Below the pieces are notes generated by a model. It saw nothing but the letters and a program-made list of their open reading frames with translations. It did no database searches and had not been told where the DNA came from. From contig JBBCAW010000038.1 in the NCBI GenBank assembly GCA_051382295.1, positions 1-64,000 on the forward strand: a stretch of DNA of 64,000 bases, in the 5' to 3' direction. Of the stretch, positions 1-64,000 are shown piece by piece (position 1 is the first letter of the stretch; each line of letters opens with the position of its first letter). A program made the translations under genes and the position numbers. Source of the stretch: Bdellovibrionota bacterium FG-1. GTDB lineage: Bacteria; Bdellovibrionota; UBA1018.

Positions 1-104
1 GCGGCGGGGCTACACCTGATCCCATCTCGAACTCAGAAGTTAAGCCCGCCCACGGCAAAATTAGTACCGGGGAAGCCCGGCGCAAAGCTAGCTCGATGCC
101 CCCA
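1..104 (+). rRNA. rrf: 5S rRNA, 5'-truncated by window edge
   Basis: Contains CACCTGATCCCAT-n-CGAACTCAGAAGTTAAG (conserved 5S helix III/loop C core), helix IV CCGGG-GAAG-CCCGG and 3' TGCCCCCA; about 15 nt of the 5' end lie outside the window. Confidence 0.93.
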
Positions 105-112
105 TTTAATTC

Positions 113-153
113 AAAAGCCCCGCTCACCTTGATTGCGTGAGCGGGGCTTTTTT
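113..153 (+). terminator. Rho-independent terminator of the rRNA operon
   Basis: Stem AAAAGCCCCGCTCAC / GTGAGCGGGGCTTTT with a 9-nt loop, followed by a T run. Confidence 0.9.
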
Positions 154-193
154 GCTTTATCTTCTTATTTCGATTAAGCTTGTCATCATCTGT

Positions 194-1240
194 ATGAGTG
201 ATGTTCCGAGAAGAAAATTGGTTTTTCGCCTGAGCAGCTTGGGAGACGTGGTTCTTGCGTCTACAGTTCTTGAAGTCGCGCGGGGTTCCTCTTCGTTCGA
301 TTGGGTGGTTTCAAAGGAGTTTGTGCCTTTGCTGGAAGGGCACCCTGCTATTGGACGCGTATGGGCGTTTGATCGATCTGAGGGTTTTTGGGGATGGTGG
401 CGCCTTTGTCGAAGGCTGGCATTGTTGGAGTACGAAGAGGTCTGGGATCTTCATGTCACAATAAGGACTCGGATCGCGCGGCTTTGTTTTATTGGGTACC
501 TGAATTTTGCGCGTTCAAAAATTTCTATGGCTCAGTCGCCGCGCTGGAAAAAATTTAATAAAGAACGCTGGAAAATGTGGGGCGTTTGTCTTTTTAGGAG
601 AAGCTGGCCCCGTGTGTGGGCGCCGCGTGCTTTTGTTGAACGCTTTGCCATTTTTGCAGGCGGAACCGGTTGCGAAAGGCCCAATCTGACCCACTTGGTT
701 CAGCAGAAGTCGACGCCGATTAGAAGTTATCCTTACTATTGTGTGATGCCCGGTTCAAAGTGGCCCGGCAAATGTTGGCCTGCTGAAAAATTTTTGGAGG
801 TTATTCGTCTCCTTTCTTTAAAAGCGGGCCCGGCCGTTATTTTAGGAGGGAAGAGGGATCAAGAGGCCGACAAGTTGTTAACGTTTTTACAAAAGGACCA
901 AAAGCCCCATGAGTCTGGCATCGGACGTTGGGATTTGCTTGAGGTGGCTAGTGTCTTGGCAGGCTCTCAGGGGTATTTGGGTAATGACACGGGCCTGGCG
1001 CATCTCTCTGAGGCGCTGGGAGTTCCGGCTCTTGTCATTTTTGGCCCTACTTCTCCTGAGTTGGGTTTTGCGCCCTGGAGATCACAGAGTACCAGTGTGG
1101 GGGTTGCACTTGGGTGTCGACCTTGCGGAAAAGATGGCCGTCGTTGTTATCGGATTTTTCAGAAATACCGTTGTATGACGGATATCGAGCCAATGGGCGT
1201 CGCCAAAAAATTTGAACAGCTTCTGGAGAAGTCTCCATGA
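194..1240 (+). CDS. Glycosyltransferase family 9 (LPS heptosyltransferase, WaaF/WaaC-like)
   Basis: RLSSLGDVV, PGSKWPGKCWP and GNDTGLAHL...FGPT motifs. Start moved to ATG 194 because the track start (137) lies inside the terminator. Confidence 0.9.
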   Translation: MSDVPRRKLVFRLSSLGDVVLASTVLEVARGSSSFDWVVSKEFVPLLEGHPAIGRVWAFDRSEGFWGWWRLCRRLALLEYEEVWDLHVTIRTRIARLCFIGYLNFARSKISMAQSPRWKKFNKERWKMWGVCLFRRSWPRVWAPRAFVERFAIFAGGTGCERPNLTHLVQQKSTPIRSYPYYCVMPGSKWPGKCWPAEKFLEVIRLLSLKAGPAVILGGKRDQEADKLLTFLQKDQKPHESGIGRWDLLEVASVLAGSQGYLGNDTGLAHLSEALGVPALVIFGPTSPELGFAPWRSQSTSVGVALGCRPCGKDGRRCYRIFQKYRCMTDIEPMGVAKKFEQLLEKSP

Positions 1241-2514
1241 ACTTGCGGATATGGGCCTATCGGCATTTTCAGCGGGATTTGGTCGAGAAGTGGATACTTC
1301 CTCATTGGATGTCTCCGCAACGAATCGATGATGAGGCCGAGCGAGGCGTGGCTGGGGTTGCCTCCCTGTCCAAGCGAGGGGCAACGCTCAGAGCCTGGTT
1401 TCACGCGGCAAGTGTCGGAGAGTTGGAGTCTCTGGCTCCTGTGATTACAGCTTGGGCGGGGCTGGGACGAGAATGTATTGTCACAGTTTTGAGTGAGTCG
1501 GCTCATGACTCGATTGAAAAGCTCAGCAAATCCTTGGCGGGGCTTTCGGGGGCTTTGATTTATAGCGGTTACGCACCTTGGGAAGGTCGTTGGGCAGCCG
1601 CCTTGGCAGCTCTTGCCCCTTCGGTATTTGTGACGGCAAAGTATGAAGCCTGGCCCGAGCTTTGGTTCTCCCTTCAAAGGGCTCAGGTTCCCTTGGTGAT
1701 TGTGAGCGCAAAAGCGCGGCGGTCCTTAAAGCTTGGGCGGATATTTTGCCGAGGTCTAGGGGGACGGTTGCCACGCATACGTTTGTTGACGGTGTCGGAG
1801 CCGGACCAGGGGCCACTGAAGCAAATATTTGGAAGCGACGAAGTACAAATTCAAACGGTGGGTGAACCCCGTTGGGATAGGGTATTTGAGAGGTCTCAAA
1901 ATATCAGTCGGCGAGCAAGTGATTTAATTGAATGGTATCAGTACCTTAAGCGACCATGGGGGGTGCTGGGGAGTGTGTGGCCGCAGGATATGGATGTTTG
2001 GCGAGGGCGTTTTGCCAAAGGCGGGGGCACTCTTTGGGTTATTCCCCATCGGGTTGATCCCCCCAGCGTAGCGGCGATTGAAGCCTATTTAGTGGCGGCG
2101 GGTCTGCGCGTTGAGCGCACGAGCTCACGTCGGAGCTCTTCTTTGGCGCAAGGGAATCAAAACAGTTCAGTAGATTGTGTTCTTGTAGATGAGATGGGTA
2201 TCCTGCTGGATCTCTATGCCGCCGCCGATTGGGCCTTTGTTGGGGGAGGTTTTGGTGTCAGCATGCATAGCGCCATTGAACCCGCGATTTTTGGAGTTCC
2301 GGTGAGTTGTGGACCGAGTGGAGCTAATAAATTTTCTGAAATCGAAGAACTCACTGCCACAGGGCAGCTTTCCATTATCCGAAATGGAGATGATTTGGAT
2401 GCCTGGCTTTCAAAATCAAAACCTCAGGCTCACGAACGACAAAAATGGCTGGAACAAGCCCATAAACGTTTGGGGGCTACTGAACTCATAGTCGAGATCA
2501 TCAGTAATCCATGA
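1237..2514 (+). CDS. waaA: 3-deoxy-D-manno-octulosonic acid (Kdo) transferase
   Basis: WFHAASVGE, YEAWP, DEMGIL..LYA.AD.AFVGG and H..IEPA motifs; ATGA overlap with the GT9 gene. Confidence 0.88.
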   Translation: MNLRIWAYRHFQRDLVEKWILPHWMSPQRIDDEAERGVAGVASLSKRGATLRAWFHAASVGELESLAPVITAWAGLGRECIVTVLSESAHDSIEKLSKSLAGLSGALIYSGYAPWEGRWAAALAALAPSVFVTAKYEAWPELWFSLQRAQVPLVIVSAKARRSLKLGRIFCRGLGGRLPRIRLLTVSEPDQGPLKQIFGSDEVQIQTVGEPRWDRVFERSQNISRRASDLIEWYQYLKRPWGVLGSVWPQDMDVWRGRFAKGGGTLWVIPHRVDPPSVAAIEAYLVAAGLRVERTSSRRSSSLAQGNQNSSVDCVLVDEMGILLDLYAAADWAFVGGGFGVSMHSAIEPAIFGVPVSCGPSGANKFSEIEELTATGQLSIIRNGDDLDAWLSKSKPQAHERQKWLEQAHKRLGATELIVEIISNP

Positions 2515-2527
2515 TATTCTGGACGCG

Positions 2528-4084
2528 ATGAAGCTGCGAGATCAATACGATTGGATGGTGTTAGGAGATCACCCTGGGGCGCTTTTGAGCGCAGGGTTGG
2601 CCGCTCGTTTGGGGCTTTCGGTATTGGTGCTGCCTATTTTTTCGAGCAAATCTTTGACTCAATCCAAAGAGGGGCGTTTCGTTGATCCCGAGAGCAATTA
2701 TCTTTTAGGCTTGGGGCGGGCGCCGCGCTTTAGTGGCCTTTTGGTCGAGTGTTTGAACCGACTTGGTATTTTACCCGCAGAACTCGAATTGATTCAAGGG
2801 ACTCATCCTCTTCCCCAAGTTCTTACTCCAGGATCACGCGTGGATTTTGGGCTCGCAGATTCTGGTTTGTCTGTAGAACTTCAAAGAGAGTTAGGCGGCG
2901 CAAAGGCCACGGAAATGGGATTGTCTGCGGCGCTCGGGCTTTCTGAGGCTGAATTATTGTCGTTTTGGCTTCAGCTTCCAGAGCGACTGACTTTAACGCC
3001 CGGGCAAAAAAGAGCAGTCGGGACGCGATTTAAATTATCCGATATCCGAAAAAAAATATTAAAAAATGGAGGTGACCCTTCAGCTCTTAAGTGGCTTCAA
3101 GGGCGTACTCACTCTCAACAGCTTGCTCAAAGCATCGGGAGGTTGGAAGTTCAATCACTCCTGAGCGGCTTAGGATTTGGGATTTCTGCCGTTCAAGTGG
3201 ATCGCCCCGAACTGCCGGCACTCTTGCATCTTTTGGCGCTCGGGCGAACCGGGGCTTCGTTTCGAGGGGGACTTAGCCCTTATCGCGATTTTCTCTTGCG
3301 GTTGGCCAAGCGGCTGGGGGCACATGTGGAAACCAAGGCGGAATGTCGGCGGGTATTTGTTGAGAAGGGTCGATTCACAGGTGTTCAGATAGCGCATCAT
3401 GGTGCCATGGTTTCAGGGGGGGGCGCGATTGTTGGATGCTCTCTTTCTCAGTTTCGTACTTTAGTGAGTCAAGGAGGCCGTTCTTGGGGGTTTAAGCGGT
3501 TGAAAACTTCTCCTCGTCCTGAAGGTTGGTTTTTTACGATAGCGTTTTCTGTCGGGGCCCAAGCCATTCCTTCGGGAGCGTCTGCCAGAATGATATGGAA
3601 GGAGCCTGGTGCTCCTTCGATTGAGATCGAGATCGTTGAACCGTTGGCTTACGGCGCTCGTCAGCAGGAGGGCCGTGTGGTTTTTGCACGGGCGATGCTT
3701 CCTTATCGCGCCGAAACGCTGAATCCCGACTATCAAAGACTCGTGGCCGCCCGAATTTTGCGTCAGCTGGCCGAGATATTTCCATTTTTTGAACAACACC
3801 TGGATTGGGTTTTTCCTGAGTTTCGCTGCGAGGCGGGGTCTCGAAGGGCGGGCGAGCTGCAAGAGGTTTATTCGTTTTCGGATTTACAGCAGATTCCCGA
3901 AAACCTTCGCTGCCTGGCTGATGATCAAGCGAAAGGTGTGGGCTCACGTTCTGGCCTTGACGGGCTTTTTGTAGCCTCCGGAGAGTCCTTTCCTGAATTG
4001 GGGTCATTGGGTGGAACCGTTGCGGCGCTTGAGGCGGTGTCTTGGCTTGCTCATCGTGCGGGTCTCGCGGGTCCCTTTGCCTAA
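2528..4084 (+). CDS. FAD/NAD(P)-dependent oxidoreductase, phytoene-desaturase-like fold, divergent
   Basis: N-terminal Rossmann-like segment (YDWMVLGDHPGALLSAGLAARLG), central GG...L.RLA..LGA and C-terminal GLFVASGESFPELG..G. Confidence 0.55.
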   Translation: MKLRDQYDWMVLGDHPGALLSAGLAARLGLSVLVLPIFSSKSLTQSKEGRFVDPESNYLLGLGRAPRFSGLLVECLNRLGILPAELELIQGTHPLPQVLTPGSRVDFGLADSGLSVELQRELGGAKATEMGLSAALGLSEAELLSFWLQLPERLTLTPGQKRAVGTRFKLSDIRKKILKNGGDPSALKWLQGRTHSQQLAQSIGRLEVQSLLSGLGFGISAVQVDRPELPALLHLLALGRTGASFRGGLSPYRDFLLRLAKRLGAHVETKAECRRVFVEKGRFTGVQIAHHGAMVSGGGAIVGCSLSQFRTLVSQGGRSWGFKRLKTSPRPEGWFFTIAFSVGAQAIPSGASARMIWKEPGAPSIEIEIVEPLAYGARQQEGRVVFARAMLPYRAETLNPDYQRLVAARILRQLAEIFPFFEQHLDWVFPEFRCEAGSRRAGELQEVYSFSDLQQIPENLRCLADDQAKGVGSRSGLDGLFVASGESFPELGSLGGTVAALEAVSWLAHRAGLAGPFA

Positions 4085-4096
4085 GGTGGCTCAATC

Positions 4097-5143
4097 ATGA
4101 AAATTTGTCTTTTCCATCCCAGGCTTCTTCCTCCCAAAGATTACGGCGGGGTGGAGCGTGTTGTACTTTGGCTGGCTAAAGGGCTTCAAGAACGGGGGCA
4201 TGAAGTTTGGGTGGCCGCTCTCGAAGGGAGTGTCCTTCCTCGAGGTGCTCATCTTTTGCCTATGAGGCCTCAGCAGACCTCAGTTCATGACCTCATTCGT
4301 GTGTTACCCGCGGGCATTGAGGTCATTCATTTCATGGCTCCTCCCGAGGCCGGCGCTTTAAACGAGCTACCCTTTCCGTTTGTGCTCACGGTTCATGGAA
4401 ACGGAAAAAACGGCGAAATTTTCCCCCTGAATTCGGTGTTTTTGAGCGCGAATCACGCACGCAGGCATGGTGCTACTTATTTTATTTATAATGGGATTGA
4501 TCCGGGGGAGTACGCCTTTGCTCCTCGACGAGCCAAGGCGCCTTGGGCGTTATTTTTGTCCAAGACGAGTTGGAGCGTCAAGAATGTGGGTGGAGCCATT
4601 GAGCTTTGCCAGAAGGCAAAGGTTCCGCTGGTGGTGGCTGGGGGCCGTCGCCCGTTGGGAGCTCGCGTTCGGGTCGCACTCAATTCCCGAATGAGCTGGG
4701 CTGGGCCTGTGGCAAGCGAGCAAAAGGCGCGTTTGTTGGCCGAGGCTAGGGTCTTGATTTTTCCGATTTTGTGGCCCGAGCCCTTTGGTCTCGTTGTGGT
4801 CGAGGCATTGATGTCAGGCACGCCGGTTTTGGCATCGCGGCTTGGGAGTCTGCCCGAGTTGGTCGGGCCAGAGGTGGGCGAACTCTTACCTCCGCCGATC
4901 GATGGCCCGACTGGTCAGATTGGCGATCAATGGCATCAATGTTTGCAGAAAGTTTTTATGAATCCGTCTCAAGCTCAACCTATTTGGGATCCTGAAGTCT
5001 GTCGAAACTGGGCGCTTAAGCGATTCCATTATTTGAAAATGGCGGAAGCCTACGAAAATGCTTATAAAAAGGTGACCAGTGGAGAGTCGTTGCAAAGTAA
5101 CGCCCCCGTGGCTACCGATTGGAATCGTTGGAGAGAATCATGA
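4097..5143 (+). CDS. Glycosyltransferase family 4
   Basis: PPKDYGGVERVV, YNGID and WPEPFGLVVVEALMSGTPV motifs. Confidence 0.9.
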   Translation: MKICLFHPRLLPPKDYGGVERVVLWLAKGLQERGHEVWVAALEGSVLPRGAHLLPMRPQQTSVHDLIRVLPAGIEVIHFMAPPEAGALNELPFPFVLTVHGNGKNGEIFPLNSVFLSANHARRHGATYFIYNGIDPGEYAFAPRRAKAPWALFLSKTSWSVKNVGGAIELCQKAKVPLVVAGGRRPLGARVRVALNSRMSWAGPVASEQKARLLAEARVLIFPILWPEPFGLVVVEALMSGTPVLASRLGSLPELVGPEVGELLPPPIDGPTGQIGDQWHQCLQKVFMNPSQAQPIWDPEVCRNWALKRFHYLKMAEAYENAYKKVTSGESLQSNAPVATDWNRWRES

Positions 5144-6456
5144 TTGCTCGTTATTCACGGCCCGCTATGGCTCAAATCTGGGATGACCGTCGTCGCTATC
5201 AAGTTTGGCTTCGCGTGGAGCTGGCGGTTTGCGAAGAAATGGTCGGACTCAAGCTGATTCCCAAAAAGGAATGGCGTGAACTTCAAAGCAAAGTTCAGGC
5301 ATTGCTCAAAAGAGGGGGGGTCGATCCTGCGCGGGTCGATGAGCACGAGAAGGTCACGCGGCATGATGTCATCGCCTTCACCACCGCTGTGACGGAACAA
5401 ATTGGGCCGATTTCGCGGTATATTCATTTTGGATTGACCTCCTCGGATGTGGTGGACACCTCCCTTTCCATTTCCGTGCTCGAGGCGGGGGCGCTGTTGA
5501 GGGAAGGGATTGTCCGTTTATTGAAGATTCTCGCCAAGAGGGCGCGCCAGTATCGAAGGCTTCCGACGATCGGGCGTTCACATGGTATTTTTGCTGAACC
5601 GACCAGTTTTGGGCTCAAGTTTTTAGGGTGGTATTGCGAGTGGCAGCGCAATTTAGAACGTTTGGACCGTGCCTTGGCCAATATGGCCTACGGCAAGCTG
5701 TCGGGAGCCGTGGGAGTCAATCCTCATTGGGGCCCGAAATTTGAAACTCGGGTACTCAAAAAATTAGGTTTGAAGCGTGAGCCGGTGAGCACTCAAGTCG
5801 TGCCGCGGGATCGTCATGCCGAATTGATGATGGTGCTGGCCTTATGTGGCTCATCGATGGAGCGAATCGCCGTGGAACTTCGACATCTGCAGCGTTCTGA
5901 AGTCGGCGAGGTACTCGAGAGTTTTCAAAAGGGGCAAAAGGGTTCAAGCGCGATGCCTCATAAGCGCAACCCGATTTCGTCAGAAAATTTGACGGGCTGT
6001 GCTCGTTTGCTGCGCTCCTATGCTCAGGCCTCGCTTGAGAATGTTGCCCTTTGGCATGAGCGCGATATCAGCCATTCTTCGGTTGAGCGGATCACGTTTC
6101 CGGATGCGACCATTCTTTTGGACTATGCTTTGGACCGACTCAATCGGATTTTGGAGGGCTTGGTCGTCCGTGAGGATCAGGTAGCGGCTAACGTCAAAAA
6201 GGCAGGCAATACGGTATTTTCAGGACACTTTTTGCTCGAATTGGTCCGTGCCGGCGCGACTCGCGAAGAGGCCTACTCATGGGTTCAACAATGTGCCCTT
6301 GAAAGTCTCGAGGGGCGCGCTGATTTTGTTGCGCTCCTGAGTCAACATCCCGAAGTCTCCACCCGCTTGCCCCAGGTCAAGATTCGTGAACTGGCTTCGA
6401 TGAAATACCAGCTTCGTAGTGTGGATGAGATTTTCGTCCAGGCCGGCTTCAAATGA
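5140..6456 (+). CDS. purB: Adenylosuccinate lyase
   Basis: MIARYSRP start (ATGA overlap), RHDVIAF, HFGLTSSD, GRSHG and SSAMPHKRNP. Confidence 0.97.
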   Translation: MIARYSRPAMAQIWDDRRRYQVWLRVELAVCEEMVGLKLIPKKEWRELQSKVQALLKRGGVDPARVDEHEKVTRHDVIAFTTAVTEQIGPISRYIHFGLTSSDVVDTSLSISVLEAGALLREGIVRLLKILAKRARQYRRLPTIGRSHGIFAEPTSFGLKFLGWYCEWQRNLERLDRALANMAYGKLSGAVGVNPHWGPKFETRVLKKLGLKREPVSTQVVPRDRHAELMMVLALCGSSMERIAVELRHLQRSEVGEVLESFQKGQKGSSAMPHKRNPISSENLTGCARLLRSYAQASLENVALWHERDISHSSVERITFPDATILLDYALDRLNRILEGLVVREDQVAANVKKAGNTVFSGHFLLELVRAGATREEAYSWVQQCALESLEGRADFVALLSQHPEVSTRLPQVKIRELASMKYQLRSVDEIFVQAGFK

Positions 6457-6659
6457 GGGCGATCAAGCTCAATCTTTTTTCCGACGAGCAAGGGCAGGCC
6501 ACCACCGAGTATATATTGATGCTGGCCATTGCGGTGGGCCTTTTTGTGATCGTGATGCGTATGCTGAAGCCCATCATGGTTCGCCTCCAAAAGGCGATCG
6601 CCACCCGGCTCCAAAACATGCTTTTTGGTGATTTTCATCGATTTCGGATAGGCCGCTAA
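6453..6659 (+). CDS. Flp/Tad-type (type IVc) prepilin
   Basis: 68 aa; DEQG|QATTEY prepilin cleavage motif with E+5/Y+6 followed by a hydrophobic helix. Confidence 0.75.
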   Translation: MRAIKLNLFSDEQGQATTEYILMLAIAVGLFVIVMRMLKPIMVRLQKAIATRLQNMLFGDFHRFRIGR

Positions 6660-6784
6660 AAGAAAAATTGCTAGTTTATGTTATAACATGTTGAAATTAT
6701 TAGATAAATAAGTACTGTACAAAAGTACTTCTTGTTGTTATAACGCAGTGTGTCTTAATGCTGCTTTATCGAAGGAGTACGGAA

Positions 6785-8122
6785 ATGAAAAACTTAAATT
6801 CAACCCGATTGGGTACGGCGGTGGGGGCAGGACTGCTGGCCACACTTTCATTGTTGCCCAAGGCGTGGGGTGAGCTGGTTTATGAAGGTTCGGCCCCGTT
6901 AAATGAAAATTCGAATAGTGTTCAAATTGAAGATCGTTCAACGATGCGGCAGGCGATTGGAGCTTCTGAAAAGGCTGCTGCCACGATTCAGGCTCAGGCG
7001 CCTAGTGTGGTGGAGGAGACGGTTGCGCCAGCCCCTGTCGCTGAAGCTCAAAATTTTTCGAAGTCTGAATTGATGCGCCGGCAGCGGCAGCGTGAAGAAA
7101 TTAAGAATGAAGATCTTCTTCAGGAACGGCTTGAAGATCTTAGGCTTCGCGACGAACGAAAGCGACTGGATCAAGTATTCGCTGCCCCTTCTCAGTCTCC
7201 TTCTCCTGTGCCAGCGCAAATGGCAGCGCAGATGCCGGTGCAGATGCCAGTGCAGATGAAGGAAGAAATGGTCATGGCTCCCGTCACCTCGGGGGGCCCT
7301 TCTCCATTGGCTATGGTCGACACGATTTCGTTATCCCGAGCCGCTCCAGTGGCTGCACCTAGTGGGATGTCAGTGACTACTGCCGAACCGAGTGTCACCG
7401 ATAAAACCTGGATATCGGTAGCGCCTCATGGCGGTCTTTCTAATCTGATTGGGCAAGGCGGGTACTTTGATATTCGACCTCACTTTGCGGTCGGAATAGG
7501 GGCTGAAGTCAGCGCTTCAGACAATTTTAGCTTTGTAGTGGGTTATACCTTTAACGAATATGGCGTAGCAATGACTTCCTCCAATCCTTTTGTGCTCGCT
7601 CGTCAAGCAACGGCCATGATGCAGGGGACCCCTGCCTCGATTGAATCGGTAGCCATGAAACAAAATGTGTTCGATGCTGGCTTGAAAGTTCACCTTTTAG
7701 GTCCGGATTCAAAGCTTCGTCCTTTTATAGGGGCGGGTGGCTCGTACGCCAAAAGTTATATCAACTTTGATTCTAAGATCTTAGCCGACATGAATAGCTA
7801 TTATGGTCGCAGCATTTCGCCGGATTACGAAGTCTCTAACTTCTTGGGCTACCTCTCGGGTGGTTTGGATGTGAAGATCTCCAAAAGCATCTCAGTCGGT
7901 GCCGAATTTAAGTATTACGCGGTGCTCTCGTCTCGTGAAAATAATAATTTCAGTAATTATTATGGCGCGATGTATCCAAGTGCCTACGGTGGTGCCTACA
8001 ACGGCTATAATGCTTACTCTGGCGTGAATCCCTACACCGGTACGGATACTTCCGTAGCTGGCGGATCGCTTGCCCGGGCGAGCTTTTACTCGATTTTGGG
8101 TGTAGCCACCTTTACGTTCTAA
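6785..8122 (+). CDS. Outer-membrane beta-barrel protein with N-terminal periplasmic coiled/low-complexity region
   Basis: Signal peptide; alternating-residue strands (LRPFIGAGGSY, GGLDVKIS, VGAEFKYY); C-terminal ATFTF; GAAGGAG RBS before ATG 6785. Confidence 0.75.
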   Translation: MKNLNSTRLGTAVGAGLLATLSLLPKAWGELVYEGSAPLNENSNSVQIEDRSTMRQAIGASEKAAATIQAQAPSVVEETVAPAPVAEAQNFSKSELMRRQRQREEIKNEDLLQERLEDLRLRDERKRLDQVFAAPSQSPSPVPAQMAAQMPVQMPVQMKEEMVMAPVTSGGPSPLAMVDTISLSRAAPVAAPSGMSVTTAEPSVTDKTWISVAPHGGLSNLIGQGGYFDIRPHFAVGIGAEVSASDNFSFVVGYTFNEYGVAMTSSNPFVLARQATAMMQGTPASIESVAMKQNVFDAGLKVHLLGPDSKLRPFIGAGGSYAKSYINFDSKILADMNSYYGRSISPDYEVSNFLGYLSGGLDVKISKSISVGAEFKYYAVLSSRENNNFSNYYGAMYPSAYGGAYNGYNAYSGVNPYTGTDTSVAGGSLARASFYSILGVATFTF

Positions 8123-8169
8123 TTGCTATGCTCTTGCTTAAGGTCAGTGAACTTAGGCGGGAAACAAAA

Positions 8170-10419
8170 ATGGCAAGCATCACGAAAAACTCAGGTGGGT
8201 CTGAAAACGAAGCAGTAATTTTTTCTTTAGCCGATCATTCAGCAAGGCTTGGAGCAAAGATTTGGACCTGTACCTTTGATCTACCCGGGGAAAAGGTCAA
8301 CAAACTCTCACGTCGCGTGATGGAGCAGTTTGCGGTGCTTTTAGATGATCTTGAAAACAGGGGCAAACAAGGTGAAATGGATGCTTTGGTTTTAGTTTCC
8401 GGCAAGCCAGGTAACTTTATCGCTGGGGCTGATATCGAGTTGATTCAGGCCACTCGAAGTGCTGAAGATGCTGAGAATCTTTCGCGAATGGGTCAAAAGT
8501 TGATGGATCGCTGGGAAGATCTTCCTTTCCCCACTGTGGCAGCGATTCAGGGGGCTGCTTTAGGGGGCGGCTGCGAGTTTTCGCTCGCCAGTTCCGTCCT
8601 GATTATGTCCAATGATCCTGCGACTCGCATTGGTCTTCCCGAGGTGATGCTGGGGCTTATTCCAGGCATGGGCGGATGTGTGCGGCTTCCTCGAAAAATC
8701 GGGTTGGTCGGCGCGCTCGATTTAATTTTAACGGGTAAAACTCTGACTGCTGAGCGGGCTGTTAAGGCCGGGTTGGCAGAGGCGTTCCTCCCTAAAGAAG
8801 ACTTTCAGGAATCGGCACTCCGCTGGACCAAGACCAATCTCAAGGCTCTCAAAGAAGGAGAGCGCTTGGCCAAGGAGCCAAAACTGGGCGGAATGGGCGG
8901 TACTCTGGGAACATTTATGGAAAAGACCCCCATGGGGAGAGGTGTGATCCTCAAAAAAGCCCGTGAAGGTGTGCTCAGTAAAACTCGGGGCCATTATCCA
9001 GCACCGCTGGAGGCCATTGCTGTTTTGGATGATGGCCATGCCGCTTACGGCGATCGAATCAGGGGGGCTGGGCGTGATCAAGCGATGATTCGAGAAGCAA
9101 AAGGTTTTGGGAGACTGGCTACGACCGAAATTTCTAAAAATCTCATTCGAATTTTTTTCATGACCGAAGTAGTGAAAAAATCCAAAGGCCTTTCGAGCGG
9201 AGCGACTGCCGAGGCTCATACCGTACGGGTGGGAGGGGTGCTGGGAGCTGGTGTCATGGGTGGCGGGATTGCGCAGCTCTTTGCTGATAAAGATCTTCCC
9301 ATTCGCATGAAAGATTTGACCCAAGCAGCCCTACAAACTGGACTTCAATCTGCGTCTAAGATTTTTTACAAGCAGATGAGCCGAAAGAAGATCAATAAAC
9401 GTCAATATTTGCAGAAAATGAATTTGATTGCGCCTTCCCTGGATTTTTCGGGATTTCGCTCTACCGATATCGTCGTCGAAGCCATTGTCGAGAACATGGA
9501 TATCAAGAAAAAGGCTCTTGCCGAGATGGAAGGCTATTTGCGTGATCAGTGTATTGTAGCGACAAATACTTCTTCGTTGTCTGTGACTGAGATGCAAAAA
9601 GCCCTTCGTCATCCTGAGCGTTTTGCGGGGATGCATTTTTTCAACCCCGTGAACAAGATGCCTTTGGTGGAAGTGATTCGCGGAGAGCAGAGTTCGGATG
9701 AAGCCGTGTCGACTGTGTTTCAACTGAGTAAACAGTTGGGGAAAACCCCTATTGTTGTTAAAGATGCACCTGGTTTTTTAGTGAATCGACTGTTGGCGCC
9801 CTATCTGAATGAAGCAACTTATTTGCTCGCCGAAGGCGTTCCGATGGATGAACTCGATCAAGTGCTCCTTGAGTTTGGCATGCCGATGGGGCCTATGGAA
9901 CTGATCGATGAGGTGGGGGTGGATGTGGGCGCGAAGGTTGCGCATATTCTTCACGATGCTTTTGGAGAGCGGATGCTTCCCTGTCCGCTGAACGAGAAAA
10001 TCGTGAAGGCTGGGCGGTTGGGGAAAAAGAATAATCAGGGACTTTATAAATACGAGTTAGAGGGGAAAAAGATCAATAAGGTGCTCGATCCCGCAGTTTA
10101 TGAACTTTTAGGAGTCAAGCCCGCTTCAAAGTCTGTTTCTTCTGAAGAGATCTTAGAGCGCTGTCTATTGCCGATGATCAACGAAGCCTCTCGTTGTTTG
10201 CAGGAAGGTGTGGTTGCTTCCGCTGCCGAGGTGGATTTAGGCATGATCATGGGAACCGGTTTTCCTCCTTTCAGAGGTGGCCTTCTGCGCTACGCTGACT
10301 CGCTGGGTGCTCGAACCATTGTGGATCGTCTCCGAAAGTACGAAAGGAAGTTCGGGGCCCGCTACACACCGGCTCCCGTATTGTTAGAGCGCGCTGAGCG
10401 CAATCAGCTTTTCTACTGA
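8170..10419 (+). CDS. fadJ: Fatty-acid oxidation complex alpha subunit (enoyl-CoA hydratase + 3-hydroxyacyl-CoA dehydrogenase)
   Basis: FIAGADI, ALGGGCE, GLPEV, GAGVMGGGIA, NTSS, GMHFFNPV, PGFLVNR and GTGFPPFRGG. Confidence 0.9.
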   Translation: MASITKNSGGSENEAVIFSLADHSARLGAKIWTCTFDLPGEKVNKLSRRVMEQFAVLLDDLENRGKQGEMDALVLVSGKPGNFIAGADIELIQATRSAEDAENLSRMGQKLMDRWEDLPFPTVAAIQGAALGGGCEFSLASSVLIMSNDPATRIGLPEVMLGLIPGMGGCVRLPRKIGLVGALDLILTGKTLTAERAVKAGLAEAFLPKEDFQESALRWTKTNLKALKEGERLAKEPKLGGMGGTLGTFMEKTPMGRGVILKKAREGVLSKTRGHYPAPLEAIAVLDDGHAAYGDRIRGAGRDQAMIREAKGFGRLATTEISKNLIRIFFMTEVVKKSKGLSSGATAEAHTVRVGGVLGAGVMGGGIAQLFADKDLPIRMKDLTQAALQTGLQSASKIFYKQMSRKKINKRQYLQKMNLIAPSLDFSGFRSTDIVVEAIVENMDIKKKALAEMEGYLRDQCIVATNTSSLSVTEMQKALRHPERFAGMHFFNPVNKMPLVEVIRGEQSSDEAVSTVFQLSKQLGKTPIVVKDAPGFLVNRLLAPYLNEATYLLAEGVPMDELDQVLLEFGMPMGPMELIDEVGVDVGAKVAHILHDAFGERMLPCPLNEKIVKAGRLGKKNNQGLYKYELEGKKINKVLDPAVYELLGVKPASKSVSSEEILERCLLPMINEASRCLQEGVVASAAEVDLGMIMGTGFPPFRGGLLRYADSLGARTIVDRLRKYERKFGARYTPAPVLLERAERNQLFY

Positions 10420-10427
10420 GTTCGTTG

Positions 10428-11738
10428 ATGACAGTCCAAGAGTTTACATCAAAGGGTTCAGTTTGGCATTTGTGGCGGAGTCCCTGGACCACCTGGGTTG
10501 GGTTTCGATATCTCAAGTCCAAGAAGAATTCGCGATTTTTAAGCTTTATCACCTTGCTTTCGGTTTTTGGCGTAGGTCTGGGTGTTACGGCGATGATCGT
10601 GGTGCTTTCAGTCATGGACGGATTTGAGGCTCAGCTCAAGAAGCGTCTGATGTCTTCGGATATGCACATTCTCATTACGCCCTCCTCACAGGTATCTGGG
10701 TTTGATGCCGGTTTTGTTCCTAAAGATGCCCTGAGTGCTCAGGAGCTTCGGACGTTTGTGAAGTCGCATCCTGAGGTGGTGAGCTTTTGGCCAATCGTAT
10801 CGACCGAGGCGATTCTCAAGGCAGGACGAAAAGTAACGGGGGTGGTTTTTAAAGGGGTGACCCCTGAACGGATGGCGAGAATCCAGGCCCAAGTGGTTGA
10901 AACAGCCGACCCGCAACTTCTTGTGCAAAAAGAGGGGCCTGAGACCACGCGACTCCCTGGGGTTTTGGTTGGGCAAGAGCTTGCCTATGAAATGGGCTTG
11001 ATTCCGGGGGATCAATTGACCTTTATTTCGCCCACTGAAACCGAGGGACCCCTGGAGTCAGTGCCGCGTCTCAAGCGGTATGTGATCGAGGCCATTTATC
11101 ATTCGGGAATGCCTGAACAGGAGCTTCATACCGTTTTTGCTTCGGAGGGGGCGGTTCGTTCTTTTTTGCGTAAATCCGATGTCGTCTCCCAGTGGGAGGT
11201 CAGTGTTCAAGATTTTGAGCAGGCGCCTGACATAGCCGCAAAAATTAGAAAACTGGCGCCTCGGTTCAAAGTGCAGGATTGGATTCAGCTCAATGCGCAT
11301 CTTTTTGCATCTCTCATGCTTGAGCGCGTGGCTATGTTTGTGATTTTGGCTTTTATTGTGATTGTGGCTTCTTTCAATATTGTGACCACGCTCACGTTGA
11401 TGGTGCTTGAGAAAAAACGCGAAATTTCAATTATGAAGGCCATGGGGGCCCGAGATGGGCAAGTAGCAGCGGTTTTTCTGGCAGAAGGTCTTCTGATCGG
11501 TGTGCTGGGGGTGGGGGGCGGCGTGTGTTTTGGGGGTTTGATTTGTTCATTTTTAAGAAGGTACCCCGTCATCACGCTTCCAGATGTCTACTATGATCGT
11601 AATTTGCCAGTGACGTTTGATCCTCGTTATTACGTGGTCGTTGCTTTCGTGGCCCTCTTGATTGTTCTTGGTGCCTGTCTCTATCCTAGCCGGCGGGCGT
11701 CGAGGATTTCTCCGTTAGAAGGCATTCGTTTTGGGTAG
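10428..11738 (+). CDS. lolE: Lipoprotein-releasing ABC transporter permease (LolC/E family)
   Basis: RYL.SKK..RFLSFI, VLSVMDGF, VASFNI, EKKREISIMKAMGA and YPSRRAS..P.E.IR. Confidence 0.88.
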   Translation: MTVQEFTSKGSVWHLWRSPWTTWVGFRYLKSKKNSRFLSFITLLSVFGVGLGVTAMIVVLSVMDGFEAQLKKRLMSSDMHILITPSSQVSGFDAGFVPKDALSAQELRTFVKSHPEVVSFWPIVSTEAILKAGRKVTGVVFKGVTPERMARIQAQVVETADPQLLVQKEGPETTRLPGVLVGQELAYEMGLIPGDQLTFISPTETEGPLESVPRLKRYVIEAIYHSGMPEQELHTVFASEGAVRSFLRKSDVVSQWEVSVQDFEQAPDIAAKIRKLAPRFKVQDWIQLNAHLFASLMLERVAMFVILAFIVIVASFNIVTTLTLMVLEKKREISIMKAMGARDGQVAAVFLAEGLLIGVLGVGGGVCFGGLICSFLRRYPVITLPDVYYDRNLPVTFDPRYYVVVAFVALLIVLGACLYPSRRASRISPLEGIRFG

Positions 11739-11744
11739 TTTCTC

Positions 11745-12551
11745 TTGAGACGGATGATTCTCCTTGTGATTCTAGCCTTACACGTTCAAGGGGTGGCCGC
11801 CGCGGTTTTACCCTGTCGGATTTTTTTTGTGCCTGGGGCGTTTGGGGAGGGGACTAGCTCCTTGTTTTTGGCAAAGAGCGCCTATTTTTCGGAGTATCGA
11901 AGTTTTTTTGAGGCTAAGGGTTGTGCGGTGAAAACAGCTAGTTTTCCACCGGATGCTTCCATTGAGGAGCGTGCATTGGTTCTCAAAGATCAGCTCGGTC
12001 GGTTTCTTCAGACGGGGGCCGGCAAAGCTGTACTTATTGCTCACAGCCAAGGCGCATTGGATGCTCGATTTGCCCTTCGAACACTCGGGGTTGTTCAGGT
12101 GGAGGCCCTGATCTCGGTGGGGGCGCCTCATCTGGGGACTCCGGTAGCTGAGTGGGCGGTGGATCACCGCGATCGAGGGAGTTTCCTTTATTGGTTTTTC
12201 AGAGTATTTGCAGGCTATGATCTCAGGGCGTTGTCATTTGTGGATGAAATGACCCCCCGGTTTTTAAAAAAATTCCATTCGCGATTCGAAAAGCAGGCAG
12301 GAGTTCGCTATGCCTCGGCGCAGGGGGTATGTCAAACTCATTGCCACTGGGCGTTAGTTGCTCTATCCAGTTGGATCAACAAGGGAATAGGGCAAGGCCA
12401 CGGAGACGGGATTGTGAGCAAAGAAAGTCAGCTTTTTGGAGATGATTTGGGTCAATATGATCTGGATCATATCTCCGAAGTAGGGAATGACTCATTGAGT
12501 AGAAACGAAAGGACTCGGTTGCTCGAACAGATCTGGAAGTACTTGCACTAG
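11745..12551 (+). CDS. Secreted alpha/beta-hydrolase (triacylglycerol lipase-like)
   Basis: Signal peptide; AHSQG nucleophile elbow, PHLGTP, DGIV and DH motifs. Confidence 0.8.
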   Translation: MRRMILLVILALHVQGVAAAVLPCRIFFVPGAFGEGTSSLFLAKSAYFSEYRSFFEAKGCAVKTASFPPDASIEERALVLKDQLGRFLQTGAGKAVLIAHSQGALDARFALRTLGVVQVEALISVGAPHLGTPVAEWAVDHRDRGSFLYWFFRVFAGYDLRALSFVDEMTPRFLKKFHSRFEKQAGVRYASAQGVCQTHCHWALVALSSWINKGIGQGHGDGIVSKESQLFGDDLGQYDLDHISEVGNDSLSRNERTRLLEQIWKYLH

Positions 12552-12591
12552 CTCTTGCGATGCGTTACCAAAGCGGGCCAGGGGATTTAAA

Positions 12592-14127
12592 ATGGGTTTT
12601 CGCGCGCTTTGGGTTGGGGTCGGAATACTGGGGTTTGTTGGTACGTTGGGCTTAGCTTCGTCGAATGTTCAAGCGGCACCCTCGTTGATTCTTCTCGAGG
12701 ATAATGGCGGCACAAATCCCTATTACAGAAATGTGATGGAGAGTTTGGGTGCTCTCATCGTGGCCAATAATCTGGGCCGCTATTATGACCATATCGATGT
12801 TTTGACAGGTGATCGGGCGACTCGCGAAGCCCTGTTTGCCCAAATCAAAAAGCGTGAAGCTAAGGGGGTTGTCGACCTTGTGATCCTGACTCATGGGGCA
12901 CCCAAACGTCTCAATTTGGGGGCGGGCGATATTTCGGATTCCGATGTGCGCGCCGCTGGTCCGTTTCAACGACTTCGGATGGTTTATATGATGGCGTGTT
13001 ATGGGGCGTCGATGGTGGACGCTTGGCGTGCCGCCGGTGCTCAGGTGGCAATCGGGCACCAAGAGATCAACAGTTTGCCTGGCTTCTTTTTTCCTCGTTT
13101 TTTAAAGCGTTGGGCTCAAGGCAGGAGTGCACGAGATGCAATCGACGAGGCTTATCGTTTTGCGGAAGGAACGGCGGAACTTCTTTCATCATTTATTGTT
13201 GAAAAAACTTTATTGAATCATACGGGGGTTTTGCGAAGTGAACCGGTCATGGGTGGCGTTGATATTGACCGAAATGGACATCTTTTTCCCGGGAAAAATT
13301 TAACAATCGAACCTCTGACGTCTCGAAAGGGCGTTTTTCTAACATCCTCGTTAACACGGGTTCCCCAAGATCTTTTGCTGGGCTCGTTCATTGGGTATCC
13401 TCATACTTCTTTCGAGCAGGCTGCCATTGGGCTTTTGGGGGGGATGATTCCCCAAGCGCAATTGGATTCGGACGCCATCCCTTCGGCACAGGCGTTGGTG
13501 GATCAAGTGAAAGGAGTCGCCTGGGCTCAATTGATTGACAGTTTTCCAGGGGCCGGAGGTTTATCCGATCTTCCTCTTCCTTCGGATGACGGTGAAGAAG
13601 TTTGGGTGGACGGCGAGGGGCTTAGGTATTTGCTGGAATCATTGCGGGACTATGCCGGTGAGAAAATGTCCACGGTATTGGATCGCGCACTTGGAATTCG
13701 TCTGACACGCATGCACGATTCTTTGATGGTCGGAGTCTATTTTGATCGATCCTTTTCGATAGATTTACGAGACCGAACGGCCACCCCCAATTGGCAGCCC
13801 TATCGTATTGAGGTTCCTCATGCGGTTCGTTTTGCGATTCGCATGCAAGACGGCATATTGAAGGTATCCGGGTTGGATGCAGAGCCGGATGCGCTTATCC
13901 TCAAAATCAAAATGCCTTTGCTGCCGGAGTCTATTTGGGTTCGTCGCTTGACGGCGCACTTAGAATCTGGAGATTTGCAAATCGAAGCAGGTGTGATGGG
14001 CGACCGAGTTTCAGTGATGGCAGATGGACAAATGACGACAGGAATCAAAGGTATCGATATTTGGGCGACCATTGAGCGCAATCTAGAGTTGATCGGTTTG
14101 CCTTGGCTGGCTTTTCGACCGCTCTGA
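12592..14127 (+). CDS. Secreted protein with N-terminal caspase/CHAT-like (clan CD) peptidase domain and unknown C-terminal domain
   Basis: Signal peptide (VQA|A); VILTHG and VYMMAC dyad 35 aa apart; CHAT-like AWRAAGAQVAIG and FLKRWAQGRSARDAIDEA. Confidence 0.55.
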   Translation: MGFRALWVGVGILGFVGTLGLASSNVQAAPSLILLEDNGGTNPYYRNVMESLGALIVANNLGRYYDHIDVLTGDRATREALFAQIKKREAKGVVDLVILTHGAPKRLNLGAGDISDSDVRAAGPFQRLRMVYMMACYGASMVDAWRAAGAQVAIGHQEINSLPGFFFPRFLKRWAQGRSARDAIDEAYRFAEGTAELLSSFIVEKTLLNHTGVLRSEPVMGGVDIDRNGHLFPGKNLTIEPLTSRKGVFLTSSLTRVPQDLLLGSFIGYPHTSFEQAAIGLLGGMIPQAQLDSDAIPSAQALVDQVKGVAWAQLIDSFPGAGGLSDLPLPSDDGEEVWVDGEGLRYLLESLRDYAGEKMSTVLDRALGIRLTRMHDSLMVGVYFDRSFSIDLRDRTATPNWQPYRIEVPHAVRFAIRMQDGILKVSGLDAEPDALILKIKMPLLPESIWVRRLTAHLESGDLQIEAGVMGDRVSVMADGQMTTGIKGIDIWATIERNLELIGLPWLAFRPL

Positions 14128-14181
14128 TAAAAAAGCTCCTGGTTGCTTTGACATTGTTTAATACGGGCACAAGTTCATTTC

Positions 14182-16563
14182 ATGGACTATCCTACCCATG
14201 GTTTGTTGCCAGTGCTTCCAGTCAGAAACACCGTTGTTTTTCCCCATATCGGCCTGCCATTGCGGGTCGGCCGGCCGGGGAGTGTAGCGGCCGTTGAGTA
14301 TGCCCGCTCCACGGGGAACTGGATCGTCGCGGTTTCTCAAAAAAGTGATTTAGAGGGCAATGCTCCCATCGCAGCCGAACATCTTTTTCGTGTAGGAACA
14401 CTATGCAAAATCGAAAAGATTCGTGGCTCGGCGTCAGAAGGATATGAGGTTTTTGTGCGAGGAGTAGCTCGCTTTAAAGTTCATACTTTTGAGGAGCAAA
14501 ATGGAATTTCAGCGATGGGGGAGACGGAGCCGGATCTTCAGGATGCGGATTCGGAAACCACCTCGGCATTGATGACGAGCATTAAATTGCTCGCGCAAGA
14601 AATTCTGAGGTTGGTGCCTGCGGATACCGAAGGACTGAGTCAGTTGGTTCAAGGGGTGAGTGACCCCGTTTTTCTGATCAGCCTATGCGCGGGGAATCTA
14701 GAGGTCCCAACCGTAAATAAACAAGAGCTTTTAGAAATAGCCTCCATCAAAAATCGAGCCCTGAAGCTACTTGAATTAATGCAGGGGCAGAAGGAGGGGC
14801 TACAAGTTCAAAGTGATATTCGCGATCGCCTATCCCAAAAAATGGGGAAAATGCAACGAGAGGCGATTTTGAGAGAGCAAATCAAGACGATACGAGAAGA
14901 ATTAGGCGAGACCGATGAGCAAAAATCCCAAGACGATTATCACGCCAAGATCGAAGCTACTGGAATGCCTGAGGAAGTTAAAAAAGTCGCCCTTGACGAA
15001 TTTAAACGGTTTGAAAGTTTAGGAAATGCGTCACCAGAAACTCATGTTATTCGAAACTATCTGGACCTTCTTTGCTCATTGCCTTGGTCCAAATCAGCGG
15101 TACTCGGAGACCATCCGGAAGCCCTCGACTTAGACGCTGCTCGCGCAAGTTTGGAAGCGGATCACTACGGATTGAACAAAATTAAAAAGCGCATTGTTCA
15201 ACATCTTGCTGGCATGAAGCTCAAAAAAAGTGCCCGCGGCTCGATCTTGTTGTTTGTAGGTCCGCCGGGCGTAGGAAAGACCTCTCTGGGCGAAAGCATT
15301 GCCCGGGCGCTCGGGCGTAAGTTTGTTCGCGCTTCGCTGGGTGGGGTTCGGGATGATGCCGAAATTCGGGGTCATCGTCGAACTTATGTGGGTGCCATGC
15401 CTGGACGGATCATTCAAGGAATCAAGAGGGCAGGCGAAAACAATCCCGTCATGATGCTGGATGAAATTGATAAGCTCGGGCGGGGATTTCAGGGCGACCC
15501 GGCGGCAGCCCTTTTGGAGGTGCTAGACCCTGAGCAAAATGGAAGTTTTACCGATCATTATTTGGATGTCCCTTTTGATCTTTCGAAAGTGTTCTTTATC
15601 GCGACGGCAAATACCCTGGAGTCGATCCCTGGTCCGTTGTTAGATCGTATGGAAGTCATTGAACTTTCTGGTTATACGACTTCTGAAAAAATGCACATCG
15701 CCGAGACTCATTTAATTCCTAAGCAACTCGCAGAATTTGGCTATCAAAATGGGCAGCTCGAAATTGAAAATGATGCACTTTTGCGCGTAATTACCCATTA
15801 TACCCGCGAAGCGGGCGTGAGGAGCTTACAACGAGAAATTGCGGCTATCTGCCGGGCGGCTACCGAAAAAGTTTTGGCGGCCTTAGCTGAAAATGCCCCG
15901 CTCCCAGTGCGGATAGATCGTGCGATGCTCGAAGAGATTTTAGGTCAGGAGCGGTTTACGTTTGAGGTAGCCGAAAGGATTACTCCTCCTGGCGTGGTGA
16001 CGGGCTTGGCGTGGACCCCAGTGGGCGGCGAGATTTTGTTTGTCGAGGCGAGTCTTATGCCGGGCGCTGGTCGCTTGATTCTCACCGGTCAGCTGGGTGA
16101 GGTCATGAAGGAGTCTGCCCAGATTGCACTTTCCCTTGTACGTTCAAAATTAGCGGTTTTAATGCCGGGTTTTGAATTTGAAAAAAAAGACCTACATATT
16201 CATGTGCCTGCGGGGGCGATACCCAAAGATGGGCCTTCTGCGGGCGTCACCCTGCTGGCAACCATCGCCTCCCTTTTTAGCGGTCGGAGTATCAATCCTA
16301 AGTTGGCTATGACGGGTGAAATTACCTTGAGAGGGGCAGTGACCCCAGTGGGAGGAATTAAGGAAAAGCTCATTGCCGCGCATCGAGCTGGGATCGAAAG
16401 AGTTCTATTACCCAAGCGGAACGAGCGTGATCTGACTGAAGTGCCTGATGAAATCAAGAAGGCTCTTAAAATCGATTTTATCGAAACTGAGGGTGATGTT
16501 TTGCGGCTCGCGCTTGGCCTAGGCGTGGGTTCGATCCTTGATCATGGAAATAAAGTCGCTTGA
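14182..16563 (+). CDS. lon: ATP-dependent Lon protease
   Basis: LP.RNTVVFP N-domain, GPPGVGKT, MLDEIDK, KDGPSAG (Ser) and GGIKEK (Lys). Confidence 0.97.
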   Translation: MDYPTHGLLPVLPVRNTVVFPHIGLPLRVGRPGSVAAVEYARSTGNWIVAVSQKSDLEGNAPIAAEHLFRVGTLCKIEKIRGSASEGYEVFVRGVARFKVHTFEEQNGISAMGETEPDLQDADSETTSALMTSIKLLAQEILRLVPADTEGLSQLVQGVSDPVFLISLCAGNLEVPTVNKQELLEIASIKNRALKLLELMQGQKEGLQVQSDIRDRLSQKMGKMQREAILREQIKTIREELGETDEQKSQDDYHAKIEATGMPEEVKKVALDEFKRFESLGNASPETHVIRNYLDLLCSLPWSKSAVLGDHPEALDLDAARASLEADHYGLNKIKKRIVQHLAGMKLKKSARGSILLFVGPPGVGKTSLGESIARALGRKFVRASLGGVRDDAEIRGHRRTYVGAMPGRIIQGIKRAGENNPVMMLDEIDKLGRGFQGDPAAALLEVLDPEQNGSFTDHYLDVPFDLSKVFFIATANTLESIPGPLLDRMEVIELSGYTTSEKMHIAETHLIPKQLAEFGYQNGQLEIENDALLRVITHYTREAGVRSLQREIAAICRAATEKVLAALAENAPLPVRIDRAMLEEILGQERFTFEVAERITPPGVVTGLAWTPVGGEILFVEASLMPGAGRLILTGQLGEVMKESAQIALSLVRSKLAVLMPGFEFEKKDLHIHVPAGAIPKDGPSAGVTLLATIASLFSGRSINPKLAMTGEITLRGAVTPVGGIKEKLIAAHRAGIERVLLPKRNERDLTEVPDEIKKALKIDFIETEGDVLRLALGLGVGSILDHGNKVA

Positions 16564-16569
16564 TTGAAA

Positions 16570-16585
16570 CGGTATCTAATTTGCT
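16570..16585 (+). promoter_or_regulatory. Candidate sigma-54 (-24/-12) promoter
   Basis: CGGTATCTAATTTGCT, exact GG-N10-GC spacing, 45 nt before ATG 16631. Confidence 0.5.
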
Positions 16586-16630
16586 GAGATAGGAGGTGAA
16601 ACACAAAGGACCGTTTAGGGAGGTTTAATC

Positions 16631-17344
16631 ATGAAAAAATTCATAGTTCCGGTTTTAATGATTTCAATGTTTTCAGGAGGTTGGGCTTTAGCAACGGAGG
16701 TAAATGTTCAGCCGGGCACGGCGGCAACCGATAGTGGTGCCATGAGTCAGGCTAAAACGAGTGAGTTGAAGGTCGGTGGGTTGCACGACGAGGTTGTTGG
16801 CGTATCGCCTCAGGTCGGGATGGTGAATTACCACGACATGCTCGGTAATACAGGGAACCGAGGGACGATCGGCTTAACGTCGGATATGAACGCATCCACT
16901 CTCATCTCTAACGTGACAGATATGCCGGATCTCAAATATTTATTTATAGGCCCGCAAGTAGGGTTCTTTTATTCACATATTGGCTCGGGGACTGCCAATT
17001 TCTTTGGTGCCCAGCCCTCGGATATTGCCGCCAGTGGCGATGCGGGGACTAACATGTTTTACATTCCCCTCGATTTGAAAGTGGGGATGAACTATGGGAA
17101 ATTCCGCCCATCCATTCACGGCGGTGGAAACATCTACTATCGGTCGGTTGCGAGCTCCTTTGCCCTGGGTGCGAATCCAGACACTTCTTCAAGTTCTTCT
17201 TGGGCGATTTATCCTAATATCGGGCTCGATCTTGAAGTGGAGTTAACCCGATCGGTCGCTTTGATCGCTCGTCCGGACGTGACACTTGGGGGGAGTAACC
17301 GGATTTGGTCTGCCTCATTGGGTGCTACCATCCCCCTAGGTTAA
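16631..17344 (+). CDS. Small outer-membrane beta-barrel protein, hypothetical
   Basis: Strong RBS GGAGG, signal peptide, alternating beta-strand pattern (YPNIGLDLEVEL, WSASLGATIPL). Confidence 0.65.
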   Translation: MKKFIVPVLMISMFSGGWALATEVNVQPGTAATDSGAMSQAKTSELKVGGLHDEVVGVSPQVGMVNYHDMLGNTGNRGTIGLTSDMNASTLISNVTDMPDLKYLFIGPQVGFFYSHIGSGTANFFGAQPSDIAASGDAGTNMFYIPLDLKVGMNYGKFRPSIHGGGNIYYRSVASSFALGANPDTSSSSSWAIYPNIGLDLEVELTRSVALIARPDVTLGGSNRIWSASLGATIPLG

Positions 17345-17370
17345 GCGAACAAAGAGGGCCCAAGTGAGGT

Positions 17371-17414
17371 TTTCGGCTGGGCTGATGACAGAAATGTCAT
17401 TTTCCCGGCCGAAA
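17371..17414. terminator. Hairpin between convergent genes, possible bidirectional terminator
   Basis: TTTCGGCTGGG / CCCGGCCGAAA outer stem plus ATGACA / TGTCAT inner stem. Confidence 0.55.
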
Positions 17415-17428
17415 CATTTGCAATTGAC

Positions 17429-18127
17429 TTAAACTTGAGTGGTTTTTTTCCAATAGGCAAAGCCGCCGCCGCCTAGGGCAATAAGCGCGAGCGCCGCAAT
17501 AAAGGCAGTACGGTACGTTTTAAGAAGTCCTAATGGGCTCGTTTTTTCGGCCTCAACGGTATCCTCTGAATGGTTCGATGCTGGCGTGCGATTGTTCGCC
17601 TCAGCGGCTACCGTGTCACTACTGGCCGCCCCTGCCGTAAGTTGATTATTTTGCTGGTTTTGAGGCGTGACCTGGGGGGCTGCTTGGGGTGCCGGAGGAT
17701 TAGGGCGCGTTATCGGCTGCTGGGCAAAGCTCGGGGGCTGAGAAGAAGCAGGCTGCCGCGAGTGCGGTGATAAACTCGCCCCTTTGGCTGCCAAGCCCGT
17801 TAGGGTTTTGACCTTCTGGGTCGTATTCTTTTTGATCGCCACATGCTTTTTTGCCCGATTTGGCACTGTTTTCTTAACCGAGACTTCGGGCGTCTCCGTG
17901 GTGGCCGCTGCTTGAGCTACTCCATCTGGGTTGACTGGCGGAGCAGCATCAGTGCCCGCTACTGGGGCGTTCCCATCGGCAGTCGCGCTTGCCGCATCGG
18001 TGGCCTCGTCGCTTGCCTCCTTGCTATGAGAGCACCCTGCCGCGGCCAATAATATGAGGCAGAGCGGGGCGATCCAGAGGGTTGAGGGGCGATGAGGACT
18101 TGTCCAACATTTTTGTGATTGGGTCAT
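17429..18127 (-). CDS. Low-complexity (Ala/Pro/Thr/Gln) lipoprotein with C-terminal membrane anchor
   Basis: Lipobox LAAAG|C; C-terminal hydrophobic helix plus WKK tail; start placed at MTQSQK. Confidence 0.6.
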   Translation of the reverse strand: MTQSQKCWTSPHRPSTLWIAPLCLILLAAAGCSHSKEASDEATDAASATADGNAPVAGTDAAPPVNPDGVAQAAATTETPEVSVKKTVPNRAKKHVAIKKNTTQKVKTLTGLAAKGASLSPHSRQPASSQPPSFAQQPITRPNPPAPQAAPQVTPQNQQNNQLTAGAASSDTVAAEANNRTPASNHSEDTVEAEKTSPLGLLKTYRTAFIAALALIALGGGGFAYWKKTTQV

Positions 18128-18323
18128 CTTGCTCTGCTTATCGGAGGATCTAAAAAAAAATTCAGAGAGAAAAATTTGCCGAGTAAAAAATATCTTTGTT
18201 ATCGAGGTTGCCAGTATTTTGTCGCAAAAAAAAATCGTCAAAATAGTTTCTATATAACTAGTATAAAAAATACATAAAATAAAAATATTCCTATTTTATT
18301 GCCTATCGAATGAAGGGGGCTCT

Positions 18324-18887
18324 GTGATGACAACGCGAGGGGTATGTTATTGGGTGTTTTCGATTGCGGCTTTGACCCAGTTTTATGGAATTTACTCATG
18401 GGCTGCGGATAATCCGCAGGGCGCGGCACGGGGAGAGTCAGCCGTGTCATTGCGATCAGATGAATCCCATACGGTGGTCGAATTTAAGCGCGGTCGGCCA
18501 GAGACCAAGATCAATGTCGATGTGGGACCCTTTGCTTATGGGGCCGGGGGAGGCTACGGAATTTACGTAGGAGGAGCGTTGGAGTCTTGGAATCTGGATA
18601 AATCGTATATTCAGGCGATCGGCGTCCATATGATCAAGGCTGCCACCACCGCTTTGGACATCTCTGGGGCTATTTATTTTGAAACGCTTCCTCGTTTATT
18701 CCTGGGGCCACGGTTGGGGATGAACTATAGCGAAAATACTGGCTTTGCCGCTTTATCCGCACGGATTTTAGGGTCAGACCCCAACGGTCAGCGGTTTTTT
18801 TCGATCCTCTATCCTCAGATTGATCTCGGACTTCGGAGTTCTGGCGCTCCCTATGGCGTGCTTTCGTTTGGTCTTAAGTTTTTGTAA
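18324..18887 (+). CDS. Hypothetical exported protein, probable small beta-barrel
   Basis: Signal peptide, Gly/aromatic alternating strands, C-terminal SFGLKFL. Confidence 0.55.
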   Translation: MMTTRGVCYWVFSIAALTQFYGIYSWAADNPQGAARGESAVSLRSDESHTVVEFKRGRPETKINVDVGPFAYGAGGGYGIYVGGALESWNLDKSYIQAIGVHMIKAATTALDISGAIYFETLPRLFLGPRLGMNYSENTGFAALSARILGSDPNGQRFFSILYPQIDLGLRSSGAPYGVLSFGLKFL

Positions 18888-18889
18888 GC

Positions 18890-18947
18890 AAAACCCCGAG
18901 TCCTTCTTGAAACCGGGTAAGTCTCAAGAGAACTCGGGGTTTTTTTT
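18890..18947. terminator. Bidirectional Rho-independent terminator closing the cytochrome operon
   Basis: AAAACCCCGAGT...ACTCGGGGTTTTTTTTT between convergent genes. Confidence 0.8.
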
Positions 18948-18967
18948 ATTCGATCAGTAATCGGAGC

Positions 18968-20470
18968 TTACTGTTGCTGTAAGCGCTTATAATCCCGCAT
19001 TTCTACCGTGTGACAGGTCTGAGCGCACTGTCCACCGTCGGGGTTCTGGGTGAAAGGAACCGTCACAGAGAACTGTGCGCCTGGGTTCATCTTCCACTCA
19101 GTCTTAATGTGGAACGGTTGCTCGGAGCCATGTGGGTCATGGCAAACAAAGCAGCTCTTGCCCCGGTCCTTGTCAATCGAACCCGCGGCATCCACAACGT
19201 GGAACCAGTGAAGGTTCTTTTTTACTACTTTTCCGTTAACGAGCTTATCGTCGTGGAAGTTCGTTTCTGCCCCAGAGATGTTCTGATTCAACATCGATGG
19301 ATTGTGACATTGGAAGCAAAGCGCATAGCTATTTGGCCTTGCGGGTGCTGTTCCCACGGCAGGCGAACCAGCATCATACTTAGTGGCGTAGGTGCTAGGA
19401 TAGTTGTTTTTGAGCAGCCGAGTATTCTTGGCGGCGTGTGCATTATGACAGTTGATACAGCTATCATCATCATATGCGGCCGAATGAATAAAGGCAGCGT
19501 CATTGACCTTTTGTCCAATATTTGGAAGGGTCCGCGGGTCATTACTCACCACTGCCGATACTTCTTGATTATGGCAGCTTAAGCAGAGCTCGCGTGGTTT
19601 GCCTCTGAGCATCTTCTTGTTATCGCCTGAGTGAGGGAAGTGGCAATTCACGCAGCTCATGGAGTCACTTTTAATGACGCCGTGGATAGATTTGCTCTTA
19701 TCGGGCATCATATCGTGGCATTGCAGACAGGTGTCTTGAATGTTGAGACGGAGAGAAAAGATCTGATCCGAACCATGAGGATTGTGGCAGGTGATGCAAG
19801 AGTCAGGATCTTGTGTCAAAGCCGGATGAATCACAGAATGTGCCTGCATGTTGCCGTGACAGGCTAGGCAGGTATCGGCCACTGACTTATTGGTGACCTT
19901 ATTTCCTTTAGGATCAGTGAGGTGACCGGGCTTGACATCATGACATGCCTTACAAAGGCCCGCTGCAGCTGGAAAGTGGCCGTTAGGTCGATGTTGATGG
20001 TCTGCATGACAGCTGGAGCATTGGTTGTCCACTACTGCGATCGGAGCTGCCGGAGCAGAAGGGGCGACCGGAAGAATGCTTGCTGGGGCTGTGCCTGCGG
20101 GCGCTGCGGACTTGATTGAGTGACAAGAGGTGGCGCATGAAACGTTTGAAAGGGCCGGTGTTTTAAGATTCAGACCGTCATGGCAGGACTTACAGTCTTT
20201 TCCTGTGCCTGCGATCGTTTTTCCATTCTTAGCCACGTATTCGGCATGAAGGACTGACCATTTGGCACTGTGAGGAAAAGTGTAATCTGCCCCTTCTTCT
20301 GTCGTATCCTTAGACAGTGGTGGGGTGTTGTCCCGGCTTTGAGCGCAACCTGTAATGGCCACGGAAATAGCCAGGATGAGGGTGCTGAAGATGAGCCTCG
20401 ATGGGATGGAGGATGTTGAATTTATATGGGAAGTGTTTAAAACTGATTTTTTACTAGCTAAGGAAGTCAC
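18968..20470 (-). CDS. Multiheme c-type cytochrome lipoprotein, 13 heme motifs (11 CxxCH + 2 CxxxCH)
   Basis: Lipobox AITG|C; CKSCH, CATSCH, CSSCH, CKACH, CLACH, CITCH, CLQCH, CVNCH, CLSCH, CINCH, CFQCH, CFVCH, CAQTCH; paired CxxCHxPH repeats. Confidence 0.92.
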   Translation of the reverse strand: MTSLASKKSVLNTSHINSTSSIPSRLIFSTLILAISVAITGCAQSRDNTPPLSKDTTEEGADYTFPHSAKWSVLHAEYVAKNGKTIAGTGKDCKSCHDGLNLKTPALSNVSCATSCHSIKSAAPAGTAPASILPVAPSAPAAPIAVVDNQCSSCHADHQHRPNGHFPAAAGLCKACHDVKPGHLTDPKGNKVTNKSVADTCLACHGNMQAHSVIHPALTQDPDSCITCHNPHGSDQIFSLRLNIQDTCLQCHDMMPDKSKSIHGVIKSDSMSCVNCHFPHSGDNKKMLRGKPRELCLSCHNQEVSAVVSNDPRTLPNIGQKVNDAAFIHSAAYDDDSCINCHNAHAAKNTRLLKNNYPSTYATKYDAGSPAVGTAPARPNSYALCFQCHNPSMLNQNISGAETNFHDDKLVNGKVVKKNLHWFHVVDAAGSIDKDRGKSCFVCHDPHGSEQPFHIKTEWKMNPGAQFSVTVPFTQNPDGGQCAQTCHTVEMRDYKRLQQQ

Positions 20471-20524
20471 GGTGACACCTCAAGTGAAAACGGTTAATTT
20501 TTAACTCACACGCTTATGGCATAT

Positions 20525-20540
20525 TGCATCAAATATGCCT
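20525..20540 (-). promoter_or_regulatory. Candidate sigma-54 promoter for the 13-heme cytochrome
   Basis: Minus strand AGGCATATTTGATGCA (GG-N10-GC), 55 nt before the GTG start. Confidence 0.4.
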
Positions 20541-20559
20541 AGTCTAAAACGAATAATGT

Positions 20560-22113
20560 TTAACTATTCGAACTTATTTGCCTTCTTTCATTCAGCCCAG
20601 AAACGCCGGCGATCACCAGCTGGGTGAGCGTCAGAATCGTAATAAAAGCAGCTCCGCCTGAGCTGAATCCGTAACTGTGGAGACCCGCAGCGAGGATATA
20701 GTTGACGCCAAACCAAGCCATGATGATCGACAAAAAAGCCAATGCACTCATGACCGTGAAAAGGTGTCCTCGGAACCATCCGACATATCTTCCGTGCAAA
20801 ATACTGAGATAGACGATGAGGGCAATGAGGGACCAAGTTTCCTTAGGGTCCCATCCCCAAAATCTTCCCCAAGAATAATCCGCCCATACCCCGCCTAAAA
20901 TAACGCCAGCAGCGAGAAAAACACTGCCCACCTGCATGGTGATGCGGATCACGTAATTCCAGCGGTCCAGAAACTCGGAGGAGCGGTGCCCGGTTAAGCG
21001 GCGAAGAAGAACATAATTAGCAAGCACCCAGGCAAAGGCAAAACAGGCGTAGGAAGAGGTCACGCAAGTGACGTGGGTACTGAGCCAGAAATTATCGCGA
21101 AGGACTGGTACGAGTGGCTGAATATTGCCGTCGAGCATGCCCGTGGCAAAAGTCATCATGAAAAGTGTGATGGTGTTTCCAGCAAAGCCTGCTGCCCAAA
21201 TTTGCTTGTTCTTGAGGCGCAAGCCCATGAGTGAAGACAGAATCAGAATGACAAAGCCCACCCACATCACCGTTTCAAACATATTAGTGATCGGGGCTCG
21301 GCCCGAGATCATCACGCGCAAGGTGATGCCAAAGGCCTCAATGATCAATAGTAGGACCATACAGACGCCAGCGAGACGTCCGAAGGGTGGGGAAATCGAG
21401 GCAAGGAATCCTAAAATGCAGAGGAGAATGGCAAGACTAAAGGGCTTGATACTTTCGTAGAGGCTTTCAGCGCGCATTCCGCGAAGCTCATCGCCAGTAA
21501 GAAGTGCTGTGCCGCCAAGAAGCGTTTTCTCTAGATCGGTATCATTTAAGGTCCTTAGTGTCTCAGCAGGGCGCCATTCGTGATTTCCCGTGAGATACTG
21601 CCAATCCTGGCCGCGAGTGGCTTTGTCAAAACGCTCGATGCGCTGAAGCAGGTTGCCTAGGTCGCGAGCAGGGCCGCTGGTGCCTGCTCCTTTGTTTTCA
21701 AGAGCATGGTAAGTATCCAGCAGCTTGTCGTGTTGCCCCATGGCCAGTTCTGGTGAGATTTCGCTCTGACGCCCGGGAAGCCCGAGTAGTTCAAAGGTCG
21801 CCGCATGATCTGCTTTAAAAAGAAGGCGGCACGAATAGGTTTTTTCAACCCAGGCGCGTTTGCCGAGGTTGAGATAACAGTAAAGAGCGGGAGCGCTAAT
21901 CTCAGTACAGGCGTTGCCAGAAAATACATTCTTGCGAAATTTTTGCGCATAAACGCCTAAGGGCATCGCACGGCCCTCAGCCAGAATAGGTTGGCTCGAT
22001 AATTCTGGATTGAGGCACGGGTCACTGGCCTGCGCATTGGGCGCCAGTCCAAGTAACAGTGTCAAAGTGAGAAAAATTCCAAGGGCTGAACGAGCGGGAG
22101 ATGGTAGATTCAT
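20560..22113 (-). CDS. ccsA: Cytochrome c synthase CcsA/ResC (system II)
   Basis: GRAPITNMFET, LVPVLRDNFWLSTHV, tryptophan-rich WADYSWGRFWGWDPKETW and GLHSY. Confidence 0.93.
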   Translation of the reverse strand: MNLPSPARSALGIFLTLTLLLGLAPNAQASDPCLNPELSSQPILAEGRAMPLGVYAQKFRKNVFSGNACTEISAPALYCYLNLGKRAWVEKTYSCRLLFKADHAATFELLGLPGRQSEISPELAMGQHDKLLDTYHALENKGAGTSGPARDLGNLLQRIERFDKATRGQDWQYLTGNHEWRPAETLRTLNDTDLEKTLLGGTALLTGDELRGMRAESLYESIKPFSLAILLCILGFLASISPPFGRLAGVCMVLLLIIEAFGITLRVMISGRAPITNMFETVMWVGFVILILSSLMGLRLKNKQIWAAGFAGNTITLFMMTFATGMLDGNIQPLVPVLRDNFWLSTHVTCVTSSYACFAFAWVLANYVLLRRLTGHRSSEFLDRWNYVIRITMQVGSVFLAAGVILGGVWADYSWGRFWGWDPKETWSLIALIVYLSILHGRYVGWFRGHLFTVMSALAFLSIIMAWFGVNYILAAGLHSYGFSSGGAAFITILTLTQLVIAGVSGLNERRQISSNS

Positions 22114-23819
22114 GTGACCTCGCGTGAACGAAAAGTGATATACCCGTAAATGACCAAGAAATGGAAAATAAGGCCTGCGATCAGGAGAATGGATCCCAGG
22201 TATTTAACGGGGCGCCCTGGATCCTTATTAACGGACAGGATGGAGTGGAACTTTCCCTGATCATCCTGAAGGTAGGAAGCTTGGTAAAAGGTGTATCCGT
22301 CGCTTTTGAGCGGATGATTCATATAGATATGAGCCGTTGTTTGCTTCCCTGATTCGGGGGATCCCACCTTGACAAAAGACTCATAACTGGCTGGACGATC
22401 CATCGTGCCGGGTACCATTTCCATTTTGAAATGGTCGAGCTGCATGGCAAAGGGGAGCTGCATTTCTTTTGCGCTTATAAAGCTTTCTTCCAGGCCGAGT
22501 CGAGATGAGGTGGCCTCACGGTTGGTGAGCCAAACATCTTCGGAGTCTCGGACGGCGCCCTTTTGTGAATCTTTTGGATTAGCCGGTGCCTCGATGTGGA
22601 CGAGTAAGGCTTTGGTGTTCTTTGAATCTTCCTTATTGGGTTGAGCAGCGTCATAGCCACTTTTGGGTCTTTGGTTGGGGTGATCCGCTAGACGAGTCAG
22701 GGTGAAGCCCATCCAAGGTAGGGTCAGTGTTCCACCATTATACTGTGAAAAAATCCATTGTCCCGATTTGTCCACCATCGCGATATGAACCGAAGAGTCG
22801 GGGAGGCGGCTCAGGAGAACATGGTTTGACTCGGAGTACTTCGTCAAGTCAATCAGGCTATAGGGCGAAGTCAGGTCAACCTGGAGGTGTTGGGTTGCTG
22901 GCTTCGCGGAAAATCGGGGGAAAAATCGCAGAGGTCCGGTAGGGGTGTCGAGTTGATAAAATTCGACCGCTGCCTTTTTCCCGATCTGTCGGCTAATAAA
23001 GAACTTTGAACCTAGGATCGATTGGCGATGGGTGACCTCAGGGATGAAAAAAGATTTTTGTGTATTATTATCAAAAAGCACGAACTGAGGTTTGACCGAA
23101 CGGCTCGGAGATGTTGTTCCAGGTTTTGGTGTGGCTAGCCCATTTTCAAGGATGGCAAAAACTTGAGGGGGGAGTGCTTCGACGCGAAGGGGGCCTAGCT
23201 CAGCTAAGGCCGGCTCGCCCGGGGCCAAGACCAGAGTGGTTTCTTGGCTAACACGATCGTTTTTAATTAACCAGGTGCTCGACCAAACGCCAACCGAAGT
23301 GACCCAGGTCGGAGTTTCTTTCGCATACGGAAGGTATTTGATCAGGCTGAGCTTTGCCCCGTTGGCCAAAAGGAACGAGTGATTGAGTGAGGTGGCTGAA
23401 ACAGTGTCAGGGAGCTGAAATGAGGACTGTTGGCCGGTCCCGTTGAAGTAAGCATAGTCTTCGCTGAGCCGGATTTTCTGGGTCGGCGCATCTTCGCGTA
23501 ACTCGATGGTGCCATCAATTCCTAGGTATCTGGTCATGAAAGCCCCCGCCATGATGATGATCAGCGAGGTATGGATGAGGTAAAAGCCGCTGAGGCGTTT
23601 TTTGAAAGGAAGGCGGTCAATCATAGCAAAAAGGACACTTAACAAGATGGAAAGCTGGATCCCGTAAAAAAACCAGCTCTGGTAGACAGTGCGCCTAGCG
23701 TATTCCGTGCCATAAAGGCTTTCGAGAACTGTGCCTACGCTCATGGCGATCGCGAATAGAGATAAAACCGGGATTGCAAAACGAACTGAAGCTATCCATT
23801 TGAAATAACGATTCTTCAT
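22110..23819 (-). CDS. resB: Cytochrome c biogenesis protein ResB/CcsB (system II)
   Basis: GTVLES, GFYLIH (conserved His), LPF..L..F, IYMNHPL...GYTFYQASY, LSVNKDPG and C-terminal TM; start at MKNRYF. Confidence 0.9.
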   Translation of the reverse strand: MKNRYFKWIASVRFAIPVLSLFAIAMSVGTVLESLYGTEYARRTVYQSWFFYGIQLSILLSVLFAMIDRLPFKKRLSGFYLIHTSLIIIMAGAFMTRYLGIDGTIELREDAPTQKIRLSEDYAYFNGTGQQSSFQLPDTVSATSLNHSFLLANGAKLSLIKYLPYAKETPTWVTSVGVWSSTWLIKNDRVSQETTLVLAPGEPALAELGPLRVEALPPQVFAILENGLATPKPGTTSPSRSVKPQFVLFDNNTQKSFFIPEVTHRQSILGSKFFISRQIGKKAAVEFYQLDTPTGPLRFFPRFSAKPATQHLQVDLTSPYSLIDLTKYSESNHVLLSRLPDSSVHIAMVDKSGQWIFSQYNGGTLTLPWMGFTLTRLADHPNQRPKSGYDAAQPNKEDSKNTKALLVHIEAPANPKDSQKGAVRDSEDVWLTNREATSSRLGLEESFISAKEMQLPFAMQLDHFKMEMVPGTMDRPASYESFVKVGSPESGKQTTAHIYMNHPLKSDGYTFYQASYLQDDQGKFHSILSVNKDPGRPVKYLGSILLIAGLIFHFLVIYGYITFRSREVT

Positions 23820-23829
23820 ATTTGTCCCT

Positions 23830-24144
23830 TTATTCAGTGCCGTTTGGCCCGTGGCAATCGAGACATCTGCGGGACCCATTTTTTATATCGGTAAGGAGCT
23901 GGTCTGCATCGATCATCGTATCTACATCTCGATGAATGTTGAGGGCAGCATTGTGGCAAAGGGCGCACTCGGTTCGTCCGTATCCGCCTCTATGCTGCTC
24001 GGGTGTCGTCAAACGTATCGGAATTTGGCTTGTGTCGCCATAATTTTCGGTGTCCCGATTGGCTTTGCCGCATGCGGTAAAAAGGGTGATGGAAAGAGCC
24101 ATCAGCATTAGTGTGAGCAAAAAAATGAGTCTTCTACGTTTCAT
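23830..24144 (-). CDS. Small diheme cytochrome c lipoprotein
   Basis: MKRRRL signal, lipobox LFTA|C, CALCH and CLDCH; ATGA overlap with the upstream gene. Confidence 0.85.
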   Translation of the reverse strand: MKRRRLIFLLTLMLMALSITLFTACGKANRDTENYGDTSQIPIRLTTPEQHRGGYGRTECALCHNAALNIHRDVDTMIDADQLLTDIKNGSRRCLDCHGPNGTE

Positions 24145-24752
24145 TTGATCCCCAGATGACAGTTGGTGCAGAACGATTTGGTATGGCAGGTATCGCATCT
24201 CTGTGGCTGCAGACGGGCTTGGACTGAATGGTAAAACCGGAAATTGCGAGGATGGTTTCGCAATTCAATGTCGTTTCGTTCAGAATGACATTTAACGCAC
24301 TGTGATGTAACATGACAATTGAGGCAGCTATCGCCGCCGATTCGAGCCTCGGCGCCGTGAGTACTTTTCCAAACGACATTGCTGTGACTAGGGGGCATGA
24401 TTGCACTCAGGCCTGCGGGATTATAATGGCAGGTGTAACAGGTCTTGGGAGCGTCGACGAATCTTGGATCAGTGCTTCGGTGGCACTGATGGCAGACTTC
24501 TTTGAGTGGAATCCGAAACATGGATTTTTTGAGATCATTGGTCGGCGTGAGTTGTTTTGTCACTTTATCTAATGCGAAATTATGACATTTAGCACATTCA
24601 AAACCGAGCGGCTTGAAAACCTTGGCGTCATGAAAATCGTGATTGTATCTTTCCGCAAGAATCGACGTAGCGGCGAATACCGAGCGGCCAAGGGGGGTGA
24701 GTAGCCCTATCAGGATAAGGCTGATTGAAATGACAAGAGCAGAGAATTTCAT
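24141..24752 (-). CDS. Heptaheme periplasmic c-type cytochrome
   Basis: Signal peptide; CAKCH, CHQCH, CYTCH, CLNCH, CVKCH, CDTCH, CTNCH; repeated H..(W/F)...H...A......CxxCHxxxxCxxCH unit; ATGA overlap with the porin stop. Confidence 0.9.
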   Translation of the reverse strand: MKFSALVISISLILIGLLTPLGRSVFAATSILAERYNHDFHDAKVFKPLGFECAKCHNFALDKVTKQLTPTNDLKKSMFRIPLKEVCHQCHRSTDPRFVDAPKTCYTCHYNPAGLSAIMPPSHSNVVWKSTHGAEARIGGDSCLNCHVTSQCVKCHSERNDIELRNHPRNFRFYHSVQARLQPQRCDTCHTKSFCTNCHLGIK

Positions 24753-26005
24753 ATTTCCGTCCACATCAGGTATTTCAGTGCCGCAAAAGCGCGCGCATCA
24801 TAAGTCACGCTATTGTTGCTGTTCATTTCCCCTCCCAGCGTGAGGCGAAGCCGATTCGAGAGAGATTGCGTGAGTTCAAGTTGGGAGCTAAATGCGGCAC
24901 GCTTCGAAGAGGTCACTTTGTTGTAAAAGGCAAAGTCTACGGCTTCCGCGAGTTCTAAGAGGTCCGTAAGCTTTTGAGTGAGGACGAGTCGATCGCCGTA
25001 AACTTGACCACCATAGCTCTGCAAGGCATAAAAAGAGTTACTGACGCTCGAGTGATTCCGGCGATAACGGAAGTCCGCTTCTGCCTTGATTCCATCGGTC
25101 CTATCGGGCGACTGATTGACGTAATTGTCATAGGCCAATGAAAAGCTGGTCGAAAAATGCGGACTAAACCGATACTCAGCCTGAACCGATGTTTCGTAGA
25201 GCCTGCCCTGAGAAAAAATTGAAAATATAGGCTGCTCGACGCCATCGATTGGCTGCAACTCATAGGTTTCAGCTCTCCATCTCAGGGAGGTGCGGTACGT
25301 CGGGTATAAATTGATGCCGGCACTGAGCCGATTGAGGTGGCTAGTACCAAGGTTGATCTCAGTATCCGCCAAGTACTCAGGACTCCATCCTCCAGGAAAG
25401 GGTTTTTGAGCCGAAACCTGTATTAAGTCCTCCTGGCTGTTCAGGTCGCGCTCGAAAATGCGATGCTGGTATTTCGCCTTGGTATAGAGGGGAAACATGC
25501 TTGCCCCCATGTAGCTCGCATAGGCACCCAGGAGAGTTGCCGAGGGAGTCCATTGCGCGAGTTCTAGATGGCGTTCTTTTCCCGCAAAAGTTCCGATTTT
25601 GATTTGTTTTTCAAAGAGAAAAAGGTCAATCGCTGCGGTGTCCAAGACCGAGGATCTGACTGACCTTTGAATATCAAAAACACGGCCCGCCGTAATATTG
25701 AGGACATCATGGACAGGGCTGTAGGAAAGATTCAGAAGATGAACATTGAGGGTGTCGTGAGATTTGACTGGGTCGGCATAGACATTGAGATCTGAATTGA
25801 CCTCAAAGTCACGAAGGGTGGAAACATAGGTGGCAGACAAAAATTCATAACTCGGAAGTTCGAATTTCAGGTCGTCGCCATTTCGGGCCGAGGTGAGCGT
25901 CTCCGATTCCAGTCTGAAAAGACCGGCCTGGCAGGGAAATGTCAGTCCGGTCGTCGCGGAAACTAGGCCGATGCCAAAGGCGAGGATCCTACCAGCGGCG
26001 TTCAT
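24749..26005 (-). CDS. Predicted outer-membrane beta-barrel (porin of a porin-cytochrome complex)
   Basis: Signal peptide (CQA|G); continuous alternating strands (YETSVQAEYRF, IKAEADFRYR, LRLTLGGEM, ARAFAALKY); lies between and overlaps two multiheme genes. Confidence 0.75.
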   Translation of the reverse strand: MNAAGRILAFGIGLVSATTGLTFPCQAGLFRLESETLTSARNGDDLKFELPSYEFLSATYVSTLRDFEVNSDLNVYADPVKSHDTLNVHLLNLSYSPVHDVLNITAGRVFDIQRSVRSSVLDTAAIDLFLFEKQIKIGTFAGKERHLELAQWTPSATLLGAYASYMGASMFPLYTKAKYQHRIFERDLNSQEDLIQVSAQKPFPGGWSPEYLADTEINLGTSHLNRLSAGINLYPTYRTSLRWRAETYELQPIDGVEQPIFSIFSQGRLYETSVQAEYRFSPHFSTSFSLAYDNYVNQSPDRTDGIKAEADFRYRRNHSSVSNSFYALQSYGGQVYGDRLVLTQKLTDLLELAEAVDFAFYNKVTSSKRAAFSSQLELTQSLSNRLRLTLGGEMNSNNSVTYDARAFAALKYLMWTEI

Positions 26006-27206
26006 TTTTCACCTCGTGCATGCGGTCATATTTCATCGTTGCGTGGCAAGCCGTAGCACAGCTGCCTCCTGTTGCGGTGGGTTCAAAGTGAATGGGAAGC
26101 TTCATTCCTTTGTAAGGCGACCAGGATTGGATCAGGAACCGGTTAGCGCTGAAGTGAACCGTATGGCAGACTCGACAAGTGCGATTTCGCGCGGGGTTTT
26201 GGTTGGTGTGCACCCAGTGGAGGTTTCTCGGGCCGTTTCGAAAGCCCGTAGCGTCAGCAGAGTTGGCAGATGTGGCCAGTTTCGAGTCGTGGCACTTGAA
26301 ACAGAGTGCAAAATTCTTTTCATTGAAGGTTTCATAGAATTGATCGGTAAAGTGGCCTTTTAGGAATGGCCGTTCAACGCTTTCATGGAGGGAATGGCAG
26401 CCGATACATTGAGGCGCAGGACGGGGGGGGGCGTGCGAGTTTGCGGTCGATCCGTGACGGATCATGGAGCCATCTTTCCATGGGGCCATCGCAGGGAGCA
26501 TGTGGCCATCCTCTGATGATTTGATGGCTTTTTCGTGGCAGCCCAGGCAGGTGCCATCGGGGTCGTTTTTAACCGAGCTTTTTTGAGCGGGCCTGTGGGC
26601 ATTATGGCAGTGCAGACATTTTTCTTTAGGGAATGTCGCATGCTTTCCGGCGAGAGTGGATGGGGTGATGTCGACAAAGTCGTGGCAGCTGGTGCAGGTC
26701 TCAGCCACGGTGGATTTTTTGAGGAGCTTCGGGTGGTTGGACGAGTGGGGGTTGTGGCAGCCTACACATCCCTCTTTTTCGATTACAGCATGGGCGTTTT
26801 TGGAGATCAGCAAATTTTCAAGATTATCGTGGCAGGTTACGCAAAGCTTGTTTTGGTCGCTGGGCTGCCGAATACTGACAGCGGGATGGCCGGCAGGAAC
26901 CTTTTTGAGTGGATTACCCGGTTCATGGCAAATAATGCACCCGTTCCTGGCTTTTACCGGGGGGTGAATATATGCACCTTCGAGTCTTGAGGTGTGGCAT
27001 TTCGAAGTCATGCAAGTCACATTTGCGGTTGCTTTTGATCTAGAATCAAGGGTGACATTGAGTTGGGTCTTTGGATCGGCGACCAAAACTGAAGTATTCA
27101 CCAAAAAAAATAAGAGTGCAGCTAGAGAATGGCGTCCATACTTGGAGACGAACAATGGAGTACTCGCTTTCTTGGTTTTTACTGCCATAGCATGAACTGC
27201 ACTCAT
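25989..27206 (-). CDS. Multiheme c-type cytochrome, 11 heme motifs (9 CxxCH + CxxxxCH + CxxxCH)
   Basis: CMTSKCH, CIICH, CVTCH, CVGCH, CTSCH, CLHCH, CLGCH, CIGCH, CFKCH, CRVCH, CATACH; N-terminal hydrophobic segment; start uncertain (27236/27206/27188). Confidence 0.9.
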   Translation of the reverse strand: MSAVHAMAVKTKKASTPLFVSKYGRHSLAALLFFLVNTSVLVADPKTQLNVTLDSRSKATANVTCMTSKCHTSRLEGAYIHPPVKARNGCIICHEPGNPLKKVPAGHPAVSIRQPSDQNKLCVTCHDNLENLLISKNAHAVIEKEGCVGCHNPHSSNHPKLLKKSTVAETCTSCHDFVDITPSTLAGKHATFPKEKCLHCHNAHRPAQKSSVKNDPDGTCLGCHEKAIKSSEDGHMLPAMAPWKDGSMIRHGSTANSHAPPRPAPQCIGCHSLHESVERPFLKGHFTDQFYETFNEKNFALCFKCHDSKLATSANSADATGFRNGPRNLHWVHTNQNPARNRTCRVCHTVHFSANRFLIQSWSPYKGMKLPIHFEPTATGGSCATACHATMKYDRMHEVKNERRW

Positions 27207-27275
27207 CCCGAAATATCGAATTAACCAGAAAAGCATTCCGCAAAAATATTTTGCGAAATAAAACTACGACTCCGG

Positions 27276-27776
27276 CTATCGTATTTTTATTTTTTCCCGA
27301 CAGAGATCTCTTACCTGAGGGAGAATGTCCCCATTTTGGGCACAGCGACTCAAGAACTCCATGATTTGCGTTTTGAACTGAGGGCTTTCCTGAACGACCT
27401 CGTCCAGTTGATCGAGGTAGGCTTTTGCGTAATCCAGCCACTCGGAGGTGTCTCTGGGTTCTTCGACGGGCTGGTTCCTTAAGTCCAACTCAGTGGGGAG
27501 TTGTTGTTGAATTTCAGCTAGTAAGTTGGAAAGTTCAAGCTGGGTTATGGCGGAATTTGGGTTACCGGTGGGTTCCGGGGAAAAGCTGGGAGGTGCAGTT
27601 GATGGGGTATTGAATGGCTCCAGAGGGCTAGCGCTGAAAGGGCTATGGATCGAGGAGGGCGCAGGAGTGGGAAGTGGAGGTTCTGGTTTGTTTGAAAAGA
27701 AAAATAGTCCAAGAAAAGGGAGGAGGGCTATCACGCACCCCAAAGCTATTTTTGGAAGTTTGATGTGGGGGCTCAT
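27276..27776 (-). CDS. Hypothetical membrane-anchored protein with Pro/Ser linker and helical domain
   Basis: N-terminal TM helix, Pro-rich spacer and two C-terminal Cys; first gene in the direction of the cytochrome operon. Confidence 0.55.
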   Translation of the reverse strand: MSPHIKLPKIALGCVIALLPFLGLFFFSNKPEPPLPTPAPSSIHSPFSASPLEPFNTPSTAPPSFSPEPTGNPNSAITQLELSNLLAEIQQQLPTELDLRNQPVEEPRDTSEWLDYAKAYLDQLDEVVQESPQFKTQIMEFLSRCAQNGDILPQVRDLCREKIKIR

Positions 27777-27928
27777 GGCTCTCTGTCTAACATAGGTCAG
27801 TAGAAAAGGATCAACAGGCCCGCGTGTTTAATTTCATGGGACAAAAACTCCCAAAAAAAAGAACAAAGTTATGTTGTGCGGCAAAATCTTATTTGGTAGA
27901 TACCTCGCCACGAAAGTGAGAATGATTT

Positions 27929-28237
27929 ATGAAAAATGGAATTGCTATTTTGGCCCTGGCTTTTGTTTTGGTTCCGTCTGCATCCTTCGCTAAGCCTCCT
28001 ATTATGATGGCTTTCAAGGCTACTTATCCAACCACTAAGCTTGCAGTGAATTGTAAGGTTTGCCATACAACCCCGCCGCAGTTGAACCCTTATGGTCTGG
28101 ATGTGCAAAAGACCAAAGCCGCAGACGGAAAGTTTGATTTCAAGACGATTGAATCACTCGATTCTGATGCTGATGGCGTCTCCAATCTGGACGAAATCAA
28201 TGTGGGTACGAATCCTGGCGATAAGGATTCTCATTAA
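27929..28237 (+). CDS. Small secreted monoheme c-type protein with TSP3-like Ca-binding motif
   Basis: Signal peptide (SFA|K), CKVCH, LNPYG and DSDADGVSNLDEINVGTNPGD. Confidence 0.8.
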   Translation: MKNGIAILALAFVLVPSASFAKPPIMMAFKATYPTTKLAVNCKVCHTTPPQLNPYGLDVQKTKAADGKFDFKTIESLDSDADGVSNLDEINVGTNPGDKDSH

Positions 28238-28261
28238 TTCATATTAATAGCATCTACATCG

Positions 28262-28315
28262 GCGTCTCTTGAGAGTCGAGGTTTAGCCCTCCTTTCTCAA
28301 GAGACGCTTTTATTT
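28262..28315 (+). terminator. Rho-independent terminator
   Basis: GCGTCTCTTGAGA / TCTCAAGAGACGC stem followed by TTTTATTT. Confidence 0.7.
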
Positions 28316-28398
28316 AGGTCTGTACGACTGTCTAATTCTTGGGCAGTTTTGCACGATATTTCTTCAACAAAACCCAGATATAATAGCTAAAATGGCAT

Positions 28399-28414
28399 TG
28401 GTATATCCATTGCA
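28399..28414 (+). promoter_or_regulatory. Candidate sigma-54 promoter
   Basis: TGGTATATCCATTGCA (GG-N10-GC) upstream of ATG 28451. Confidence 0.5.
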
Positions 28415-28450
28415 CTCTTGTTGTCTAAATTTGAGACGATGGGAGTAAAT

Positions 28451-29506
28451 ATGTACCTGTTCAATAAAAAACGAATCATGAATCAAGCTCCGCTCACTGT
28501 TTCCATGGCAGTGGTTTTGGTTTTAATCAGCGGAGGGTGTGGTTCAACTCTCGATTTACAGCAGGGCAACGGGACGATTAGTCCTGGCGCAGGGCAAGGA
28601 AGTTCAGCAGGAACTCCAACCGCCACGGATACTTCATATCCCGTTCTGACAGGAACGAGTGACGGAGGATCAGGAGGTTCAGGGACCTCGGCTACGATGC
28701 CGCATCCGACTACAGTTACATTACCTATCAGTGCGGCTGCCGTGAAGGACGTGGTAGCCGGTATGGTGGGTAACCTGAGTTCACCCTTGGCTCCGGCCAA
28801 TATGAAGCCTAACGTGCCCAAGAGCACGACTGAGTGTTTATCCTACACTGTCATTCAGAAGGAAACCTTTTCAGCGGCTCAATTAACCCAGTCGGTGAAT
28901 GGGAATCGGTTTCCGACGGATACTTGGTGCAGTAATAAGAGTGCCCTTTGTGCAGATGGTAAAAAAACCGAAGATATTATTTGTTCCATGAAGGGCTATC
29001 AGACTGCTGTTTCGTCAAAGTCTGAAGGCTTTAACATCACGGCCTATGTGTTCCCATTTTACCCGACCTGCGTGTCCGATAAGGGCGGTTGCAGTGGTTT
29101 TACTCAACTGGTCTGCAGTAAAGTCCTGCTCAACGTAGCTGCGGATAAATTGCCGACTAAAACCGCGACAGTGGCAGTGACAGCCTCTTGCTTTCATGAG
29201 GCCGTGATTACCAAAGAAATCATTACTAATGATCGAATAAAAAAGAGCGTTAATGGAAATTCTTTTCCGCTGGATACTTGGTGTTCAGATCAGTCTCCGG
29301 TTTGTGCGCTGATTGCTAAGACTGTGCCGGAACTTGTTTGTCTCTTGAATGGATATTCCTCCGTGGTTCCGGCTGAAACGCAACAAAGCGAGTTTGATAT
29401 CACAGCCTATCTTCTACCTGGCAAGAACAATGCGACCTGCGTGTCGAGCCATAAGGGATGCGGTGGCTTGACCTCAATATCTTGTTTCAAGACTACGATT
29501 AAATAA
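28451..29506 (+). CDS. Lipoprotein with Gly/Ser/Thr linker and two tandem Cys-rich domains
   Basis: Lipobox ISGG|C; duplicated SVNGN.FP.DTWCS...C...C..KGY/NGY...F.ITAY..P...CVS..GC.G.T...C unit; GGGAG RBS. Confidence 0.7.
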   Translation: MYLFNKKRIMNQAPLTVSMAVVLVLISGGCGSTLDLQQGNGTISPGAGQGSSAGTPTATDTSYPVLTGTSDGGSGGSGTSATMPHPTTVTLPISAAAVKDVVAGMVGNLSSPLAPANMKPNVPKSTTECLSYTVIQKETFSAAQLTQSVNGNRFPTDTWCSNKSALCADGKKTEDIICSMKGYQTAVSSKSEGFNITAYVFPFYPTCVSDKGGCSGFTQLVCSKVLLNVAADKLPTKTATVAVTASCFHEAVITKEIITNDRIKKSVNGNSFPLDTWCSDQSPVCALIAKTVPELVCLLNGYSSVVPAETQQSEFDITAYLLPGKNNATCVSSHKGCGGLTSISCFKTTIK

Positions 29507-29507
29507 T

Positions 29508-30914
29508 TTAGGGCAACACGGTTTGCCGTCGTTTTTCGATGAGTTCTTTTGCCCGAGTTCGCGAGATCTCAAAAGGATTGGTGGCTTGACGCTGAAGAAT
29601 TTCCAAGATGGGTTCCCAATCTTGATGGGACTCATTTTGGAGCGATTCCAGACGCGCAATCAGACGAGCTTCCCAACGTCGAGCGTGATCATCGGGGCGT
29701 TCCACGAGTGTTTTGTAGGTTTCCGTGGCGGCCATCCCCACATAGGGGATCCAGGCAGCCGCAAAGATCACGCCGGCACTTTCGATTTCTAGCGCAACCC
29801 GAGTGCCGTAGATCCAATGGGGCTTGGACGCGTCCCACGCCCATTTAGGTTCCGAAAAAGAGCTGACGCCAAAACGGAGGTAGGAGGACAAGTAGATTCG
29901 TCCCGGCGACGGGGCATCCCAGCTTGAGGTCCAATCGAAGTGTTCACTTAATGTGCTGTAGGGCTCACCTTGTTTTTGGAGCCAACGGCGTGTGAGAATT
30001 GTGGCGGTTTTCTGGATTTTCAAGGCCTTGCGCCAAGTTGAAATCGGCTTTTTCCAAATCCACTGAGGGATATCCAATAGGGAGCTTTGAAAGTAGAGGA
30101 TAGAAGTGACCGCTCGGCCTTTTTCGTTCGGAGTTAGTTCAGGAAGGGAGTCTTCCATCATTTCTAAAAAGGCGTCTTGATGGCTGTAAATTAATAGATC
30201 TTCGTATCGAAAAAATCGATCTAACGCAGTACCAAAAAGCGCTCCGACCAGGGGTACAGGGATAAAGCTAACCGCGGTGTACAAACCGGCTCGAATCAGT
30301 TCTCTGGCAATCGCTTCGGTCAATTGCGCTTTGGGTTTTCGCAGATTGGCGATTGAATAGAGTGAGGCGGCCTTGACATCTAATGGGGATGGATTCCAGT
30401 AAATCGTATAATGTCCATCGGGGTTGCGGATAAATTCGATTTGCTCAAAGAAGTGGGGGTGCCTTTTTTCGACTGCTTTTGAATACCGTGCAAAGCGTCG
30501 TGGGGAGGTCGCTATTCGGAGAAAGTCGATATCTGAAAGCAAAAAACGGGACGGCTCATTTTGAAATGTCGTCAGTCGTTCGTCTTTCCATGGGATCTGA
30601 CGCCACCAGTCGGTTGAAGTGGTTGCCAGCGTTTTGTTATTTTGAGCGGTACTCCATTGTTCGAGGGGTGGGGTTTCAGAAAGTGCCACTCGGGTGGCAA
30701 AACCGGGAAAGGACAAGTCAAAGATTGAAATAGCTCGGCCATGGTTATTTCGTTCAAGTGCCCATCGGGTTCCGAGGGGAAGGAGGGCCGCGGAGGCTGT
30801 CAGGGATCCCATCAGTACGGCAACGAATAAGAAGAATTGAATCGGTTTGTTAGGGTGGGCTGGCCAGCGGGGGGGAACAAACTTCATGTTCGTTGGGTCC
30901 TCTTTGAGAGTCAT
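29508..30914 (-). CDS. Hypothetical exported protein
   Basis: 468-aa ORF with signal-like segment and internal hydrophobic helices; no recognised motif. Confidence 0.6.
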   Translation of the reverse strand: MTLKEDPTNMKFVPPRWPAHPNKPIQFFLFVAVLMGSLTASAALLPLGTRWALERNNHGRAISIFDLSFPGFATRVALSETPPLEQWSTAQNNKTLATTSTDWWRQIPWKDERLTTFQNEPSRFLLSDIDFLRIATSPRRFARYSKAVEKRHPHFFEQIEFIRNPDGHYTIYWNPSPLDVKAASLYSIANLRKPKAQLTEAIARELIRAGLYTAVSFIPVPLVGALFGTALDRFFRYEDLLIYSHQDAFLEMMEDSLPELTPNEKGRAVTSILYFQSSLLDIPQWIWKKPISTWRKALKIQKTATILTRRWLQKQGEPYSTLSEHFDWTSSWDAPSPGRIYLSSYLRFGVSSFSEPKWAWDASKPHWIYGTRVALEIESAGVIFAAAWIPYVGMAATETYKTLVERPDDHARRWEARLIARLESLQNESHQDWEPILEILQRQATNPFEISRTRAKELIEKRRQTVLP

Positions 30915-31083
30915 CCTTTTTATTATTCTAGGCTAAAGGACGGTTTTTAGCTTGAGCCGAATCAGTAGGACTTCAATTACCGTGCTCATGACCCTTTGCG
31001 TTAAGATAAAGGTGACAGAACTCTTGACGATAGACTGTTTAGGCCATAAAAAGAGCGTTCGATCATCAGGGTATTTCATTCGT

Positions 31084-31160
31084 CTCAGGGTAGCTCAGTT
31101 GGTTAGAGCACGGCATTCATAACGCCGGGGTCGGGAGTTCAAATCTCCCCCTTGAGACCA
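31084..31160 (+). tRNA. tRNA with CAT anticodon (elongator Met or lysidine-type Ile2; not initiator)
   Basis: Acceptor CTCAGGG/CCTTGAG, D arm GCTC/GAGC, anticodon loop TTCATAA, T arm GGGAG-TTCAAAT-CTCCC and encoded CCA; C1-G72 paired and no three G-C pairs in the anticodon stem. Confidence 0.93.
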
Positions 31161-31229
31161 TTTCAAATCCCGCTCAGCAAAATTCTTCTCTTTATTTTCC
31201 CTGGCAATCAAGGCTAGTTCTGGTTCTCG

Positions 31230-32228
31230 ATGTCGACGAACCCATCCAAAGGCCATGAGTTGTTTCCTGCTTTAATCTCGCATTACCCGAGCCCTGGCAG
31301 TGTTGGTGGCAGATTGATTCGGCAGATGGTGGCCACACTTCAAAAGGCGGGCGTGCAATTACCGATAACTTCGGATATCCTTATCGCCTGTTCAGGTGGA
31401 TCCGACAGCGTCGCACTGGCTCACATTATGGCCCGCTACGGAAGACGCGTGGGCACCCAAGGACAAATCACTCTTCTTCATGTCAATCATGGGTGGAGGG
31501 GGGGTGAGTCTGATCAAGACGCCCAGTGGGTTTTGGAATTGGGTAAAAAACTCGGAGTTGCGGCTCGCATTGAATTATTGAACACCCCAGCTATGGGTTC
31601 AGACTCTTGGGAAGAAACCGCTCGCACAGGTCGCAAGGCGATCTTCGAACGAATATCTCAAGAAAAAAATGGGATCGTGTTGACCGCTCATCAAGCCGAC
31701 GATGTCGCAGAAACGGTACTTTGGCGGATTTTGACAGGTGCAGCGAGCACGCATGGGGGTGGAATCGCAGTGCGTCATGGGGTGGAGGTGCGCCCAGTTA
31801 TTGCGGTGCGCAAAGAGGAGCTTCGGAATTACCTGATCGAAGAGGGGCAGAAGTGGAGGGAGGATCTTACGAATAGTGAGGGGCGGTTCATGAGGTCCCA
31901 AATGCGGAGAGACCTCATGCCGGCACTGGAACGTATTTTTCCTAAGGGAATCAATCACCTTTGTTCGTTAGCTCAACAAGCACAGGAAGCGGGTATTTAC
32001 GGAGACGAGGGCAGCCCTTTGAGTAATGCGCCCAGTGTCATTGCCTCGTTTTTTGGGGCTGTAGGATTAAAACTGAGACGCGGACACTGGGACGCCTTGA
32101 ATCACCAAGCGGAGCCGGGAGCGCTGAAAGACAAGATGGAGACAGAGCTCTATCTGCCAAAAGGGTGGCGAGTGAAATGTGATCGAAAAAAAGGCAAACG
32201 GCGGTGGGTGATTCAGTGTGAGGATTGA
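31230..32228 (+). CDS. tilS: tRNA(Ile)-lysidine synthetase (short form)
   Basis: ACSGGSDS PP-loop, HVNHGWRG, EE.AR, TAHQADDVAETVL, RP and EDLTN; precedes ftsH. Confidence 0.88.
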   Translation: MSTNPSKGHELFPALISHYPSPGSVGGRLIRQMVATLQKAGVQLPITSDILIACSGGSDSVALAHIMARYGRRVGTQGQITLLHVNHGWRGGESDQDAQWVLELGKKLGVAARIELLNTPAMGSDSWEETARTGRKAIFERISQEKNGIVLTAHQADDVAETVLWRILTGAASTHGGGIAVRHGVEVRPVIAVRKEELRNYLIEEGQKWREDLTNSEGRFMRSQMRRDLMPALERIFPKGINHLCSLAQQAQEAGIYGDEGSPLSNAPSVIASFFGAVGLKLRRGHWDALNHQAEPGALKDKMETELYLPKGWRVKCDRKKGKRRWVIQCED

Positions 32229-32354
32229 TCCCAAATTTTTTCGCACGATAGATGAGTTTTTGGATTGCTTCAGTGCCCAAAAAAGTGAGTATAGTGAGAC
32301 ATAAGTACTCGTCGTTCGCCAGCTGGTCGGCGTTAGAAAGGTCGGAAATCGAGA

Positions 32355-34289
32355 ATGAAACCTTCACACAAGACAGTTGCTTTGTGGATCGTGCTGATCT
32401 TGCTCTTTGCAAGTTTGTTTAAAGTGTTTGATCCAGGCACTAAACATCGCAAAGAACTCAAATTTAGCGAATTTATCACTCAGGTCAGAGATGGCAAAGT
32501 GGCTGAGGTTACGTTCAAAGCCGATAATCTGATTACTGGCACCTATAAGGATGCTGGACCGGATGGTCACAAATACTTTGAAACCGTGGGTGATACCGAA
32601 AACGGAAAAGTTTTCGAAATCCTTGAAAAGAACAATATCATTCCGAATTACGAGCATCCTGAGAAAACACCTTTTTGGCAGCAGGTGCTCATTTCATGGT
32701 TTCCGATGCTCTTGCTGTTTGTCTTTTTCTTTCTTTTTATGCGCCAAATTCAAGTGGGTGGTGGGAAAGCCATGTCCTTTGGAAAAAGTAAAGCGCGGCT
32801 ACTTACTGAAAGTAGTAATCGCGTGACATTTAAAGATGTCGCCGGGGCAGATGAAGCCAAGCAGGAACTGGAAGAAATTATTGAATTTTTGAAGGATCCG
32901 AAAAAATTTACCCGTCTGGGCGGGCGCATTCCTAAAGGCGTGCTTTTGATGGGATCTCCTGGAACGGGTAAGACTTTACTGGCTAAAGCGGTAGCCGGTG
33001 AAGCGGGTGTGCCCTTTTTCTCAATTTCGGGGTCTGATTTTGTCGAAATGTTTGTTGGGGTCGGGGCTTCTCGCGTGCGCGATCTTTTTGAACAAGGGAA
33101 GAAACATGCACCGTGTATTGTTTTTATTGACGAAATTGATGCCGTTGGGCGTCACCGAGGGGCTGGTTTAGGCGGTGGCCATGATGAACGTGAGCAGACA
33201 TTGAATCAGCTTTTGGTTGAAATGGATGGTTTTGAGTCCAATGAGGGGGTCATCTTAATTGCCGCGACCAATCGTCCGGATGTCCTGGATCCTGCTCTTT
33301 TACGTCCAGGTCGGTTTGACCGTCGAGTCGTAGTTTCGTCGCCGGATGTCCGAGGGCGCGAGCAGATTTTGAAGGTGCATACGCGAAAAACCCCCCTTGA
33401 TGTCAAAGTCAATCTCGGGGTGATTGCTCGTGGCACTCCTGGTTTTTCTGGGGCTGACCTTGAAAACCTGGTGAACGAAGCAGCCTTGATTGCCGCTCGG
33501 CAGGGCAAGAAATTCTTGGAAATGGCTGATTTTGAAAATGCTAAAGACAAGGTGTTGATGGGTGCTGAGCGCAAAAGTATGGTCATTACCGATCAGGAAA
33601 AGCGCACGACGGCTTATCATGAGGCAGGTCATACTTTGGTGGGTAAGTTCATGCCAGACACTGACCCTATTCATAAGGTGACGATCATTCCTCGGGGAAT
33701 GGCTCTTGGCCTCACTCAAACGCTCCCCTCTGAAGATCGTTTGAGCCTCACCAAGGATCGTGCTGAAAACAATATCGCTTTCCTGATGGGGGGGCGAATT
33801 GCTGAAGAATTGGTGTTGAGTCAAAAGACGACTGGTGCTGGAAATGATCTTGAGCGAGCTACTGATCTCGCTCGCCGGATGGTCTGTGAATGGGGGATGA
33901 GTGACGTTCTGGGTCCCCTGACTTTTGGTAAAAAAGAAGAAGCCATCTTTTTGGGTCGTGAGATTGCGCAACATCGCGATTACTCAGAGCAAACAGCGCA
34001 AACGATTGACCGTGAGGTTCGTGACATCTGCGAACGAAATTACCGTCGGGCCAGGGAGATTCTTTCGACCAAACTCAATCTTCTCCATGACTTAGCCAAG
34101 GCATTGTTGGAGTATGAGACTTTGGATGGGGATGAGGTTGAAACGATTGTCCAAGGCCGCAAAATCACGCGACCTATTCCAGTCCCGATGAATACAACTC
34201 CCGAAGGTGGGGGCACTGCTCCGGTGACTGCGGGTGGCCAAACCAATACGCCCAGTGGAGGTCCTGCGCCGGCGCCGATGCCGGCCTAA
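32355..34289 (+). CDS. ftsH: ATP-dependent zinc metalloprotease FtsH
   Basis: Two TMs, [26 protein letters not shown] and HEAGH. Confidence 0.98.
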
Positions 34290-34296
34290 GTAAACC

Positions 34297-35163
34297 GTGA
34301 GTGATCTGTTACTGAACCTACATTCTAGCCTGAGAGTAATCGACCTGCTGGATGTCGGGCTCGTTGCTTTTGTGGTCTACCGCGTTTTGCTTTTGATCAA
34401 GGGTACGCGGGCGATGCAAATGTTGACCGGTCTTGGAATTTTGGGGATCGGGTTTTATCTCTCGAGTAAATTTGAGCTTTTTACCACACATTGGTTACTA
34501 TCGTATTTTTTCGATTATTTCATTTTGATCGTCATCGTATTGTTTCAAGATGATTTACGACGAGCGCTAACTCATGTAGGTAAAAACCCATTTTTTACGG
34601 GGGCCTCGGCTGAGCAAGAACGTGAAATGGTGGATGAGATTGCTCGCGCCGCCACTCGTTTAGCTAAAGAACGTATTGGCGGCTTGATTGTGATTGAGCG
34701 CGAAACGGGGCTCAAAAACTTTATTGATACGGGCTCTCGTCTGGAATCAAGGGTGAAGGCCGAGTTGATGTACGCAATTTTTGTTCCTACTTCGCCGATT
34801 CATGATGGTGCCGTGATTATTACCGGGGGGCGGATTGCCGCTGCAGGGTGCTTTTTGCCACTCTCTAGAGATCCGAATATCGATAAACGCTATGGGACAC
34901 GTCATCGGGCGGCATTGGGACTCACCGAGGATTCGGATGCGATTGTAGTGCTCATTTCTGAAGAGGCCGGAGAGGCTCATCTCGTCAAAAACGGAAAGCT
35001 AACAACAAATCTCAATGAGCAGGAACTCAAACAGAGTCTCGCGGCGCTTTTGGATCTAGCGCGAGGACCGGTGAATTTGCCGCGACGAATGCGAGGGTTG
35101 TTCCAGGTGGGGCAGGCTCGTCCCCGGGGCCCCCATTGGAGAGGACGGCCTGGTGAAGATTAA
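34297..35163 (+). CDS. cdaA: Diadenylate cyclase CdaA
   Basis: Three N-terminal TMs, HDGA and GTRHRAA motifs. Confidence 0.95.
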   Translation: MSDLLLNLHSSLRVIDLLDVGLVAFVVYRVLLLIKGTRAMQMLTGLGILGIGFYLSSKFELFTTHWLLSYFFDYFILIVIVLFQDDLRRALTHVGKNPFFTGASAEQEREMVDEIARAATRLAKERIGGLIVIERETGLKNFIDTGSRLESRVKAELMYAIFVPTSPIHDGAVIITGGRIAAAGCFLPLSRDPNIDKRYGTRHRAALGLTEDSDAIVVLISEEAGEAHLVKNGKLTTNLNEQELKQSLAALLDLARGPVNLPRRMRGLFQVGQARPRGPHWRGRPGED

Positions 35164-36082
35164 AAATGCGACGCCCCATTCACTGATCGGTATTTTGGTA
35201 ACCAATTTAGGGACCAAGTTGATTTCCGTCGCGATCGCGATCGTCCTTTGGATGATCGTTTTGGGGTCTCGAAATGTGGAAGCGACCAAAGAAGTTCCTC
35301 TTGAAGTCGTCACGTCGCCCGAGTCAATCCCCAGTAATGAGATTCCAGATCGAATCTCATTCCGTTTGTCGGGGCCCAAGGCATTTCTGCGTACGGTATT
35401 AGACCGAAAGGAAGAACCGATTCGAGTCAATTTGACGGGGGCGAAGCCGGGCCTGGTGACCTATCGGTTTTTTTCAGACAATATTCGAGTTCCCATCGGT
35501 GTAAAGGTGCTTTCTATCAATCCTACGGCGGTTTTAGTGAAGCTCGAAGCGCTTAAACGCAGAGAGGTTCCGGTCAAGATTGAGTTAAGGGGAAGTGTTC
35601 CAGACGGCTATCGGATTGTTCGCGCGACTGTCCATCCTGAAATGGTCAGGATTAAGGGGGCCGAGACGCGCGTTGATAGCGTCTCTGAGTTACCGACGCT
35701 CCCCTTTGATGTATCTGGCCTTCGGCAAACTCATGAGCGGGAGGTGGGTCTTGACCTCTTGCGGTATGGTGTTCAAGTGGATGGACCTGCTCCCAAAGTG
35801 ACCGTCGAAATCGAGCCGGTGTCGGCAAACTTTCGAATCAAGAATGTGGACATCCGAGTTCTCAGTTCCTATAACGTCAAGTTGGATGAGAAGTCTGTGA
35901 GTGTCCTCGTACGCGCGGACCCAAAAGACCTCAAATTCTTGAATCATAGCCACATTTATGGAGTTGTGGATTTGACCGGCAAACCTAAAGGAAAGTACCA
36001 GGAGTTTGTCAAAGTGACTCTTCCCGAAGGGATTGGTTTGGTGAAGGTCATTCCAGACAAAATCAATGTGACTCTTTATTGA
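35153..36082 (+). CDS. cdaR: YbbR-domain CdaA regulator CdaR
   Basis: KLIS...AI.LW N-terminal TM, repeated YbbR-like beta domains; lies between cdaA and glmM. Confidence 0.85.
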   Translation: MKIKNATPHSLIGILVTNLGTKLISVAIAIVLWMIVLGSRNVEATKEVPLEVVTSPESIPSNEIPDRISFRLSGPKAFLRTVLDRKEEPIRVNLTGAKPGLVTYRFFSDNIRVPIGVKVLSINPTAVLVKLEALKRREVPVKIELRGSVPDGYRIVRATVHPEMVRIKGAETRVDSVSELPTLPFDVSGLRQTHEREVGLDLLRYGVQVDGPAPKVTVEIEPVSANFRIKNVDIRVLSSYNVKLDEKSVSVLVRADPKDLKFLNHSHIYGVVDLTGKPKGKYQEFVKVTLPEGIGLVKVIPDKINVTLY

Positions 36083-36093
36083 AAAGGGTAGAT

Positions 36094-37512
36094 ATGAAGC
36101 AACAGCAGAAGCTTTTCGGAACCGATGGCATCCGGGGATTGGCCAATGAGTTTCCCATGACCGGAGAAGTCGCGATGGCCGTCGGCCGTGCCGTGGCCCA
36201 TGTGCTTCGAAGTCTTCCAACCGTCACCAAAAGTTCAATACCGATTGGCCTCAAAGCTTTGGAGTCCAATCAGCCGATCAGGCGTGCGCGAATTGTGGTG
36301 GCCAAGGATACGCGGCTATCGGGGTATATGATCGAAAATGCGATTGCTTCCGGAATCTGTTCGATGGGGGCTGATGTGATTTTGATCGGACCCCTTCCTA
36401 CGCCGGGGGTGGCGTTTGTTACTCAAAGTATGCGCGCGGATGCAGGGATTATGATTTCAGCATCTCATAACCCCTATTACGATAACGGTATTAAAATTTT
36501 TTCTGCCGATGGCTACAAGCTTCCGGATGAAATGGAAAATGAAATTGAACGTTTGGTTTTGACCCAGGAAATTGCCAAGATTCGGCCCACAGGGGATCTC
36601 GTCGGAAAAGCTCAACGAATCGATGATGTTTATGGTCGATATGTCGTATTTCTGAAGGCTCTTTTTCCTCGCGATATGGATTTACTAGGAGTGCGAGTGG
36701 CCTTGGATTGCGCTAACGGCGCGGCCTACAAGGTAGCTCCGTTGGTATTTGAGGAATTAGGAGCTGAGGTGATTCGTCGTGGAGTTTCTCCTAATGGTCT
36801 AAATATCAATGACCATTGTGGAGCGCTTTATCCTGAAGGCATTGCCAGCGCTACGCGCGAGTATCGCGCGGATATTGGGATAGCGCTTGATGGAGACGGG
36901 GACCGTTGTATTTTGTCCGATGAAAACGGTGAAATCGTCGATGGGGATCAAATCATTGGACTGTGCGCCCTTCAAATGGCCGAAGAAGGAACTCTTCGCA
37001 AAAAGACCGTTGTGACGACGCCCATGTCCAATATCGGTCTTGAGGTGGCACTCAATGAGCACGGGATTGAAATGGTCCGTGCTCAGGTAGGGGATCGGTA
37101 TGTCGTGGATACCATGAGAAAAAACGGATATTCCCTAGGAGGGGAGCAGTCTGGACATATCGTGTTCTTGGAAAACTCCACAACGGGTGACGGTATTGTC
37201 GCCGCGCTCAAGGTGCTTGAAGCGATGAGACGGACAGGGAAGCCCCTTTCTGAACTTAAAAAGGTGGTTAAACTTTTTCCTCAGGTCCGCAATGATGTGA
37301 AGGTTTCTCGCAAAGAACCTTTTGACCGGCATAAAGATATTATTCAAGCGATTACCGCGGCCGAGGAGGCCTTGAGTAATAAAGGCCGAGTTTTTGTGCG
37401 GTATTCGGGTACGGAAGCCTTGGCACGGGTGATGGTGGAGGGCGAGGATGCCGAGCAGATTGCTATTCTTTCACAACGGATTGCTAGTTCAATTCAACGG
37501 ATTTTGGGGTAA
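36094..37512 (+). CDS. glmM: Phosphoglucosamine mutase
   Basis: LFGTDGIRG, KDTRLSGYM, ISASHNPYYDNGIK, DGDGDR, GGEQSGH and RYSGTE. Confidence 0.96.
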   Translation: MKQQQKLFGTDGIRGLANEFPMTGEVAMAVGRAVAHVLRSLPTVTKSSIPIGLKALESNQPIRRARIVVAKDTRLSGYMIENAIASGICSMGADVILIGPLPTPGVAFVTQSMRADAGIMISASHNPYYDNGIKIFSADGYKLPDEMENEIERLVLTQEIAKIRPTGDLVGKAQRIDDVYGRYVVFLKALFPRDMDLLGVRVALDCANGAAYKVAPLVFEELGAEVIRRGVSPNGLNINDHCGALYPEGIASATREYRADIGIALDGDGDRCILSDENGEIVDGDQIIGLCALQMAEEGTLRKKTVVTTPMSNIGLEVALNEHGIEMVRAQVGDRYVVDTMRKNGYSLGGEQSGHIVFLENSTTGDGIVAALKVLEAMRRTGKPLSELKKVVKLFPQVRNDVKVSRKEPFDRHKDIIQAITAAEEALSNKGRVFVRYSGTEALARVMVEGEDAEQIAILSQRIASSIQRILG

Positions 37513-37518
37513 CTGAAC

Positions 37519-38265
37519 ATGTCCGTAGCACGGCTTGGCGTTAATATTGATCATATCGCGACGCTCAGACAACTCCGGGGGACTGCTTACCCTGATATTC
37601 TTGAGGCGGCCCAAATCGCTGAAGGTGCGGGAGCCGAACAGATCACCGTTCACCTGCGCGAAGATCGTCGTCATATTCAGGACGATGATGTCAAACGGCT
37701 GAAGGCTGAACTCCGAGTCCCGTTGAATCTAGAAATGGCTGCGACTGATGAAATGGTTCGGTTTGCTTGTCGACTGAGGCCGGACTGGGCCTGTCTGGTC
37801 CCCGAGAAACGCAAAGAACTCACCACCGAGGGTGGGTTGGATATTCAGGGCAATAAAAAGCGAGTTTTGTCGGCAGTGACGCGTCTACAGAAGGCTGGCA
37901 TTCGCGTAAGCTTGTTTATCGAGCCATCGCCTTCGATCGTTCGGCTGAGTCATGAACTCAGGGCCGATGCCGTGGAGTTTCATACAGGGCGCTATTGTCT
38001 GGCCACTCAGCAGCCGGGGGCACGGGCGCAAACTCGAACCTCAGTTGAACTCGAACGCCTTAAAAAAGCGGCCCTTTTGGCGCGAGACCTGGGGGTTCAC
38101 CCTCATGCCGGGCATGGTTTTGATTATCAAAACATTCGTCCCGTTGCTGTCCAGGCGCCCCTGATTGAAGAATATAATATTGGCCATGCCATCATCTGCC
38201 GAGCCGCACTCGTGGGCTTAGAGCGGGCAGTGAGAGAAATGGTATCCGCAATTCGCGCTCCCTAA
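37519..38265 (+). CDS. pdxJ: Pyridoxine 5'-phosphate synthase
   Basis: LGVNIDHIATLRQ, HLREDRRHI, LVPE.R.ELTTEGG, HAGHG and NIGH. Confidence 0.96.
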   Translation: MSVARLGVNIDHIATLRQLRGTAYPDILEAAQIAEGAGAEQITVHLREDRRHIQDDDVKRLKAELRVPLNLEMAATDEMVRFACRLRPDWACLVPEKRKELTTEGGLDIQGNKKRVLSAVTRLQKAGIRVSLFIEPSPSIVRLSHELRADAVEFHTGRYCLATQQPGARAQTRTSVELERLKKAALLARDLGVHPHAGHGFDYQNIRPVAVQAPLIEEYNIGHAIICRAALVGLERAVREMVSAIRAP

Positions 38266-38266
38266 A

Positions 38267-39919
38267 ATGAGAGGCTACGAGATGATCAATATGCCTGGAA
38301 AAATGGTAAATCCTCAACTCAGAATCTGTACGAGTCATGAGATGAGAGAACTTGATTCGATTGCGGAGCATGAGTATGGCTTGGATGCCATTCTTTTGAT
38401 GGAAAACGCCGGCCGCGCGGCCGCTCAAATTTTATTGGAGCGCTACCCCCATGCGGGGCGTGAAACGGAAGCCCTCGTTTTTGCCGGAAAAGGCAACAAT
38501 GCGGGAGATGCTTTTGTCGTGGCCCGACGACTGTTGTGCATGGATCGAAAGGTGAGGGTTTTTCATCTTCAGCCTGAAAGCGGGTATACCGGGGCAACTT
38601 TAAAGAATTTTCAAATCCTTAAGAAGCTCAAAGCCAAATTGGTCTGTCTTGAGGCCTCTTCTGATTTGCAGGATTTTTTTAATAGCTCTCGAGGACCCTT
38701 TACTATTGTTGACGGAATTTTTGGGACTGGTCTCAAAGGTGATCTCGAAGGGATGTTTTACGAAGTCGTCGAAATGATCAACGCTCAAAACTCGCCTGAA
38801 GTCGTTTCGCTGGATATTCCAAGTGGCGTCAGTGGGGATACCGGTGCGGTTCACGGTAACTCCGTGATGGCCTCGATGACCGTGTCTTTTGGTTTTCCAA
38901 AATTGGGGCATTTTTTGCCACCTGGGGCTGCACGGCGGGGCGAATTGATTAATGTGGATATTTCGCTGCCCGCGCGGTTTCGAAAAGAGGGTGATAAATT
39001 TCTTCTTCTCAAGCAGCCCATTGCTCATTTAGTGCAAGAGCGGGATCGTTACGGCCACAAAAATTCTTTTGGACATACCTTGTTGATCGGTGGGAGTCCC
39101 GGACGTCTGGGGGCCATCGTGATGGCGGCCCGGGCATGTCATCGGATCGGCACGGGGCTGGTCACCATCGCAAGTTGGGAGGATTCGTTTAACAATCTCC
39201 TTCTTAAGATTCCGAACGAAACCATGGCGGTGCCGCTTAAGTTTTCTGGGCCAGAGTACGATGTTTACTTGCGAAACCTTCCCACCTATTCGAGTATCGT
39301 CGTGGGTCCAGGGTTAGGCTTGCGCGCCGAAGGGCGCAAGCTCCTTGAAGAGTTACTCATGAGCTATCACGGTCCCATGGTGGTGGACGCGGATGCTCTC
39401 AATTTAATTGCCGACCACAAACTCCACGAGCTTTTGATTCGACGTCGAGCGCCTACGGTGTTGACTCCTCATTTGGGTGAAATGGCTCGTCTCATGGGGG
39501 TTAGCAAAGAAGAGGTTCGGCAGGATCCCGTTCGCATGATTAAAGAGGGCGTGGCCGCCACTCATTCGATTATGCTTTTAAAAGGGGCGGCCACGATTAT
39601 TACGTCGCCGGAGGATCAACTCTATTTAAATCACTATCCTAATGATGGAATGGCGACGGCGGGGAGTGGTGATGTTCTGGCGGGAATGATTGGCGGACTG
39701 CTTGGACAAGGCATGGATCCTTTTCCCGGTACTCTTTTGGGTGTATATTTGCATAGCTTAGCGGGAGATTTTGCCGCTAAAGCCCTGGGGCATCGAAGTA
39801 TGACTGCTCAAGATATTATCGAGAACATCAGCAATGCCTTCAAAGACATCAAAATCTCGGAACAAACAGTCTCGCTCCCCAAAGTCTCAGCTTTGGAAGG
39901 CCGCGACCGCCTGCTCTGA
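38267..39919 (+). CDS. nnr: Bifunctional NAD(P)H-hydrate epimerase/dehydratase
   Basis: LMENAG, GKGNNAGD, DGIFGTG, DIPSG, HK..FG, DADAL, TPH.GEM and ATAGSGDVL; exact start uncertain. Confidence 0.93.
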   Translation: MRGYEMINMPGKMVNPQLRICTSHEMRELDSIAEHEYGLDAILLMENAGRAAAQILLERYPHAGRETEALVFAGKGNNAGDAFVVARRLLCMDRKVRVFHLQPESGYTGATLKNFQILKKLKAKLVCLEASSDLQDFFNSSRGPFTIVDGIFGTGLKGDLEGMFYEVVEMINAQNSPEVVSLDIPSGVSGDTGAVHGNSVMASMTVSFGFPKLGHFLPPGAARRGELINVDISLPARFRKEGDKFLLLKQPIAHLVQERDRYGHKNSFGHTLLIGGSPGRLGAIVMAARACHRIGTGLVTIASWEDSFNNLLLKIPNETMAVPLKFSGPEYDVYLRNLPTYSSIVVGPGLGLRAEGRKLLEELLMSYHGPMVVDADALNLIADHKLHELLIRRRAPTVLTPHLGEMARLMGVSKEEVRQDPVRMIKEGVAATHSIMLLKGAATIITSPEDQLYLNHYPNDGMATAGSGDVLAGMIGGLLGQGMDPFPGTLLGVYLHSLAGDFAAKALGHRSMTAQDIIENISNAFKDIKISEQTVSLPKVSALEGRDRLL

Positions 39920-40349
39920 GGGACATCTTCAGAAAATGGCCAAAGCGTTTGCCCCGGCACTGCGTTGTGGGGATCGTGTACTTTTGGAGGGACCCATGGG
40001 GGTGGGTAAAACCACTTTTTCACGAGCGCTTCTCGAAGGTTTAGGCGTGATTCAACCTTCTGAGGGGAGTCCTACCTTTGCGCTTGTTCATGAATACCAG
40101 TCCCCTCAAGGACAGATTGCGCATATGGATTTTTATCGAATCCGATCTGAGACTGAAATTCAGGAAGCAGGACTGGAAACCTATTTTTGGGAGCGCGACG
40201 TGATCGTTCTTGCGGAGTGGACCTCTTTGTGGCCGCAGTTCGAGTGTGCGGTGATGGCCTCAGGTCGAAATTGGACTGTCTCACTTGGGTTCACAACTGG
40301 CAGTCCGGAGCTTCGAGAGATTCAAATCACGCTACTGGCTTTTTGCTAA
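39834..40349 (+). CDS. tsaE: tRNA threonylcarbamoyladenosine biosynthesis ATPase
   Basis: GPMGVGKTT, SPTF, HMDFYR and EW motifs; start 39834 or 39936. Confidence 0.9.
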   Translation: MPSKTSKSRNKQSRSPKSQLWKAATACSEGHLQKMAKAFAPALRCGDRVLLEGPMGVGKTTFSRALLEGLGVIQPSEGSPTFALVHEYQSPQGQIAHMDFYRIRSETEIQEAGLETYFWERDVIVLAEWTSLWPQFECAVMASGRNWTVSLGFTTGSPELREIQITLLAFC

Positions 40350-41088
40350 AATTGGCGGCAGGGATCGGAGATCCAATGAGTGCGAGAGCCGATGTTAATT
40401 CAGTGATGATGCTTGTTTCAGAAACGAGAGCAAGCACGCCCCGGCAGTCGGTGGGCGGTCCGGCTCGGACCAGTAAGAGCCATTCCTGGGGGTCGATTCC
40501 AAATGCCGCACGCACGACGTTTCGATTGCTTTTAATGTAAGTGTTGGCGCTGGGAGGACTCAGTTCGACAAAACCCGCTCGCACAAAGTGGTTCCATAAC
40601 TCGGGGACGAGCATTGGGTCCCATTTGAGTCCGGACCAAAGTTCGGTTTTTTGTGGCGGCGCTAATGCTGCGGTGCCGATAAAATGTGGAACAGGACTGC
40701 CAGCAGGGGGTGTGGTGATGGATAAAAACAGGGCGCAAGTGGCACCTCGGTCGAGCGCCAAGGCTAGACCTTTTCCTAAGGGGTCCGGGCCCGCCTTAAG
40801 TTGTTCAACCTTCCAGGCGATCAAGGAGGGGGCCGTCTTTCGATTGTTGCGGGGTTTGGCCAGCTGAATGCGCAGAAGGGTGGGGGGAGGTAGCTCTATT
40901 TCTCGGGTCGGGGGTGGCAGTGTATCTAAGGCTAAAGCAGGCTGTTGCTTGTAATTGTCTGAAACTGAGAGCTTTTTTCTATTTAATAGCCGAGTAACAC
41001 TCGGAACATCGATCATTTCACTCTCGTCGTTGTCGACTGTGAAGGGATCTCCGGGCTTTTTTGGTGGAATTTTCAGATCGTTTGCCAT
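40327..41088 (-). CDS. Hypothetical cytoplasmic protein
   Basis: 253-aa ORF with AAAGGGG RBS-like sequence; no recognised motif. Confidence 0.6.
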   Translation of the reverse strand: MANDLKIPPKKPGDPFTVDNDESEMIDVPSVTRLLNRKKLSVSDNYKQQPALALDTLPPPTREIELPPPTLLRIQLAKPRNNRKTAPSLIAWKVEQLKAGPDPLGKGLALALDRGATCALFLSITTPPAGSPVPHFIGTAALAPPQKTELWSGLKWDPMLVPELWNHFVRAGFVELSPPSANTYIKSNRNVVRAAFGIDPQEWLLLVRAGPPTDCRGVLALVSETSIITELTSALALIGSPIPAANFSKKPVA

Positions 41089-41262
41089 TCAGGTGAAGCC
41101 CCTTTCCCTTTACTTTTCGGTGCCCTGAGATAAAACCTGAGCTCCTCATTCTTAATGCGACCAAAAAAGTATGAAAAAATCTAGAACAGTAGTTGACGTT
41201 ACAGATACAGCATGATACGCCCTATATAGGATTTGTGAGAGGAAAAGGGAGAAGAAAGATAT

Positions 41263-41778
41263 ATGCGCTTAACTTCAAAAGGACGGTATTCCGTTCGTGC
41301 CATTCTGGATCTGACTTTTAATTCGAACGGTCGTCCCGTTCGGCTTCAAGAAATTTCGGAGCGTCAAAAAATTTCGCTTCATTACTTGGAACAGCTATTT
41401 CGTCGTCTTCGAAAAGGCTCAGTAGTCAAGAGCGTACGCGGGCCTGGTGGCGGTTATGTGCTCGCCCGCTCGATGGATGAGATCTCGATTAAGGACGTCC
41501 TTCTCAGCGTGGGCGAAAATATTAACCCGGCCCGTGATTTGATTGGTGCGGGCGATATTAAGAGCGACACCGTTGAGTTTGTGTTGACCAAAAGCTACTT
41601 TGAAAACCTCGGACTGATCATGCAGGAATACCTGACCACCACGTCGGTGGGTGACCTCATTCGTAAGGCTCGTGGGACTCAAGAACTTCCAAAGGCGGCC
41701 TCCATGCATTCCGATATTTCGGGATTCCAAGTCCCCGCCCCTCAGACAAATGCTGGCAAGGGCCGCGATTTATCTTGA
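41263..41778 (+). CDS. Rrf2-family transcriptional regulator (IscR/CymR-like, cysteine-free)
   Basis: MRLTSKGRY, ISLHYLEQLF and SVRGPGGGY; no Cys anywhere in the protein. Confidence 0.92.
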   Translation: MRLTSKGRYSVRAILDLTFNSNGRPVRLQEISERQKISLHYLEQLFRRLRKGSVVKSVRGPGGGYVLARSMDEISIKDVLLSVGENINPARDLIGAGDIKSDTVEFVLTKSYFENLGLIMQEYLTTTSVGDLIRKARGTQELPKAASMHSDISGFQVPAPQTNAGKGRDLS

Positions 41779-42970
41779 TGCGAATGCAGGCTGTCCTCTG
41801 AGTCTTCGGGCTCAAGAGGCGCTTCTTTCTTTTCTAAAAGGTGCGAGTGCAAAAGAATCGATGGAATCATCGCTCAAGCACTCGCACCCTTTTTATTTTC
41901 TAGCCAACCCCTCCAGTCTTCATTCCCACGGACGATTAGCTGCCAAGTTTTTAACTGAGGCTCGAGAGCAGGTTGCGCGCTCCTTGGGGCTGCAAACCTC
42001 AGATGAAGTGATTTTCACGTCTTCGGGCAGTGAAGCTAATCAGATGGCCATTCGTGCTTTTCTTGAACCGCCGCTGCAAAAAAGGGAATGTCCGCACTGG
42101 ATTCTGACTCAGGCAGAACATGACTCCAATCTCCAAATGATTGACTGGCTGAACCGTCGGGGTGGGCGGGTCAGTTTATGGTCCATGAGCCCTGATGGCT
42201 CGCCTTGCCTAGACGAATTAGCTTCACTTCTTTGCCCTCAAACGTCGCTGGTGAGTTGTCTTTGGGTGAATAACGAAACCGGCGTAATCACAGATATTGA
42301 AAGGCTGAAAGGAATTTTGGCCCCAGCTGGGATACCGTTGCATTTAGATGGAGCACAGGCCTGGGGCAAGCTCGAAATGGATTTAAAAACGACAGGCGCA
42401 AGCGCAGCCACTTTTTCCGGCCATAAAATTGGAGGGCCCGCTGGGATTGGGGTTCTTTGGATAGCAAAAACCTTAGACGAACGGCTGCGGAAAAATTCAA
42501 TTTTACCGGGAAAACAAGAAGGTGCGCGGCGCGGGGGAACTCAAAACATTTTTGGAGCCATTGCGCTGGGAGCCGCGGCAGCGGAAGTAAATCCTGCTTC
42601 ATGGGTAAAGTCGGTGGAACCCCTTCAACTCAGGCTCGAGTCTGAGGTTTGTCGTCGAATTTCAGGGGCGCATATTTATGGGAAATCGGCCTTAAGAGTG
42701 GGTAATACGAGTAGTCTCGGGTTTAATGGAATCGAAAAACCAGGTTTGGTGATGGCTTTAGATCTTGCGGGGTTTTCGGTGAGCGCAGGATCCGCGTGCT
42801 CGAGTGGTATTGCTCAGCCTTCGCATGTCTTGCGATCCATGGGTCTTTCGAATGGACAGGCGCTTGGGGCCTTGCGGGTCTCTGTTTCGTTAAGCAATAC
42901 TGTAGAAGAAATTGACGCCTTTGTTTGCGAACTTGAAAAGGTCGTAGGGCGACTGAGGGCTTTAGGATGA
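41750..42970 (+). CDS. iscS: Cysteine desulfurase (IscS/NifS group I)
   Basis: IYLDANA, NPSSLH, FTSSGSEAN, NNETG, SGHK (PLP Lys) and SAGSACSSG; start moved to ATG 41750. Confidence 0.88.
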   Translation: MLARAAIYLDANAGCPLSLRAQEALLSFLKGASAKESMESSLKHSHPFYFLANPSSLHSHGRLAAKFLTEAREQVARSLGLQTSDEVIFTSSGSEANQMAIRAFLEPPLQKRECPHWILTQAEHDSNLQMIDWLNRRGGRVSLWSMSPDGSPCLDELASLLCPQTSLVSCLWVNNETGVITDIERLKGILAPAGIPLHLDGAQAWGKLEMDLKTTGASAATFSGHKIGGPAGIGVLWIAKTLDERLRKNSILPGKQEGARRGGTQNIFGAIALGAAAAEVNPASWVKSVEPLQLRLESEVCRRISGAHIYGKSALRVGNTSSLGFNGIEKPGLVMALDLAGFSVSAGSACSSGIAQPSHVLRSMGLSNGQALGALRVSVSLSNTVEEIDAFVCELEKVVGRLRALG

Positions 42971-44151
42971 GTGGCACCGGCGGGTATCAAAAAAATTTAC
43001 AAAAAGAGTCTCCCTTAACCGGATCGGCGGAGTCAAAAAAAGTCTTGATCGCCATGAGCGGGGGGCCTAGCAGCGCGGTCGCGGCAGCACTTCTCAAAAG
43101 TCAGGGACACCAATTACAAGGCGTTTTTTTTCATGTTTGCGATCCGAAAGAACCGGTCGAAACTCGCTTTGAGTCTCGCTGTTGTTTAGGTAAAAGTCTC
43201 GAATCGGCTCAGCGGATTTGTCGAAAGCTGGATATGCCTCTCCATGTGGTTCATTTGGAGGGGCGTTATCAGGATAAGGTGGTGGATTATTTTATTCATG
43301 GAAAACTTCAGGGCAAACTGCCCATTGCCTGTATTCCTTGCAATATGGATATTCGCTTTTATGGTCTTTTTGAAAAAGCCAAGGAACTGGGATTTGACTA
43401 TGTAGCCACCGGGCATCATGTGCAGGTTTTTCACGGGGTTTCTATTGGCGGAAAGCCCGCGCTCGCCCGTTTATTGAGAGCGGTCAATGCAGATCGCGAT
43501 CAGAGTTATTTTTTATTTGGCCTCACACAGGACCAACTCTGCAGGCTGATGACGCCCTCGGGAGGTTTTAGTCAGACCATGTTGTTGAGGTTAGCTAAAG
43601 AATTTGACTTACCGCCTCTTGAAGCGCCTCAGCAACAGAGGATTTGCTCAATCGAGGTAGATTCCTACAAAGTGCTGATTGAAAACAGGACGGCCGCATC
43701 GCTTCGCGCTCATGGTAATATTCGGAAGCGAAATGGAGATGTTGTGGGAGGGCATTCTGGCTTGTATCAATACCGGGTGGGGCAAGAGCCTAAGCTGCAT
43801 CAGTCGATTAAGGAAAAATACAAGATTATGGCTTTGGATGTGGTTCAACACTTTGCTGTAGTGGGACTCGAGCCAGATCTCCTTCAAACTGAAGTGAGAG
43901 CGGGAAAGGTATCCTGGGTGCGACCCCATGATGGAGTCAAAATGCTTCATTGCGAGGCAAGAATCACGCCGTCCCAACAGGAGGCCACGCCTTGTCGGGT
44001 GTTCTCATTTGAAAATCGAAATATTCGCGTAGAATTTGAGATTCCAGTCGCAACTCTTCAGGCGGGGCAAGCCATTGCTTTTTATGAGGCGGATGAAGTT
44101 TTAGGTGGCGCAATTGTCGAAAACGTAGGAATTCAGCCGCGTGACGAATGA
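42967..44151 (+). CDS. mnmA: tRNA 2-thiouridylase MnmA-like protein with altered PP-loop
   Basis: AMSGGPSSAVAAALL, CIPCN, ATGHH, DQSYFL and GQAIAFY....LGG; follows the desulfurase gene. Confidence 0.75.
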   Translation: MSGTGGYQKNLQKESPLTGSAESKKVLIAMSGGPSSAVAAALLKSQGHQLQGVFFHVCDPKEPVETRFESRCCLGKSLESAQRICRKLDMPLHVVHLEGRYQDKVVDYFIHGKLQGKLPIACIPCNMDIRFYGLFEKAKELGFDYVATGHHVQVFHGVSIGGKPALARLLRAVNADRDQSYFLFGLTQDQLCRLMTPSGGFSQTMLLRLAKEFDLPPLEAPQQQRICSIEVDSYKVLIENRTAASLRAHGNIRKRNGDVVGGHSGLYQYRVGQEPKLHQSIKEKYKIMALDVVQHFAVVGLEPDLLQTEVRAGKVSWVRPHDGVKMLHCEARITPSQQEATPCRVFSFENRNIRVEFEIPVATLQAGQAIAFYEADEVLGGAIVENVGIQPRDE

Positions 44152-45640
44152 GTCGAATTATTATGTATTGAAGACGTTGGGATGCAAATCCAATATTTAT
44201 GATAGCCAGCTAATCGAGGCGGAGCTGCGCCGCCGGGGGTGGTGTCCCTTTGAGCCAGACGCAGACAGTAGATGTTTAGGCGTCCCGAAGCTTTGTATTG
44301 TGAATAGTTGTACAGTCACGGACGAGGCTGACCGCCAAACGCGAAAACTGGCCTCTCGGCTCAGTCGGGAAAACCCTCAGGCGCGTGTTGTCGTCACGGG
44401 GTGTGGTGCCGAAATAGATCCCGAGCGCTTGGCTCGCTCAGTAGGCATTCATTATGTGGTCGGTAATCAGGATAAGCCACGAATGGTGGAGCTGATCCTA
44501 GAAAAAATGAACCAGCAAGATAACTCCACTTCAGGCGAGATTTTAGGCGCGGTCAGCGGGTATTCTGAAATGACTTCGCGTCACCCCTTGGATCGCGAAT
44601 GGCCTTCGGTGGAAGCCTCATTTGTGACCCCGCCCGTGGGCTTGGATGGACACGCGGGCAAGACGCGAGCGTTTTTGAAAATCCAAGAGGGTTGTAATTC
44701 GTTTTGTACTTATTGCATTATTCCTTACGGTAGGGGGCCGGCTCGAAGCTTAAAACCACGAGAGGTTCTTTCGCAGGTCCTGATCCTTGTGAACGAAGGG
44801 GTTCGTGAAATCGTAATTACGGGTACTAACGTGGGTGATTATGGCGTGGATTGGGGTATGGATCCCCAAACTGCGCTAGCGGAGTTGTTCGCGCTCATTT
44901 TAGATGAGTCACCGTTGGAGCGTTTACGTGTAGGCTCGTTAGATCCGACAGAGATTACTCCTGCACTTTTAAAGCTCATGGCTAAGAATCCCCGGCTTTG
45001 CCCGCATTTCCATGTTTCTTTGCAAGCTACCGACGGCGCTATTCTGAGACGCATGAAACGAAAGTATGGACCAGTCGAAGTTCGGGAATGTTTAAAGCAA
45101 ATCGCCTCACTCAACATGCTTCCGGGCGGGGTATTTGTGGGGATGGATTTGATTGCAGGATTTCCGGGTGAGCAGACCACAGATTTCGAAGTGACCTTGG
45201 CCGCATTGAGTGAGTTGGAGTGGAGCCGTCTTCATGTTTTCCCCTATAGCGAGCGGGAGGGGACGCCTGCCACGCGACTGCCGGGCAGTGTTTCCCATCA
45301 AGAGCGAATGAGGCGTTCCAAAAAGTTGGGCGAGCTCAGTTTTGCGCGGATTCAGCGGCACTATGAAAGAGCACTTGAACAATGCAAAATGAGTTCAAAG
45401 GGGCTCCTTAAAGGGGTACTTTTTGAACGCCCGATGGATCGAGTACCCGAGGCTTGGAGTACGGGCGAGCAGGGCGTTATTTGGGCCAATGGATATACTG
45501 CAAATTATTTGCGTGTCGTCATTCCTTTACCCCGTGATAGGGCGCAAGAACTTCGTAATCAAATTCTAGATGTAGTGCCGACGTCAGTCCTTATTGACGC
45601 GGCAGCGGGTGAAGCTGTTTTTTTAGCTCGTCTGCCGTAA
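44141..45640 (+). CDS. mtaB: tRNA t6A37 methylthiotransferase (radical SAM)
   Basis: TLGCK.N, NSCTVT..AD, VTGC, KIQEGCNSFCTYC and HVFPYSEREGT. Confidence 0.88.
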   Translation: MTNESNYYVLKTLGCKSNIYDSQLIEAELRRRGWCPFEPDADSRCLGVPKLCIVNSCTVTDEADRQTRKLASRLSRENPQARVVVTGCGAEIDPERLARSVGIHYVVGNQDKPRMVELILEKMNQQDNSTSGEILGAVSGYSEMTSRHPLDREWPSVEASFVTPPVGLDGHAGKTRAFLKIQEGCNSFCTYCIIPYGRGPARSLKPREVLSQVLILVNEGVREIVITGTNVGDYGVDWGMDPQTALAELFALILDESPLERLRVGSLDPTEITPALLKLMAKNPRLCPHFHVSLQATDGAILRRMKRKYGPVEVRECLKQIASLNMLPGGVFVGMDLIAGFPGEQTTDFEVTLAALSELEWSRLHVFPYSEREGTPATRLPGSVSHQERMRRSKKLGELSFARIQRHYERALEQCKMSSKGLLKGVLFERPMDRVPEAWSTGEQGVIWANGYTANYLRVVIPLPRDRAQELRNQILDVVPTSVLIDAAAGEAVFLARLP

Positions 45641-47687
45641 AGTACTGAGTCACTGAGTCATTGGCGTGATCCAGTTCGTTTTCCGTTCCGACGAGTTGGG
45701 TTGTGAGCGCGTAAATTCCCAAGGTGAGCGGAATTTCTACGTCGCTCCAAAAAAAATCATAGACCTCTCCCGAGGCGAGTGCGGGTACAGGTTGGGCCAG
45801 CCCAACGTTTTGATTGACAGAATCTATCGCGTAATTGACTCCGTTTTGATTGATAACAAGCTCAACTCGGGGGCCCGAAGACGCGGTTCCGGCGGGTGAA
45901 CTTGATTGTCCGATGTTACGCACTCGAGCATGGATAGCAGACTTGACAGTTCCATTAGGCTCGATACGCTGTGGAATCCAAGAGACCTCTTCTGAAAGAA
46001 CCCCCAGATCGGGCTGTGCAGTGTGGATTCTGTTTCCAAAACTGATCTTATTTAAGGTCACGGGCGACATCGCACGAATAGAATCGGCGATCACTCGCCA
46101 GTCTTCGACTCCCGTATCGATCATATGGTCTAAAGGAACGGCGCCAGGCAGAATTGAGTTCATGAATTCTACAGCTTGAACAATCCCGCCCGGAGCGGCT
46201 AACTGATAAACTCGATCGTTTTGGAGGTCTTGGCCGCCAATTTTGATACTTCGAATAGAAAGCCCCTCTGCTCGATCTTCGGGCAGAGTCAATCCGAATA
46301 GCTCAGGGGATACTGACGCGAGATCAGGTGCCGAAGATTTATTAAAAAGCGGGTTAAATACGATTTCCGCTCCTGAAAAACTCAATCCCCCTTCGGAGAA
46401 GGCCTTCGAGGAATAAAGCAGGTTGAGAATCCAATTTAAAGCGCGTCCAGAAATAGGAACAATATGGAGCGTCCAGGCTTTTTGGGTGCTTAAATTATAG
46501 ACTTGAGGATTACCGTTGAATACATCCACAGAACGTACCGCTCCGCGATGGATTTCGTTGGCAATGAAATTGGTGTGGTCAATGGACAAGTCCGCACGGG
46601 TGGCTTGCCGATAGGCATCGGTCGAAAAATCGCCCATGAGGTGTTCCAGGCCATTCCGGCTCAGCTCAATTTCGCTATCGCCCACGTGATCATGGAAAAT
46701 GGGGCCGTGGTTGGTTTCAATCAGGGCCTCAAGGGTTGTGATTCTCTCTAAAACATCAGGGTTTTCTTTGATGGAAGCGTCCATTTGTAAAAGCCTCCCT
46801 TGAACGAGTTCGACCTGAGGGGGGCTATCGGGGCGAGTTAAATCTCGGGGCGTGATGCGAAGATCCACCCGTCCTAGGTACCGACCCCAACTTCCCGCTT
46901 CTACAATCCAAGCAGCGGGATGACCTGGCCGAGTCACCACAATGGGCTGGTTGAGTTTCGCATGATCATGACCTCCTATGACTAGGTCTACGTCTGGCGC
47001 GGCAAGGAGGATGGCGCGATTTGTTTTGATACGATTATGGGAAATTACGATTACCGCATCGACTTGTTTTTTGAGGGCCTTGGCGAGATCTCGGGTGACT
47101 CCAAAGGGCTCTACTATTTTGATGGGTTTAAAGTAATGATCATAGATGAATTCGTAAGTGATCACACCGATAAACGCGATCTTGACGCCTCCGATATTTT
47201 TAATGACGTAAGGGGGGATTCGGCGTCGAAATTCGGTCTCTCGATCAAAGTGAGTAGTTTGGATGTTCGCGGCTAACAAAGAAAGGGATGGGTTGGCTTG
47301 CTGGACAAGATCTAACAAGGTATCGGGGCCATTAAGCCAGTCATGATTGCCGACGACTGCGGCATCATAGCCCATGAAATCCATCATTCGAAGGGTTTCG
47401 CGGCCGGCCCCTTCCATATAATAAACATTTCCTTCGGACCAATCTCCTCCATCGATGAGAAGAGAATGATCAACTGAGGTGCGGATTTGGTCGATCGCTG
47501 TCTTGAGGCGAGCGACGCCGCCCAGGCCCAGGGGGGTGTTTTCGCCTCGAAAATGAGAATGAATATCATTGGTGTGTAAAAGAGTAACGGACACTGGCTC
47601 TGCTTGAGCCTGAGCAGGCGAAGTCATTAGTCCGTTCAAAATAACAAACGATAGGATGGAATGAAAACAAAGGACTTTGAGCAGCAT
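45591..47687 (-). CDS. Secreted 5'-nucleotidase/UshA-like metallophosphoesterase with C-terminal CARDB-like domain
   Basis: LLHTNDIHSH, DGGD, GNHD, SH and GGHDH; C-terminal PDL...V.NIG...E....ND; start at MLLKVL after GGGGGA. Confidence 0.85.
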   Translation of the reverse strand: MLLKVLCFHSILSFVILNGLMTSPAQAQAEPVSVTLLHTNDIHSHFRGENTPLGLGGVARLKTAIDQIRTSVDHSLLIDGGDWSEGNVYYMEGAGRETLRMMDFMGYDAAVVGNHDWLNGPDTLLDLVQQANPSLSLLAANIQTTHFDRETEFRRRIPPYVIKNIGGVKIAFIGVITYEFIYDHYFKPIKIVEPFGVTRDLAKALKKQVDAVIVISHNRIKTNRAILLAAPDVDLVIGGHDHAKLNQPIVVTRPGHPAAWIVEAGSWGRYLGRVDLRITPRDLTRPDSPPQVELVQGRLLQMDASIKENPDVLERITTLEALIETNHGPIFHDHVGDSEIELSRNGLEHLMGDFSTDAYRQATRADLSIDHTNFIANEIHRGAVRSVDVFNGNPQVYNLSTQKAWTLHIVPISGRALNWILNLLYSSKAFSEGGLSFSGAEIVFNPLFNKSSAPDLASVSPELFGLTLPEDRAEGLSIRSIKIGGQDLQNDRVYQLAAPGGIVQAVEFMNSILPGAVPLDHMIDTGVEDWRVIADSIRAMSPVTLNKISFGNRIHTAQPDLGVLSEEVSWIPQRIEPNGTVKSAIHARVRNIGQSSSPAGTASSGPRVELVINQNGVNYAIDSVNQNVGLAQPVPALASGEVYDFFWSDVEIPLTLGIYALTTQLVGTENELDHANDSVTQYFTADELKKQLHPLPRQ

Positions 47688-47868
47688 GATTCCCCCCAAG
47701 GGACGATACCGGATAGTCGACTGTTCATTAGGACTTAGACCAAGCCGCGCCGAGCGCCAAGGGATTTCAATCAAAAGGTACGGCCTACCGCTGATGATGT
47801 TGACAGGATTTGACTAGTATTATATGAGGTTCACGTTCGAATTGGGTACGAATTTGCCAGGGAGTTCC

Positions 47869-48564
47869 ATGAGTTTAGAACGCCTACAAGAACGACTCGG
47901 CTACAGTTTTGGGGATCGCGCGATCTTCCTTCAGTCCTTAACGCATACGTCATATGGGCATGAATTTCTTCAAGAAAAGTCGATTGCGCTTCGTGATAAT
48001 GAGCGTCTTGAATTTTTGGGTGACGCTATTTTGGATGTCGTTATTTCGGATATCCTACTCGAATCTTTCCCCGCTGCAAACGAAGGCCAATTATCAAAAA
48101 TGCGCGCTGCGGTCGTTAACGAGAAAACCCTCGCCCAGGTGGCTAGGGGCGTTGCGTTACAAGACTCGCTGCGTTTGGGCAAGGGTGAGCTTCAGACCGG
48201 CGGGCACAATAAACCTTCGATTCTTTCAAGTGCGTTTGAGGCCTTAATTGCCGCCATCTATTTGGATGGAGGGTTCAATGCCGTTTACCCGGTGGTACGG
48301 CACTTGTTTGCCCCCTTGTTTATGGAAGATCGGGAACTACTCGCGTTCTATGATCACAAGACCCAGCTTCAAGAGGTCGTTCAAGCCCGATGGAAAGTAA
48401 CTCCGACTTATCATCTTTTAAGTGCTAATGGTCCTGATCACGCAAAGGTTTTTGAAGTTGAAGTCCGCATGAATGGCAAGGGACTCGCAGTGGCGGTAGG
48501 AAATTCCAAAAAAGAAGCGGAACAAAACGCCGCAAGAGCTGCGATCCCAGCAGTAGTAGGGTAA
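47869..48564 (+). CDS. rnc: Ribonuclease III
   Basis: NERLEFLGDAIL, FEALIAAIYLDGG and dsRBD (KTQLQE...SKKEAEQ.AA). Confidence 0.96.
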   Translation: MSLERLQERLGYSFGDRAIFLQSLTHTSYGHEFLQEKSIALRDNERLEFLGDAILDVVISDILLESFPAANEGQLSKMRAAVVNEKTLAQVARGVALQDSLRLGKGELQTGGHNKPSILSSAFEALIAAIYLDGGFNAVYPVVRHLFAPLFMEDRELLAFYDHKTQLQEVVQARWKVTPTYHLLSANGPDHAKVFEVEVRMNGKGLAVAVGNSKKEAEQNAARAAIPAVVG

Positions 48565-48568
48565 TACG

Positions 48569-49510
48569 GTGAATAAAGCTGGATTTGTTGCTATTATAGG
48601 ACGCCCCAATGCGGGAAAGTCGACGCTGCTGAATTCTATCTTGGGAGTCAAGGTCTCGATCGTGACCCCAAAGGCCCAGACGACGCGAGAACGGGTGCTG
48701 GGGATTTTGACCGATAAAAAGGGCCAAATCGTTTTTGTGGACACCCCAGGAATTCACACAGCCAAAGCCGGTGGTATCAATGAGTATATGGTCAACGAGG
48801 CCAAAGAGGCCCTCGATGGTCCTTCCGTAGTCTGGTATCTGGTTGATCCTACTTCGGGACTTGAGCATGAGGCTACGGTACTCAATCTTTTACAGGCGGC
48901 ACCTCGATGCCCGATTTTTCTCCTTTTCACGAAATGGGACCTAAAAGGACGAATCTACTCGTTGGAGCAGCTTGAAAAGCTCGAAGCTTTGCTCGGGGCG
49001 GAGATGATCAAACGGGCGATTCCGCCTGAGCAAACACTGAGGATCTCGGCTGAGAAAGAGAAGGAACTGGGACGATTGCTTGAGGCGACCTGGACTCGGA
49101 TTCCTCAGCATCCCCATTTTTTTCCAGATACGGAGCAGCTCTCGGATCGACCCACTCGTTTTTTTGTGGCTGAAAAGGTGCGGGAGCAGCTTTTTCGATG
49201 TTTGGGCGACGAACTTCCTTATTCTTGCGCGGTCGAAATCGAGCGTTTTGACGAAAAAGTCACCCCGCCCAGAATTGAAGCAGTGATCCATGTCGAGCGT
49301 GATTCCCAAAAGGGCATGGTGATTGGCAAGGGTGGACAGAAAATCAAAGAAATTGGAACGGCGGCCCGTCGTGAGGTAGAGGAGTTTTTAGGTCATCCTG
49401 TTTTTCTTGGCCTAAAGGTCAATGTTTTAAAGGACTGGACCAAGAATGCCAAGGAAATGAAACGAATGGGCTATCTATTGCCCAAACGTCCGGGCGGAGA
49501 CAAAAAATGA
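48569..49510 (+). CDS. era: GTPase Era
   Basis: GRPNAGKSTL, QTTR, DTPG, ELPYS and KH motif VIGKGG. Confidence 0.95.
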   Translation: MNKAGFVAIIGRPNAGKSTLLNSILGVKVSIVTPKAQTTRERVLGILTDKKGQIVFVDTPGIHTAKAGGINEYMVNEAKEALDGPSVVWYLVDPTSGLEHEATVLNLLQAAPRCPIFLLFTKWDLKGRIYSLEQLEKLEALLGAEMIKRAIPPEQTLRISAEKEKELGRLLEATWTRIPQHPHFFPDTEQLSDRPTRFFVAEKVREQLFRCLGDELPYSCAVEIERFDEKVTPPRIEAVIHVERDSQKGMVIGKGGQKIKEIGTAARREVEEFLGHPVFLGLKVNVLKDWTKNAKEMKRMGYLLPKRPGGDKK

Positions 49511-51012
49511 CGGCCCCAAAACCCGTACGTGTCGTGATTGTGGGGCGCCCTAATGTGGGCAAAAGTACGCTTTTTAACCGCCTTGTGGGACGTCGCCGCG
49601 CTCTTGTTCACGATCTCCCAGGGGTCACTCGCGATCGCCTCGAGGTTCAAGCCACTTGGTGGGTACGCGCCAGATCTATGGAAGTACTGGTGGTCGACAC
49701 CGGCGGCGTGGGTGGTGATCGTTTTGCCGAGGAAATCGAAAAACAGGTCAAAATAGCCCTTTCTGAGGCTGATTGCGTGTTGATGACTTTTGACGGTGCG
49801 GCAGGGTTAACTCCCGCTGATGAACAATTGGTGCGTGAATTGATTCAGTCTGGCCTTTTAACTCGTGTACCCGTTATTGGCATCGTGAATAAGGTGGACA
49901 TCGAAACTCACGAGGACCGTTTGGGTGAATTTTACGAGACGGGGCTGGATAACCTCATCACTATTTCCGCGGAGCACGGGCGCGGGATTGAGGATTTGCG
50001 AGCCGAAGTAGCCAAGGCTGTCAATTATCCTTTTTTGGATACGCCCCTTCTGAGCGAAGACGGAGAAGCCGAAGAAGACGAGAATCAAGAACTCAGTGAC
50101 GAATCAGACCCAGACGCTGAGGAATCCGAATTACCCGATTTGGGCGAACGTCGGGTGCCTCGGGTTGCAATTTTGGGTCGGCCAAATGTCGGCAAAAGCA
50201 CTTTGGTGAACTCGCTCCTGGGTAAAGAACGAATGATCACCAGTCCCATTGCCGGAACCACCATTGACTCGATCGATTCAGTGGTCCAGATGAATGGTAA
50301 GCCCTTTGTGGTCATCGATACCGCTGGAATTAGAAGAAAGAGTAAAACTGAAGCCGGTGTGGAAGTGCTTTCGGTCCTTCAAAGTCGCAAGGCGCTCGAG
50401 AGCGCGGATATCGCGATTTTGGTGATCGATGGTGAGTCGGGGATGACTGATCAAGACGAAAAAATCGGCGGTCTGATCGAAGAGGCGGGCGTCAGTGTGG
50501 TTTTGGCAGTGAATAAATGGGATACCCAACGCCAAAACAAGGACTTTACGAGAGACATCGCGGCAGAGGCGGTTCGAAAGGAAATGGGATTTTTGCAATA
50601 TGCTCCCATCGTTTTTATGAGCGCCAAAGAGTGCTGGGGGCTCGATGAATTGGGCAATTTAATGGATGACATTCTTCATCAACGGCGCCTGAAAATTCTC
50701 ACTCACGACCTGACTGAATGGGTTCGCCATGAAGCGACCATTCACAACCCACAGAATGCCAAATTCTTTCTGGCTCATCAATCCGGTCGGCATCCGCCGA
50801 CTTTTGTGGTTCATGTGAATGATCCAGAGCTGATTCACTTCAGTCTCAAGCGTCACCTCGTTAATTCGCTTCGCGCACGGTGGGGTTTCATGGGCAGCCC
50901 CGTCAGGCTTTTATTTGTCGAAGGTAAAAACCGTCGAAGCATGCCTAAACCCGGGTCGCCGAGGCCGATTGCCAAATCAACGCGACCTCAAAAGGGCTCA
51001 CCACGTAAATAA
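49507..51012 (+). CDS. der: Ribosome biogenesis GTPase Der (EngA)
   Basis: Two GRPNVGKS domains, DTGG/DTAG, NKVD/NKWD and an acidic linker. Confidence 0.96.
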   Translation: MTAPKPVRVVIVGRPNVGKSTLFNRLVGRRRALVHDLPGVTRDRLEVQATWWVRARSMEVLVVDTGGVGGDRFAEEIEKQVKIALSEADCVLMTFDGAAGLTPADEQLVRELIQSGLLTRVPVIGIVNKVDIETHEDRLGEFYETGLDNLITISAEHGRGIEDLRAEVAKAVNYPFLDTPLLSEDGEAEEDENQELSDESDPDAEESELPDLGERRVPRVAILGRPNVGKSTLVNSLLGKERMITSPIAGTTIDSIDSVVQMNGKPFVVIDTAGIRRKSKTEAGVEVLSVLQSRKALESADIAILVIDGESGMTDQDEKIGGLIEEAGVSVVLAVNKWDTQRQNKDFTRDIAAEAVRKEMGFLQYAPIVFMSAKECWGLDELGNLMDDILHQRRLKILTHDLTEWVRHEATIHNPQNAKFFLAHQSGRHPPTFVVHVNDPELIHFSLKRHLVNSLRARWGFMGSPVRLLFVEGKNRRSMPKPGSPRPIAKSTRPQKGSPRK

Positions 51013-51801
51013 GATACTGGCCTCGAGAGTGTAAAAGCCCCCTGTGAGATCGGGGACGTGATTCGTATCTTTGTAATAATCCGAGCCGTTATCACTGAAA
51101 TTAACGACGTGGTATTTGCCCTCGAATTCAAAATAACTTTTCTTGGGCTTGATTGCAAATTCGAGGCCGGCACCGAAAGTGAGGCCGATGGCTGTCATTG
51201 AGGGCTGATTGGTCGCGGCAGTGACATAGGACGATTCCGTTTTCGTGTAGGAACCAAAGCCGAGTAGAACATAGGGATTAGCGAAGCTAATCGGCGCCGA
51301 GAGGTTTTTGGTATCAAAGTAATATTTTACATCAGCCCCGATATGAAACAGGTTGACGTCCACATGCCCGCCGTGGTCCGGGGCTGTGTTAAAGTTATGG
51401 GCGGCGTAATAGCCACCGAGATCAATCGCAAAATTGAAATCAAACCAATAATGGAGTCTGAAATCGACCAGGGGGATCCCCCCTTGCCAAAGAGCCCCGC
51501 GATTTCCGGTGACTCCCTCAAATCCCAAACCCAGGCTCACTCCAAAAAATCGACCATAGGCAAAGTACTTGGCGTCTTCTTCTTCGTCTTTGTCCTCATT
51601 GAATTCACCGTATTCAGTGAAAGGCGTGGTACTAAAATCATCTTCCTCAGGAAGTCCGGCTTTTCCTGAACTCGCATTCCCATTTGGGCTTGCGGAGGTG
51701 GGTTCAGCCGCCATGGCATCAGTCGCGAGTGGCCCCCACGTAAGTGACGCGGCACCTAATAATAAGAGTGACCACTTAGAAATAAAAATGGATCCCGGCA
51801 T
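50998..51801 (-). CDS. Outer-membrane beta-barrel protein
   Basis: Signal peptide, acidic N-terminal segment, strands (GADVKYYF, FGAGLEF, EFEGKYH) and C-terminal LFTW. Confidence 0.7.
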   Translation of the reverse strand: MPGSIFISKWSLLLLGAASLTWGPLATDAMAAEPTSASPNGNASSGKAGLPEEDDFSTTPFTEYGEFNEDKDEEEDAKYFAYGRFFGVSLGLGFEGVTGNRGALWQGGIPLVDFRLHYWFDFNFAIDLGGYYAAHNFNTAPDHGGHVDVNLFHIGADVKYYFDTKNLSAPISFANPYVLLGFGSYTKTESSYVTAATNQPSMTAIGLTFGAGLEFAIKPKKSYFEFEGKYHVVNFSDNGSDYYKDTNHVPDLTGGFYTLEASILFTW

Positions 51802-52276
51802 CGAGGAAGCTGACTCCCAGGGTTCTGAGCGTAAAACTCCCGCTCAAGTTATCAAACGACCCTCCGGTTTCGACCGCAAATCCCAGGCTTTCAATCCCGG
51901 GGATGAAAAATTCAGCGCCAAATCCGCCCATGAATTGGGCACCTGAATTAGAATTGGCGCTCAGCAGTGCGCCGCCTAACATAAAATAAAAATTGAGGTT
52001 CGTTTCTAAAAAGATATTCTTAAAAAACTTGACCCCAGTCACGGTATTGATCGGGCTTGTCGTGGCGATTCCAGCGACTAGCTCGCTCGCAATATCCCGT
52101 GTGAGGGCATATTTAATACTGATCCCCGGAACACGGGCGCCTAAACTGGAGTTGGCGAATTCAGCATTGTAACCCAACCCCAATCGCCCCTGAAGATCGC
52201 GCGCTAGGGCGTCTGATGAGGGGAGTAATGATAAGGTCAGCCAGAAGATTAAAAGAGCGCGGTGCATAAAGAACAT
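51776..52276 (-). CDS. Small outer-membrane beta-barrel protein
   Basis: Signal peptide (ALA|R), RLGLGY, GAEFF and C-terminal AGIHFYF. Confidence 0.7.
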   Translation of the reverse strand: MFFMHRALLIFWLTLSLLPSSDALARDLQGRLGLGYNAEFANSSLGARVPGISIKYALTRDIASELVAGIATTSPINTVTGVKFFKNIFLETNLNFYFMLGGALLSANSNSGAQFMGGFGAEFFIPGIESLGFAVETGGSFDNLSGSFTLRTLGVSFLDAGIHFYF

Positions 52277-52307
52277 GATTCTTTAAGCGTAAGGCCGACC
52301 TTTCTTT

Positions 52308-52336
52308 TTGACAACCCCCGAAGAGTCTTCTAAACG
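52308..52336 (+). promoter_or_regulatory. Candidate sigma-70 promoter for yfgM-bamB-like genes
   Basis: TTGACA-17 nt-TAAACG, then GAGGT RBS and ATG 52344. Confidence 0.4.
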
Positions 52337-52343
52337 TGAGGTT

Positions 52344-53150
52344 ATGGCTTCTACTCCAGAATCAAATGTTCACTTCAATCCTAGTGTACTTCGGAACCGG
52401 GATGATTTTTTTTCGGCCGTCTATCGTTTTTTTGACGGTCTGTCTCAACACAGGGCGGCAATGGCCGTTGTGATTGCCTTGGCAATCGCCGGAGGCGTTG
52501 GCGGCACAATGTTGATGAGTCGCCACGATGCTCAAAGCGAGGCGGGTAAAAATGCTCTTTTTATCGCTCAAAAAACCTTCGATGATGAAATGAAGTCGCT
52601 GGCGGGCGTTAAAAAGCCTGAGGCGACACCTGAGGCGACAAAAGGAACAAAAGACGTTGAGGCAACTGCTGCTGCCAAACGTCTCGAAGAGCAAGCTTAT
52701 ACCCCCCTGGACGTCGATGCTCGGTTTCCAGATGCTGTTCAGAAGTTCAAAATGGTAATAAGTCAATATTCTGGCACCCGCGCGGGATATGAAGCTCGGA
52801 TGAGTCTAGCAAGTGTTTATTTTGATCACGGTCGGGCGGCTCAAGCACTTCCATTATTAACGGAAGCAATTGACGCGGCGCCCAGCGGATTTGAGAAGGC
52901 CCTGGCACTTTCGGCCCTGGGTTATTCCCAAGAAAATTTAGGAAAATATGCCGAAGCTTTATTGGCCTTTGAAAAGGCTTTGAATATCGGTGAGGCAGGG
53001 ATTAAGGGCGATCTGTTACTGGCGATTGCCCGGTGCCATGAAGCACTCCATGATACGCCTAAAGCACGGAGCACCTATGACCGAATTCTCGCGGAACTTC
53101 CTAATACCGATGCCGCCAAAACTGCTGAAACCCTTAAGACTCAGCTGTAA
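52344..53150 (+). CDS. YfgM-like membrane-anchored TPR protein
   Basis: Single N-terminal TM, TPR helices; directly upstream of a BamB-like gene near der. Confidence 0.75.
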   Translation: MASTPESNVHFNPSVLRNRDDFFSAVYRFFDGLSQHRAAMAVVIALAIAGGVGGTMLMSRHDAQSEAGKNALFIAQKTFDDEMKSLAGVKKPEATPEATKGTKDVEATAAAKRLEEQAYTPLDVDARFPDAVQKFKMVISQYSGTRAGYEARMSLASVYFDHGRAAQALPLLTEAIDAAPSGFEKALALSALGYSQENLGKYAEALLAFEKALNIGEAGIKGDLLLAIARCHEALHDTPKARSTYDRILAELPNTDAAKTAETLKTQL

Positions 53151-53154
53151 GCCC

Positions 53155-54366
53155 TTGTTTAAACCTTTCCGTTTTTCTTATCTTTTCTTCCTTGGCCGCC
53201 TCCTTTTTGTCAGCGGACTGGCTATGGTCGCTGGCGTGGCTTGCACCGGGCGCAATATTCACTCAGACCTTAAAGATAACCCCCAGGTTTTAGTGCGCAA
53301 ATGGACGCTCCAAACTCATCCTGCTTTTGAAGCTGGAGACCGAGGAAGTGGCGAATACTCCAACCCTGTCCTCGTTGAAAACACCTTGGTTTTTGGAAGT
53401 CGGAGCGTCGGGTTAATCGCGCTTTACCCCAATCTCAATCAGCAGCGCTGGGTATTGCCCATCAAGGGCGGAGTGATCAGTGAGCTCACCATTGACAAAG
53501 GGGCCATTTATTTTGGTGGGGGCGATGGATTTTTATATTCGGTGAATCTCGAAAACGGCCGAGTCAATTGGCGTTACGACTTGCGCAACACCTTAGTATC
53601 GCGCCCCGTGGTGAGCGGTGGTCGAGTTTTTCTGACCACGACGGATGACACCATTTATTCATTCGATGCGGGCACTGGAAAATGGCTTTGGCATTATCGT
53701 CGCCGTTCTGCTCAAAGTTCGTCGATTTTAGGGGCTTCTTCGCCGCTGGTGGACGGAAACGAAGTCATCGCGGGCTTAAGTGATGGATTTTTGATTGCAC
53801 TGTCCCTCCAAGATGGTCAGCTCAAATGGGAACGCAAACTCCATACGGGATCTAAGTTTACGGACGTCGATGCCCACCCCGAACTTGAGAACGGACTCAT
53901 TTACATCCCTTCTTACGATGGCGCTCTCTATGCACTCAAACGTCAAGGCGGCGACATCGTCTGGCGTTTTGATGCTGGAGGCAGCAAGCGAGTTGTGCTC
54001 GAGGATACTCATTTGTATCTCCCTTCCAGTGACGGGACGATTTATTCCCTCCAGAAAAACAATGCCAAAATTCTGTGGAAATTTGAGCTCGACAAAGGGG
54101 TTCCAACTCAGCTTTTGGTGACCGATCGGTATGTGATCGTGGGGTCCAGTTTTCAATATCTTTATGTGATCGACAAAAATACCGGTAAGGGGATTTATCG
54201 CTTCAATGTGGGGTACGATTCCGGATTTTCAGGTTCACCCGCTTATGATGCCGTCAACGGGCGACTTTATTTTCTCTCTCAGGCCGGCAATCTTTATACC
54301 TTTCAACTTCGAAAGCCGCCTCGCAAGTCCTTTGCTCACGGACAAACTGATCCTTATCTGTTTTGA
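53155..54366 (+). CDS. bamB: PQQ-like beta-propeller lipoprotein (BamB-like)
   Basis: Lipobox-like AGVA|C; repeated DG.LY.....G...W propeller blades; start placed at TTG 53155. Confidence 0.7.
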   Translation: MFKPFRFSYLFFLGRLLFVSGLAMVAGVACTGRNIHSDLKDNPQVLVRKWTLQTHPAFEAGDRGSGEYSNPVLVENTLVFGSRSVGLIALYPNLNQQRWVLPIKGGVISELTIDKGAIYFGGGDGFLYSVNLENGRVNWRYDLRNTLVSRPVVSGGRVFLTTTDDTIYSFDAGTGKWLWHYRRRSAQSSSILGASSPLVDGNEVIAGLSDGFLIALSLQDGQLKWERKLHTGSKFTDVDAHPELENGLIYIPSYDGALYALKRQGGDIVWRFDAGGSKRVVLEDTHLYLPSSDGTIYSLQKNNAKILWKFELDKGVPTQLLVTDRYVIVGSSFQYLYVIDKNTGKGIYRFNVGYDSGFSGSPAYDAVNGRLYFLSQAGNLYTFQLRKPPRKSFAHGQTDPYLF

Positions 54367-54370
54367 GAAT

Positions 54371-54387
54371 TTGGCCCAGTAATTGCT
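54371..54387 (+). promoter_or_regulatory. Candidate sigma-54 promoter
   Basis: TTGGCCCAGTAATTGCT, close to TGGCAC-N5-TTGC; the implied start site is about 54398-54400, i.e. nearly leaderless. Confidence 0.5.
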
Positions 54388-54399
54388 TTTCCGCTGCGA

Positions 54400-55026
54400 A
54401 TGTTCAAGAATGACTCTGCTTTTAAAAGTACCGCATTTCTATTGGGAGTCCTACTTTTGGCTGTTCATCCGAATATCGGTCATGCCTTCGTTCCTTGGGC
54501 CACATCGGTTCATGAACTGATGATTGACCTCGCTTTTCCGAGTGAGTCGTTTTTGTGTCTTGCCCGAATGAAGCAGGGGAGCCGTGAGGTGGATGGACAT
54601 CAAGGTTCTTCCGAGGCCTATATGCACGCCATGCGCAGCAGCCCAGATCAAAGCGACGCACAGGCCTCAACGCTGAGCTGGGACTTTATCGATCAACATT
54701 TTGTCAATGCCCGTATTTTCGCACGGGCCTCAGAGGCGCAAAGTTGCCTCGAGAGGGGAATGGCACTCCATCCAGTCATGGATGCGACATCACCCGCTCA
54801 CCGAGGAAATCAGGTGTGGCAACCTTTTAAAAACCCGCTTGAACTTTTTAGGCATGGAGATTGGGTGAGTCGCCTGAATCGGTTTCTCCCCATACCGATC
54901 CCTAGTTCTGAAGAAGATTTTATTTACTTAGATGATCACCCCTGGCTATTAACCCAAACCGCCGAATTGATTCGTATCGTGGACGAAGTTGAAATGAGCC
55001 TGCCGGTTGAGGAGCCACTCCCATGA
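54400..55026 (+). CDS. Secreted Zn-dependent phospholipase C/P1-nuclease/Het-C-fold protein
   Basis: Signal peptide (GHA|F); W....H near the mature N-terminus, YMHAM and GMALHPVMDATSPAH. Confidence 0.55.
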   Translation: MFKNDSAFKSTAFLLGVLLLAVHPNIGHAFVPWATSVHELMIDLAFPSESFLCLARMKQGSREVDGHQGSSEAYMHAMRSSPDQSDAQASTLSWDFIDQHFVNARIFARASEAQSCLERGMALHPVMDATSPAHRGNQVWQPFKNPLELFRHGDWVSRLNRFLPIPIPSSEEDFIYLDDHPWLLTQTAELIRIVDEVEMSLPVEEPLP

Positions 55027-56144
55027 TTCGGATTCTTCACACCGCGGACTGGCAAATGGGACTTCGTGCAAGCCACGTGGCACGGGTGAGTGATCGGGTT
55101 CGACAAGCGAGACTCAATGCGGCTCAGAAGGTGGTAAAAAAGGCGAACGATGAACGCGTGGATGCTTTGATTTTAGCGGGAGATATCTTTGAGGATAATC
55201 ATGTTGAAAACGGTCTAGTCTACGATACCGTGCGAATCCTTTCAACCTCGCAAGTCCCCGTGTATGTTCTTCCAGGAAATCATGATCCGCTATCGCAAGA
55301 CTCGGTTTATCGACGAAACGCTTGGCGAGAAAAACCAGCCCACGTTCATTTGCTAGAAACCCATGATTTCGTTGAAATTGCGGGTGGCCAAGCGCTCCTG
55401 TTGCCCGCGCCGCTCACGCTCAAAAAGTCTGAACTGGATCCGCTTCAATCTTTACAACTGCCCGAAAATGGCGCTTCCGGAATCTGGATTGGCGTCGCTC
55501 ATGGTTCACTGAAAATCGAAGGTAAGTACGGACGCGATGATTTTCCGATCGCTTTGGACTCGGCTGAACGATTGGGTCTGAGCTATCTTGCTCTGGGCCA
55601 TTGGCATGGCCGTTATATTCATGGCGATCGTACCGCCTATTCTGGGACTTTTGAAACCACCAAATTTGGCGAAAGCAACTCAGGACTAGCGTTGATGGTT
55701 GAGATCACCGCTGGCGCCCCTCGAATTACCGAGTTTCGCAGTGGTGATTTAATTTGGTTGTCCCATGAGCTGAATCTAGGACATTTGGAAAAAGTGACCG
55801 AACTCGAAGTCGCGCGACTTCGCCAAGAGTTGATTTATTATACTGAAGTTCGACAATCTGTGCTTTTACGCGTGAGGACCACGGGTGAGTGTACACCCGA
55901 CAGTCAGATTTTACTCCGACGTCTCGAAGAGGAATGGAACTCCCAGTTTTTATACTTCGAGTTGGAACGAAAAGATCTGTCATCCAACGAAATTCAAGGT
56001 CGAATTCAAGAAGTTGCGTCTAAAAACCCCTTCATCGCAAGCTTACTAGAAAGTCTCTGGAACCCTTCGTCTTCGATGACTCAAGAGACAGAACAGCTCG
56101 AAGCCGCGCGACGAATGCTGACGGAGCTTTTGGTTGAACCATGA
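55023..56144 (+). CDS. SbcD/Mre11-family (YhaO-like) DNA repair exonuclease
   Basis: LHTADWQ, AGDIFE, PGNHD, AHGS and LGHWH. Confidence 0.88.
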   Translation: MIRILHTADWQMGLRASHVARVSDRVRQARLNAAQKVVKKANDERVDALILAGDIFEDNHVENGLVYDTVRILSTSQVPVYVLPGNHDPLSQDSVYRRNAWREKPAHVHLLETHDFVEIAGGQALLLPAPLTLKKSELDPLQSLQLPENGASGIWIGVAHGSLKIEGKYGRDDFPIALDSAERLGLSYLALGHWHGRYIHGDRTAYSGTFETTKFGESNSGLALMVEITAGAPRITEFRSGDLIWLSHELNLGHLEKVTELEVARLRQELIYYTEVRQSVLLRVRTTGECTPDSQILLRRLEEEWNSQFLYFELERKDLSSNEIQGRIQEVASKNPFIASLLESLWNPSSSMTQETEQLEAARRMLTELLVEP

Positions 56145-58675
56145 TTTTAAAGAGGCTTGAAATCGAAGGCTACAAGGTTTTACGCAATCGAGTGGAACTC
56201 AAAAACCTCGGCTTGGGAGTTTACCTCATTCACGGGCCCAATGAGACGGGCAAATCAACCTTAATTTCGGCGCTTTCGCGCGCTTTTTTTGATCGTTATA
56301 ATACTCAGGATCAGCAAATCAAAGACCTCCGACCTTGGGGGACCGATCTTGCGCCGCAGATTACGGTAGAGTTTGAGACGTTTGGCAAGGTGTATCGACT
56401 TGAAAAAAGATTTTTAGACCAACAAACAAGTGCTCTTTCCGAATGGAATGGGTCACGTTTTGAGCGAATCGCTGATTCGGTCAAAGCCGATGATCGTGTG
56501 CGCTCATTTTGGCTGGGCTCGGTCTCGCGAAGTGGCGCTTCGAATCTGAGTAATTGGGGATTAGCCCGGCTTTTGTGGATGCCACAGGTTTTGACTGAAC
56601 GGGCGCTGCCCGATTTGGATGAGACACTCAGGCAACATATTCTAGGAATTCTAGGATCAGGGGTTTTGAATGATGAAGAGCAACGACTCATCAAAAAAAT
56701 CGATCAAGCCTATGAAGCTTTTTACACGGTAGCCAAAGCCGGCGAAAAAAAGGGCGGCCCGCTTGCCGAGGCTCGAGACCGCTTGACCCGCGCCGAGCAG
56801 GATTTCGCGCTGTGGAAGGGAAAATGGGACGAGGTTTCAGGATGGAATGAGCTTGCGGCCCAGGCCATGAGTCGGTTGGAGACTTTTGAAAAACGGCGAA
56901 AGCAGTTGGATGGCGAACTCGCGGACCTGAATCATCGTTCCCGCGAGGAAATTGAACTTGAGAACTTGTTGAAGGTAAAAGAGCAGCAAAAACTTCTATC
57001 TCAAGCTCGTACGCAGTCCTTGACCCAAACGACTTTGGAGTTGGGGAATTTTGCACGTCAATTCCAGCTCAGTACCGAAAAACAAAATGAACTTTTGCCT
57101 CAAATTCAGGCGCAGGAGCGAGAACTCGCGGTATTAGAAATTCTACAAGAGAGACAGGGTTTGGCCTTGTTGGTGGAAAATCTCACTAAAATTGAAACCG
57201 ACCTACTGGCCAAGCGCGAAGAACATGCCCGACGAAAACGCCCGAGAGAACAAGATTTTCAAGAGGCGCGGTCGCTGGCTCTCGGTGTTCAACGACTGCG
57301 GGAGCGTATGGCCGGTATGGGCTTTGAGTTGCGGTTTTTGCCCGATCTGGCGCCGCTGACAGTGGAGTGGCAAACGTCCGAAAAAACTCAAAAAGAACAA
57401 GTTCCGCATGAAGGCAGGGTGTTTCAAAGTCTCGATTCAGGGGAATTGAGGATTCCCTCCGTAGGCCGGATCTTGGTCCAAAGCCGGGCTAAGGGGACCC
57501 AGAGCGAAACTGAAACCCAGCTTCTGAGGGTTCAGCTGGCAAATGATGAGATGCAATTGACGTCCAAGTTGGCTCGCTTTGAGGTCCAGAGTATCGAAGA
57601 ACTTCAGGACCTTCGCATGGCAACGGTCGAAATTGAGACCTCCGGCCAAGCACTCAGAGCCGCATTGAATGCGGCTTTGCAATCGAGGTTTGCGTCCACC
57701 CAGGCCGCACGGAGCGAACTTGCGCGTCTGGATGCGGTGATTGAGGGAAGACTGAACGACGAGTCCAAAGACGTTGGCGTGCGCATTCAGGTGCTTCGCA
57801 AGCGATTGGCTGAATCTCGCGCACAGTTCGAGGGGGCCAAGCAAAAGGCTGAGCTTTTGCAATCTCAGCTTCAAGCAAAGCAGGTAGATTTTGGATCCCG
57901 TCAAGACCTTGAAAAAGAACTAGGTACTTGGGTGCTTTCAAAGAATTCATTAGAACAGGAATGCGCGGCGCTGGCATCACGATTACCACCTCCCCAGCAA
58001 AGGGCTTCGGTGCTTTTCACCTTGCTTTCGCGGCAACGTGCGGACGCGCTCCAAAAAGAGGAGGCCGCGCGGAAGGAATTTAACCAGACCTCGGCACTTT
58101 TGGATCACGCTCAAGCAGAGGGATATTACTCAAAGTTTGTCACGGCCGAAGAGCAGCGTGCGCTCGCGGAAGATCATTTGAAGCACCAAATATCAGAGGC
58201 GCAGGGCATAAAACTTTTAAGAACACTGGTTCATAGCAAGCGAGATCAGATGAATGGAGACTTGCTGCGGCCCGTAGAAAAAGAGCTTTTAGAGATCTTT
58301 GAACGAATTCGTGGCCAAGAAGGGGTTGTTTCACTGGATCTTGCTTTGGATTCAGATTTGCGCACTCTCAAAGCTCGTGGGAGTTCATCAGCGTTTGATG
58401 TGCTTTCGTTGGGGACGCAGGAACAATTGCTCATGTCCTTTAGGCTCGCATTTGCCAAGCTCCTCAGGCACGAAGCTCAGTTGGTTATTTTAGATGATCC
58501 TTTGGTCAATGCCGATCTCGGCAGGCAGCAACGGGCTCTTAAGGTCATAAAAGACGCATCCAAAAATCTCCAGATCTTGATCTTGACCGCCAGGCCCCAG
58601 GACTACCGAAGTATTGCTACCTATGAATATGACTTAGCTGGGATTTGCCGATCAGATGCAAAACAGATCATTTAG
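56141..58675 (+). CDS. SbcC/Rad50-like (YhaN-like) coiled-coil ABC ATPase
   Basis: GPNETGKST Walker A, long coiled coil, LSLGTQEQ signature and VILDDPLV Walker B. Confidence 0.85.
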   Translation: MILKRLEIEGYKVLRNRVELKNLGLGVYLIHGPNETGKSTLISALSRAFFDRYNTQDQQIKDLRPWGTDLAPQITVEFETFGKVYRLEKRFLDQQTSALSEWNGSRFERIADSVKADDRVRSFWLGSVSRSGASNLSNWGLARLLWMPQVLTERALPDLDETLRQHILGILGSGVLNDEEQRLIKKIDQAYEAFYTVAKAGEKKGGPLAEARDRLTRAEQDFALWKGKWDEVSGWNELAAQAMSRLETFEKRRKQLDGELADLNHRSREEIELENLLKVKEQQKLLSQARTQSLTQTTLELGNFARQFQLSTEKQNELLPQIQAQERELAVLEILQERQGLALLVENLTKIETDLLAKREEHARRKRPREQDFQEARSLALGVQRLRERMAGMGFELRFLPDLAPLTVEWQTSEKTQKEQVPHEGRVFQSLDSGELRIPSVGRILVQSRAKGTQSETETQLLRVQLANDEMQLTSKLARFEVQSIEELQDLRMATVEIETSGQALRAALNAALQSRFASTQAARSELARLDAVIEGRLNDESKDVGVRIQVLRKRLAESRAQFEGAKQKAELLQSQLQAKQVDFGSRQDLEKELGTWVLSKNSLEQECAALASRLPPPQQRASVLFTLLSRQRADALQKEEAARKEFNQTSALLDHAQAEGYYSKFVTAEEQRALAEDHLKHQISEAQGIKLLRTLVHSKRDQMNGDLLRPVEKELLEIFERIRGQEGVVSLDLALDSDLRTLKARGSSSAFDVLSLGTQEQLLMSFRLAFAKLLRHEAQLVILDDPLVNADLGRQQRALKVIKDASKNLQILILTARPQDYRSIATYEYDLAGICRSDAKQII

Positions 58676-58690
58676 GAGTAGAATTGAATC

Positions 58691-58900
58691 ATGCAGATTC
58701 AGGTTCTTTGCCCCCAATGTAATGCTCCCTGTGCCAATGATGTGGACGTTCAGGAGAACCCGGGCAATGCGCCTTTGCCTAGCTTCAAGGTTAATTTGAA
58801 GTGCGATCAATGTGGGGTGCTGCATCCGTTTCGATTGCAACAAATGGGGACGATGATTTTCGCCGTTTATGATCGGCCCAAGGGCCCCGCCGGGTGTTAA
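58691..58900 (+). CDS. Small zinc-ribbon protein
   Basis: 69 aa, CPQC and CDQC, AGGAG RBS. Confidence 0.65.
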   Translation: MQIQVLCPQCNAPCANDVDVQENPGNAPLPSFKVNLKCDQCGVLHPFRLQQMGTMIFAVYDRPKGPAGC

Positions 58901-58933
58901 TCCAGGGTCTGATAATGTATATTATGTTAACTG

Positions 58934-59034
58934 GGCTTGTGAGGAGTTGTTTCACGAAAGCAAACTTCCTGTTTTTACACAACTTCCGCCATCCATGGCT
59001 GTTGTGATTTTCGTGAAACAACTCCTCACAAGCC
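58934..59034. repeat. 101-bp palindromic REP/MITE-like element
   Basis: Perfect 26-bp inverted repeats GGCTTGTGAGGAGTTGTTTCACGAAA (58934-58959 / 59009-59034) enclosing CACAAC...GCCATCCATGGC.GTTGTG. Confidence 0.8.
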
Positions 59035-59071
59035 TCGTCCATGCGAAGGCAAAAAACCCAATAGAACCAGG

Positions 59072-59117
59072 ATCCGGAGTTTATGCTATCCGGAGTTTAT
59101 GCTATCCGGAGTTTATG
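59072..59117. repeat. Short tandem repeat, 16-bp unit, about 2.9 copies
   Basis: ATCCGGAGTTTATGCT x2 plus ATCCGGAGTTTATG. Confidence 0.9.
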
Positions 59118-59123
59118 ATTCCA

Positions 59124-59942
59124 TTAAAGTCGGCGATTTTGAAGTGCCGGTAATTCCTTGCGAATTCTTTTTAGCTCCTCAAAATCAAGTTCAGCCATAA
59201 CCACTCCAGGACCCGCATTTTGTTCGGCAATAATACGCCCCCAAGGGTCGATGATTCTTGTATGTCCATGGGTCATTCGGCCGGAATGAGGCTGACCGGT
59301 TTGGGCGGGCGCGACGACAAAAACTTGGTTTTCGATGGCGCGCGCTCGAGTCAAGACATCCCAATGGGCTTTGCCGGTAACGGCCGTAAAGGCCGAAGGT
59401 ATAAAGACGACCTGGGCCTCGTTTTCAACAAGCGTTCGATAAAGCTCCGGAAATCTCAGGTCGTAACAAATCGAAAGTCCAACGCGCCCCCAAGGGGTTT
59501 CGGCGACGACTGGCGTCTTACCTGGCACGGTAGTGTCGGATTCTCGATAAACGCGGTCCGCCGAAAGTGCGACATCAAATAAGTGGATCTTGTCGTAACG
59601 AGCGACAATTTCGCCATCACTCGAAACTAAAAGGCTGGTATTGGTGATGCGCTCCCTACCCTTGGCTTTGCCTGATTTCTTACTTTTGAGTGAAATACTG
59701 CCACCCAAAATCCAAAGATCAAACTCCGCTGCCCATTCCTGGAGGGTTTCGACAGTCGGGCCCTTGAGGGTTTCTGCTTGCTCGAATACTTGGGCGACAT
59801 CATCCGTGAGCAGACTGAAGTTTTCAGGGAAAGCGACCATTTCAGCCCCTCGGTCCAGGGCTTGGAGCATGAGTTCGCGGGCAACGGCTAAGTTGGCGGA
59901 TTTATCGGGGGTTGAGGTCATTTGAATGGCAGCGATTTTCAT
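59124..59942 (-). CDS. Carbon-nitrogen hydrolase (Nit1/YbeM-like amidase)
   Basis: FPEN (Glu), YDKIHLFD (Lys), ICYDLRFPE (Cys) and RARAIENQ. Confidence 0.92.
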   Translation of the reverse strand: MKIAAIQMTSTPDKSANLAVARELMLQALDRGAEMVAFPENFSLLTDDVAQVFEQAETLKGPTVETLQEWAAEFDLWILGGSISLKSKKSGKAKGRERITNTSLLVSSDGEIVARYDKIHLFDVALSADRVYRESDTTVPGKTPVVAETPWGRVGLSICYDLRFPELYRTLVENEAQVVFIPSAFTAVTGKAHWDVLTRARAIENQVFVVAPAQTGQPHSGRMTHGHTRIIDPWGRIIAEQNAGPGVVMAELDFEELKRIRKELPALQNRRL

Positions 59943-59980
59943 CAAGCGGGTCCCTTTGCGTAGATTTTCTGTATGCTAGC

Positions 59981-60316
59981 TTATAACGAAAAAGTTTTTT
60001 TGAAGGCTTCGATCACTTTGGTTGAGTCGTTTGAACCCAAATGGCCCACGCGCTCAAGTAGAAGTCCATTATCCAAAGTGAACGCTTTTATTCTGATGAC
60101 ACAATCTTTATTCAGGCCGGCTTCGGCAAGACTAGAAACTGGAACATCGCAAAGCCACTGACTCTTAAGAGCGCTCGTAATCATAAAAAGGATGCTGCTT
60201 TCATTGGCTTTATTAAAACTCTTGCTTGAAACGACTACTGCTTTTCTTTTTTTCAACTTGGGCAAATCACTAAATGGAAAAGGGACAACGACTACGTCAA
60301 ACTGCTCACAAATCAT
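59981..60316 (-). CDS. PemK/MazF-family toxin
   Basis: FDVVVVPFPFSD...K.RKAVVVS, MITS and GL...CVIR.K. Confidence 0.88.
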   Translation of the reverse strand: MICEQFDVVVVPFPFSDLPKLKKRKAVVVSSKSFNKANESSILFMITSALKSQWLCDVPVSSLAEAGLNKDCVIRIKAFTLDNGLLLERVGHLGSNDSTKVIEAFKKTFSL

Positions 60317-60527
60317 CGTCTTCGGTTCCTTTCCATTCAGATAACGTAGATTCGATCGCGCGGGACCATTCCATATCCACTTTTTCGAGTTTCCGAATGC
60401 GGACTACATTTTCTGACTCAACCTCATAAAAGAGCAAATCGCCCTCATGAAGTGCCAGCGACTTTCTAATCTCAGACGGTATGGTGGTTTGCCCTTTGGC
60501 AGTAAGGCGGCTAGTGAGGGGTTTCAT
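60306..60527 (-). CDS. AbrB/MazE/SpoVT-family antitoxin
   Basis: SRLTAKGQTTIPSEIRKSL.L.EGD.L and acidic EW...EDDDL tail; overlaps the toxin start. Confidence 0.88.
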   Translation of the reverse strand: MKPLTSRLTAKGQTTIPSEIRKSLALHEGDLLFYEVESENVVRIRKLEKVDMEWSRAIESTLSEWKGTEDDDL

Positions 60528-60538
60528 AAATCCTTACC

Positions 60539-60579
60539 TCCTTACATGTAAGGATAAGCTACCGAACTTCTAGGGTCAA
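60539..60579 (-). promoter_or_regulatory. TA operon sigma-70 promoter with palindromic operator
   Basis: Minus strand TTGACC-17 nt-TATCCT overlapping the perfect 16-bp palindrome TCCTTACATGTAAGGA (60539-60554). Confidence 0.7.
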
Positions 60580-60644
60580 CATTAACGCACCATTACTTGC
60601 GGCGCCGCAACCGACTTGTTTGATTTTACTGGTTTTATTATAAG

Positions 60645-60674
60645 TTGACTAAATTAGTACATTTATCTCATAAT
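60645..60674 (+). promoter_or_regulatory. Candidate sigma-70 promoter
   Basis: TTGACT-18 nt-CATAAT upstream of ATG 60725. Confidence 0.45.
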
Positions 60675-60724
60675 CAATAATATCACCCGTGTGAGGTGGG
60701 CGTGTTCGTTTTGTGGGGTGTCAG

Positions 60725-62023
60725 ATGGTCAAAGACCTCTTTTTCAAACTCAGTCTCAATCTGATCCTGGTGATTTCGGCCGGGTTTTTGGGATCTTTGT
60801 CTGCTCGGGCGGCTGAGCCCAGTTCTGCGATCCAAGACCCCTCCTCGCCTCAGGTTCAGGTGTCTACGGCAGGTGGGGTCACTGGTGGATCAGTGGCCAA
60901 GAACCCGTGGTATGACCCCAACGATCCCATGTGCAAACAGGGCTGCACTTATGACAAGGCGAATGAAGGTCTCCTGCTTTTGGCCAAATATACGGCGACT
61001 AAATACGAGGATGTCAAACAGGCCATGAACAGCGCCAACCCGAATCAAAAAGATGAAGCACTCAAGGCCATGGGCGATTTTTGCAGAAATACCACGGACC
61101 CCACGAACTGTTGGCCTCGCTACTCGCGTTACACTTTACTGTATTTGAACCAAATTCGCCTCAGGGTCACTGAAAACGAAACAGCCCATGCTCAGCTTAA
61201 CAGTAAAAGAGTTGAAAAAGGTCCCGGCGCAAAAACCTGGGGTGATGACATCCCAGAAATCGAAACAAAAAAGCCAGAGGGGTATTCTCCCAAGCCAAAA
61301 CTCCCTAATTTCCCCACCTACAATGAGCTGATCGTTATTCGCAAAGAACAGATCAAAACGCAAAATAGAATGAGCGCCGGGATTACACCTCAGTTTGCAG
61401 AATGGCTTAAAAGCTATCCCACAAGCCCGAGTGAAGATGATTTTGTTCGCACAAAAGAGATTTTGCGAGATCCCGGCAGGCCTGAAGCGGGAACGTTCAC
61501 TGTGGTGATGACTGGCCCTGATGGAAAAATAGTTCGGGACAAAGCGAAATTTGCTTTAGCCAAGAAAGCCTACGATGAGGAAGCAAAACGTTTTAATTTA
61601 GAAGATGGCGAAAAATTACTGACGGATGACAGAGATAAGATGGCCCAATCCTTCAAAACAGTTCCGCCCAAACTGAAGCCAGCGGATCCAATCAACCTCG
61701 ACAGCATTAGTAAAACGAGTTTTATCGAAAATCGTTTTGAGCTCGTGGATGAAATAAATAGTGACACTAACGTTAAAAACAAGGGCAAAGGCAAGGCCCT
61801 AAAAAATGCGTCATCAGGATCCAACCGTGTCCCGACCAGCCAGAGCGTTCAACATACAGGAAATGAACTCATCATTCCGCCAAAACAGCAAAACCCCAAT
61901 GAGACGATCGATCGGTCGTCATCCCTCGATAACGCCGATGCTGAAGGCTATATCATCAGAGCAATGCGCGAGGACGTAGGAGGGGAGCCCTCTCAGCCAG
62001 TCATCCCACCCGACGACCACTAA
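60725..62023 (+). CDS. Hypothetical secreted protein
   Basis: Signal peptide (ARA|A), four Cys in the N-terminal third, Lys/Asp/Pro-rich; no recognised family. Confidence 0.65.
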   Translation: MVKDLFFKLSLNLILVISAGFLGSLSARAAEPSSAIQDPSSPQVQVSTAGGVTGGSVAKNPWYDPNDPMCKQGCTYDKANEGLLLLAKYTATKYEDVKQAMNSANPNQKDEALKAMGDFCRNTTDPTNCWPRYSRYTLLYLNQIRLRVTENETAHAQLNSKRVEKGPGAKTWGDDIPEIETKKPEGYSPKPKLPNFPTYNELIVIRKEQIKTQNRMSAGITPQFAEWLKSYPTSPSEDDFVRTKEILRDPGRPEAGTFTVVMTGPDGKIVRDKAKFALAKKAYDEEAKRFNLEDGEKLLTDDRDKMAQSFKTVPPKLKPADPINLDSISKTSFIENRFELVDEINSDTNVKNKGKGKALKNASSGSNRVPTSQSVQHTGNELIIPPKQQNPNETIDRSSSLDNADAEGYIIRAMREDVGGEPSQPVIPPDDH

Positions 62024-62031
62024 TCTCTCCC

Positions 62032-63753
62032 CTACTCTTTCAACTCCATCATCAAGTTTGCCATCCCGAGCAGTTCTCGGGTAGGTCCTGAACCGTCATA
62101 AACGAGGCCATTAAAACGGCCCTCAAAGTCAGCTTCTCCAGGGACTTGAGCGCGAATGGAGTAGAGCTGACCCAAGCTGGTATACCCTTCTAAAGCGACA
62201 CTAAAAGAGCCCCCTGCGCGTTTGCGAAATTGAATGTAGCGGTTCTTAGTGGTTTTGGAATTGACCCCGACTTCCATCAAGATGCAGCCGTGGCTGCCCA
62301 GCATTTTCGCAAAGTCCCCTTCAGTATGGGTATTCGAAAGTGCGGCAAAACTTCGATCCGCAGTGGGGATTTGAAGCTCCCCTATCTCAGCTAGTACATG
62401 AATTTTAGCAGGACAGGTCTCGCTTTCGACTTCGCGAACCAAGCCCGTTGGAACTTGACCGACGACAGCGGTTTTGCTCGCCGATCGAATCCAGTCGTTG
62501 TCAAAAAGGGTGGTGTAGTGTCGATTGACGTCCGCGCTCGAAATCACAACAGCGGCTTCGCGGTTATGATTGACCGAATTTTCATTCCAGTTAATCGAGC
62601 TGATGAGGGTACGCGCCCCATCGACTAATGCGCCCTTATTATGAATATAAGACACGCCCATCTGTCGGATATTTGCGATTCGAGCGCTCAAGTCGAGTTT
62701 TTCGCTTCGCGCCACTGAGGTCAAAAAGCTTACCGTGGTGTCATTACCGTGTTTTCCGGGATGATCGGGGTGGTCAAAAACGGTGTCATCATTCAGAAGA
62801 ACTCGGACTTTGACGCCCCTTCTTGCTGCCACGACCACGGCATCTAAAAGAGGTGACTGACCACCGTCTTTTCCCCAGTCTGAAGCGAAAGTCATTTGCT
62901 GAATGTCCAGCGATTGCTTAGCACCATTAATCAGAGCCAAAAGCCCAGATAAACTTGAATCCGGTGAAGTCACCCGAGTGACGGTCTGAGCCTCTAAAGT
63001 GATGGGTTGATCCCAAGGGGCAAAGGGCGGCTCGAACGAGGCAAGAGCGATCCAATTCTCGCTATTCTGTACACTTGAGTCCCAAAGTCCATCCCAACTG
63101 CTTGGATCTACTTGACCCAAAGGACGGTCCTGGGTGAGGTCTAAGAGATCACCTGCATCCATACGTGCGTCATTTCGAAAGATCATCTGATAATCTTGGG
63201 CAATCTTTGCATCGTGAATGAAGACTTCCCAGCCGCGATTTCCTTGGGTGCCGGGTTCAGGGTTTCCGGTCGGTGAATAATTTTCAGACCCGATCAGCAG
63301 ATGAGCTCCGTCGATCACAGCGTATTTGCCATGATCGTAGCGAAAACGACGTTTTCCACGCGCATGCGAAGTCATCTCATAGAAATGGTCATTCGTGCTG
63401 GCTGCGCGCATGGCTTGAGCAAGTTGAGACTGGATGCCGCGGCCTGCCGCAGAGACGCCTCCGACGGGCTGCCCCTCTTCAATGATCTCAACGTGAACAC
63501 CTGCCCGAATTCGCTCCAAAAGGGCATCAGCGACGTCTGAGGAGCTCAGTTCGTAAATATTCAAGAGGAGATCGTGCTGCGCGCCTCGAATGGCCGAAAC
63601 GGTAAGAGATAAAGTGGTGGTGGGAGCCTCAGAAACCTCGAGCTGAAAAGCTCGAGCGGGGCATGTAGAAAAGAAGCCGGCGAAGAGCACCATGCTCAAG
63701 GCACAGTTTTTTACGGCAGAGCATGATCTGCTCTGGTTACCTTGATTACCCAT
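62032..63753 (-). CDS. Secreted phospholipase D-superfamily protein with extra C-terminal domain
   Basis: Signal peptide (ARA|F); two HKD motifs HGKYAVID...GSEN and HNKGALVD...SSIN. Confidence 0.88.
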   Translation of the reverse strand: MGNQGNQSRSCSAVKNCALSMVLFAGFFSTCPARAFQLEVSEAPTTTLSLTVSAIRGAQHDLLLNIYELSSSDVADALLERIRAGVHVEIIEEGQPVGGVSAAGRGIQSQLAQAMRAASTNDHFYEMTSHARGKRRFRYDHGKYAVIDGAHLLIGSENYSPTGNPEPGTQGNRGWEVFIHDAKIAQDYQMIFRNDARMDAGDLLDLTQDRPLGQVDPSSWDGLWDSSVQNSENWIALASFEPPFAPWDQPITLEAQTVTRVTSPDSSLSGLLALINGAKQSLDIQQMTFASDWGKDGGQSPLLDAVVVAARRGVKVRVLLNDDTVFDHPDHPGKHGNDTTVSFLTSVARSEKLDLSARIANIRQMGVSYIHNKGALVDGARTLISSINWNENSVNHNREAAVVISSADVNRHYTTLFDNDWIRSASKTAVVGQVPTGLVREVESETCPAKIHVLAEIGELQIPTADRSFAALSNTHTEGDFAKMLGSHGCILMEVGVNSKTTKNRYIQFRKRAGGSFSVALEGYTSLGQLYSIRAQVPGEADFEGRFNGLVYDGSGPTRELLGMANLMMELKE

Positions 63754-64000
63754 CTCTTCCCCCTGGTTAAGAATCCACGTTCGCGCGGAACACAGTCTTA
63801 TGAGCGGACGACAAAATCAAGGAGGGGAATGGAATTTATTACGAGGTGGGATAAGTGGGTGTTTTTACAGAAGCGTTGACGACGCGCAATGCGTAAAGTC
63901 ATGCATGACACAGGGTTGTTACCGACGCATTCATAAATTTTGAGAAACCACCGATACTGGATGAAGGAGACTTTAAGAATGCGAAACATTGTGTGGGTCA

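Follow-up and report, generated by a model that had tools for sequence, protein, structure and literature searches.

It was found that a minus-strand gene block in the window (the whole stretch of DNA analyzed, 64,000 nucleotides) most likely encodes a heme-lined outer-membrane wire, a distant cousin of the one with which Geobacter reaches iron minerals. I am confident that the encoded proteins form a conduit, and the larger share of that confidence extends to an outward and respiratory flow of electrons. A Pcc-type porin-cytochrome conduit that exports respiratory electrons is the reading favored here, with moderate confidence. The features of the locus are listed in Table 1.

Table 1. Features of the porin-cytochrome locus; positions are those of the window, and core genes are marked
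Feature	Position	Strand	Remarks
Long hairpin between convergent genes	about 18889..18950	.	z -7.2 minus, -4.0 plus
Accessory paired-CXXCH lipoprotein cytochrome (13-heme), 500 aa	18968..20470	-	11 canonical + 2 atypical motifs; lipobox Cys42; PF09699
CcsA-type cytochrome c synthase, System II	20560..22113	-	PF01578
ResB/CcsB-type cytochrome c maturation, System II	22110..23879, likely start 23819	-	PF05140
Small diheme lipoprotein, 122 aa (core)	23830..24198, likely start 24144	-	Candidate outer cap
7-heme cytochrome c, 207 aa (core)	24141..24764, likely start 24752	-	c7-like three-heme N-domain + four-heme C-domain
Outer-membrane porin, 418 aa, signal peptide (core)	24749..26005	-	22-strand plugless beta-barrel
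Semi-conserved periplasmic paired-CXXCH cytochrome (11-heme), 415 aa	25989..27236	-	9 canonical + 2 atypical motifs; extA position
166-aa protein, N-terminal hydrophobic segment + Pro-rich linker	27276..27776	-	No family match
Small monoheme protein, divergent	27929..28237	+	1 CxxCH; own hairpin downstream, ~28261-28315

Every ORF was found where a preliminary description of this DNA had placed it. As also described there, adjacent genes overlap or nearly abut when the likely start codons are used: the porin/7-heme, 7-heme/diheme, and resB/ccsA pairs overlap by 4 bp and the 11-heme/porin pair by 17 bp, and gaps of 10 bp and 89 bp lie between the diheme gene and resB and between ccsA and the 13-heme gene, respectively. 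The total of 34 heme motifs given earlier is reached when four atypical motifs are included, and the canonical CxxCH motifs number 30. The 415-aa protein has nine CxxCH, one CX3CH, and one CX4CH, the 500-aa protein has 11 CxxCH and two CX3CH, and the 207-, 122-, and 102-aa proteins have seven, two, and one CxxCH. For all four multiheme proteins the canonical count was reached in none of 5000 composition shuffles per protein; for the monoheme protein it was reached in 1 of 5000. The ResB and CcsA identities were borne out by Pfam, and a second resB copy lies on contig C8.

The 166-aa membrane-anchored protein had been counted as a member of the system. However, a tblastn search against the fetched loci of other genomes found no match to its gene; thus, nothing links it to the system, and it is probably an outsider. 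The divergent monoheme gene, which is followed by a hairpin of its own (z -6.2), is loosely linked with clusters of this kind. Two related loci, L015 and L058, contain homologs, and on contig C53 a 73% paralog adjoins another cytochrome cluster. The terminator said to close the block is a real hairpin (0 of 200 shuffles as minus-strand RNA) with one copy in the genome, but the U-tract on its plus strand (8 U) exceeds that on the minus strand (4 U), and the hairpin is absent from the list of a consensus terminator scan. It is a probable bidirectional intrinsic terminator. The GC content of the locus (49.8% vs 50-51% in its surroundings) was uninformative about horizontal transfer.

Is the cluster self-contained, as first described? 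The conserved core comprises three genes (porin, 7-heme, and diheme), the 166-aa gene being unconserved and the 13-heme gene accessory. Putative quinol-oxidizing modules are encoded at other sites of the genome, and 14 of 22 related loci have such a module next to the porin. The porin gene is followed by the 7-heme gene in all 20 assessable related loci, and the diheme lipoprotein gene is present in 18 of 19. An 11-heme-type cytochrome lies directly upstream of the porin in five of seven close-type loci, and resB and/or ccsA lie near it in 6 of 22 related loci. Large lipoprotein multihemes are found near the porin in many related loci, a full-length 13-heme homolog in one of 22 genome loci (L011) and in a metagenome locus (L074). 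The porin was found in 23 of 301 sampled Bdellovibrionota genomes (~8%). A FastTree porin tree served solely to choose distant members and to split two porin subtypes.

The 418-aa beta-barrel of the preliminary description was supported by an AF2 model with 22 strands and no plug (pLDDT 93.8). Pfam, NCBIfam, and PDB sequence searches gave no match, a profile search of the PDB returned just designed barrels and an opacity protein (E at least 0.002), and the atlas neighbors of the porin are clusters without names; its relatives number 129 among 50%-cluster representatives. Among the matches listed, the best by fold are 22-strand TonB-receptor barrels. A TonB-dependent receptor was rejected: the plug domain is absent, and the barrel begins at residue 28, directly after the signal peptide, in a protein of 418 aa in total. 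No Pcc-type complex is among the matches listed in two fold searches, and MtrB stands 15th among the matches listed (Z 17.3, rmsd 4.6, 343 aligned).

The 7-heme protein has seven CxxCH motifs and exactly seven other His residues, all invariant in 22 sequences. Bis-His ligation is possible for all seven hemes, as in non-catalytic wires. The protein carries a signal peptide, lacks a conserved lipobox, and matches PF14522 at residues 40-113. Its AF2 model on its own had a pLDDT of 60, too low for a fold search, and its profile matched solved cytochromes weakly (E at least 2e-4). Modeling of the porin with the 7-heme protein, for which the preliminary description had called, gave a score of 0.84 against 0.00 for the best control; the mark for this score was cleared in 116 of 157 solved complexes and in 2 of 215 mismatched pairs, a calibration that holds roughly, since this complex was run with its own alignments and with four hemes for seven sites. 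The runs share at least 80% of contacts, with a partner pLDDT of 70-75. In the predicted complex, residues 128-201 (the C-terminal four-heme domain) contact the porin inside the lumen, touching every one of the 22 strands and 6 of the 11 extracellular loops but none of the 10 periplasmic turns. The prediction supports binding of the cytochrome to the barrel, and the model may recall porin-cytochrome complexes in general. Two natural cytochrome-porin fusions were also found (P0069 and P0081); P0096, in which a porin carries a C-terminal three-heme piece, was left out of this count as a possible assembly artefact.

The composition had been considered different from both the Geobacter and the Shewanella models. 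This view was not supported: the gene order is that of extABCD, the strand and heme counts fall inside published Pcc ranges, and the porin has ordered motifs in common with OmbB. When the porin was compared by eye, without an E-value, with the OmbB sequence in the supplement of PMC4282303, seven motif blocks were common to both in the same order, at offsets of 0 to +12; also by eye, 8 of the 12 near-invariant columns of the porin family other than Met1 are identical in OmbB. These ordered motifs, matched by eye, make a Pcc (OmbB/ExtABCD-type) conduit probable and a third design unnecessary, and the porin is a probable distant member of the OmbB/Pcc family. Of the 129 porin representatives, 20 were looked up, and none is Geobacter-named. 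A profile built from 18 distant members retrieved 96 proteins, again none Geobacter-named; two of these carry an organism name, and both are from Binatia. In the defining Pcc survey (PMC4245776), clusters were recognized by similarity to OmbB, OmaB, and OmcB at BLAST E < 0.01, porins have 18-22 strands, three non-Geobacter clusters already have 7-heme periplasmic partners, some clusters belong to organisms in which reduction of Fe(III) or Mn(IV) oxides does not occur, and Bdellovibrionota do not appear in the 2014 table. The 22 strands lie in that range, the 7-heme protein takes the place of the adjacent periplasmic cytochrome of 5-14 hemes, and the diheme lipoprotein that of the usually adjacent outer-membrane lipoprotein cytochrome (1-15 motifs).

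As in OmbB-OmaB-OmcB, a complex that passed electrons through liposome membranes to Fe(III) (PMC4282303), the gene of a porin of about 400 aa precedes those of a periplasmic multiheme and a lipoprotein cytochrome (PMC4282303, PMC4245776). In contrast, the conserved core has a tiny diheme lipoprotein as its outer partner in place of the 12-heme OmcB, a ResB/CcsA pair lies inside the operon, and the sequence divergence is large. The order of large periplasmic multiheme, porin, small multiheme, and lipoprotein cytochrome resembles ExtABCD (GSU2645-GSU2642, PMC6148476), with 11 (9 canonical)/7/2 motifs here vs 12/5/6 hemes there (PMC4282303 table); according to PMC6148476, ExtD has 12 hemes and ExtC is a lipoprotein, whereas the 7-heme protein has no conserved lipobox. 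With MtrCAB/MtoAB (Shewanella; PDB 6r2q) the cluster shares the design principle, and with MtrA the paired-CXXCH repeats of the 11- and 13-heme proteins (E 6.5e-8 and 1.2e-11). The porin is far shorter than the solved MtrB chain (649 residues), and MtrAB membership was rejected, as the porin matches neither PF11854 nor TIGR03509. A DmsE/MtrA decaheme identity (TIGR03508) was likewise rejected for cytochromes of the cluster (66 and 77 bits vs a cut-off of 192).

The diheme lipoprotein has an invariant lipobox Cys43, two CxxCH motifs, and two invariant distal His residues in 18 sequences. Its +2 residue is Gly, not Asp; the +2 Asp criterion is an E. coli sorting rule. The 415-aa cytochrome, which has a paralog on contig C156, exceeds the cut-offs of PF09699 and TIGR01905 and falls under that of the DmsE/MtrA model; a Pfam OspC match (E 0.009) was under the cut-off and was rejected. 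The 13-heme lipoprotein, with a 45% identical paralog on contig C59, is a candidate surface terminal reductase.

In the favored reading, periplasmic multihemes would draw on the quinol pool via either of two candidates, an NrfD/NrfC/tetraheme module on contig C66 or a NapC-like hexaheme on C53 (23.7 bits, just below the Pfam cut-off of 24.1). The C66 NrfD is labeled DsrP, but this was rejected as an indication of sulfate reduction because dsrA was not found. The 11-heme protein and other periplasmic multihemes may charge the c7-like three-heme domain, which would jut into the periplasm from the predicted seat of the four-heme domain in the barrel lumen, beneath the extracellular loops. The diheme lipoprotein may cap the outer face and relay electrons to large lipoprotein cytochromes that are interchangeable, the 13-heme protein among them. 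The dedicated ResB/CcsA pair would attach the hemes. In the absence of oxygen, humic quinones or oxides of Fe(III) or Mn(IV) would be the most likely acceptors. In counts that span kin and overstate independence, NrfD occurs in 15 of 23 porin-positive vs 6 of 278 porin-negative genomes, seven of the eight NrfD-less porin-positive genomes have a NapC-like gene beside the porin, and 9 of 11 carriers of an MtrB-like porin are porin-positive.

The direction of flow was left open in the preliminary description; the gene context now favors outward flow. Electrons can pass through conduits in either direction, and the same holds for NrfD- and NapC-type modules. The same conduit might pass electrons inward from Fe(II) or reduced humics to oxidases or an NO reductase, and the genome encodes high-affinity cbb3 and bd oxidases and qNor, along with formate dehydrogenase. 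A separate mtrAB-like locus on C53 (the sole TIGR03509 match of the genome; decaheme 246 bits vs a cut-off of 192) comprises three genes, none of MtrC type, a pattern tied to Fe(II) oxidizers in the Pcc survey (PMC4245776). Inward flow is nevertheless unlikely: RuBisCO, like dsrA and nrfA, was not found in this 97.7% complete genome, tested Geobacter conduits of such design run outward (PMC4282303, PMC6148476), and the large lipoproteins accompany the porin in many loci. None of its three molybdopterin-family matches reads as a nitrate reductase; they read as Fdh, ActB, and NuoG.

Is the conduit respiratory? The genome has a magnetosome-like cluster (best matches MamA, MamQ, MamB/M, and MamE/O/P, all under equivalog cut-offs), and the host is probably a magnetic bacterium that lives at low oxygen. 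Among the 301 genomes, all four MamA-positive ones carry the porin; within the family, MamA is found in 3 of 10 porin-positive genomes and in none of the 29 porin-negative ones. The conduit might reduce Fe(III) at the surface for Fe(II) uptake and magnetite, or might sense redox state or dump surplus electrons. This is distinctly unlikely, since 19 of the 23 porin-positive genomes have no MamA match, the cluster adjoins no mam or iron-uptake genes within the window, and 19 proteins with at least three hemes (155 motifs in all) resemble a respiratory investment.

It is improbable that there is no conduit and that an ordinary channel merely neighbors a periplasmic redox chain. The top fold matches listed are transporters, the 7-heme protein alone models poorly, and its binding to the porin is predicted, but gene coupling is strict, fusions occur, and both the motifs resembling OmbB and the complex prediction with its controls argue for a conduit. 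Very improbable is an exchange of electrons with prey or partner cells on contact, raised by the largely predatory phylum (Kil/Tad system in 81% of its high-quality genomes, PMC13200544) and by a lake survey that speculated on EET proteins in predators (10.1101/2022.03.26.485925), since no predation genes were recognized in related loci and predation can do without a porin present in only 23 of 301 genomes.

The lineage had been regarded as not known for mineral respiration. However, PMC13200544 (2026) already proposed, from genomes only, Fe(III) respiration via MtrAB for the magnetotactic Bdellovibrionota family UBA1018, to which the host probably belongs; both have a mam cluster, mtrAB with an upstream MtrA-like gene, and cbb3 and bd oxidases. 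The porin/7-heme/diheme triad is carried by a locus (L022) under the FG-2 name of that paper. In its main text, MtrAB alone is named, an outer-membrane cytochrome is lacking in that operon, multiheme, OmcB, ExtA, and Pcc go unmentioned, and the porin cluster is undescribed. Candidate surface cytochromes, which the MtrAB-only model lacks, are present here, so that heterologous expression could put Fe(III) respiration by these uncultured, probably magnetotactic bacteria to the test.

Bdellovibrionota are best known for predators. It is conceivable, if rather doubtful, that a lineage-specific conduit, capped by a minimal two-heme protein, enables members of this phylum in anoxic sediment to breathe on iron minerals or to unload electrons onto prey or partner cells, and that in magnetotactic members it also supplies Fe(II) for magnetite. 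If true, such bacteria would be predators that live anaerobically by mineral respiration, and their conduit family would be one that Pfam and NCBIfam fail to recognize. Nine hemes are all that the three-gene core contains, which makes it a compact conduit to study structurally and to engineer for electron export. In the favored reading, Geobacter-type Pcc conduits probably extend to Bdellovibrionota, in a form that Pfam and NCBIfam do not name.

The eight minus-strand ORFs of the block run from 27776 to 18968 and the monoheme gene is divergent, as laid out in the preliminary description. The long hairpin proposed to close the block does exist, and it is common to the convergent plus-strand gene. 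The 34 heme motifs claimed at first reading are reached only as 30 CxxCH and 4 atypical CX3-4CH motifs, so that the total stands but the motifs are not all canonical; the "11-heme" protein has 9 canonical motifs and the "13-heme" protein has 11. In 5000 shuffles per multiheme protein, none reached the canonical motif count observed, which places these counts far beyond chance. If translation begins at the likely start codons, neighbouring ORFs share 4 bp at three junctions and 17 bp at a fourth, so the ORFs may be translationally coupled. One of the window's unmatched flanking ORFs encodes a 362-aa protein, Cys-rich and internally repeated, that is probably a lipoprotein.

Is this gene arrangement common in the phylum? 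In the 90% protein set the porin matched 8 proteins, itself included, and a profile search of the 50% representatives gave 129 porin relatives. With a wider profile, I found the porin in 23 of the 301 genomes sampled from the phylum, a count that includes its own genome; of the 38 other genomes of the family, 9 have it. Named porin-bearing records are titled Bacteriovoracaceae, Oligoflexia, Bdellovibrionota, or Deltaproteobacteria. The DNA around all 22 non-self matches was compared, two of these loci stopping at a contig edge; five named porin loci, which may duplicate the 22, were left out of the counts. The 7-heme gene directly follows the porin gene in all 20 loci not cut by a contig edge. 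Of the 19 loci that could be assessed for the diheme lipoprotein gene, leaving out one that ends after the 7-heme gene, 18 have it, upstream in one case, and one lacks it. The accessories vary. The porin tree has two subtypes. In 5 of 7 loci of the window's subtype, the 11-heme gene immediately precedes the porin gene; in the second subtype the triad is usually followed by genes for a tetraheme, a protein of about 700 aa with 11 hemes, and a NapC-like hexaheme. Of the 22 loci, 6 have resB and/or ccsA near the porin gene and 1 has a full-length homolog of the 13-heme lipoprotein there, as does a metagenome locus (L074); lipoprotein multihemes of other kinds, with 6 to 30 motifs, occur in other loci. 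For the 166-aa gene, no fetched locus of another genome gave a match. Thus, the unit is a three-gene core of porin, 7-heme cytochrome, and diheme lipoprotein with exchangeable accessories.

Beyond these loci, one relative (P0107) and 96 profile-found proteins make up an extensive, unnamed subfamily of porins akin to the window porin. Its two organism-named members are Binatia, which suggests that further unrecognised conduits may exist there.

The 418-aa protein, first described as a beta-barrel, does model as one: AlphaFold2, given a 103-sequence alignment, predicted 22 strands with a mean pLDDT of 93.8. In the model the barrel begins right after the signal peptide and has no plug domain, and thus the lumen would be free. 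Fold searches matched it to barrels of TonB receptors and ushers (best Z 19.9, rmsd 3.9, 350 aligned), with the Shewanella-type porin MtrB at rank 15. When the porin was modeled together with the 7-heme protein and four hemes, the complex score was 0.84 versus 0.00 for the best control. Of 157 solved complexes 116 attain the mark on this scale, as do 2 of 215 mismatched pairs, a calibration only rough here given the custom alignments and the riding hemes. At least 80% of the contacts agree among the runs, with a partner pLDDT of 70-75. Alternatively, the score could come from the model recalling porin-cytochrome complexes. The confident contacts all lie in cytochrome residues 128-201 (hemes 4-7) and reach 22 of 22 strands, 6 of 11 extracellular loops, and 0 of 10 periplasmic turns, if both porin termini are periplasmic. 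The c7-like three-heme domain of the 7-heme protein would then face the periplasm. Of three stretches measured in the cytochrome, segment 170-190 varies least, with an entropy of 1.2 bits (N-terminal domain, 2.2). In the porin, residues predicted to lie at the interface are better conserved than the remainder, as lumen-facing residues may be anyway. Outside its motifs the 7-heme protein has exactly seven His residues and the diheme lipoprotein has two, all invariant, as would be expected of bis-His electron carriers with no catalytic site. In relatives, cytochrome-porin fusions were found with 12 motifs (P0069) and 4 motifs (P0081), counted by eye. In P0069, from a cluster of 5 members, the motifs precede the barrel. 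P0096 is a fusion-like porin with a C-terminal three-heme piece and may be an assembly artefact. A porin-cytochrome conduit, of a design known in itself, is well supported.

How is it related to the Geobacter porin-cytochrome (Pcc) conduits? The Pcc porin OmbB (403 aa; supplement of PMC4282303) was compared with the window porin by eye, with hand-counted positions and no E-value. The two share GRxF (107-110 in both), Asp (121/122), FxG[KR] (138/140), AGxxxYPT (223/229), I[FY]S[IV]F[AS]xxRxxE (251/260), [GS]YxGxxxG (318/330), and ExNxN-x5-D (382/393) in the same order, and OmbB is identical at 8 of 12 near-invariant columns of the porin family, Met1 excluded. Therefore, the two porins are probably homologous. 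The ranges in a Pcc survey are 18-22 strands for the porin, 5-14 hemes on the periplasmic side, and 1-15 motifs at the outer membrane (PMC4245776), 7-heme periplasmic partners are already listed for Pcc clusters (PMC4282303, PMC4245776), and the gene order of the window is that of extABCD (PMC6148476, PMC4282303). In contrast to Pcc and ExtABCD, the two-heme lipoprotein is constant here, maturation genes lie inside the operon, and the lineage is another one; Bdellovibrionota are absent from the survey table of PMC4245776. Probably, then, the conduit represents a divergent subfamily of Pcc, one that has a conserved core of three genes to itself.

The FtsH and Era proteins of the window are 83-84% and 60-61% identical, respectively, to those of the genomes behind loci L022 and L023. 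L022 carries the name FG-2, a bacterium assigned to family UBA1018 (PMC13200544), and from these identities I infer the same family for the window's host. Fe(III) respiration has already been proposed for this probable host family (PMC13200544), and extracellular electron transfer genes have been reported in Bacteriovoracia and Bdellovibrionia bins (10.1101/2022.03.26.485925). A search by title and abstract start, covering few subscription papers, found no description of the triad in Bdellovibrionota, although the supplement of PMC13200544 may list such a cluster.

In the genome, 19 ORFs contain at least three CxxCH motifs, among them those of the mtrAB-like locus and the NapC-like hexaheme cluster on C53, the C66 module, the alternative complex III-like genes on C3, and the C129 pair. 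Homologs of its C53 NapC-like hexaheme and 725-aa genes adjoin window-family porins in relatives. The C66 module presumably resembles Geobacter CbcSTU, and the C129 pair, I assume, CbcL. The C66 NrfD is above the DsrP cut-off, though dsrA was not found in the genome; RuBisCO and nrfA were also looked for there and not found. The genome encodes cbb3 and bd oxidases, qNor, and formate dehydrogenase; of its three molybdopterin-family matches, none looks like a nitrate reductase.

Features of the window, its genome (G000, contigs C), and related porin loci (L, fetched DNA loci)
Feature	Location	Remarks
Hairpins bracketing the locus	window 18889-18950 and 28261-28315	TCTTGA...TCAAGA core in both; each single-copy in genome
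Flanking ORFs	window 28418-29506 (+), 29508-30914 (-), 16631-18887	no Pfam or NCBIfam match
Second conduit locus, mtrAB-like	L063, G000:C53:46898-61945	DmsE-type decaheme, MtrB/PioB porin, 14+2-motif cytochrome
Monoheme, tetraheme, NapC-like hexaheme, 725-aa 10+1-motif gene group	L063, C53	~4.5 kb from mtrAB-like genes
Tetraheme-NrfD-tetraheme-NrfC module	L064, G000:C66:28702-34649	qNor gene adjoining
Alternative complex III-like genes	C3	
Multiheme/cytochrome b pair	C129	
Magnetosome-like cluster	L077, G000:C18:9095-19912	best NCBIfam MamA, MamQ, MamB/MamM (two CDF transporters), MamE/MamO/MamP-like; all below equivalog cut-offs
20-heme protein	L068, C59	45% identical to window's 13-heme lipoprotein
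14+2-motif lipoprotein	L067, C115	near chemotaxis-like and hyp-like genes
6-heme protein	L072, C13	
12-heme protein	L070, C139	
Lipoprotein cytochrome, 30 motifs	L053:2787-5267	beside second-subtype porin cluster
Lipoprotein cytochrome, 25 motifs	L018:1407-3740	beside second-subtype porin cluster
ResB-CcsA fusion	L058:10428-13670	single 1080-aa ORF, divergent-side neighbour of porin
Split porin gene	L049:1493-2773	one TAA stop; broken gene or assembly error

An NrfD/NrfC module or a NapC-like gene is present in 14 of the 22 related porin loci, three NapC-like genes and one NrfC in this count being recognised by inspection. Among the 301 sampled genomes, NrfD was found in 15 of the 23 with the porin and in 6 of the 278 that lack it; the corresponding counts are 9 and 2 for MtrB and 4 and 0 for MamA. 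Because kin are not independent, the p-values of these contrasts carry no weight here. Electrons would pass from quinol to the NrfCD or NapC-like module, and from there through periplasmic multihemes to the c7-like domain of the 7-heme protein. They would then move along four hemes inside the barrel to the diheme cap, and finally over large lipoprotein cytochromes to an external acceptor. The computed parts of this path are the empty barrel, the predicted four-heme insert, the bis-His ligand sets, and the coupling to quinol modules. Outward respiration is the somewhat favored function, since the host is a heterotroph without RuBisCO, has few other anaerobic acceptors and two conduit types, and since tested relatives of the design export electrons. 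Inward flow through the same conduit is rather unlikely, a role in iron supply or redox balancing is unlikely, and it is very unlikely that there is no conduit at all. Electron transfer from cell to cell is highly improbable. The finding is of note for an unrecognised conduit family, for its minimal cap, and because it connects to the magnetotactic members of a phylum of predators.
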